A DNA stretch of 35,111 nt, counting the filler, from Candidatus Woesearchaeota archaeon (lineage in GTDB: Archaea > Nanobdellota > Nanobdellia > Woesearchaeales > DATGWN01), in assembly GCA_047603125.1 (NCBI GenBank). It is 2 parts of 2 records of this genome, joined end to end, with 100 filler letters (N's around TTAATTAATTAA, not from the genome) between each part and the next. Parts side by side here need not be neighbours in the genome. Positions count along the whole stretch, not along the records: positions 17,947 to 35,111 come from JBLKOU010000022.1; 1 more part is not named here. One strand, written 5' to 3'. Within the stretch, counting starts at the first letter, position 1. Every line of letters starts with the position of its first letter. Below are positions 1 through 35,111 of this stretch, in pieces. The notes below the pieces were generated by a model that was not told the origin of the DNA, made no database searches, and worked only from the letters and a program-made list of their open reading frames with translations. The translations under genes were made by a program, and so were the position numbers.

Positions 1-69
1 TGTGAGAGGTATTTGGAAAAATACAAACAAAAAATGAAAAGCTATAAAAACATGCGAGGTTTAACATAG

Positions 70-513
70 ATGAATATTAATCGAATTCGTAAAGCAGCGT
101 ATCAATGGGTCTCACAAAGACCGGCCAATGAACTCTATCTCTTATTTTCAAAACCAATTAGGCAAAGAAACCTTCGAAGATTTTTAGACGAAGGCATAAT
201 TAGCGAGTCAGGAATGGAAACTGCACTGGCAAAATCTGCAGGTCTTCAAGCAAGACTAGATTTACGTCACGTACTTGCTCATCAAATCAGACCAGACCAT
301 CTTAGCTACCCCGAATTTCTCGCATATGGAATTGAAAATGGCATTTTACCATCTCGCGACATAAACCGAATCCGTTTTGATCACGGTGACACTGCGAGTT
401 CTTTTGCCAAATACTACAGTAAACCAAACCTTCCCAGGCATATGCTCAACTATATCCTTATAGACAGAGCACACATTCCCGAGGATAGCCACTACTGCTC
501 ATGTTCAGTATAA
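70..513 (+). CDS. Hypothetical protein (147 aa)
   Basis: ATG ORF preceded by BRE/TATA-like AAAAGCTATAAAAA about 20 nt upstream; no family recognised. Confidence 0.7.
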   Translation: MNINRIRKAAYQWVSQRPANELYLLFSKPIRQRNLRRFLDEGIISESGMETALAKSAGLQARLDLRHVLAHQIRPDHLSYPEFLAYGIENGILPSRDINRIRFDHGDTASSFAKYYSKPNLPRHMLNYILIDRAHIPEDSHYCSCSV

Positions 514-535
514 CGTTTTAAGAAATATACCCTTT

Positions 536-576
536 GCAAAGAGCGATCGCTCTTTGCGCGCAGGAATTGAACCTGC
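536..576. other. Perfect 22-bp palindrome (536-557) next to a tRNA T-arm-like hairpin (560-576, minus strand), between convergent genes
   Basis: GCAAAGAGCGATCGCTCTTTGC is self-complementary; the minus strand reads GCAGG-TTCAATT-CCTGC. Confidence 0.7.
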
Positions 577-664
577 TTAGGGAATCAGCACATGGCTTTG
601 ATTTATTTTTACCCTTGCATCCTCTTGATGCACATGGCATTTTTTCTTTTTTAGAGGATTATGA

Positions 665-1009
665 TTATTGATTTGTCTGCGAAGTCTTGCTAATATCCTC
701 AATTGAGCGAAGTGCCTTATCAATAGCTAATATCTGCTCATCAAAAACCTTCTCTGCATCTTTAATTTGTTCCTTCGTATTATGAAACTCCTGCAGCGCT
801 CTCTCAATGTCTAATTCTTTTTGCCTCTGCTCTCGTTTAATATCTTCTTGAATATCTTTTTTCCAATTCGTCAGTTCTTTTTTTAGCTTATCAATATATT
901 GCTCTTTGCGCTTCACGTCTTCTTTTAAGCGAGAGCGATTGCTCATTATATCCAACTTTTTTGTTGTGAGCCGTTCTACAATACTATATCTTGATTGACT
1001 TTCTGCCAT
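665..1009 (-). CDS. Coiled-coil hypothetical protein (114 aa)
   Basis: K/E/Q-rich heptad pattern; upstream TATA-like ATTTAAAT suggests a leaderless start. Confidence 0.8.
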   Translation of the reverse strand: MAESQSRYSIVERLTTKKLDIMSNRSRLKEDVKRKEQYIDKLKKELTNWKKDIQEDIKREQRQKELDIERALQEFHNTKEQIKDAEKVFDEQILAIDKALRSIEDISKTSQTNQ

Positions 1010-1073
1010 AAACTACTATAAGTGCAACCGATATTTAAATGTATATGAAAAAAAAAGGGTTTACCCCTCCAAA

Positions 1074-1352
1074 TCATCGCGCATATACGCCTGTCGCATA
1101 TGCTCTTGCACGTTCAACAGCCTTTACAGTCCGGTCTATAAATGCTACTCCCTCTGTTCCCCTATACTCAAAATGCAACTCATCTAACACATCAACAGCA
1201 CCACGATAATCTCCTGCCTTCCACGCAGCACCCACCTCTGTTCGAAGCTTTTTCCACTCACTCTGAGTTAGCTCAGTTAGTGTCGGGTTCATTTGCCCAT
1301 TTTGTGGTTTTGGTAATACATATCCTGGATAATATCCGTCCAATAATTCCAT
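1074..1352 (-). CDS. Hypothetical protein (92 aa; probable start ATG 1352, not TTG 1379)
   Basis: SD-like AGGAG about 7 nt upstream of ATG 1352. Confidence 0.65.
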   Translation of the reverse strand: MELLDGYYPGYVLPKPQNGQMNPTLTELTQSEWKKLRTEVGAAWKAGDYRGAVDVLDELHFEYRGTEGVAFIDRTVKAVERARAYATGVYAR

Positions 1353-1424
1353 TTTTTCTCTCCTTTCCTGGGCAAACAAAACGATAAAGAATCAACGCAT
1401 GCAAGCCCAGGAATTTCCTGTGCT

Positions 1425-1490
1425 TTACGCACGCACGACTACAATGACTGAGACAATCTTCTTACTTGCAATCATTGTAGGCATGGACAT
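1425..1490 (-). promoter_or_regulatory. Putative leader peptide MSMPTMIASKKIVSVIVVVRA (21 aa) with a downstream attenuator-like structure
   Basis: Hand translation; TATA-like CTATAAAAA about 16 nt upstream of the ATG; Ile/Val run before the stop; alternative hairpins at 1365-1436. Confidence 0.5.
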
Positions 1491-1552
1491 ATTATTGTTT
1501 TTAATGTTTTTATAGTTTTTGGTGAACAAGGCTTCATCCAATAATTGTTTTC

Positions 1553-1631
1553 AAAAAAGAGCACGTAGATTAGGCTCAAGAGTCCCACTTTGAAAATCAT
1601 GCGAAAATTTGGTTGCAAGGTGCTCTTTTTT
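1553..1631 (+). repeat. Dispersed structured repeat, copy 1
   Basis: Ends AAAAAAGAGCAC...GTGCTCTTTTTT; shares GCTCAAGAGTCCCACTTTGA with the copy at 16034. Confidence 0.85.
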
Positions 1632-1634
1632 CTT

Positions 1635-1765
1635 ATTGAGAGTTTCGCGGGTACAATACCCCGGACTTTAGTCCGCAAACTCTCAATTCAAAAGTTCGCG
1701 ATTAGGTGAGAAGCGTAATACCCTGTCTCTTTAGGGCGGGGAGAGCTTCGAGCAGCGAACTTTTG
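1635..1765. repeat. Two tandem nested palindromic modules resembling IS200/IS605 end hairpins or REP elements
   Basis: ATTGAGAGTTT...AAACTCTCAAT encloses CGGACTTTAGTCCG; CAAAAGTTCGC...GCGAACTTTTG encloses CCCTGTCTCTTTAGGGCGGGG. Confidence 0.65.
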
Positions 1766-1838
1766 TTATTTTTTGGATGGAGCTGGTGAATAAAAAAATC
1801 ACAGCATTAATAAAACCCTACAACAAAAAACATACAAT

Positions 1839-2327
1839 ATGGAAATTTCACTTACAAAAGTCATACTTGGAACCATATTTCTCTCTGCACTCATATACAT
1901 ATCATTTGCCTTCTTTTTTGTTGATATTGCTGTAGAAAGAAGCGATACACTCTATAGCACAAACTTCTTTGATCAATCACAAAGAGAAATTGACTTACAA
2001 ACACGCGCAAGCAGACTCATGGCACAGCGTCATGTAGGAGTTGTACTAGAAACAGCAACACTCACATTTAATACAACTCAGAGTAAACGACTCTACTATG
2101 TTGTTGACCCCGCGCGTGTACAAGCAAGAGAACCAACAGTGCAGTGCTTTGATGAGCAGCAACAAGCCGCCCCTGTTGAAATTACCATCAATCCTAAAAT
2201 GTTTGAAAGCCGACCCTATCTTAATTTTGTCACCATTCAACCTGAGATTTTACACAATCAAACATATGCATGCCTATTTGAAATGAGCCCTGCAAAAGAA
2301 GCGTTTATTGTGATTACTCAGAATTAA
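1839..2327 (+). CDS. Membrane-anchored or secreted hypothetical protein (162 aa)
   Basis: N-terminal hydrophobic helix followed by a beta-rich domain; TATA-like TTAATAAAA upstream. Confidence 0.8.
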   Translation: MEISLTKVILGTIFLSALIYISFAFFFVDIAVERSDTLYSTNFFDQSQREIDLQTRASRLMAQRHVGVVLETATLTFNTTQSKRLYYVVDPARVQAREPTVQCFDEQQQAAPVEITINPKMFESRPYLNFVTIQPEILHNQTYACLFEMSPAKEAFIVITQN

Positions 2328-2856
2328 ATTTTTCTCGATACATTCTCTGTGCTTCTTGAATAGATTTACACGCTTCGTCTTTTCCAAGTACTTCAAAAAT
2401 TTTCACTTCTTTTTTTTCCAGCATCTTATATGTTTCTAAAAAATTACGAAGCTCAGCCATATAATGTTTTGGAAGAGAGTCCAATGTGTTAAAATCTCTA
2501 TAGCGAGGATCTGCAGTATGAACCGCAATAATCTTATCATCAGCCTCTGAATCATCAACCATTCGAATCACACCAAGAATTTTTATTTTACACAGACATA
2601 AAGGAACGACCGGACTATGTGTGAGAATAAATACATCCAATGGATCGTCATCATACCAGAGTGTTTTTGGAATAAAGCCATAATCAGCAGGATAATGCAC
2701 TGCCGAATACATAAATCGATCTAATTTGAGTAATCCAGTTTCTTTATCAAGTTCGTATTTTTTTGTAGAATGTTTTGGAATTTCTACAATCGCATTACAG
2801 ATGTATGGTGCTTGTTCACCGATCTCTACATCATGCCAAGGGTTTTCAATTGCCAT
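2314..2856 (-). CDS. ppa: Family I inorganic pyrophosphatase
   Basis: NPWHD, VEIPK, KYELDK, LDR, YPADYGFIPKT, DDDPLD and DDKII motifs; probable start MAIENPW. Confidence 0.97.
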   Translation of the reverse strand: MAIENPWHDVEIGEQAPYICNAIVEIPKHSTKKYELDKETGLLKLDRFMYSAVHYPADYGFIPKTLWYDDDPLDVFILTHSPVVPLCLCKIKILGVIRMVDDSEADDKIIAVHTADPRYRDFNTLDSLPKHYMAELRNFLETYKMLEKKEVKIFEVLGKDEACKSIQEAQRMYREKFNSE

Positions 2857-2895
2857 TTGCCACACATCGCTTCACGAACTTTAAAAAAGTATCGG

Positions 2896-3708
2896 TCACC
2901 ATGTTGCCAACTCTAAAGAAACCGCAAAATAAGAATCTAAAAATGCTACAATATATGTATCAGTATAAGCTGTTGCATAACCAAATTCAGCATGCAATTG
3001 TGAAACTAATGCATCACGCGCATCCTCCACGCTCCATCCATCATTGAGTCTTTGCACATATACTCCGTGAAAACCCGATAACGTTTCTTGATACTGTTCA
3101 AAATTGCGCTCATGTGTGCGTAATGCACGAAGAATTTCAGGCAAATCACGCTTTGCACTAAAGGATCGTTCATAATACAATGCATGTTTAACTGAACTTG
3201 ATGATTCTTGCCAACGATTGCGAGTGTCATAAATACGATGAACCGTTAAGGGTTTTGCATTTACAGAATACAAAGAATCTTTTGCAAAAACAAGAAAGCC
3301 ATTATTATCATCATAGACCATGTCTGAATCAAAAGGAGAATTTAGTGGTCGAAAATAGGAATTCTGAACTTGTGAGAGTTTTTGGAGATAGTCTCGCTCT
3401 AAACGAGAAAGACAGCGCTCATCTAATACTATTCGCTGCCGATTCTCTAAATCCCTATAGATGTAACACGGATTCCAATAATCAAAAAACGAAACATTTT
3501 CTACTGAAATATCAAATACCGCATCGGTGTGAAACTGAATAAAATTCGCAAATAAATCTAACTCAATAATTTTTACACCAACAACATTTGCTTGCGGTCT
3601 CACTGAAACATCTTGGAATATATAATACCCGGCCACGCTCACCAAAACAATGCCAAACAAAGTCAGCAATATAAAAAAAACAAATCCTTTTTTATGTAGA
3701 CGCCTCAT
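2896..3708 (-). CDS. Pilin-like protein with class III signal peptide (270 aa)
   Basis: HKKG followed by a hydrophobic stretch; ATGA overlap with the upstream gene. Confidence 0.75.
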   Translation of the reverse strand: MRRLHKKGFVFFILLTLFGIVLVSVAGYYIFQDVSVRPQANVVGVKIIELDLFANFIQFHTDAVFDISVENVSFFDYWNPCYIYRDLENRQRIVLDERCLSRLERDYLQKLSQVQNSYFRPLNSPFDSDMVYDDNNGFLVFAKDSLYSVNAKPLTVHRIYDTRNRWQESSSSVKHALYYERSFSAKRDLPEILRALRTHERNFEQYQETLSGFHGVYVQRLNDGWSVEDARDALVSQLHAEFGYATAYTDTYIVAFLDSYFAVSLELATW

Positions 3709-4175
3709 CGCGCACCTCGCAATGTACCTATACGCAATTGATAATAATACTCACTTGAAAAACCCACCAATGAAACTTTTTCATAATACATACAAGGATT
3801 GCCAGAAAAGGTTTCATAATTTATTCGCTTCGGATTTCCCATTTGGCGCGTATGATACCAACGATTATCCTCATCAAATCGATATTTAGTAATTCGCGCA
3901 CAACCCGATTCACCAACAAGACCTTTCACCGCATCAACAAATTCATCCTCGTGAACGTCTTTGAAAAAATGCTCCAAATATACTTGAGAATAAATTGCAA
4001 ATGTTTTATGATACTCATCAACAAAATTTGCTTGAGAACGCTGTGTGTCTAACGAAGATGAAGAAGTTGTCGCGATGAAAAAAAAGACGACAAGAAATAC
4101 CAAAACAAATACAAGTATACTAATAAGTAAAGGTATAAATGATTCAATCCCACCCTTTTTATGACGCAAAGACAT
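3705..4175 (-). CDS. Pilin-like protein with class III signal peptide (156 aa)
   Basis: HKKG/GIESFIPLLISILVFVLV. Confidence 0.78.
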   Translation of the reverse strand: MSLRHKKGGIESFIPLLISILVFVLVFLVVFFFIATTSSSSLDTQRSQANFVDEYHKTFAIYSQVYLEHFFKDVHEDEFVDAVKGLVGESGCARITKYRFDEDNRWYHTRQMGNPKRINYETFSGNPCMYYEKVSLVGFSSEYYYQLRIGTLRGAR

Positions 4176-4572
4176 ATGTTAAAACCACCTCTTGTTTTTG
4201 ACCATTCTCTAAATAATATGTTCGCTGCACAGTGCTTGCCGTGTAAGCACTACTTGTAGCAGTCATTGGGAAAAAATTCGTAAAGCGCTGCTCATTAATA
4301 TAATACGTTTCTATGCGTTCCCCCTCGATAATGCGTAAGCGTAAAATGACATCCCCCACAGTATTTTTTAAAGCAGGTTCTGTAATTCTCTGTGTTTGTA
4401 AGACATTTTGATGCTCAAACTCATGGAAAAAACGCAAACTATACATTTTTGCCAATGTATCTGAATCATCATAGGGAACAACTTTTCCTTGCGCAAGTAC
4501 AAATACAATTAAACCCATAAGCACAAAAAAATAAATAATACGCAAAATATCAACAACAAGTTCGTCTCCCAT
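4159..4572 (-). CDS. Membrane-anchored protein within the pilin-like operon (137 aa)
   Basis: N-terminal TM helix without a basic leader; overlaps both neighbours. Confidence 0.7.
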   Translation of the reverse strand: MGDELVVDILRIIYFFVLMGLIVFVLAQGKVVPYDDSDTLAKMYSLRFFHEFEHQNVLQTQRITEPALKNTVGDVILRLRIIEGERIETYYINEQRFTNFFPMTATSSAYTASTVQRTYYLENGQKQEVVLTYVFAS

Positions 4573-5306
4573 TATCGACTCACCTCTTCAAGTGCTCGAA
4601 CCAAAGCCGTTCGAACATTTTCTCCGTACACATTCACACTTCTTTGAGAAGAAAAATAAAGTTCGCTTGATTCTGCTGATGAAAATGGCAACAAAATGAG
4701 CTGTATTCCAGATAATGATAAATGTTTTTGTAAAGAGCAAACTAGCGACTCATCAGCAGTGGAAAGAAACACCGAGCTATGTGAATTTTCCAAATGTTTT
4801 ACGTTTATAAAAATCTCATGCAAACCATCTTGCTCTATTCCCAAATATTGTGTATCATTAACCTTAAACTGATTATTTGATTGAATACAATCTTGCAGAT
4901 ATAATTGTCTATTTATATGATATGAACCAGTATCATAGAGGTGTATTTCATCCGATCGTCTGGTTATTCCTACTGAAGACTGTCGCTGATGATTTTCTTC
5001 AACAATTAGTTTTGATGGAAGTGTTAACTTTTGTCTTGCAAAACTTTGACCTCTAAGCACATATAATGAATCGTCTTCAATACTCACATTAATTTGTGAG
5101 AGTGGTTGAAAATAAACCGCTACATTTCCTTGCACAGACCCGACTGCCTCTAAAACATTTGCTATATCTTTTGCTTGAAATGGCAATTGGTGCGTCGTAT
5201 TTGCACCTTGGGATATGACAAAAGCAGTACTCAAACCTATTATTAACGCAAGAATAACCAACCGTGCAACTAAATTCCAAATCCGTATTTGTGCTTTTTT
5301 GTTCAT
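4572..5306 (-). CDS. Pilin-like protein with class III signal peptide (244 aa)
   Basis: MNKKA/QIRIWNLVARLVILALII. Confidence 0.8.
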   Translation of the reverse strand: MNKKAQIRIWNLVARLVILALIIGLSTAFVISQGANTTHQLPFQAKDIANVLEAVGSVQGNVAVYFQPLSQINVSIEDDSLYVLRGQSFARQKLTLPSKLIVEENHQRQSSVGITRRSDEIHLYDTGSYHINRQLYLQDCIQSNNQFKVNDTQYLGIEQDGLHEIFINVKHLENSHSSVFLSTADESLVCSLQKHLSLSGIQLILLPFSSAESSELYFSSQRSVNVYGENVRTALVRALEEVSR

Positions 5307-6239
5307 CTATCTTCTACTACCTAATTGAATTGTTAAGTTAAAACCATTTATCATTTCATGATATTGAAAATCACTTGAGCGTGCAACCGGTTGGCAGTTA
5401 TATGTTGAACCAGAGGGAAGCATTTGTTCATAAATTTGATCAATTGTTATTTTAATACAGGATTTACCAACAAATAACTCTGAATTTCTCCAAATTCTGT
5501 CTAATTCAAGAGTATTAATTTGTGACCGTATACTTTGATTATGTCCCGGCTCTAACTCAGTTAAGATTTGACGAATTGATGTTCGACCCGTAAAAAAGCC
5601 AGCAACAAATGTTTCCTCCGCTACTTGTTTTAATTGATCGCTAATAATAGTCCGGACATCGCCTACTTGATCTTGTTGCTCTTGACGATCAAGCTCAGAA
5701 CTTTCTGTTGATATTCGCACATGATAAATACTCCCTTCACGATGTATAGTTAAAAAGTATGGCTCCAGAACAGAAACTGTTGTTCGAAGGCTATTATAAT
5801 TTGTCCACGTTAGCGTCTCAGGAGATGTTTCTAATGTAATATTCATAAATGAATCTAATGAACGACAATCCACTCTTCGAGGATTCTCATCAGCTGTATT
5901 AACACCCTCGTGGCGATATAAACATAAACGAGAATGATATTCTTGTCCACGAAATGAACGCCCTTTCTCTGCTCGAATTTCATAATTTGGCATAAGTGCA
6001 AGTGGTATAATGATTTTAAAAGGTTCAGACGTGTCCATGTAGTCTCGATAAACCGCACGAATATCATCAATTTCACTTGCTAAATTCTTTAAGGAAATAA
6101 GTTGCGGATCAGTACTGCCAAACATATCCATTAAATTTGCAACAAAGGGAACAAAGAGTGCTATTGCAACTGCTGAAACTACTAAGAAAATAACAAACTC
6201 ATGAACCGCTATCGATGCTTTCTTGCTCACTCGAACCAC
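5307..6239 (-). CDS. Pilin-like protein with class III signal peptide (310 aa)
   Basis: SKKA/SIAVHEFVIFLVVSAVAIALF. Confidence 0.78.
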   Translation of the reverse strand: MVRVSKKASIAVHEFVIFLVVSAVAIALFVPFVANLMDMFGSTDPQLISLKNLASEIDDIRAVYRDYMDTSEPFKIIIPLALMPNYEIRAEKGRSFRGQEYHSRLCLYRHEGVNTADENPRRVDCRSLDSFMNITLETSPETLTWTNYNSLRTTVSVLEPYFLTIHREGSIYHVRISTESSELDRQEQQDQVGDVRTIISDQLKQVAEETFVAGFFTGRTSIRQILTELEPGHNQSIRSQINTLELDRIWRNSELFVGKSCIKITIDQIYEQMLPSGSTYNCQPVARSSDFQYHEMINGFNLTIQLGSRR

Positions 6240-6432
6240 CTCCTAAACAATCACGCGGATTTTCAATACAATCTTTTGCTTGCTGGCTCATTCCGTCCGT
6301 GACATTTGACACATCGCCACCCACATCACTTGACAAAGTTACCATCATATATGTTGCAACCAAAAGTGTTACAATAACTAAAATAATAATAACCAGCGTA
6401 CTCAGCGATAATTCTACCCCACGTTTATTCAT
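6199..6432 (-). CDS. Short type IV pilin-like protein (77 aa)
   Basis: MNKRG/VELSLSTLVIIILVIV. Confidence 0.85.
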   Translation of the reverse strand: MNKRGVELSLSTLVIIILVIVTLLVATYMMVTLSSDVGGDVSNVTDGMSQQAKDCIENPRDCLGGGSSEQESIDSGS

Positions 6433-7231
6433 TTTCCCACCTGTTCACAATCTCATCACATTCTCTAGCAATATCGAGAGGATCCTCATATGCTATTGCA
6501 AAAATTCGCTCAATATCCTCAAATTCAGTATAATCGCGAGATGAAAAAAACCGTAATCGATTAACAAGATTAACATACGTATTTACAAAATGAATTCGAT
6601 TCGTTCGTTGATAAATAACAGCCACTCTTTCTGAAACAGGATATTCCAAATCAACAAAGCCGCCCGAATGTGTATGCGACATCATATATTGAGGCAACGA
6701 CACATCATCTTTAAATGGTGTAACCGAGAAATACTGTCCCCCATTTTGCATTTCATCTCCGTATCGATCAATAGTATTTGAATCAAAAGAGACAATTGAG
6801 CAAACCACACAAAAACGCTTATCTAAACTTGCAAATGGATTAAAGTCACGAGAAAATAATGGATTTTGCCCATCTAAAACTTTATTATAGCACTGTTTCT
6901 TTTGTTCATACATAAATTTGTCCAATGCTAATTGTTCTTTTGGACGCTCAAAGGTATCCAGTTCATCATCGCTTACAAATGGTGCTCGATAATCAACTTC
7001 AGTAATCGGACATTTATAACGTATCAACTCAATTCCAAGCGCGTCTGTAAGCGCAGTTCTTGAAGCATGATTGAGTACTGCATTTTGCTGACAAGTAATT
7101 ACATCCGGATGCAGTGATTGAGAAACTCCTAATAGTCGAACCTGTATTAAAAAAAGTGCAAGAAAAGAAATGATAACGACAATTAAACCCACTAAAACTG
7201 TTGAACTCAGCGAAAAACCCTTTTTTTTCAT
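6425..7231 (-). CDS. Pilin-like protein with class III signal peptide and Cys-containing domain (268 aa)
   Basis: MKKKG/FSLSSTVLVGLIVV; FCVVCS motif shared with 7386-8471. Confidence 0.82.
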   Translation of the reverse strand: MKKKGFSLSSTVLVGLIVVIISFLALFLIQVRLLGVSQSLHPDVITCQQNAVLNHASRTALTDALGIELIRYKCPITEVDYRAPFVSDDELDTFERPKEQLALDKFMYEQKKQCYNKVLDGQNPLFSRDFNPFASLDKRFCVVCSIVSFDSNTIDRYGDEMQNGGQYFSVTPFKDDVSLPQYMMSHTHSGGFVDLEYPVSERVAVIYQRTNRIHFVNTYVNLVNRLRFFSSRDYTEFEDIERIFAIAYEDPLDIARECDEIVNRWENE

Positions 7232-7377
7232 GGGCGCACCCCTGCAATCGTATCAATAATGGATAACCCTTGACCTGTTGCTGAGAAAATTAAAAAAGCC
7301 ATTATAATGAGTGCTATAATACATAAAATAATCACAGCGAGAACATTCCAACTCAATTCAACTCCTTTTTTTTGCAT
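7228..7377 (-). CDS. Minimal pilin-like peptide absent from the ORF track (49 aa)
   Basis: Hand translation MQKKG/VELSWNVLAVIILCIIALIIMAFLIFSATGQGLSIIDTIAGVRP; ATGA overlap with the next gene. Confidence 0.85.
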   Translation of the reverse strand: MQKKGVELSWNVLAVIILCIIALIIMAFLIFSATGQGLSIIDTIAGVRP

Positions 7378-7385
7378 GCTTCGAC

Positions 7386-8471
7386 TCATCGAACATCACC
7401 ATAATTATTAGCAATATAATCGCACTGTGCATTTAATTCCATATACGGAACTATTGCCACCCCATATCCAGGATAGTGGCGAGTAACTTGCTCGTCGTCA
7501 AAAAAATAATCAATTCCCATTACAATTCCTTGTGCGGCAACTTCTGTAAGAACAATTCCTCCAACAGTACCAACACCAAAAGTTACACCACCAAGAACTG
7601 CACTTGTACCGTAACCAATTGCCCGAACTGCCCCACTAATACCAACTCGAATAAGTATTCGACGAGTTACATATGTCCCAATAAGGGCAGAAGCAGAGCG
7701 CGTTTGAAGCTGATTCATAAAATCCCTGTCATATTCATGTTGTTTAAAATACACAACCGCATGTGGTGTATCAAATGAATACGTATACCCATCATCAGGC
7801 GTAAAAAAAGGATTTGATTGGTTTCGTCCTTGTGATACAAGCTCAAACACACTTTGGTCTTCTCTTGATGCTCGATGATTTTTCAAATATTCAACTGCGT
7901 CATATTCATCACCAAATTCACTTGTCATCTCAGGATCAAAAATAATTCTCGAACAGACAACGCAAAAGCGAGGGGGACCTGCTATGGGAAATACAGAACC
8001 CGTTTCTAATGCACTCACATAATTTTCGATCCAATTTCTTCCTCCCTCTCCCTTAAGCAATCGCGCATAGACTGGAAATAATTCTCTATGTCCAGTTTTT
8101 GCCCAACACGACTCAATCTCAGTGGCCAAAAATTTTTCAAAATTATACAGCTCAGGATCGATATTTTGATATCCTCGCTCTTCAAGAGATTGAACTCGTG
8201 ATTGATCTGCAGGATTGAGTTGATGATCTAATTGAGAAATATAGTGGGTTTGTGCTGGACAAGAAAATTCATAATGCGTACGAGCACCAAAATATTCTAT
8301 AATTTCGTTCACAGTTCCACGAAGCTCCAATTCCTTAGAAAACGCAGACATATGACACATTGCATCATCACGCTGAGATACAATTGTTCCATAGAGTCTT
8401 CCAGATATGACAACTAAAGATAAAATAATTAAAACCAGTACTAAATATTGATACATCCCTTTTTTTTTCAT
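7386..8471 (-). CDS. Pilin-like protein with class III signal peptide and a Gly-rich hydrophobic segment (361 aa)
   Basis: MKKKG/MYQYLVLVLIIL; SCWAKTG, FCVVCSRIIFD; GTSAVLGGVTFGVGTVGGIVL. Confidence 0.82.
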   Translation of the reverse strand: MKKKGMYQYLVLVLIILSLVVISGRLYGTIVSQRDDAMCHMSAFSKELELRGTVNEIIEYFGARTHYEFSCPAQTHYISQLDHQLNPADQSRVQSLEERGYQNIDPELYNFEKFLATEIESCWAKTGHRELFPVYARLLKGEGGRNWIENYVSALETGSVFPIAGPPRFCVVCSRIIFDPEMTSEFGDEYDAVEYLKNHRASREDQSVFELVSQGRNQSNPFFTPDDGYTYSFDTPHAVVYFKQHEYDRDFMNQLQTRSASALIGTYVTRRILIRVGISGAVRAIGYGTSAVLGGVTFGVGTVGGIVLTEVAAQGIVMGIDYFFDDEQVTRHYPGYGVAIVPYMELNAQCDYIANNYGDVR

Positions 8472-8644
8472 AGTCGCGCAAAATATTGCATAATAATCGT
8501 TCCAAGTACGACCGCACTAATAATGACTAAAACAATAAAAACAAGCGTCATGAGTAATTGATTTGATGCAGCCTTTTTCATAGAGACATTTTGGCACTTT
8601 TACTTTAAAAAGACTCTGGTTTTCAGAGGTTTGTGTAAAATGAG

Positions 8645-8754
8645 AAAAAAGAGCACCTTGCAGTAAAGTCAGAAAATTTGGTGATTGTCTGTAACTGAAT
8701 TTTCGTGTGATTCTCAAAGCGGGACTCTTGAGCAAAATCTGCGTGCTCTTTTTT
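8645..8754 (-). repeat. Dispersed structured repeat, copy 2
   Basis: Minus strand AAAAAAGAGCACGCAG...GCTCAAGAGTCCCGCTTTGAGAAT...CTGCAAGGTGCTCTTTTTT. Confidence 0.85.
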
Positions 8755-8825
8755 AAAAAACAATTATTGAAGAGGATAAGAGGATAAAGAAAAAATTAAA
8801 ACCTACAGTGCCTTGATGTACTACA

Positions 8826-9101
8826 CTACTCCTCAGAAGAACCGCCAATCCTATCCATGATAGAACTCCCACTCAAACAACACTCTTCATTTTCGTTACG
8901 GCAGCTTGCACTTGAGACTGTTCCATCACATGTACCTTCGGTAACACAATCTCCAACACGAGTCTCACATGCAGATAAATCTTGCCGTAAATAGCCAGTA
9001 TTACTTAAAAAAATAAATGTCAGAACAACAAGCACAACAAGCAAAATAACCGCAACAACGACAACTTGCAAACTCAACTCCGCTTTTTTGTACCCCATCA
9101 T
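8826..9101 (-). CDS. Small pilin-like protein with Cys-rich tip (91 aa)
   Basis: KKA/ELSLQVVVVAVILL; six Cys ending in CC. Confidence 0.85.
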   Translation of the reverse strand: MMGYKKAELSLQVVVVAVILLVVLVVLTFIFLSNTGYLRQDLSACETRVGDCVTEGTCDGTVSSASCRNENEECCLSGSSIMDRIGGSSEE

Positions 9102-9108
9102 AAACTCA

Positions 9109-9363
9109 CTACCCTGTTGGTAACACGCAACAATATGAACCCTGCATATTCGCTTCTATAGAACAAGTCATTGGAACTCCGCTCTCATATCCTTCTAAGC
9201 GACATTCGGCAACAGAATTGGTACAGACCGTATTACAATTACTCACTCCTTCTCGGAAATTTCCAGAACCACTGAGCACAACATAGGATAAAATAACTAA
9301 AACTAATAATGCGACAACCGCCATTACAACAATTGATAAGGAAAGCTCCGCCTTTGTTTTCAT
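9109..9363 (-). CDS. Small pilin-like protein with Cys-rich tip (84 aa)
   Basis: MKTKA/ELSLSIVVMAVVALL; six Cys ending in CC. Confidence 0.85.
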   Translation of the reverse strand: MKTKAELSLSIVVMAVVALLVLVILSYVVLSGSGNFREGVSNCNTVCTNSVAECRLEGYESGVPMTCSIEANMQGSYCCVLPTG

Positions 9364-9366
9364 CCG

Positions 9367-9654
9367 CTAATTTCCACCTAATCCTGGAACACAACAAACT
9401 TGCGTATTATCAACTTGTCCATTTGTTAAACACACATATTGATTTGCAACTCCATGCGTAAACGGTAAACCAGCTTCTTGACAAGAATCTGCACCAACAA
9501 ATTCTACACATGAACCCGCTGCCGGACATCGGTTAATTTGCTCTGTCGCTCCGCCCATCTGATTAAAAATAATAGATGTTAAAATAACAAGCACAAGTAC
9601 AGCAATCACTGCCATCACAATTGTGTTCATAGAAAGATCTCCTTTTTTAAACAT
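9367..9654 (-). CDS. Small pilin-like protein with Cys-rich tip (95 aa)
   Basis: MFKKG/DLSMNTIVMAVIAVL; six Cys ending in CC; GGTGA SD before ATG 9654. Confidence 0.85.
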   Translation of the reverse strand: MFKKGDLSMNTIVMAVIAVLVLVILTSIIFNQMGGATEQINRCPAAGSCVEFVGADSCQEAGLPFTHGVANQYVCLTNGQVDNTQVCCVPGLGGN

Positions 9655-9712
9655 ATATGTCACCTTAGAAAGAAAACTGCAAAATATGCTTTAAAAAGAT
9701 TTCGAAAAACAA

Positions 9713-11653
9713 TCAAGTTTCTTTATAAACTGGCAGATAACACTCCTCAAAAGTCTGACAATCGACAAAGCGTTTTGCCTGTTTTTTAATTTCATCAATA
9801 CTAATAACTGGCTTCTCAAACGACCCTACTTCTTGCATCAAAATCGAGGGTGAGAGCGAATACTGCTTTAAATCATGGAGCACATACATGTTTGAAAGAA
9901 CAAACACTCCGTTTTCTTGACAAATATACTGCTTTTTCTCTAGAGCCTCTAGTATTGTACCAGCATCAAAACCCAAAGAGTAAAAATCTTCTTTTTTTGC
10001 TTGTTTTTTTGTAAAAATCTGCTTAAGAATCGTTAATTCTCGACTACTCAACTGATCTAATTGCGGAAGTTTTGCACTCACATACTCTTGCATGCCAGTA
10101 ATCAATTTTCCCGTTGTTCGGTCAAAAAGTAGCGAACAATCTGCGCATTTGAGCAAGACGCAAGGAATATACAACTTTGTAAAATGTTGGTACATCATCT
10201 TTGCATCCTCATCACTGATGCCTGTTTGAATTACTGGTAATAATGACTTTTTTTCAAAGCTATTAAGTTGTGTCAAAAAATCCTTTGGCTTTTGTACAAG
10301 TTGCACAGAATCCCCGCCGTGTTTAGTCATACGTGGACGTACTTGGACAAAGAGGGGCACATCCACCACTCCCGTAACGAGTGCATGCCCAATAGGTAAA
10401 TTTTGAATTTGATTTTCTGATTCACTCGTTATGCCTTCCACAGATTGTGAGATTGCACGCAAATCATTTGGATTTGTGACTTTTAAAATAATCTGCGTGG
10501 AAACTTGACTCAATACTGATTTATCAACGCGCGCGGGACGTTGACTAACAACACAAAGCCCCATGCCAAACTTTCTTCCCTCACTTGCAATTGTTCGTAA
10601 AACATCTGAACTCACCGATTGGCCAAAATTGCGTTCAGGACAAAAATTATGGGCTTCTTCAATTACACAAAAAAATGGTGCAACTAAATCTTGCTTTCTC
10701 TGCCAAAATAAATCTTTGAGAAGTTTAAACACTAAAACTTGCTGAACATGGGGCGGATATCCTTTCAAATCAATAATCGTTGCTACGCCTGGTCGAATCA
10801 GCTCATTGTATGAGAGCGCATTATGAGAAAAAATTCCATAATCTCGAAGTTGATCAATGAGTTGTATAATCGCCCATTTCGCAGGAGATTCTTCTGATTC
10901 TAAGGCTACTTGCAAAGAATCCAATGTTAACGTATCTAATTGTTTTATAGTCGCATAAATAAGTGATTCTTGTGCAGGCGAGAGTTTCACAGGCAAGAGT
11001 TGTAGTAATTCTTGCGCATCAAATGTATTTGGAACCGTCAGCGCCCTATAGCTTGGATGTGTTTTTATATCGCCAAATAATTGCACATTTTTGTATGCTT
11101 TTGGCTTGAGTCCTAATTTAGCTAATTGTTGTGCTTGTTGCGTATTTTTTTCAAGAAGTGTGTGATACTCGCCATGCGGGTCAATGATGAGAAGTGGAAC
11201 TTGTTGTTCAATTATCTCTTCTAATAATACTCCAACAGAATATGATTTTCCTGCGCCCGATTTTGCTAAAACCGCAATATGCTTTGTTAATAATTTTTGT
11301 AAATCTAAGCGAATTTCAATATCCCGATTTTCCAACGTTCCAAGTAGTGCTCCTTTTTGTGCTTCTAACTTAACTATGGAACTAATCAGCTCATCTTGTG
11401 CACGCAAAACAGAATTCCCAATATGAAACGGATCACGCGGAGTTTTTATCGCTTGATTTTGATCCACATACCCAATAACACGTGATTTTGCCAGAGTCTT
11501 TTGTTCATCTCGAGTCAGTTCAACCACTTGACAAAGTACATATCCATGTTCGGGATGATGAACCTGCACATAGTCAAAAAGCTTTACTTGCTTTTCTACA
11601 AGAAACGTAAACTTCGTCGTAAGTACGCGTCCAACGATTGAACCCAGAATCAT
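9713..11653 (-). CDS. HerA/FtsK-family ATPase (HAS barrel, DUF87-type ATPase, C-terminal wHTH-like extension)
   Basis: HIAVLAKSGAGKS, IIDPHGEY, IEEAHNF, EGRKFG and SQRPA motifs; probable start MILGSIVG. Confidence 0.92.
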   Translation of the reverse strand: MILGSIVGRVLTTKFTFLVEKQVKLFDYVQVHHPEHGYVLCQVVELTRDEQKTLAKSRVIGYVDQNQAIKTPRDPFHIGNSVLRAQDELISSIVKLEAQKGALLGTLENRDIEIRLDLQKLLTKHIAVLAKSGAGKSYSVGVLLEEIIEQQVPLLIIDPHGEYHTLLEKNTQQAQQLAKLGLKPKAYKNVQLFGDIKTHPSYRALTVPNTFDAQELLQLLPVKLSPAQESLIYATIKQLDTLTLDSLQVALESEESPAKWAIIQLIDQLRDYGIFSHNALSYNELIRPGVATIIDLKGYPPHVQQVLVFKLLKDLFWQRKQDLVAPFFCVIEEAHNFCPERNFGQSVSSDVLRTIASEGRKFGMGLCVVSQRPARVDKSVLSQVSTQIILKVTNPNDLRAISQSVEGITSESENQIQNLPIGHALVTGVVDVPLFVQVRPRMTKHGGDSVQLVQKPKDFLTQLNSFEKKSLLPVIQTGISDEDAKMMYQHFTKLYIPCVLLKCADCSLLFDRTTGKLITGMQEYVSAKLPQLDQLSSRELTILKQIFTKKQAKKEDFYSLGFDAGTILEALEKKQYICQENGVFVLSNMYVLHDLKQYSLSPSILMQEVGSFEKPVISIDEIKKQAKRFVDCQTFEECYLPVYKET

Positions 11654-11713
11654 AACTTTGTTCAAAAATCACTGGTTTATATTATTTTCCTAAGCTGAGC
11701 CTGTTACAAACAC

Positions 11714-12010
11714 CTAATCCTCATCATCATCCAGCCCATATGAGTCAATTAAACCAGAAACGACTTGGTAATCGTGTAAATATTTATATCCTTTTTCAGT
11801 GAGCGAGTACGCACGCTTTGTTTCATCCAGTTGCTCCTCAGTAATTAAATCTTTTTCTTTTAAGTCCGCCATATATTGATTCAGTAATTGATATGAGAGA
11901 TTCGCCTTATACAGAACATGCGTGGGCTTAGCGCGAGGTCCTTTTAGCCTTGTTGCTTCAAGAATATCGCGAATAATTTCTAGTTTACTTCTTTTTCGAT
12001 CTTGTGGCAT
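11714..12010 (-). CDS. Archaeal winged-helix transcriptional regulator
   Basis: RSKLEIIRDIL...KPTHVLYKANLS...YSLTEKG pattern. Confidence 0.9.
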   Translation of the reverse strand: MPQDRKRSKLEIIRDILEATRLKGPRAKPTHVLYKANLSYQLLNQYMADLKEKDLITEEQLDETKRAYSLTEKGYKYLHDYQVVSGLIDSYGLDDDED

Positions 12011-12641
12011 GTTCAATAAATGTTCCTATAAGAATAAGGTACCCTATAAGCTCTGCAATATGAGCGACGACATATGCAGTTGTCATGTGTGGAAGGAAAA
12101 ATAAACTCAACCAACCAATAGAAATACACAAAAACGCAATGGTAATTTGCAATGCTTGTTTTGTCTGTTTTTTTTGATAATTGGTAATAAAATGTGAATT
12201 GATGACAATCATGGCAACTGCAACAACTATAGCAAGTGCTAAAATGGTATTAATACTGAGCAGCACTCCAGCTAAAGCAATTGGATACACGAATGCAAAA
12301 ATAGCAAGTCTGGGTGGGCGAAAGACAAGTAAGGATAATGTTAAAATAAATGCTAATATAACTGCAAGATGAAAACTCACTAATAATATTGGAAACGCAC
12401 TCAGTTGGGATAAATTTCCACACAATTGTGTTTTGAAAAATGTATTATACCCAACCAAAATTACATAATGAAGCGTGTTTAACAAAAATGCAATCATGAA
12501 AACTTTCGCTTTTGCAAACCCACTAAATTTGTATGCCTTATATGCAGTGTAAGCTACAATTCCTGAAGCTATCACTAGCAAAACTTCTATAAAAATATGC
12601 AACCCTGTAAACCAGGTTGGACAAAAACAGGAATAAAACAT
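11985..12641 (-). CDS. Polytopic membrane protein with about 7 TM segments (218 aa)
   Basis: About seven hydrophobic segments; overlaps the wHTH gene. Confidence 0.8.
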   Translation of the reverse strand: MFYSCFCPTWFTGLHIFIEVLLVIASGIVAYTAYKAYKFSGFAKAKVFMIAFLLNTLHYVILVGYNTFFKTQLCGNLSQLSAFPILLVSFHLAVILAFILTLSLLVFRPPRLAIFAFVYPIALAGVLLSINTILALAIVVAVAMIVINSHFITNYQKKQTKQALQITIAFLCISIGWLSLFFLPHMTTAYVVAHIAELIGYLILIGTFIEHATRSKKK

Positions 12642-12643
12642 TA

Positions 12644-12895
12644 TTAAATAAGGTTCTCAATGGGAACACGTTTTTTTGGAGCTGGTTTTTCTTCTGATTT
12701 TTGCGATTCAACATTTACTCCTAATTCCGAAAGCGATTTGACATGCATCTGAATCAGTTGTTCTGTTATTTGCACAATGCGAAGCAATTCTTCTCGCTCC
12801 TTTGTGAGTACCGCAACTGAACCCTTATGGTATCCAATTTGCTCATCTTTTGACATATTCTGGTCATTTGTTTCTTGTTTTGGTTGTTCACTCAT
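12644..12895 (-). CDS. Small helical hypothetical protein
   Basis: EQIGYHKGS...KEREEL...MH helical core; abuts the membrane gene. Confidence 0.8.
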   Translation of the reverse strand: MSEQPKQETNDQNMSKDEQIGYHKGSVAVLTKEREELLRIVQITEQLIQMHVKSLSELGVNVESQKSEEKPAPKKRVPIENLI

Positions 12896-12969
12896 AATTA
12901 TCAACTACAGTAAACCGTTCGTTCTTTTTAAATGTTTAGAAAAGCTTGTTATATTCAAAAAAAAGAATT

Positions 12970-13114
12970 CAGACTACTGCACCTTGGCGAAAAATCAGGA
13001 GAAGTGCCGATTGTTTGAAAGCCTCTTTCAAACTTGAGGATGAAAATCCGAAAATATGCAGGTGCTTCGACGCAGAAAAGACAACCGTCGTGAAGTCGCC
13101 GTGCAGTAGTTCTG
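12970..13114 (-). repeat. Dispersed structured repeat, copy 3 (different closing stem)
   Basis: Minus strand TTTTCGGATTTTCATCCTCAAGTTTGAAAGAGGCTTTCAAACAATCG matches about 16099-16146; closed by ACTACTGCAC/GTGCAGTAGT. Confidence 0.8.
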
Positions 13115-13158
13115 TTTCACATATAAAAATTGCTGTTTAAACTAAATTAAAAAAAACC

Positions 13159-13989
13159 TCACACACGCAAAGCTTCTAAACGCTTGATTCTCTTTGCAAT
13201 TGGCGGGTGTGTGGAAAATAAATTCGAAAACCCACCACCAGCAAATGGTTTAACAATAAAAAGCGACGCTGTGGATTCATGCGCTTGCAATGGACGAGCT
13301 TGTACACCCTGTGTTAACTTTTGTAATGCGCTTGCCAGTGCATGCGGATTTTTGGTTAATTTTGCAGCAGTCTGATCTGCCAAATATTCTCGTGAACGTG
13401 AAATCGCAAGCTGAATAACTGTTGCCATCAATGGCGCAACAATAGCAAGCAATAATAAATGCACAATACTTGCATTCTCTCTATTTCCACCCAAAATAAC
13501 TTGCCAGAGAGCCATATTACTTAAAAATGAAACAATACCAGCAATGCCTGCTGCAATAGTTGCAAGCAAAATATCCCGATTTTTTACATGCGCCAACTCA
13601 TGGGCAATAACGCCATCCAACTCATCAGTATCAAGTAAATGTAAAATTCCTTGTGTGAATGCGACTGCGCTGTGATGCGGATTTCTTCCTGTTGCAAATG
13701 CGTTTGGTGTTGCACTGGGAATAATGTAGACTTTTGGCATGGGCAAATGCGCTTTTTTTGCAAGACGTGAAACCTGCTCATACAATTGCGGATGATCATC
13801 TTTTGTGACTTCTCGCGCACCATATGAGCGCAGTACTAATTTATCTGCAAAAAAATATGTCCCCACATTCATCAAAACCACAAAAATCGTCGCTAAGATG
13901 AATCCAGCCGTTCCAAAAAACGAACCGATAACAAGGACAAGTGCTGTTAATGCAGCTAAAAGCATGAATGTTTTGAGTTGGTTTATCAT
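13159..13989 (-). CDS. htpX: Zinc metalloprotease HtpX (M48)
   Basis: PNAFATGR, AHELAH, SRSREYLAD, FSTHPP. Confidence 0.96.
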   Translation of the reverse strand: MINQLKTFMLLAALTALVLVIGSFFGTAGFILATIFVVLMNVGTYFFADKLVLRSYGAREVTKDDHPQLYEQVSRLAKKAHLPMPKVYIIPSATPNAFATGRNPHHSAVAFTQGILHLLDTDELDGVIAHELAHVKNRDILLATIAAGIAGIVSFLSNMALWQVILGGNRENASIVHLLLLAIVAPLMATVIQLAISRSREYLADQTAAKLTKNPHALASALQKLTQGVQARPLQAHESTASLFIVKPFAGGGFSNLFSTHPPIAKRIKRLEALRV

Positions 13990-14040
13990 AGAATTTGGAC
14001 AATAAAAACATATTTATAAGCATTGTGAAAATGTACATAC

Positions 14041-14616
14041 ATGAACCATATTTCTCACTTTTATTTTGCAAAACATCCTTTAACGTCTCCAGAATATATT
14101 ATTGGACTCATTTTGCCCGACTTTATACGAAAAACCTCTGCTCATACGCGTTTTCTCAAAGGAATGACAGAACACGACGCACTCGATAAGCATTTTCATA
14201 ATTGGGACTGGTTTGAGCAGCAAACACTTAAGCTTACACGAACAGGAACACAATTTCCAACAAAGTATACGCTCAGCCATATCGCACTCGAAATTGCAAT
14301 CGACCACTTTCTTGCACATCGTATGCAAACACCTTTTGAACAAATTTATGACAGTTTAAATGATACACACGAACAAAGACATCTTGATAAACAAACAGCA
14401 TCACATCTAAACCAAATCACACAGAGCAATTATTATCACCAGTATCGCGTTCTTCCATCCTGTCAGCAAATATTACAACGAACCTATCATCGCTTCCAGA
14501 AGAGATGGGATTTGGAGTCTGTAAACACCGACAATTTATTTTCACAGAGTCTGCAAATTGTTGAGCCAGAGATTGAGAATATTATTTCGTATTGTGAGCG
14601 ATTTCGTGTAATGTGA
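14041..14616 (+). CDS. AcpH-like / Zn-dependent phospholipase C-like helical metallo-phosphodiesterase
   Basis: MNHISH, GLILPDF, G..EH..D..FH and HIALEIAIDHFL metal-ligand pattern. Confidence 0.65.
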   Translation: MNHISHFYFAKHPLTSPEYIIGLILPDFIRKTSAHTRFLKGMTEHDALDKHFHNWDWFEQQTLKLTRTGTQFPTKYTLSHIALEIAIDHFLAHRMQTPFEQIYDSLNDTHEQRHLDKQTASHLNQITQSNYYHQYRVLPSCQQILQRTYHRFQKRWDLESVNTDNLFSQSLQIVEPEIENIISYCERFRVM

Positions 14617-14700
14617 CAAGTAACCCTATAACCACATTTTACGGAGACCTATTCACCAATTGCTTTATAAATAATGATGAAATAAAGAAATGGTTACAAA

Positions 14701-14823
14701 ATGGAAAAATTAGAAAATTCAAACAAAAATGAACAGACAAAAATTGTTTTAGATAGATTGAAACGATTTAATAGTTTAGTAAAAGGGCATAAAAAGCTTT
14801 TAGAAGCGATTGGTAATTTGTAG
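14701..14823 (+). CDS. Small protein absent from the ORF track (40 aa, MEKLENSNKNEQTKIVLDRLKRFNSLVKGHKKLLEAIGNL)
   Basis: Hand translation; TATA-like TTTATAAATA at about 14664; amphipathic helix. Confidence 0.6.
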   Translation: MEKLENSNKNEQTKIVLDRLKRFNSLVKGHKKLLEAIGNL

Positions 14824-14881
14824 TGGTTTAAGCCAACAATTGCACATGATGGGAATGAGCGCTCAATATTTCTCTAAAAAG

Positions 14882-14960
14882 AAAATGGGCTCGCTGGGAT
14901 TCTTTCGAGTGAAACGAGAAAGTCGAGAAGCTCAAAGCTTCGAAGATGTTCAAATCCCAG
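14882..14960 (-). repeat. Duplicated tRNA-Phe 3' end carrying a palindromic insert
   Basis: AAAATGGGCTCGCTGGGATT at 14882-14901 repeats 14966-14985; GTTCAAATCCCAG (14948-14960) is the inverse of 14978-14990. Confidence 0.8.
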
Positions 14961-14969
14961 GGAAAAAAA

Positions 14970-15043
14970 TGGGCTCGCTGGGATTTGAACCCAGAACAAC
15001 TCGAGCTTCAGTCGAGTGCTCTCCCGGATTGAGCTACGAGCCC
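14970..15043 (-). tRNA. tRNA-Phe (GAA)
   Basis: Cloverleaf: GGGCTCG/CGAGCCC acceptor, CTCGA-CTGAAGC-TCGAG anticodon arm, CTGGG-TTCAAAT-CCCAG T-arm; no intron, no CCA. Confidence 0.97.
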
Positions 15044-15088
15044 TGAAAAACAAAGAAAAAGAAAAAAAGTCTATTTATAAATGTTTAG

Positions 15089-15565
15089 TTACTGAACAAT
15101 AATCTCAGAAACTGCGACATTATCAACAAACACCGTATATGACGATTGTTCAGGTGTCACCACATAAGACATCACTTCGCCAGAATCAATTTGATCATTA
15201 ATATCCAGACCTTCAATTTCTAGCTGAACCTGTTGATCTCCATAGTTAACAACAACAATTTCTGTCTCACTTTGCATATATACGACTCCGTCAACTTGAA
15301 CATCGAGAGGGCTATGTATAGAAATTTCAGCCATTCCTTGACATTCACCATAATATGCAACATCCACATTATTTTGCTCAACCGCTACACATTCATTTGA
15401 GTATGTTTGTCCATCTACGCCACAGACTGGATCCCAATCCGTGCTACAAAAAACTTCGCCATTAACATCAGTTGGCTCTTCGATGACATCATTTTGTACA
15501 TCTTCTTGTGTTGCACAACCAACTAAAAAGGCAGCAAGTAAAAAAATTCCTATATATCGTATCAT
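15089..15565 (-). CDS. Lipoprotein with a Kazal-type serine protease inhibitor domain
   Basis: Lipobox LVGC; CSTDWDPVCGVDGQTYSNEC...YYGEC. Confidence 0.9.
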   Translation of the reverse strand: MIRYIGIFLLAAFLVGCATQEDVQNDVIEEPTDVNGEVFCSTDWDPVCGVDGQTYSNECVAVEQNNVDVAYYGECQGMAEISIHSPLDVQVDGVVYMQSETEIVVVNYGDQQVQLEIEGLDINDQIDSGEVMSYVVTPEQSSYTVFVDNVAVSEIIVQ

Positions 15566-15573
15566 GTTTTCAC

Positions 15574-15903
15574 CTATATAATTTCTTCATCAATTGATTC
15601 ATCAAGTTGTGATTTTTCAGCAGATTCGAGCACTTCTAATTGCCCAAATTTTCCTGCAGAAAGTTGCAATTGATTTTGATATTCACCAACCCATCCTTTT
15701 GTGATTTTTATCTTATCACCAGTTTTGACTTTGTTCACTTCATCATTCCAAAGTGTTAATGTCACTGAACCTGTTTCATCACTTACTGTTGCATTTGCTA
15801 CAGTCAATGCACCGTTTCTCACTTGTCGCGGTTCATCGATGGAATCGACTTTAAGAATTATTTCATCAACAGCCGCTCGTGCTTGTAATTCATTTACTTT
15901 CAT
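15574..15903 (-). CDS. ssb: Single OB-fold ssDNA-binding protein (SSB/RPA-like) with acidic tail
   Basis: DETGSVTLTLWND...GDKIKI..GWVGEYQNQLQL. Confidence 0.9.
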   Translation of the reverse strand: MKVNELQARAAVDEIILKVDSIDEPRQVRNGALTVANATVSDETGSVTLTLWNDEVNKVKTGDKIKITKGWVGEYQNQLQLSAGKFGQLEVLESAEKSQLDESIDEEII

Positions 15904-16033
15904 GGTACTGAGAGGTGAGACGGCTCAATTTAAAAAATTACTGCTCATTTTTCCAGAATATAGTTGAAGACACCACTAAGTGATAATGAGAATTCGCGTA
16001 TTATCACGAATTTTTTAAAAGCAAATAGTTCCA

Positions 16034-16182
16034 AAAAAGAGCACGCAGACTTAGCTCAAGAGTCCCACTTTGAGAATTATACGAAAATTTAGCTGTATCT
16101 TTTCGGATTCTCATCCTCAAGTTTAAAAGAAGCTTTCAAACAATCGCTAAATTTTCTAATTTTGCTGCAAGGTGCTCTTTTT
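16034..16182 (+). repeat. Dispersed structured repeat, copy 4 (longest, all modules)
   Basis: AAAAAGAGCACGCAG...CTGCAAGGTGCTCTTTTT; internal GAAAATTTAGC/GCTAAATTTTC. Confidence 0.85.
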
Positions 16183-16249
16183 CCTTCTTGTTGAAAATTA
16201 CACCAAAATATCCCTAAAGCATTTAAATACAAACTCATTTTCTCTTCTT

Positions 16250-17434
16250 ATGAAACCCTGGGTTACAACATACGCACCAACGGAGAGTTTACAAGTTGTC
16301 GGGCGAGAAAAAGAAATTCAAACCATCAAACATTTTATCGAATCATTTTCCAAACAAAAAAAGAAGGGATTATTGCTCTACGGCCCTTGTGGAAGTGGCA
16401 AAACAAGTCTTGTGTATGCGCTTGCAAACACACTTAATTTTGAAGTATTTGAAGTCAATGCATCAGACACCAGAAACAAAAGCTCACTTCTTGAAATTGT
16501 CCTTCCCGCCACACAAACACAGAGTTTTTTTTACCAAGGAAAAATTATTTTACTCGATGAAATTGATGGACTTTCCGGAAGCGATAGAGGCGGGGCAAGC
16601 GAAGTTGCCAAACTCATCGAACAATCACCAACGCCCATTATTATGACGGCAAATGAACCAGAACTCAAAAAGCTCAAGCCCGTATTAAAAAAATCACAAA
16701 CACTCTTACTTGACAAACTTTCAGCTTCTACGATACGAACTATTTTACAAACAATTTTAGAAAAAGAACAACAGACACTTGACGCTTCCATTTTACAAAA
16801 AATTAGCTTAATGAGCGATGGAGATATACGCGCGGCAATTAATGACACACAAATGGTTGTACAAGATCCTTCATACATTTCTTTATTAGAACAACGCGAT
16901 AAAACGGCAACACTCCAAGATGCACTGATGACTGTTTTTAAAACAAGTGATATGAGAATAGCATCACAAGCACTCAATGAAGTAAATGAGTTTTATGACG
17001 AACAACTCATGTGGTTTGATGAGAATATTCCAAAAGAATACCAAGGAGTTGATTTAGCAAGAGCATATGGAATGCTAAGCAAAGCAGACATATTCTCTTC
17101 GCGTATACGAAAAAATCAACAATGGCGATTTTTGGTATACATTCATGCCCTCCTAAGTGGTATTAGCGTTGCAAAAACAACCCCCTCTCCAAAAAAGCAC
17201 ACCTATGTTCGCCCCTCCAGACCGCTCAAAATTTGGATTTATACTAACTCTGTTGCAAAACGTAAAACAATTGCACAAAAAATTGCCGCACTCACACATT
17301 GCTCACAAAAAAATGCATTTTCACAAGTCCCATTCTATATGCAAAACCTTGCAATGCTTGACGCCCTCGATCTAGATGCTGATGAGCGTGCGTGGGTAGA
17401 AAAGAAAAAAATTAATGAAAAATCTTTAGATTAG
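16250..17434 (+). CDS. rfcL: Replication factor C large subunit
   Basis: PWVTTYAP, GPCGSGKT, EVNASDTR, LDEIDG, GDIRAAIND, W.DENIP; start at ATG 16250 after TATA-like ATTTAAATA. Confidence 0.93.
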   Translation: MKPWVTTYAPTESLQVVGREKEIQTIKHFIESFSKQKKKGLLLYGPCGSGKTSLVYALANTLNFEVFEVNASDTRNKSSLLEIVLPATQTQSFFYQGKIILLDEIDGLSGSDRGGASEVAKLIEQSPTPIIMTANEPELKKLKPVLKKSQTLLLDKLSASTIRTILQTILEKEQQTLDASILQKISLMSDGDIRAAINDTQMVVQDPSYISLLEQRDKTATLQDALMTVFKTSDMRIASQALNEVNEFYDEQLMWFDENIPKEYQGVDLARAYGMLSKADIFSSRIRKNQQWRFLVYIHALLSGISVAKTTPSPKKHTYVRPSRPLKIWIYTNSVAKRKTIAQKIAALTHCSQKNAFSQVPFYMQNLAMLDALDLDADERAWVEKKKINEKSLD

Positions 17435-17436
17435 AC

Positions 17437-17461
17437 TACTCTCAAGGCAAGCCACAGAGTA
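17437..17461. repeat. Imperfect hairpin TACTCT..GGCAAGCC..AGAGTA (REP or IS200/IS605-end-like, or a terminator)
   Basis: Inverted repeat between convergent genes. Confidence 0.4.
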
Positions 17462-17537
17462 TGCGCTTTACAACCAGATTTTTCAAAATTCAAATTTGGC
17501 ACCTGAGTTTAGGAGCATAAAACCCGCCAAACTGGAA

Positions 17538-17777
17538 TTAAATCTTTTTCACACTTTTAATTAAGTGTAAATAGTTTCTGGTTTGTTCGTGTATCGACTC
17601 AAACTCTTTAACTGTCAACTCAATTATTCCTGAAGATTGTGAACCCCGAAAACATAAAGAAATTGTTTCACTTTTTGGATTAAATAAATCTTCACGTATC
17701 AAAACTTCTTTGAGTCGTCCCGACGTTTGAAGCCTGAGCAAACCATCCTTTGTTTCCTTCTTGACTTTGATATTCAT
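17538..17777 (-). CDS. Small hypothetical protein (79 aa)
   Basis: Clean ORF; TATA-like CTATAAAAA upstream; CFRG..SSGIIEL core. Confidence 0.8.
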   Translation of the reverse strand: MNIKVKKETKDGLLRLQTSGRLKEVLIREDLFNPKSETISLCFRGSQSSGIIELTVKEFESIHEQTRNYLHLIKSVKKI

Positions 17778-17846
17778 CTATGTTAAACCTCGCATGTTTT
17801 TATAGCTTTTCATTTTTTGTTTGTATTTTTCCAAATACCTCTCACA

Positions 17847-17946
17847 NNNNNNNNNNNNNNNNNNNNNNNNNNNNNNNNNNNNNNNNNNNNTTAATTAATT
17901 AANNNNNNNNNNNNNNNNNNNNNNNNNNNNNNNNNNNNNNNNNNNN
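17847..17946. other. Assembly gap / artificial contig linker
   Basis: N runs flanking TTAATTAATTAA, which has stops in all frames. Confidence 0.98.
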
Positions 17947-18950
17947 GTCGTATTCAAAATATCAGTAGCCGTAATATTCAAATTAGTAGTCCCAGAAAAA
18001 TAAGAACCCGCATTCCCCAACCGAAGCGTACCGAATGAAGAAATCTCTAATAACTTCAATCTATCTCCACCATTATTAAACCGAAACCCATCTATAGTTC
18101 CATTAATAGTAATCGTATACACACCAGGAGAAGCATACGTATGAATTGCATCTTCCCAATGAGTAATATGCTCAACAACACCATTCCCCCAATCCACAGT
18201 AAAATTATACACCCCTGAAGAAGTCAAAGGTAATCTAACCTGCAAGCCACCAGAAGAACCATCAGAAATTAAGGACGTATCCCAAACCGAAACAAAATAT
18301 GACTCAGGCTCTCCTCCCCCCATAACACCAACATCCATGATGCCCATAACAAGCTGTTCTTCCTCTACAGGCTCTTCAACAGATTCATCCGTAGACTCTT
18401 CTTCTAAAGGATAATCAACAGGCTCTTGCGTATCTACCGGTTCCTCAGCTGAGTCTTCTTCTATAGATTCCTCAACAGGCTCTTGCGTATCTACCGGTTC
18501 CTCAGCTGAGTCTTCTTCTATAGATTCCTCAACAGGCTCTTGCGTATCTACCGGTTCCTCAGCTGAGTCTTCTTCTATAGATTCCTCAACAGGCTCGTCA
18601 CTTGGCTCTTCCGCAACCGGCTCCGTAACAGACTCGCCCAAGGAGCTATTATAACTCAAATTCACCCAAATGTATTGACTCTGATTATCAACAACAACTA
18701 AGCTAGCAAACACCTCACTATAATTTCCTAACTCATATACAGGCTCATAATACTGCGTAAATAAAATAAGAGTCTCATTTGAAAAAACACTCAAATTAAA
18801 AACCTCAAACTCACCCTGTAACTCAACGTCTAAAAAAAGCGTTTCATTTCCTTCAAAAAAAGAAAGATCAACCAACGGGGATGGTGACGAAAAGGCAAAC
18901 ACCACTATAAAAAGACTTAAGATAAATACTGCTATATAACCCCGTTTCAC
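17947..18950 (-). CDS. BspA/DUF285-type surface protein, truncated by the gap
   Basis: Signal peptide, acidic repeat stalk, FVSVWDT...VDWGNG...HTYASPGVYTITING...KLLEISSFG. Confidence 0.8.
18415..18596 (-). repeat. 57-bp coding tandem repeat, about 3.2 copies (EPVEESIEEDSAEEPVDTQ)
   Basis: Identical units start at 18415, 18472 and 18529. Confidence 0.95.
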
Positions 18951-19070
18951 AATCTAACCCCTTATAGAAGAATTTATCCAAAATCATTTATAAACCTTTA
19001 TGACTATGATAAAGTAACTAATAAGTGATGCGCGCAACATTTATATACCTCGACCCCACCCACTCACCCT

Positions 19071-20327
19071 ATGCTATCAATAAAATTTATTCGTGAAAAC
19101 ATCGAGCTTGTCAAAGAAAATATGCAAAAAAAAGGCAGAGATATAGCCCTTTTAGACCGAGTGTTAGAATTAGATAAAACGCATAAAACGCTCATATATT
19201 CCCAAGAACAACTACGAAAAGAACGAAATGAACTCAGTAAACAAATCAATCTTGCCAAAAAAGAAGGAAAAGACACCAGCGATATACTCAAACAAGTAAA
19301 AGAACTCCCTGAAAAAGTCAAACAACTCACACAAGAAACAGACGATATAAAAGAACAGCTTGACCAGCTCTTGCAAAAAATTCCAAATATGATGGCACAA
19401 ACTGTTCCCATCGGAAAAAATGACTCCGATAATGTTGTCTTACAAACATTTGGCACACCAAAAAAAACAGATGTTCAAGCACATCAGCACATTCTTGAAA
19501 AATTACACATGGCAGACTTTGAAAGTGCCGCTCGCGTTTCCGGAAATGGTTTTTATTATTTACAAGGTGATATTGCACTCCTGAACCAAGCACTTATTCA
19601 ATTTGCAATACAAACAATGACAAAGCACGGATTCACCTATGTTGAAACTCCACTCATGCTACGCTCAGACATCATTAATAATGTAACAGATTTACATGAC
19701 CAAGAGAATCAAATCTATAAAATTCAAGATGAAGATTTGTATTTAATCGGAACAAGTGAACACTCACTTATAGGAAGATATGTCAAACAAACAATTCAAG
19801 AACAAGAACTTCCCATCACACACACCAGTTATTCAATGTGCTTTCGAAAAGAAAAAGGCGCACATGGACTTGACGAGCGAGGATTATTTCGAACACATCA
19901 ATTTAACAAAGTAGAAATGATTGTCATCTGCAAACCTGAGGATTCACGAGAATGGTATAAAAAACTTCAACAAATCACCATAGATATATTCAACCAATTA
20001 GAACTCCCCATTCGCGTCTTGCAAATTTGCTCCGGCGATCTTAGTGATAATAAATTTGATCAAGTTGACATAGAAGCATATTCCCAAAGAAAGGATGACT
20101 ATATTGAAGTGGGAAGCTGTTCTAATTTAACAGACGCCCAATCACAGATGCTTGGCATTCGAGTTCAAGGGAAAGAGAAATACTACCCGCATACCCTTAA
20201 TAATACTGCCATTGCAACCAGTAGAGCGCTCGTTGCCATAATCGAAAATCACACTCAAAAAGACGGCTCAATATATATTCCTAAAGCGTTACAACCATTT
20301 ATGGGAAAAGAATACATTGGGAAATGA
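19071..20327 (+). CDS. serS: Seryl-tRNA synthetase
   Basis: N-terminal coiled coil; LIGTSEH, CFRKEKG, GLFRTHQFNKVEM, SCSN, HTLNNTAIATSR. Confidence 0.98.
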   Translation: MLSIKFIRENIELVKENMQKKGRDIALLDRVLELDKTHKTLIYSQEQLRKERNELSKQINLAKKEGKDTSDILKQVKELPEKVKQLTQETDDIKEQLDQLLQKIPNMMAQTVPIGKNDSDNVVLQTFGTPKKTDVQAHQHILEKLHMADFESAARVSGNGFYYLQGDIALLNQALIQFAIQTMTKHGFTYVETPLMLRSDIINNVTDLHDQENQIYKIQDEDLYLIGTSEHSLIGRYVKQTIQEQELPITHTSYSMCFRKEKGAHGLDERGLFRTHQFNKVEMIVICKPEDSREWYKKLQQITIDIFNQLELPIRVLQICSGDLSDNKFDQVDIEAYSQRKDDYIEVGSCSNLTDAQSQMLGIRVQGKEKYYPHTLNNTAIATSRALVAIIENHTQKDGSIYIPKALQPFMGKEYIGK

Positions 20328-20330
20328 CCC

Positions 20331-20909
20331 CTATCTATCAACAAACATGTACTCATCAGGCCATGTCTGTTTTACTATTCCATTTTCCATATTTATAGAC
20401 GGCAAATAATTATGATGCACACGAATTCGCTCTGTTATAGGCACCGTCTCTATAGAAACAATGGCATCCTTTCCAAAACACTCGTGAAAATAAGGAACAA
20501 TTCGTCCATTAAATTCATTTACTAATTCGTCCTGACTGAATCCATCAAGCAAAAAAATGATTGCCAGATGCCCATCGCGCTCGCCAACATAAGTCGTTCC
20601 AATGTACTTGGTATTACTCATGCGAATTTTTGCATCTTGTTCAACTGACTGCATATACTGTTGCTTTGTAATCCCAGCACGAAGTTTTATAATATAGAGT
20701 TGATGCGCCTCAAAAACACCCAGACGTCGACGGTCAATTGTGGCAAAATATCGCAAAATTCCCTTCTCTTCCAACTTTTTTCGCTTTCTATTCACCGTCA
20801 TTACTGGTACACCCGTGCACTTTCCAATCGCATTATCAGTTGCACGAGGATTTTTCATTAATTCTTTAATAATAACACGTTCCTGTTCATCAAGCGTATA
20901 AAAATCCAT
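20331..20909 (-). CDS. Lrp/AsnC-like transcriptional regulator with an extended effector domain
   Basis: LDEQERVIIKELMKNPR...TVNRKRKKLEEKGIL HTH. Confidence 0.85.
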   Translation of the reverse strand: MDFYTLDEQERVIIKELMKNPRATDNAIGKCTGVPVMTVNRKRKKLEEKGILRYFATIDRRRLGVFEAHQLYIIKLRAGITKQQYMQSVEQDAKIRMSNTKYIGTTYVGERDGHLAIIFLLDGFSQDELVNEFNGRIVPYFHECFGKDAIVSIETVPITERIRVHHNYLPSINMENGIVKQTWPDEYMFVDR

Positions 20910-21008
20910 TCAATTCACCCATTTTGATATAAATGTATCAACTATGACTCAATACATATATAAAAGTTAATATACATAATGTGTATACTGATTGAGGTTT
21001 TGTTAATA

Positions 21009-21428
21009 ATGGATACTAACTTGTATACTAGACTTGTAGAAGCGCACAATCAATATCATACCAATGGATTTCTCCCCGACCAGACCATGCAAGCCATCCC
21101 TGTAAACCTTCCCCGATACAATCTCGTACAAGGAATCTTAATCAAGGAAATACATGAGAAAATAAAAAAAAGCAACCCAACCACCGGCTGGACAATCGAT
21201 AGTGTGTGCAACCGAATATGGATTCCAAGAAAACTCAGCAAAAAGTTTGCAACAGACTACCGTTTAGCACTCCCCATCATAGAAGAAGTCCCACAACATT
21301 GGTTAAGTGCCCCCTATATACACTCACTTTTCTCTCTTACTCGTGCGCAGAAAAGACCTGAACCTGTTGACCATACTCAAGTGCTTGCACAAGCTTGTGT
21401 CCAACCTCGCTATCAGTTCGGATCTTAA
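21009..21428 (+). CDS. Hypothetical protein; 3' end overlaps the ATPase gene antisense
   Basis: GAGGT SD before ATG 21009; TATA-like TATATAAAAG upstream. Confidence 0.55.
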   Translation: MDTNLYTRLVEAHNQYHTNGFLPDQTMQAIPVNLPRYNLVQGILIKEIHEKIKKSNPTTGWTIDSVCNRIWIPRKLSKKFATDYRLALPIIEEVPQHWLSAPYIHSLFSLTRAQKRPEPVDHTQVLAQACVQPRYQFGS

Positions 21429-22686
21429 GACTGGCAGATTTACTTGCTTTACAACGAAACAAAAGCTCATGCTCAATATAAATTTCAACAGCGCATTGCG
21501 CATACTTTTTGTTCAGTTCCATAGTAATTGATTGCGGATTCTTTTTCACATCAAAAGACAATGCGTTTTGAGTTGATTCTTGCTTGCATAAAAACCGAAC
21601 AGGTAATTTGTGCGTGTCAATGAGTTTTTTGAGGTCTTGATCCTTTGCCAAAGTTGCAATTTGATCCTCACTAACCAGAACCTGTAGCACATCTTTTACT
21701 TTCTCTATACGTACCTGTACTTGCTTTTTTTTAAAATACTGCTCGAGAATCGTCTGTGCATCTTCTTTAACAGGCATGAGAACCAGCTGATCCCCAAAGG
21801 TATACAGCTCATATAAGAGTGTTTGCTCGACTAAATCACGAACTTCAATAACGGGGCGAGAAATTGATTTATCATGCATTCCTGTTGGGACTTTGACAAC
21901 CATGGATAATGTCAGAATTGTCGCAATCTCCCCCTTATCAACAAATAATATCGTATCAATAATATGGGGTAAAAGCCCGATTTCAGTTTTTCCAACAAAA
22001 CGATGCAACGCATCAACAGCATTTGTCGCATGAACAACACCAATCATTCCCGTTCCACTTAAACGAAGGTCACTAAAGAGCGTAAAATCCTCAGTATTTC
22101 TCATCTCATCGAAAAACACATAATCCGGTCGACTCAATAGCACTATATCTTTGAGTTGTTGTACCGTGCTAAAGGCCTTTGCATATTGCGTTATTGAGAG
22201 GGGCAAAATCATATCACGCGGATTTTCAATGGTTTTTATAATCGTATTTTGTTTATGATAATGCAAGGCGAGGGCTTGGCTCAATGTCGACTTTCCTGCA
22301 CCAGGAGAGCCTCCAATTAAAATTCCACGGGACTTTTGAGAAAGTATCGTTTGAAGCTTGAAAGGAACCGCATACTCTGACAATTCTCGCTGATACTTAT
22401 GGCAAACGATTGTCACTTCATGACGTGATACTAATGGGGGGCTGACAATAACTATACGGTATGCTTGTAGTTCAACAATTTGCGCGCAGTCATTTTGTGC
22501 ATACACTGTTGCTTTCTCATTTGCTAATATACTCTCAATTATCTGTGTAATTTTCTCAACAGAAAGTGGCTCTTGCGTTATTTGAACAAGCTGTATATTT
22601 CCCGGTGTCCCTTTTTTGGCAAAAACGCGTTCATTTGCGTACAGATGCACACTTAAGACTCCCTCCTGAAAATATTGTTCAAACAT
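21337..22686 (-). CDS. PINA-family (PilT/VirB11-like) ATPase lacking the N-terminal PIN domain
   Basis: SVHL...AKKGTPG, GSPGAGKST, TIENPRD, LLSRPDYVFFDEMR, GVVHAT, VKVPTGM...RPVIEV. Confidence 0.88.
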   Translation of the reverse strand: MFEQYFQEGVLSVHLYANERVFAKKGTPGNIQLVQITQEPLSVEKITQIIESILANEKATVYAQNDCAQIVELQAYRIVIVSPPLVSRHEVTIVCHKYQRELSEYAVPFKLQTILSQKSRGILIGGSPGAGKSTLSQALALHYHKQNTIIKTIENPRDMILPLSITQYAKAFSTVQQLKDIVLLSRPDYVFFDEMRNTEDFTLFSDLRLSGTGMIGVVHATNAVDALHRFVGKTEIGLLPHIIDTILFVDKGEIATILTLSMVVKVPTGMHDKSISRPVIEVRDLVEQTLLYELYTFGDQLVLMPVKEDAQTILEQYFKKKQVQVRIEKVKDVLQVLVSEDQIATLAKDQDLKKLIDTHKLPVRFLCKQESTQNALSFDVKKNPQSITMELNKKYAQCAVEIYIEHELLFRCKASKSASLKIRTDSEVGHKLVQALEYGQQVQVFSAHE

Positions 22687-22737
22687 GCACTATAAGAAAA
22701 AAAATATCTTTTTAAACATTTGCATCTATAAAAGAAC

Positions 22738-23013
22738 ATGGCTAAAATCCCACCCGTCATATTTATTGGTTTAGGAGGTATTGTTTTAACGATTTCTCTT
22801 TTTAATCGCGAGCTCATCCTCTTTGTTCTTGCAGGATTTGCGTTTCTGGTATATGGATTTATTGGGTTTGTAAGTGAAAAAAAACCAAAACAGCGCAGAG
22901 TTCACCACCCCCATGCGCATCAACAACCACTACAAAAACGCTGCCACCACTGTGGTCATGTCATCAATGCCAGATATCGGTTCTGCCCGCATTGCGGTGC
23001 TAAGAACGCATGA
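22738..23013 (+). CDS. Small 2-TM protein with C-terminal zinc ribbon
   Basis: Two hydrophobic helices; CHHCG...FCPHCG. Confidence 0.85.
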   Translation: MAKIPPVIFIGLGGIVLTISLFNRELILFVLAGFAFLVYGFIGFVSEKKPKQRRVHHPHAHQQPLQKRCHHCGHVINARYRFCPHCGAKNA

Positions 23014-23647
23014 CTTTTTGATAAATATCTTGACAATCTTCAAAATAATGCGCACTTGCTAAGTGAAATACAACCGCAATTTTTGAAGTTTGCACCTGTT
23101 TTTGTACATATTGGCCAAGAACATAGGCTTGATACATATTTGCCGGAAGACCAATTAAAATATCACTGCTTCGAAGAAAAAAACAAACAACTAGCGTATC
23201 ATCCCGGATTTTAAAATCAATGGAAACTATTGCAGGAATGTCAAGCTCCATGGACGGCTGCGTCGTTTCCTTCTTGCCTAAAATAAGCGAAGCAACAGCC
23301 TGTCGAGTATTTGGGTCTTTTTGTAAGAGAGGAATAATCTTTTGATCAATTTGATTAAACCCCTCATAATCAAATAAACGATGACCATAACTATAAGCAG
23401 TTCTGGCATTAATACTTGGAAATAAAATTGCTTGACGAATTTGCTCAGGACTTGGATACATCCATTTTTCTACATGGGAGAGCACGGTAATCGGGCGAGT
23501 GATATCTTCAAAATCCAAAAGCTCAAAGCTCACATGTAAAGATTCTATACAAACGCGATTCTTTCTATCTTTGTAGATGCGCGCATGTTTATTGCAATAA
23601 TCAAGTACAGCCCTCCACGTTTGAAATGTATTTAATCCTCTAATCAT
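23000..23647 (-). CDS. Archaeal thymidylate synthase-like protein lacking the catalytic Cys
   Basis: YSYGHRL, NQID, DPNTRQA, RSSD, PAN and SAH motifs; PC is replaced by PA. Confidence 0.85.
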   Translation of the reverse strand: MIRGLNTFQTWRAVLDYCNKHARIYKDRKNRVCIESLHVSFELLDFEDITRPITVLSHVEKWMYPSPEQIRQAILFPSINARTAYSYGHRLFDYEGFNQIDQKIIPLLQKDPNTRQAVASLILGKKETTQPSMELDIPAIVSIDFKIRDDTLVVCFFLRSSDILIGLPANMYQAYVLGQYVQKQVQTSKIAVVFHLASAHYFEDCQDIYQKVMRS

Positions 23648-25124
23648 CTTCTAAAAACTCCGATAAAGCTCTCTCTTTTGTTTGTAATGAAAATGAATAA
23701 CAGAAAAAAGGAAATGCAAAGCTGTTTAATACTAATGAACATTCTCCAAATGCTTGCGAGCTGGAAAGAACACCTTCACGCTTAATTCGAACTTCAAATC
23801 CTCCTTCAAATGCCTGAACAATCAATTCTTTTTGGTGCAATTGTTTTTGAAGAGATGACTCTAAAAGTTGCTTGCCTGCTTGAATTTGTAAATACGTATA
23901 TGGTTGTAATAATGATGATTGTTTTGCTGCAAGTCGATACGCCTGAGAAATATGAAGTTTATAGCGCAATAATAACCCGCACGCATTATAGATGACCTCT
24001 TGTTGTTTTGCAAGATGACGGACAGTTTGTGTGCACTCTTGAAGCAGTGTTGCCATTTGCTCAAAGGTATAATCTGATGGAATGTAAAAATGATGTAATA
24101 AACGAATACGAACATCACTGAGCACATACATATTCGGATCTGAAAAATGTGCACCTTGGCGAGTCAGAGAATCAAATAAAACATAGGAACATTCGTGAAA
24201 CACCGATTCTAAATCACGTGCATGGGTTTTTTCTTGAAAAAACTTTGCTAAATCAACTAAGAGCGTTTTTTGGCAAATAACTGCACAAAGCGGTCTTGGC
24301 TGCTGTATATAAGACTTCCATTCTTGCGGATCGATAGTATATGGACCTGCACGACCAACAAAGTAAGGTGCTTGATGCACATCATCATTTTTTATATTAA
24401 ATTTGAGCCCATGTTGTGCAAACTCACTTGCAATCAACGAAAAAAAAGATTTATGCAATACAAACTCACGAGCCGTTACATCAAAGACCAGCGTTATCAA
24501 AGGAGTCGCATATTTAACATACAAGCGGATAAATTGCAACACTTTTTTTTCATCTAAAATATTTGTCGCATCAATAATAATCGACGCACTAATATGATGT
24601 TTTGCAAGTACATCAATAAGGCGCTGGTAAAATAGAGTTACTGTATCATCTTTTTCCAAGAGAGTCTCAAAATCATTAAGTCCAAGTACATCATTACAAA
24701 ATCGCGCGTAATGACAGAGTGAGTCAAGTGCTTGATCAAAGGAATCGAATTGCATACAATCTAATAATAATGCGTTGTAGAGCTGCCATCGTTTGGATTC
24801 AAATTCACTAATATATGTTGACTGAAAGTCTTGTCTTGTTGGTGTTTGCTCTATAAGTTCGTACACATGCTGCCCCTTTGTTACTCGCTTGACAACCTGC
24901 ACACAATGTTCGTGATCAAGCTTTTGCAAATAGTATAAGAGTTTTCTATGCAACTTTGCAAGCTCTTGTTTTGCTTGTTTTTTCTTTTGAGAACTCACCT
25001 GAGAATCCACGAGAATTTGCTCATACATGGGTGCTTCCTCAAAAATATGCAGGACAAGCTGACTTGTAGTTGCTTGCTTATGTTCACGAAGATAATCCTG
25101 AATCTGAGCTCGTAAATTCACCAT
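23640..25124 (-). CDS. wHTH fused to a degenerate class III RNR (NrdD)-like domain (probable start MVNLR)
   Basis: N-terminal wHTH pattern; NrdD-like motifs in order (NDFETLL, PYF, VDLAK, AYRLA, GG, PFF); no glycyl-radical motif. Confidence 0.6.
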   Translation of the reverse strand: MVNLRAQIQDYLREHKQATTSQLVLHIFEEAPMYEQILVDSQVSSQKKKQAKQELAKLHRKLLYYLQKLDHEHCVQVVKRVTKGQHVYELIEQTPTRQDFQSTYISEFESKRWQLYNALLLDCMQFDSFDQALDSLCHYARFCNDVLGLNDFETLLEKDDTVTLFYQRLIDVLAKHHISASIIIDATNILDEKKVLQFIRLYVKYATPLITLVFDVTAREFVLHKSFFSLIASEFAQHGLKFNIKNDDVHQAPYFVGRAGPYTIDPQEWKSYIQQPRPLCAVICQKTLLVDLAKFFQEKTHARDLESVFHECSYVLFDSLTRQGAHFSDPNMYVLSDVRIRLLHHFYIPSDYTFEQMATLLQECTQTVRHLAKQQEVIYNACGLLLRYKLHISQAYRLAAKQSSLLQPYTYLQIQAGKQLLESSLQKQLHQKELIVQAFEGGFEVRIKREGVLSSSQAFGECSLVLNSFAFPFFCYSFSLQTKERALSEFLEDD

Positions 25125-25142
25125 TTTAGAATGGTAATAAAC

Positions 25143-25160
25143 AAACATTTATAAATGTTT
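25143..25160. promoter_or_regulatory. Perfect 18-bp palindrome centred on a TATA-like TTTATAAA in the divergent promoter
   Basis: AAACATTTATAAATGTTT. Confidence 0.6.
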
Positions 25161-25232
25161 CAGAAAATTTTTGAAATTAAAAAAATTTATTCCAAAACAG
25201 CCTTGTTGTATTTGAAACTACACCCGTATATC

Positions 25233-25700
25233 ATGGACACAAAGGAATTACAAATCCTCAGTCAGTTTCGAAAGAACGCCCGAGAAAACCTTACCACCGC
25301 ATCACGCAATATTCGCGTGCCCATTAGCACTATTCATGAGCGTTTAAAAAAATACGAAGGTTCTGTCATCTTCAGACACACAACACTCATTGATTTTAGT
25401 AAAATAGGCTTTAGTCTACGTCTCCAACTCATGCTCAAAATAGCCTCCAAAGACAGAGAACGCGTCGGAATGTTTTTGCGCGCACATCCCCGTGTAAACA
25501 CAGTAAGCATCATTTCAAATGGTTTTGATTATATGGCCGAAGTCATACTCAAAAACATGCAAGAAGTAAAGCTTTTTCTCAAACAGCTCGAACAATTTTC
25601 CATAACAGAACGCCATGAATTTTTTATTATTGACGATATGAAAAAAGAAGCGTTTTTATCAGACCCCTGTATTTGTGAGCTGACATTTAAGGATATTTAG
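25233..25700 (+). CDS. Lrp/AsnC family transcriptional regulator
   Basis: MDTKELQILSQFRKNAR...STIHERLK, IDFSKIGF, NGFDYMAEV. Confidence 0.92.
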   Translation: MDTKELQILSQFRKNARENLTTASRNIRVPISTIHERLKKYEGSVIFRHTTLIDFSKIGFSLRLQLMLKIASKDRERVGMFLRAHPRVNTVSIISNGFDYMAEVILKNMQEVKLFLKQLEQFSITERHEFFIIDDMKKEAFLSDPCICELTFKDI

Positions 25701-26476
25701 GCTGCTTTTTTATATAATTCATCAGCCTTTTTGCCTTTTTTCTTTAACTTTTCATAGTGACTCTTTGCCTCACCTTTAAGGGCATAGGATTCTCCCACAA
25801 TATTTGCAAAATTAGCTATATCTTCTTTAGTAATATCCTCGCCTTGCACCTTTTTATTTGCTAAATTTAATGGAGCAAGATAATCCTTTACCATATCCAC
25901 ATCTAAAAATTTATCAATACCAAGATATTTAAAAATGTCCTTTTTATGTGATTCATTAACATGATTTGCTGCCGACTGTTGTAACTTTTTCACGCCAGCC
26001 TCATACTCCTTAGTTCCAGTAACTGCTTCCACTAATTTCCCACCATGGAAGTCTTCTATAGATTCAGCAGAAGAAACATATTTTTTAAGAAGCTGCTGTA
26101 AGCCCTGTCTATTCATTCCAGCATATAAACCAAGTATATGATCATGATAAATTTGCTCATCTGCTTTATCACCAAATTTGTGATCATCTTTTAATTTTAA
26201 CTCTTTTTTTGCCTTTTCAACAATGGAATTAACGACTGCCTCTGCGTAAACATTCTGAAATTCTTCACTTTTGAGATGGTCCAATTCAATATCTTCTGCC
26301 GACTTTCCTTTTCCATTATCTTTTAAGCGTTTAACGACGGCTTCTAGTCCAGAACCATGTGCGTGAGATAAAGCTTCATTTCTTGAACGAAGTATATGTC
26401 CTACTTTTCGATTTTTTTTCAGATACAAATCTATAACTTCAGGAACAGAATCTTTTTTATCTTTTTTGTCTGCCAT
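25697..26476 (-). CDS. Lys-rich helical hypothetical protein
   Basis: Long ORF; TATA-like TATTTAAATA upstream; probable start MADKK. Confidence 0.8.
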   Translation of the reverse strand: MADKKDKKDSVPEVIDLYLKKNRKVGHILRSRNEALSHAHGSGLEAVVKRLKDNGKGKSAEDIELDHLKSEEFQNVYAEAVVNSIVEKAKKELKLKDDHKFGDKADEQIYHDHILGLYAGMNRQGLQQLLKKYVSSAESIEDFHGGKLVEAVTGTKEYEAGVKKLQQSAANHVNESHKKDIFKYLGIDKFLDVDMVKDYLAPLNLANKKVQGEDITKEDIANFANIVGESYALKGEAKSHYEKLKKKGKKADELYKKAA

Positions 26477-26511
26477 ACTATAAACCATTAAACCTTTCTT
26501 ATTTAAATAGT

Positions 26512-27162
26512 TTACTTTTTGAAAGTAACAATCTGCAACGCGTTATAGCATACACTCACAAAAAACACCGCGAGTATTTGCCAGAAAAAAACAGTAATAC
26601 TTAATGACCACAAAAAAAGAAGCGAAATTAATAATAGCCACGGGTATCGAACCTTTTTTTTAAATAGAAATGCTTTCCAGTAGGTATTTATAGCCATATA
26701 CGCCGTCCACAATAACACTGCAAGAATAAACAGCGCATACTGGGCTGCATCCCCGGAAATCATTAGCGGAGACAAGAATAAGAGAGATACAAAAAAACCA
26801 ATAAAGAGCCCATATTGGACAAGAAGATACCAAATATACGGCGGGTTTTGAAATTGTGAGAATTTTATCATATCAACAACAGCATGGAGTGCAAATGCAA
26901 TAAGGCTCATATAAAATAATTGTAAAAAAATAGGAAGTAGTGACAGCGACGGCAAATCACCAATTGGCATCATCGTTTCTGAATCAATTTGAGAGGCATA
27001 CAGCTCCACATTTTGAAAAAAAACAAATAAATATTCTGTAAGTGTCTGATGAAAAAAAAATAGGTAGACAAACACAAAACTACAAATAAACAAAATATCA
27101 AGCCCAACATGCCAAAACAATTTGGCAAGAAAGGGTTTCCCTAATTTTGTGGATTGAGACAT
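26512..27162 (-). CDS. Polytopic membrane protein (about 6 TM)
   Basis: Multiple hydrophobic helices; overlaps the giant gene. Confidence 0.8.
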   Translation of the reverse strand: MSQSTKLGKPFLAKLFWHVGLDILFICSFVFVYLFFFHQTLTEYLFVFFQNVELYASQIDSETMMPIGDLPSLSLLPIFLQLFYMSLIAFALHAVVDMIKFSQFQNPPYIWYLLVQYGLFIGFFVSLLFLSPLMISGDAAQYALFILAVLLWTAYMAINTYWKAFLFKKKVRYPWLLLISLLFLWSLSITVFFWQILAVFFVSVCYNALQIVTFKK

Positions 27163-30100
27163 TTTTCATCGGCGTTCGGTTGACAAGTCTGGCCTGGCGA
27201 ACATTTTTTATAATCAGTTCCTAAAATATCAACACCATCATCTTTTGGCGACACCTGTCCACACACACAATCTGTTGCTACCGGACCTGTGCGACAAAGC
27301 TGCTTTGTTTCTTGCTCATTCAAGCAGACATATCGCGCGCCAACATCTGCAACTGAGCGCATGACACTCTCTCCACAAATGTAGAGAGGAAGCAATGCTC
27401 CACTAACAACTTGATTTTGTTGTGCAGTTACTGTTTGCTCTTCACCAGTCTGCAAATCTACAGGTGGAAGGTCACAGAAAACCGTATATGTTTTTGAGTA
27501 TTTTTGTTCTTCTCCTTGATAAATATAAACTGCAGGACTTGGTTGTGCATCTTGAATAGTGACTTGCCTATTTTGATCTTGCATTTGTGATCGATCATAG
27601 CGAGAATCATGCAAAGATACAGTAACCGTAATCTGATCCGTTTCTCTTCCTGGCGGACAAATACCACTTGCACTAAACAAGCGATCAAATAATAATACAC
27701 TTTGTTGGTCCGCTTCTGGTTCTCTTGTAATTAGAAGATTATTCTGATTTCCTTGTGTTTGTTGTCCACTTGTTCGAGGAACGGGTATGAACCAGCTATC
27801 TGCTGCGGTTTGTTCACCACTAACATGTCGGATTTGGACTTCTGTACATTGATCAAGATCTTCGTTACAATGCGTCAAAATATTCTCAACCCCAAAGTCT
27901 CTTGAACCATCGGATCTTGGTGCTCCCCGAGATGTATACAAGAATGCATGTGTATCATTTTTGATACCAATGCCCAAATATCCTCGAATGTTTAGCCGCA
28001 CATTTTGATTTGGTTCTCCTGAAGCAAAGCCTGCAAGTTGTAAATTCTGACTTCCCGGAACACCTTGCACCTCGGAGAGTCCATACTCACCTACTGATGA
28101 ATCTGCCTGTTGTCCAACACCTAATGTATAGGTTCGTGGGCCATCCGGCCAGATTGCAGGAATTTGACCAAGTAAACCTCGTGGAGTAAAGCTATCATGT
28201 AAAATAGTATTATCATGGGTAATTCTCACCCGTGCAAATTTTGGTAATTGATTTTGCGCAGGAACGCCCTCGAAATTTTGCTCTGCAAATATCGCAAACT
28301 GTAAACGATCACCAACTCGAACAGACTCTGCTGCGCCACTTGCAAGTTCAAATGATCGGCCTTGTTGGAAAAATACATCACCAAATTGATTTAATGAACC
28401 AAATGTACATTGGAATCGTAAATTAACCGTTGACCACGAACACTGCGGCGGTATTTCATCCAAACCAATACTTCGAATATAGCGCTCACTCACTTGAGGT
28501 GCACGCGATGAACCTTGAGGAGTCATTGTCAATCTCGCCCGATCAAAACGGACATCTCGAACGACACGTTCATATCTGTCAGCACGAGGATCGCCAAAGC
28601 CAAATGTTTCACCACCACGTAATGTTCCACTATCAAGAGTGAGTGTTTGTTCTTGTCCTGTATGTGCACAATCACAAATACCGCCTTCAAAACCTTCATT
28701 TGGATCACAGTCATACCCTGTTGTACACACGAGTTCTAACCGCCAGTTCAAGTCCGAACCAGCAATGACAAAAAATCCTAAATGGTACATAAAAATTGCA
28801 TCACTACTTTGTGGATCAGGGCCCATGAATCTTCTATCAGCTGGGAAAATAGTTGCTGTAGAATTAATTTGCATTCCTCCACCACGAATCGTCAACGATT
28901 CTTCAAGATCGGGTAACCAATCATACCCAAATGCAGCAAGACAAATACTATGCAAGAATTTTCGACTCGAGATAAGTGCGGTGTATGTTGCAGTATCCCC
29001 ATACCTTCCTGCAAATGATTCAGCCATACCTTGTGTACCTTGACGCAAATTTACAACACTACTCATTATAGAATCACTCCCCCGAGAACCTACTTGACCA
29101 CCCTGTTGTGATTTTGCAGCTGCACGGCCAATACATTTAATTGCATCAATAATTAAATCACATAAATACTGCGTTAAGAATGCCCGACAAGGACCGGATT
29201 GGAATTCTCCTGTAAGTAAGACCGATTTAAAACAGCTGGACACACCTTCAAATAAATTTCGAATAACAAGTAAGTAACCATGAATTGCAGGCAAACAGAC
29301 ACAAAGTAGCGCTGTTGCTAAATTATCCGTCGGATCTATTAAAATTTCTTGCACTTGATGCTGTGCTAATTGATCTGGCGCATCGCGAATCAGTTGACAA
29401 TCTAGTGCCTCCGAACCATCTCCTGAATGGAAAACCCCATATGACTGAACAGTGTCCGTTCCCGGAACATTTTGTCGACAAACACGAGAAAGTTCATTCG
29501 GCTGCATCCTCTCAAAAACTCCATTATTCTCCCTATAATAAAATCCTTCACTATCCCTCGCCCAAACTTCCTCATGTTCAGAATTTGGTGTAAAAGTAGT
29601 AAGTGCTCGTTGATTTTCAATTTTTTGACCCATTATTGGGTCCACACCCGAAACACTACGAATCTCTGAATTTTGTGCATCAAAGCGAACAGGAACTCCA
29701 TCTCTAGATTCAGGTGAAAATATAAGCTCACCTGTAGGAAGCGTTTCCACACAACCACTTCTACTTACCTTATTAGATAACCCAAAACGCCCCTCTCTAG
29801 TAATAGAAACAGGATCGGCACTCAGCTGTTTTGATGCAGGATCAATAATGCGTTTTTGCGGGTCAGCATAATCACCAGTAGCTGTTATTTGACCAAGTTG
29901 ATAGCAATCAACATCATCAGTTATCGGTGTTCTGTAATAATCATTGCCGCCACGTGATATGTAATCATCTCCTCGAGACGTATCCCTATCTGAACAAAAG
30001 CCTGATGTAATCGTATCAAAGAATGCACCAAAACCTTCTCGCTGCGAATCTGGGTTTTGCGCTTCAATGGATTGTTCAACAGGGTCATGTATTAAACATG

Positions 30101-32414
30101 CAGAATCCCATTCTCGATCATATTCAACTTGACATCCATCAGAAAAACCTGCAGCTTCCCAACCACCAACGCTTGTTGTATCAAACCAAGGATTGTCTGA
30201 ATCCCGAGAACAGGCAGAACTATACCGAGATGAAAAATCTCTTGAACTTGTTCGTATATACTCTTGCGCAGATGGGACTGCCGGACAAAAGATACGATCG
30301 CATAAATAATTTCTATACACATCTGATTGTTGTGTCTGAAATGTTGCTTGTGCACAAGCAACCGGATTTCCAGAAAGGGTACCATAAAGTGAAGTTGAAT
30401 CTGCACAAGCCTGTTTAATGAAAGGATTACGTAATAATGCTTTCTCACTTCTACAAATGTTGGCCGCACAACCAGCATCCTGACAACCGCTCACATATTG
30501 CCTAATTGCATTCATCGTCATCGGTTGTGCCATCAATGTTCCACATTGACTTGCCTGTCGTGTATACGAGACAACACCACCAAGTGTGGTTGCCATACAT
30601 GCACCAAATGTAATTAACGATGCTTGCGAAATTGGTTCAATGACTTGGTCAATTAAATCAACACCTTGATCAAGAAGATTTACTGTTGCATTCAATAAAC
30701 TATTTGGATAAAAATCAGGAGGAACACGCCGATCAAAATAAACATCTATATCTAAACATTGACGCTGTGTTGGTTGCGACTCCCAAGTATACGAACCTTC
30801 TTGTCTCACACCTTGTTGTCCTGAACGTGATTGATCTACACGTTTTTGATAATGAATTTCTACGTCCAATGGCAAGGACACGCCTTGCAATTTCTCTAAT
30901 TGTCTATATGTTTCGGTTAAATTTCCAAATCGCGATTCAGATAAACGATTCAGTGTACAAATAACCGTTGTTTGCTCGCTCCACTCATATCCACTTGTGG
31001 GAAACACAGTACAGGAATTTTCATTAATAAAATCAGAAATAGTAAAATCACTCATATCAATATATGATGTTGACTGCAAACCAATGGATGTTCCTGTTAT
31101 TGCAATATTATCAATACTTTCTCGACCTAAATATTCAACATTGAGCGTAAACATAATTTGTGCAACGCCATTAAATAAGTGTTCTGGCTGAATGATTGCA
31201 GGAAACACATCATCAGGATATATGTGAAAGTCACCCGCCGTTTGACATTGATCATAACTAATTGTACGCGTGTATTCATCACTTCTCTGATTTGCTGCAT
31301 CAACCGCAAAAAGCGTCACCTCATTTCTTCCCATCTGCTCTAATCGTGCTTCTGCTTCACTCTCATCTCTTTGCGATGTCAAATCGGGTCGCATCAAAAA
31401 CGACAGTTGTTGACGTTGCAATGTAATTGGAATTGAAAATTCACCCTGCTCATTTGTCGTTGTTGTTTGTTTGTTTTGATCTCTACGACGAATTTCATCT
31501 CGAACATTTGCACATTCAGGATCATCTAAAAATTCCCAAATCGTTTCTGCACTATGTTGCGTGTTATCTGAACATCGGTAACTTACATCAAAGTATCGAT
31601 TATTCGTATACGCTTCAACAATTATTCCTTCTTGAGCAGGTTCAACTTGACCACGCACCGTAAATCGTGGCGTGCTTACCACACGATTCGTTTCGATATT
31701 TGTTGAAGCAATTTGTGGCGGTCTACCTGTAACAAAGACCCATGTTTCATAGTGTGCACTGTTTCCTGCTTGATCCGTTACTGTAAGTGAAAGTGTATTA
31801 TTTCCTTCAACAAAACCAGGCGTAATTGTGTGATTTCCTGGCTGCCAAGTTCCATCTGCGCTATTTTGAGCAGAAGCCGTTTGCGCATTCTCAACAACAT
31901 ACTCATACTCTACTTGCTTATCAACACTAATAGTAAAATTTGTTGGGTGCGTTCCTCCTATAAAGCGAGGTGGTGAGCGAACTGTTAATTGTGGCGGCTG
32001 CGTATCTACAATTATCATATGCCTCACTGTTGACATTGATTGTTGATCGCTTGAAATTAATTCAATATAAATTTCATATTCTCCATCACCATCTGCTAAA
32101 GGAATATCACGCAATCGTAATTGTAAATCAGAAGGTGTATATGTTGAGTGTGCTTGTCCATTCACATATACTTGCGCAAATAAATCATCGGTATCAACAA
32201 CACCAAAAAGAGTTACTCGATTTGTTCGGACATAATCAGGCCACTGATCTTCAATAAGTGTTAATTCATTTGTAAGAGGAATGTTTTGATTGTTTGAATA
32301 TTCAGCAACATTGGCAAATGCCGGAAATACCAGCGTCGTCAGGCTTAAAAATAAGAGTAAGTAGGTTCTTGGTAATCTATACGCATCCGCTCTCTTAAAT
32401 CCATTCATACTCAT
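27141..32414 (-). CDS. Giant secreted/membrane Cys-rich protein with Ig-like N-terminal domains (1757 aa)
   Basis: Signal peptide (VFPAFA), DTQPPQLTV/TDQAGN Ig-like motifs, hydrophobic helices, many Cys (CDRIFCP, CVCLP). Confidence 0.85.
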   Translation of the reverse strand: MSMNGFKRADAYRLPRTYLLLFLSLTTLVFPAFANVAEYSNNQNIPLTNELTLIEDQWPDYVRTNRVTLFGVVDTDDLFAQVYVNGQAHSTYTPSDLQLRLRDIPLADGDGEYEIYIELISSDQQSMSTVRHMIIVDTQPPQLTVRSPPRFIGGTHPTNFTISVDKQVEYEYVVENAQTASAQNSADGTWQPGNHTITPGFVEGNNTLSLTVTDQAGNSAHYETWVFVTGRPPQIASTNIETNRVVSTPRFTVRGQVEPAQEGIIVEAYTNNRYFDVSYRCSDNTQHSAETIWEFLDDPECANVRDEIRRRDQNKQTTTTNEQGEFSIPITLQRQQLSFLMRPDLTSQRDESEAEARLEQMGRNEVTLFAVDAANQRSDEYTRTISYDQCQTAGDFHIYPDDVFPAIIQPEHLFNGVAQIMFTLNVEYLGRESIDNIAITGTSIGLQSTSYIDMSDFTISDFINENSCTVFPTSGYEWSEQTTVICTLNRLSESRFGNLTETYRQLEKLQGVSLPLDVEIHYQKRVDQSRSGQQGVRQEGSYTWESQPTQRQCLDIDVYFDRRVPPDFYPNSLLNATVNLLDQGVDLIDQVIEPISQASLITFGACMATTLGGVVSYTRQASQCGTLMAQPMTMNAIRQYVSGCQDAGCAANICRSEKALLRNPFIKQACADSTSLYGTLSGNPVACAQATFQTQQSDVYRNYLCDRIFCPAVPSAQEYIRTSSRDFSSRYSSACSRDSDNPWFDTTSVGGWEAAGFSDGCQVEYDREWDSACLIHDPVEQSIEAQNPDSQREGFGAFFDTITSGFCSDRDTSRGDDYISRGGNDYYRTPITDDVDCYQLGQITATGDYADPQKRIIDPASKQLSADPVSITREGRFGLSNKVSRSGCVETLPTGELIFSPESRDGVPVRFDAQNSEIRSVSGVDPIMGQKIENQRALTTFTPNSEHEEVWARDSEGFYYRENNGVFERMQPNELSRVCRQNVPGTDTVQSYGVFHSGDGSEALDCQLIRDAPDQLAQHQVQEILIDPTDNLATALLCVCLPAIHGYLLVIRNLFEGVSSCFKSVLLTGEFQSGPCRAFLTQYLCDLIIDAIKCIGRAAAKSQQGGQVGSRGSDSIMSSVVNLRQGTQGMAESFAGRYGDTATYTALISSRKFLHSICLAAFGYDWLPDLEESLTIRGGGMQINSTATIFPADRRFMGPDPQSSDAIFMYHLGFFVIAGSDLNWRLELVCTTGYDCDPNEGFEGGICDCAHTGQEQTLTLDSGTLRGGETFGFGDPRADRYERVVRDVRFDRARLTMTPQGSSRAPQVSERYIRSIGLDEIPPQCSWSTVNLRFQCTFGSLNQFGDVFFQQGRSFELASGAAESVRVGDRLQFAIFAEQNFEGVPAQNQLPKFARVRITHDNTILHDSFTPRGLLGQIPAIWPDGPRTYTLGVGQQADSSVGEYGLSEVQGVPGSQNLQLAGFASGEPNQNVRLNIRGYLGIGIKNDTHAFLYTSRGAPRSDGSRDFGVENILTHCNEDLDQCTEVQIRHVSGEQTAADSWFIPVPRTSGQQTQGNQNNLLITREPEADQQSVLLFDRLFSASGICPPGRETDQITVTVSLHDSRYDRSQMQDQNRQVTIQDAQPSPAVYIYQGEEQKYSKTYTVFCDLPPVDLQTGEEQTVTAQQNQVVSGALLPLYICGESVMRSVADVGARYVCLNEQETKQLCRTGPVATDCVCGQVSPKDDGVDILGTDYKKCSPGQTCQPNADEKCLNPQN

Positions 32415-34389
32415 GCCACTCTCTATAATCTATTTCTCGAATATCGCTTTGATTGAAAAAACCCGTATCAAGTTTTGTCCATTTTTCAATTGTTGTTCGC
32501 TCTTGCAATCCATCTGAAATGAATTGATACGCATGAATTCGTAATCGTCTATCCAATTGCTCAGGTGTTACTCGTACTTGATTAATCCATCCACCAATCC
32601 ATTCATTGTTCTCATATAAAAGCATTGTGACATTATATGTTGAACCGCGTTTTGGCAATGAAATGTTTGTATCAACAATTCTTGTCTGCTCATAATTTCT
32701 ATCTCGGCCTCTATTTTGTACCGTCACATATGTATCATAGGATGAGTATACATCTTCAATATGAATAATTGCACGTTGATTATCAGCTAAAGGCTGCGCA
32801 TTTGCTTCTTGCAAATTCATTCCCACATAAATTGAAATAGGAATCTCAACAAGTGGTGTTAAATAAAATTCACGTGTTTGCGTGCCAGTCATTGGTGCTT
32901 GCTCAATATACTGGCGACTCGGCAAATATCCTGGAGCTTCCATCGTCACATATGCACCTGCACACCCGCGAGGAATACTTGTTCGTAAATACGCATTATC
33001 CCCGGATTGTGCTTGTGTGACGCCTAAATCACAGCGACGATTATAACACTCATAATCAACTGTTGCTTCTTCTATAGGAAACTGCGTTTGTGCATCCAGT
33101 GCGATAAAATAAATTTTCCCTGCAGATGTGTCTTCGCAAAAAACGGTGTCGCGAATCATATCTGTTGGAACATTATATCCTGCTTGCGAAGACGCAGGCT
33201 GATTTGAAACAATATTTGCCGTTGTTGCAATTCGTAAAACAAAAGGTGCACCACCAAATGCCTCTGTTTGAATAAAAGCAACTTCTACAGGATAATGCAA
33301 ATCATAGGTAAAGTGATATGTTTGCATACAAAAAAATCGCAAGAAATTTCGCTCACCACGTGCCAAAGAACCATGCATTCTATTCCCTGAAGATGGCCGG
33401 ACTTGCATATCTAATCCATAGTCAGGTAAATATCGCATGGCAACTTGTAAATTATTATAATCGTATGAGTCTCGAACTTGTAAATGTTGGTATTCATAAC
33501 TATCCGCTGGCGCATCAGGCAAACCTGGTCTTCGTAAATCATCTGGTCTTGTTTGGGCAAGTCGTTCATACACACTATCAGCAGCCAAATATGTTCTATC
33601 TGTTGCTCCTTCTACACGAATATTTGGAATGGAAGCTGTCAAAATATTTTGAATATTTTGATGCACTTGTGGTTTAAACCATGTTGGTGGTGTACAACTA
33701 AACGAAATTCCTGTTACTGGAACAGCAAATTGCGGATCTTCATGATCTGCTGCCGAGATTAAATTAATAGTCATATCTTCAAAAAAATCTTGTTCACGCA
33801 AAAGCGGAAATAAGTGATTTGCAGCATTAATCATGTCTGCAAGTTGAATATCAAGGCGGGAAATAAACTGATCCTGCTCACTAACAAGAAGTTGTTCCCG
33901 TCTATTAATGCGATACTCTAAAAGAATGGTAATATCATTGTCGTTCACACTTACTTGTGCTTGCGGGCGTTCAAAGGACTCAATTGTTTCAATATGTTCA
34001 AAAGCATCAAAATTATTCAAACATGTCCCTATGTTTTGTGTAATAAACTCACCCAACCCCTCTTCAACAACTTCACGCGATAGTTCATACTCTCCATAAA
34101 TGGGCGTAACAATATTTCTGACAGGATCAAAAGACACAGAACGACTCGGATTTAACCGAATGGGATCTGGAACCGTAATCAACCCACCCTGTGTTCCTAG
34201 TAACTGCAAACCAGAGCGTGCTGTTGATTGAATACAAGCATCAATAAAAATTTCTATCGCTGTTAAGGGCTCACTTACAGGAGTCTCCCGCCAATCGTCT
34301 TGAGCGCTCGTAAAATATACATACGTAAGAACAGATAATAATACAAGAACGATGCCGACAACCATAAAAATTGCTACTTGCGCTTTCAC
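32395..34389 (-). CDS. Large pilin-like protein with class III signal peptide (664 aa)
   Basis: MKA/QVAIFMVVGIVLV; C-terminal carboxypeptidase-regulatory-like beta domain (APGY). Confidence 0.85.
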   Translation of the reverse strand: MKAQVAIFMVVGIVLVLLSVLTYVYFTSAQDDWRETPVSEPLTAIEIFIDACIQSTARSGLQLLGTQGGLITVPDPIRLNPSRSVSFDPVRNIVTPIYGEYELSREVVEEGLGEFITQNIGTCLNNFDAFEHIETIESFERPQAQVSVNDNDITILLEYRINRREQLLVSEQDQFISRLDIQLADMINAANHLFPLLREQDFFEDMTINLISAADHEDPQFAVPVTGISFSCTPPTWFKPQVHQNIQNILTASIPNIRVEGATDRTYLAADSVYERLAQTRPDDLRRPGLPDAPADSYEYQHLQVRDSYDYNNLQVAMRYLPDYGLDMQVRPSSGNRMHGSLARGERNFLRFFCMQTYHFTYDLHYPVEVAFIQTEAFGGAPFVLRIATTANIVSNQPASSQAGYNVPTDMIRDTVFCEDTSAGKIYFIALDAQTQFPIEEATVDYECYNRRCDLGVTQAQSGDNAYLRTSIPRGCAGAYVTMEAPGYLPSRQYIEQAPMTGTQTREFYLTPLVEIPISIYVGMNLQEANAQPLADNQRAIIHIEDVYSSYDTYVTVQNRGRDRNYEQTRIVDTNISLPKRGSTYNVTMLLYENNEWIGGWINQVRVTPEQLDRRLRIHAYQFISDGLQERTTIEKWTKLDTGFFNQSDIREIDYREWHEYEWI

Positions 34390-34486
34390 TCTAACCCTCT
34401 TTTAAAACTATCGCAAACTCCATTTAAAAATATTGCGAAAAAGAACACTGTTCACTTGACTAAAAAAGGAGAAAAAGAAAAAGAAC

Positions 34487-34597
34487 TCAAGAACGAGGAA
34501 TAACCAACAATGTATCGTATCGCGCAATATCCGACTCTAAATCATACGGATCCTTATGCGAACGCTCAACCACATCTTTTTTACAAATAAAGTACAC
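34487..34597 (-). CDS. Small protein absent from the ORF track (36 aa, MYFICKKDVVERSHKDPYDLESDIARYDTLLVIPRS)
   Basis: GTG start after a strong SD GAGGGGGTG; BRE/TATA-like GAAAGTATTTAAG upstream; T-rich tract after the stop. Confidence 0.6.
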   Translation of the reverse strand: MYFICKKDVVERSHKDPYDLESDIARYDTLLVIPRS

Positions 34598-34690
34598 CGT
34601 TACCACCCCCTCAACTAGTGTACTTATAGTATATGTTTTCTAGACTTAAATACTTTCACATTGCAATTTTAATAGATTTTATAAGCGTCG

Positions 34691-34984
34691 TCACTTGAAA
34701 ATTAAGTATAATAAAAATGACGTATAAATTAAGAGTAAACCTGCTGCAACTAAAACGATATCAATTGCAAAATAGCGTGTGAAAAATACGAGAACACCTG
34801 CAAAAACTAAACCAAGTCCAAGAACTGTTGCAAACAAGAGTGCGAGTAATTTAATAAAATCCTTAATAATCGCCTGTGCACGCTCACGAATGAGCTTCTC
34901 TGTCTTTTTGACTACACCACTTGCTTGCTCTTCTAATGTCGTAAATATAAATTCCGCCAATGAACTAAATAGTTTTTTGAACAT
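34691..34984 (-). CDS. Small 2-TM membrane protein (97 aa; start MFKKLF)
   Basis: Amphipathic helix followed by two TMs; TATA-like TTTATAAATA upstream. Confidence 0.8.
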   Translation of the reverse strand: MFKKLFSSLAEFIFTTLEEQASGVVKKTEKLIRERAQAIIKDFIKLLALLFATVLGLGLVFAGVLVFFTRYFAIDIVLVAAGLLLIYTSFLLYLIFK

Positions 34985-35035
34985 AGTACGTGAGCAGAAG
35001 TTAGTATTTATAAAGATTACCACTTTTTCGTGAAA

Positions 35036-35108
35036 TGAGCCCGCCCGGATTCGAACCGGGAACATCCGCCTTGTAAGGGCAGCGTTATAACCGTTAAACC
35101 ACGGGCTC
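35036..35108 (-). tRNA. tRNA-Val (TAC)
   Basis: GAGCCCG/CGGGCTC acceptor, CTGCC-CTTACAA-GGCGG anticodon arm, CCCGG-TTCGAAT-CCGGG T-arm. Confidence 0.97.
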
Positions 35109-35111
35109 CTA

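What the first reader, a model, noticed from the sequence alone, without database searches (positions are those of the whole stretch)
23000..25700. Candidate nucleotide-sensing module built from two dead dNTP-synthesis enzymes (wHTH-pseudo-NrdD and pseudo-ThyA) opposite an Lrp regulator
Seen in the sequence: two genes are coupled by an 8-nt overlap (23640-23647) and transcribed divergently from an Lrp/AsnC gene, with a second Lrp-like gene about 2 kb downstream. Established: ribonucleotide reductase and thymidylate synthase are both core dNTP-supply enzymes that bind nucleotides. Inference: both proteins appear to keep the fold while lacking catalytic residues, and one carries a DNA-binding wHTH. 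That fits a transcriptional complex reading dNTP/dUMP pools, for example to gate replication on host-derived nucleotides in a symbiotic DPANN cell, or a sensor of virus-driven nucleotide changes. I know of no described system like this.
Basis: partly seen in the sequence, partly recalled or inferred. Interest (0 to 1): 0.9.

Follow-up and report, generated by a model that had tools for sequence, protein, structure and literature searches.

The report
Dead RNR–dead ThyA pair with Lrp
A small group of tiny symbiotic archaea keeps a three-gene unit in which look-alikes of the two key DNA-precursor enzymes have lost their catalytic residues, appear to bind each other, and carry a DNA-binding domain, so they probably sense nucleotides rather than make them.

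Summary
Two minus-strand genes overlap by 8 nt (23640-23647) and face an Lrp/AsnC gene across a 108-bp promoter region.

The 502-aa protein has no Pfam family. Its model (pLDDT 84) is a winged helix joined to an RNR/PFL-type ten-stranded barrel (VIA Z 22.8 to NrdD). It has no strictly conserved Cys and no glycyl-radical tail.

The 215-aa protein has the ThyA fold. Ala replaces the catalytic Cys. 40 of 43 orthologues lack that Cys but keep the nucleotide-binding residues.

The large-to-small gene order holds in 45 of 45 related loci, and a divergent Lrp gene is present in 39 of 45. dN/dS is about 0.04-0.18. A complex prediction passes (0.67 against 0.00 for controls). It places the large protein's most conserved loop in the former folate cleft of the ThyA-like protein.

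The promoter region carries conserved CTGAA-N3-TTCAG / CTGAAAC boxes. The family is almost confined to one DPANN order and is unnamed in every library and paper I searched.

Best reading (about 0.42): a nucleotide-sensing, DNA-binding pseudoenzyme complex under a dedicated Lrp. Main rival: a neofunctionalised "trigger" enzyme. It does not replace thymidylate synthase, and a Cys donated in trans is not supported. The second HTH gene 2 kb away is not part of the unit.

The parts
23000..23647 (-). ThyA-like pseudo-thymidylate synthase, 215 aa
   Evidence: PF00303 36.9 bits (cut-off 24.3); TIGR03283 82 bits (cut-off 174.55). AF2 model pLDDT 89.8. Foldseek: MilA 5jnh E 3.4e-14, TMq 0.80.
23231..23233 (-). 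Codon of Ala139, at the position of the ThyA catalytic Cys
   Evidence: phmmer alignment to T4 TS (1tis) puts 'PAI' against 'PCH'. Across 43 orthologues the column is G 24, S 10, A 6, C 3. The MtrA-ThyA-PterinBD fusion paralogues keep 'PPC'/'QPC'.
23453..23467 (-). Family-specific KWxYP insertion (residues 61-65) of the ThyA-like protein
   Evidence: A 4-residue insertion relative to the Cys-bearing fusion ThyAs. W62 39/43, Y64 42/43, P65 43/43. In the predicted interface.
23640..23647 (-). 8-nt overlap between the stop of the large gene and the start of the ThyA-like gene
   Evidence: 4-nt overlaps in, for example, L009, L030 and L048-L052.
23640..25124 (-). wHTH plus RNR-like barrel protein (494 aa from M9; the ORF reaches 25148)
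   Evidence: No Pfam or NCBIfam family. 237 representative clusters, all with the same architecture. AF2 pLDDT 84.3.
24849..25124 (-). N-terminal winged helix-turn-helix (residues about 9-100)
   Evidence: VIA-align Z 8-9 to Zalpha, MarR, ArsR and IclR wHTH domains, rmsd 1.4-2.6 over about 60 residues. Conserved H67, R68 in the long third helix.
23679..24848 (-). RNR/PFL-type ten-stranded alpha/beta barrel (residues about 101-490)
   Evidence: VIA wide: 8p23_A NrdD Z 22.8, rmsd 3.8, 356 aligned; 9d3x Z 22.5; class I/II RNRs Z 18.6-22.1; SP0239 Z 17.0; glycyl radical enzymes Z 11.7-16.3. Foldseek: 4col_A E 4.2e-8.
24336..24386 (-). Inferred finger-loop hairpin (residues 255-271), tip G265-R266-A267-G268, no Cys
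   Evidence: Placed by topology of the model (hairpin E262-264/E269-271 between the fifth and sixth barrel strands); this is an inference. Conservation: G265 44/45, G268 45/45, Y270 44/45; R266 is R 25, K 11.
23964..24005 (-). Conserved loop QExIYxSCGMPxRF (residues 382-395), the predicted contact with the ThyA-like cleft
   Evidence: G391 45/45, P393 44/45 (the window has L); C390 is C 42, A 2, S 1. All of the lowest-error contacts in the complex model involve residues 386-392.
25125..25232 (.). Divergent promoter/operator region
   Evidence: TATA-like TTTATAAA at 25148-25155. Box GTTTCAG (CTGAAAC on the minus strand) at 25157-25163. Perfect 18-bp palindrome at 25143-25160. TGAAAC at 25213-25218. 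CTGAAACA occurs in 29 of 37 orthologous intergenic regions against 2.1 expected.
25233..25700 (+). Lrp/AsnC-family regulator (ORF from 25155; likely start M27)
   Evidence: PF01037 26.7 bits; HTH_24 and HTH_AsnC below cut-off. Orthologue divergent and upstream in 30 of 33 loci (one of them 3 kb away) and in 9 of 12. dN/dS 0.027-0.171.

Best explanation
The three genes form one conserved unit of the order that holds this genome (labelled Woesearchaeota in public records).

The operon encodes two proteins descended from the two central dNTP-supply enzymes. One is an RNR-type barrel fused to an N-terminal winged helix. The other is a short archaeal-type ThyA. Neither can carry out its ancestral chemistry. 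The barrel has no strictly conserved cysteine and no glycyl-radical tail. The ThyA-like protein has Gly, Ser or Ala in place of the nucleophilic Cys.

The two most likely form a stable heteromer. In the model, the barrel protein's most conserved loop (S-C-G-M-P) sits in the former folate cleft of the ThyA-like protein, over a nucleotide pocket that still has its phosphate- and uracil-binding residues.

I infer that the complex binds a pyrimidine nucleotide (dUMP/dTMP-like), and perhaps a second nucleotide in the polar interior of the barrel. I further infer that it couples this binding to DNA binding through the winged helix. It would then be a pseudoenzyme-based nucleotide sensor.

Its expression is set by the divergently transcribed, dedicated Lrp/AsnC regulator. 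That regulator probably binds the conserved CTGAA-N3-TTCAG palindrome and the CTGAAAC half-boxes beside the TATA box.

Shown: the folds, the loss of catalytic residues, synteny, purifying selection, the operator motif and a passing complex prediction. Inferred: ligand identity, DNA binding, which protein binds the boxes, and the physiological output.
For: **Folds.** Large protein: VIA Z 22.8 (rmsd 3.8, 356 aligned) to P. copri NrdD, with RNRs of all classes above glycyl radical enzymes, and a wHTH at Z 8-9; Foldseek E 4.2e-8. Small protein: MilA E 3.4e-14, TMq 0.80.

**Loss of chemistry.**
- The ThyA-like Cys column is non-Cys in 40 of 43 orthologues. The fusion-type ThyAs of the same order keep the Cys.
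- The only conserved Cys of the barrel protein is C390 (42 of 45; A or S in 3).
- No NRDD or Ribonuc_red_lgC Pfam hit. hhalign to the genome's own RNR gives probability 0.3%.

**Ligand residues kept in ThyA-like** (E. coli numbering recalled): R159 43/43 (R166), R115 42/43 (R126'), S160 40/43, D162 40/43 (D169), N170 40/43 (N177), Y87 40/43 (Y94), H200 40/43 (H207).

**Unit.** The large gene is followed by the small one in 33/33 plus 12/12 loci. Lrp is divergent and upstream in 30/33 plus 9/12. No other neighbour is conserved.

**Selection.** For pairs with dS<1, dN/dS is 0.069-0.124 (large), 0.035-0.184 (small) and 0.027-0.171 (Lrp).

**Complex.** ipSAE 0.67 (runs 0.66, 0.67, 0.69) against a best control of 0.00. 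That mark was reached by 116 of 157 solved complexes and 2 of 215 mismatched pairs. Runs agree in at least 65% of contacts, and the partner's pLDDT is at least 85. Interface residues are more conserved than the rest: 0.649 vs 0.462 (permutation p 0.0007) and 0.703 vs 0.537 (p 0.0014).

**Operator.** CTGAACA-type boxes: CTGAAACA in 29 of 37 intergenic regions against 2.1 expected. It is not enriched in the intergenic DNA of the own genome: 4 of 62 hits against 8.3 expected by length. The 13-bp two-half-site form with a 3-bp centre matches the recognition mode reported for archaeal Lrp-like proteins (abstract of PMC2715240, seen in the listing).

**Context.** The own genome has a true NrdD (443 bits) and a true RNR large subunit (663 bits) elsewhere. 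It also has thymidine kinase and thymidylate kinase. The pair is therefore not needed for ribonucleotide reduction or for thymidine salvage.
Against: - No binding to DNA, nucleotide or partner has been measured. The complex result is a model's confidence, obtained with my own unpaired alignments.
- The only conserved operator found is local. In five relatives the palindrome lies at the module in 3 of 5 genomes, and 9 of the 14 other sites lie inside called ORFs; of the five outside, only one (L071) is in AT-rich, promoter-like DNA. No regulon for the wHTH protein is visible.
- A dedicated, divergently transcribed Lrp usually controls a metabolic operon. That pattern favours an enzyme reading.
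- The barrel interior keeps polar residues on strands and on the finger loop (D153 45/45, R349 45/45, N254 41/45, D299 41/45, Y270 44/45). This would suit catalysis as well as ligand binding.
- Three orthologues (L051, L052, L054) still have the ThyA Cys.
- The finger-loop assignment rests on model topology, not on a residue-level superposition.
- The window's own copy departs from near-invariant residues: P393L, K94H and N352H in the large protein, R116Q and P124G in the small one. It has no relative above about 35% identity, so constraint in this particular lineage could not be measured.
Confidence: 0.42

Rival explanations
1. Neofunctionalised enzyme, or a 'trigger enzyme' like BirA. The heteromer catalyses a new, non-radical, Cys-independent reaction on a pyrimidine nucleotide (or on a base in DNA reached through the wHTH). 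The Lrp senses its substrate or product and switches the operon.
For: - A divergent, dedicated Lrp with a local operator is the classic layout of Lrp-controlled metabolic operons (layout; the comparison itself is recalled).
- Conserved polar residues line the barrel interior and the finger loop.
- The nucleotide pocket of the ThyA-like protein is intact apart from the nucleophile.
- Purifying selection is strong.
- The predicted interface forms a composite pocket over the nucleotide site.
Against: - Every characterised ThyA-fold enzyme that came up in the fold search (TS, dCMP and CMP hydroxymethylases) uses the Cys that is missing here (that they use it is recalled).
- No conserved nucleophile replaces it. 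The column is G, S or A, and partner C390 is A or S in 3 of 45.
- No cofactor-binding domain, activase or reductant gene is linked.
- A wHTH on a plain metabolic enzyme would be unusual.
Confidence: 0.27
2. Protein-level modulator. The complex sequesters a nucleotide, or docks onto the genuine RNR, TS or replication machinery, and tunes dNTP supply without acting as a transcription factor. The wHTH would serve for localisation or protein contact.
For: - Catalytically dead RNR large-subunit homologues with new protein-binding roles exist in herpesviruses (recalled). BORF2 appears among the fold matches at Z 17.6.
- ThyA is an obligate dimer with shared sites (recalled), and R115 (Ec R126') is retained in 42 of 43.
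- No regulon was found for the wHTH.
Against: - The own genome has no ThyA or ThyX to modulate.
- The module is not linked to nrd genes in the loci examined.
- The module occurs with any TS type or with none.
Confidence: 0.12
3. A working thymidylate synthase with a split active site. The invariant-looking Cys390 of the barrel protein would supply in trans the nucleophile that the ThyA-like subunit has lost. This would replace ThyA/ThyX in genomes such as this one.
For: - The complex model puts C390 against ThyA-like residues 138-140, 162-170 and Y87, at the mouth of the active site.
- The own genome has no ThyX and no other PF00303 match.
- Module-bearing genomes lack ThyA and ThyX somewhat more often than the others: 23 of 73 against 44 of 228 (the genomes are related, so the test overstates).
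Against: - There is no compensation. The three barrel proteins without C390 (L004, L049, L056) pair with ThyA-likes that also lack Cys. The three ThyA-likes that keep Cys pair with C390.
- 50 of 73 module-bearing genomes also have ThyX or canonical ThyA. At least 5 of the other 23 have the Cys-bearing MtrA-ThyA-PterinBD fusion.
- The own genome has thymidine kinase for salvage.
- The loop sits on the folate side of the cleft, leaving no room for the one-carbon donor (inference and recalled TS structure).
Confidence: 0.04
4. Antiviral sensor of nucleotide changes, or decaying relics of nrd/thyA genes.
For: Nucleotide-sensing defence systems exist (recalled). Both proteins have lost their catalytic residues.
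Against: - No PADLOC model matches either protein.
- No relative was found in viral contigs.
- The neighbours are housekeeping genes (ArgRS, L15e, SerRS).
- The gene order is fixed across 45 loci.
- dN/dS is about 0.1, and the ORFs are intact in the loci examined.
Confidence: 0.05

Closest known systems
Class III (NrdD) and other ribonucleotide reductase catalytic subunits
   Same: Ten-stranded alpha/beta barrel with a central hairpin. Best structural matches are Z 22.8 and 22.5 to NrdD and Z 18.6-22.1 to class I/II.
   Different: No detectable sequence similarity. No strictly conserved Cys. No glycyl-radical C-terminal domain, ATP-cone or Zn site. An N-terminal wHTH instead. 494 aa. The genome carries real NrdD and RNR genes elsewhere.
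Catalytically inactive RNR large-subunit homologues of herpesviruses (M45/UL45 type; BORF2 as a fold match)
   Same: An RNR barrel kept for a non-reductase, binding role (recalled). BORF2 7rw6 at Z 17.6.
   Different: Viral proteins of animal hosts that are recognisable as RNR by sequence. They have no wHTH, no ThyA-like partner and no Lrp.
SP0239 / UPF0210 (PDB 2ha9), a PFL-like barrel of unknown function
   Same: A small radical-free member of the same barrel superfamily, Z 17.0.
   Different: A lower score than the RNRs. No wHTH. Different gene context.
Thymidylate synthase ThyA and ThyA-fold hydroxymethylases (MilA, T4 dCMP hydroxymethylase); methanogen-type short ThyA (TIGR03283)
   Same: Same fold. 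Pfam PF00303 hit above cut-off. Closest NCBIfam model is TIGR03283. Phosphate- and uracil-binding residues retained.
   Different: Nucleophilic Cys replaced in 40 of 43. The following His replaced by Leu/Ile. Tyr (Ec Y209) is mostly Phe. A KWxYP insertion. Below every NCBIfam equivalog cut-off. Always encoded behind the barrel gene.
wHTH regulators whose sensor is an inactivated or active enzyme domain (B. subtilis PurR, PyrR, BirA); NrdR as the bacterial dNTP-gene regulator
   Same: The proposed logic: an enzyme-derived nucleotide-binding module coupled to DNA binding (recalled comparison).
   Different: Different folds. The sensor here would be two proteins derived from RNR and TS. No target genes are known. 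NrdR uses an ATP-cone and is bacterial.
Archaeal Lrp/AsnC (feast/famine) regulators
   Same: HTH plus RAM-domain protein transcribed divergently from its target. 13-bp palindromes with a 3-bp centre (abstract of PMC2715240, in the listing).
   Different: The half-site CTGAA and the target operon are new. The effector is unknown.

Membership tests
Ribonucleotide reductase / glycyl radical enzyme barrel superfamily (fold level) | Ten-stranded alpha/beta barrel with a central finger loop | tested here: met
   VIA Z 22.8 (rmsd 3.8, 356 aligned) to 8p23_A. 28 RNR, GRE or PFL-like (SP0239) entries at Z 11.7-22.8 rank ahead of all other folds. Foldseek E 4.2e-8. Model pLDDT 84.3.
Ribonucleotide reductase (enzyme) | Strictly conserved thiyl-radical Cys on the finger loop | tested here: not met
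   No Cys in residues 255-271. The only conserved Cys (C390) lies elsewhere and is A or S in 3 of 45. The loop position itself is inferred from model topology.
Class III RNR (NrdD) | C-terminal glycyl-radical motif/domain, and sequence membership in PF13597 | tested here: not met
   The protein ends about 15 residues after the last barrel strand, with no conserved Gly there. No PF13597 or PF02867 hit at E<=1. The true NrdD lies on another contig.
Thymidylate synthase ThyA (PF00303) | Pfam model above the gathering score, and the ThyA fold | tested here: met
   36.9 bits against 24.3. Foldseek to MilA, TS and dCMP hydroxymethylase at E 1e-12 to 3e-14.
Thymidylate synthase ThyA (enzyme) | Nucleophilic Cys in the P-C-H motif | tested here: not met
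   The window has P-A-I. 40 of 43 orthologues have G, S or A.
Thymidylate synthase ThyA (enzyme) | NCBIfam equivalog score | tested here: not met
   Best is TIGR03283 at 82.2 bits against a cut-off of 174.55. All other thymidylate synthase models are far below their cut-offs.
Thymidylate synthase ThyA (ligand site) | dUMP phosphate- and uracil-binding residues (Ec R126', R166, S167, D169, N177, H207; numbering recalled) | tested here: met
   R115 42/43, R159 43/43, S160 40/43, D162 40/43, N170 40/43, H200 40/43. Actual binding was not tested.
Lrp/AsnC regulators | N-terminal HTH plus C-terminal RAM (AsnC_trans_reg) domain | tested here: met
   PF01037 26.7 bits (cut-off 25). HTH_24 at 17.9 and HTH_AsnC at 17.6 bits, both below cut-off.
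wHTH transcription factor | Sequence-specific DNA binding | not testable with these tools
   Only the fold is shown (Z 8-9). It is not known which protein binds the conserved boxes.
Known antiphage defence systems (PADLOC) | Match to a defence-protein model | tested here: not met
   0 families for both proteins at E<=0.01.

The most novel reading that the evidence does not exclude
A pyrimidine nucleotide acts as molecular glue. It would be held in the old dUMP pocket of the ThyA-like subunit and capped by the S-C-G-M-P loop of the RNR-like subunit, which now fills the old folate site. Assembly of a (wHTH-barrel)2-(ThyA-like)2 particle, and therefore its DNA binding, would then report the dUMP/dTMP (and perhaps dNTP) pool.

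This would be the first dNTP-pool-sensing transcription factor of archaea. It would be built entirely from the recycled catalytic cores of RNR and TS, in symbionts that partly live on salvaged nucleotides.
Probability: 0.25. Interest if true: 0.9.

Novelty: new variant of a known kind. Interest (0 to 1): 0.74.

Why it matters
**Annotation.** The ThyA-like gene passes Pfam's thymidylate synthase threshold. In this genome it is the only such hit. Automatic metabolic reconstructions of these DPANN archaea would therefore credit them with de novo dTMP synthesis that they probably lack. The genome has thymidine kinase but no ThyX and no Cys-bearing ThyA.

**Biology.** How archaea sense and control dNTP pools is open, and NrdR is bacterial. 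A conserved, strongly selected pair of pseudoenzymes derived from RNR and TS, fused to a DNA-binding domain and wired to a dedicated Lrp, gives a concrete and testable candidate.

**Protein evolution.** The RNR barrel has rarely been seen recycled for a non-radical role. Here a folate cleft appears to have become a protein-protein interface.

Tried and rejected
1. **TS replacement by phyletic complementarity.** In a 301-genome sample of the order, the module is in 73. ThyX or canonical ThyA (my cut: best E<=1e-50) is in 50 of the 73 module-bearing genomes and in 184 of the 228 without it. The reading was rejected. These tallies include depositor-restricted genomes (G112 among module-bearers; G132, G208, G210, G245, G274, G121, G183 in the TS counts). 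No sequence analysis used them.

2. **Cys donated in trans.** No compensatory pattern. Rejected as the main reading.

3. **Sequence link to RNR.** Profile against PDB sequences gave no RNR at E<=10. The best hits were Fic at 0.12 and EAL domains at about 2.3 over profile positions 208-272. hhalign against the genome's own RNR gave probability 0.3%. The weak EAL lead, together with GGDEF neighbours in 4 related loci, was dropped because no EAL entry appears among the 50 best VIA rows.

4. **ESM Atlas.** Its own model of the protein is poor (pLDDT 0.42), and its rows have TM<=0.31. Uninformative.

5. **Wider regulon.** CTGAAAC sites outside ORFs in the own genome lead to GrpE and to an unnamed 132-aa ORF only. 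The palindrome in five relatives: 9 of the 14 sites away from the module lie inside called ORFs, and only one of the other five (L071) is in AT-rich, promoter-like DNA. No regulon was found.

6. **Conserved neighbours beyond the three genes.** None. ArgRS occurs in 9 loci, L15e in 5 and GGDEF in 4, all of related lineages.

7. **Viral contigs.** No relative.

8. **Word-based search with the ThyA-like protein alone.** Only one weak relative was found. Orthologues were taken from loci instead.

9. **Earlier findings of this scan.** Nothing near this place or like this sequence.

10. **Literature.** Four full-text searches found no description of such a pair (looked for the pair; one search looked for Lrp sites). 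I saw listings and abstracts only and opened no paper.

11. My first extraction of intergenic regions by extrapolated starts was unreliable. I replaced it with hit-to-hit regions.

Full report
**1. Observation**

One search lists two minus-strand ORFs, 23000-23647 (215 aa) and 23640-25148 (502 aa). They share eight bases. One search shows the junction GATGATTAG, with the stop of the first gene and the ATG of the second interleaved.

On the plus strand, 25155-25700 encodes an Lrp/AsnC protein (PF01037 26.7 bits, cut-off 25). Homologues begin at M9 of the large protein and at about M27 of the Lrp.

The window is two contigs of one 1.12-Mb, 70-contig assembly (completeness figure 100) joined by an N spacer. 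The finding lies in the second contig.

**2. The small protein**

- It passes Pfam's thymidylate synthase model (36.9 bits). Its closest NCBIfam model is the methanogen-type short ThyA, TIGR03283, at 82 bits against a cut-off of 174.55.
- A model built on 31 orthologues has pLDDT 89.8. It matches CMP hydroxymethylase MilA (E 3.4e-14, TMq 0.80), thymidylate synthases and T4 dCMP hydroxymethylase.
- In the alignment to T4 TS, the P-C-H of the enzyme faces P-A-I.
- In 43 orthologues that column is G 24, S 10, A 6 and C 3.
- The residues that hold the phosphate and the uracil in ThyA are nearly invariant (E. coli numbering recalled): R159 43/43, R115 42/43, S160, D162, N170, H200 and Y87 each 40/43.
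- The same order has a Cys-bearing relative, a fusion of an MtrA-like domain, ThyA and a PterinBD domain (Pfam). It keeps P-P-C and lacks the four-residue KWxYP insertion of the module's protein.

The small protein is thus a derived paralogue. It has lost the nucleophile but not the nucleotide pocket.

**3. The large protein**

- No Pfam or NCBIfam family covers it. Public names are 'hypothetical protein'.
- With 12 sequences the AF2 model reaches pLDDT 84.3.
- An exhaustive structural search places residues about 100-490 on ribonucleotide reductases. P. copri NrdD scores Z 22.8 (rmsd 3.8, 356 aligned) and S. thermophilus NrdD Z 22.5. Class I and II enzymes score Z 18.6-22.1. Then come SP0239 (Z 17.0) and glycyl radical enzymes (Z 11.7-16.3). 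Foldseek agrees (4col_A, E 4.2e-8).
- Residues about 7-100 match winged-helix domains at Z 8-9.
- At the sequence level there is nothing. No RNR appears in a profile search of PDB sequences. hhalign to the genome's own RNR gives probability 0.3%.
- The family has no strictly conserved cysteine. The only conserved one, C390, is A or S in 3 of 45.
- The hairpin between the fifth and sixth barrel strands is where RNRs carry the radical Cys. That placement is my inference from topology. Here the hairpin reads G-R-A-G-P-Y.
- The chain ends shortly after the last strand, without a Gly motif.
- The genome encodes a true NrdD and a true RNR large subunit elsewhere.

**4. A conserved unit under selection**

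- A scan of species-representative genomes returned 33 loci, all labelled Woesearchaeota or Nanoarchaeota, or carrying obviously loose labels.
- The large gene is directly followed by the ThyA-like gene in 33 of 33. An Lrp homologue lies upstream on the other strand in 30 of 33; in L022 it is 3 kb away, and in L007, L028 and L032 there is none.
- Twelve more divergent loci from whole genomes give 12 of 12 and 9 of 12.
- Nothing else in the neighbourhood is conserved. The window's second HTH gene (20331-20909) is not part of the unit.
- For pairs with dS below 1, dN/dS is 0.069-0.124 (large), 0.035-0.184 (small) and 0.027-0.171 (Lrp). These pairs come from a few related lineages.
- An all-against-profile search of 1.84 billion representatives finds 237 clusters (169 at E<=1e-30). 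Among the 150 listed, all full-length ones are about 460-550 aa and match over the whole profile; shorter entries are fragments.
- The protein is in 73 of 301 genomes sampled from the order. In a phylum-wide sample it is in 53 of 301, of which 52 are in the same order.
- No relative was found in viral contigs. No defence model matches.

**5. Do the two proteins bind?**

The prediction passes. The score is 0.67 (three runs: 0.66, 0.67, 0.69) against a best control of 0.00. That mark was reached by 116 of 157 solved complexes and 2 of 215 mismatched pairs. The runs agree in at least 65% of contacts, and the partner's pLDDT is at least 85. The tool states that this supports binding but does not show it, and my own alignments were used.

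The interface has two sides:
- On the large protein: the loop 382-395 (consensus Q-E-x-I-Y-x-S-C-G-M-P-x-R-F) and the helix 318-329.
- On the ThyA-like protein: residues 61-74 (the KWxYP insertion), 83-87, 136-140 (the site of the lost Cys) and 162-170.

By my recollection of TS structures, the last group and the region of the insertion form the folate side of the cleft. On that reading, the partner's loop takes the place of the cofactor over the nucleotide pocket.

Interface residues are more conserved than the rest: 0.649 against 0.462 (p 0.0007) and 0.703 against 0.537 (p 0.0014).

**6. Two attractive ideas that failed**

*Cys390 as a nucleophile donated in trans.* The three large proteins without C390 pair with ThyA-likes that also lack Cys. 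The three ThyA-likes that keep Cys pair with C390. There is no compensation.

*The pair as the thymidylate synthase of genomes that lack one.* Of 73 module-bearing genomes, 50 also have ThyX or canonical ThyA, against 184 of the 228 without the module. At least 5 of the remaining 23 have the Cys-bearing fusion.

The own genome has neither ThyX nor any other ThyA hit. It does have thymidine kinase and thymidylate kinase, so salvage can supply dTMP.

These tallies include a few depositor-restricted genomes, listed under Tried and rejected.

**7. The promoter region**

- In 37 usable Lrp-to-large-gene intergenic regions, CTGAAACA occurs in 29 against 2.1 expected. TGAAAC/GTTTCA occurs in 33 against 6.3 expected.
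- The usual layout is a palindrome CTGAA-N3-TTCAG plus half-boxes yCTGAAnCA a few bases upstream of a TATA box facing the large gene.
- In the window, GTTTCAG (25157-25163) abuts TTTATAAA (25148-25155) inside a perfect 18-bp palindrome (25143-25160). A second TGAAAC lies at 25213-25218, just before the Lrp start.
- The TATA box lies about 25-30 nt from the M9 codon, which suggests a leaderless transcript (inference).
- The motif is not a general promoter element. In the own genome only 4 of 62 CTGAAACA copies are intergenic, against 8.3 expected by length.
- Its form, two 5-bp half-sites around a 3-bp centre, is the recognition mode reported for archaeal Lrp-like proteins (abstract of PMC2715240, seen in the listing). 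I therefore assign it provisionally to the Lrp.
- The TATA-proximal box persists in 4 of 6 loci without an adjacent Lrp. The wHTH protein remains a candidate reader.
- I found no wider regulon.

**8. Reading**

The evidence establishes a new, order-restricted protein family. It pairs an RNR-derived barrel carrying a wHTH with a TS-derived nucleotide-binding subunit. Both have lost their ancestral chemistry. They are probably bound to each other and are controlled together with a dedicated Lrp.

What the pair does is inferred.

- **Nucleotide-sensing, DNA-binding pseudoenzyme complex: 0.42.** This follows from the wHTH, the intact nucleotide pocket, the tolerance of G, S, A or C at the old nucleophile position, and the cofactor cleft turned into an interface.
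- **Enzyme or trigger-enzyme reading: 0.27.** It is kept alive by the Lrp-plus-operon layout and by the conserved polar barrel interior.
- **Protein-level modulator: 0.12.**
- **Defence system or decay: 0.05.**
- **Split-site TS: 0.04.**

**Caveat for this genome.** Its copy is a long branch, with at most about 35% identity to any relative. It departs from several near-invariant residues: P393L, K94H and N352H in the large protein, and R116Q and P124G in the small one.

Noticed in passing
window 17847-17946: The window is two contigs (C69 and C70 of the assembly) joined by runs of N around a 'ttaattaattaa' linker. Features must not be read across this point.
   Followed up: yes
L038:1340-2818, L041:1735-3150, L042:1821-3800 (and many open frames of 440-670 aa): The order has a third thymidylate synthase type. 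It fuses an MtrA-like domain, a Cys-bearing short ThyA and a PterinBD-DUF4346 domain. In L041 it lies next to thymidylate kinase. PF14251 occurs in 132 of 301 genomes, both fused and stand-alone.
   Followed up: partly
(e.g. G296:C1:247298-248575, G009:C9:17544-18819): Many ThyX matches in this order fall as two tandem Thy1 domains within single open frames of about 450-600 aa. This suggests duplicated or fused ThyX proteins.
   Followed up: no
G000:C35:19110-21719 (L035/L036): The genome's true NrdD matches the Pfam model in two pieces (model positions 1-158 and 156-562). The pieces are about 900 nt apart within one 1039-aa open frame. This suggests an intein or a large insertion.
   Followed up: no
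L005:5396-6055, L010:7335-7904, L012:4025-4627, L019:7302-7913: A GGDEF (diguanylate cyclase) domain protein lies directly downstream of the ThyA-like gene in four related archaeal loci. That is unusual for archaea.
   Followed up: partly
window 27141-32414 (-): A 1757-aa ORF, Cys-rich, with an N-terminal hydrophobic segment. Probably a giant secreted or surface protein. Not analysed.
   Followed up: no
window 21337-22686 (-): A PINA/PRK13764-type ATPase (443 bits). The match starts at model position 142, so the N-terminal PIN region seems to be missing.
   Followed up: no
window 20331-20909 (-): An HTH_24 protein with an unassigned C-terminal half. It has weak PADLOC matches to the HTH part of Csa3/CARF models (E 4e-6). 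It is not conserved next to the module.
   Followed up: partly
L005, L006, L008, L010, L011, L015, L019, L023, L025, L027, L030: Eleven of 33 loci carry two or three Lrp paralogues around the pair. They lie in tandem upstream or just downstream of the ThyA-like gene.
   Followed up: partly
L051, L052, L054: Three ThyA-like partners (from G046, G161 and G095) still have Pro-Cys at the catalytic position. They may be ancestral-state or reverted members and would be good controls for biochemistry.
   Followed up: partly
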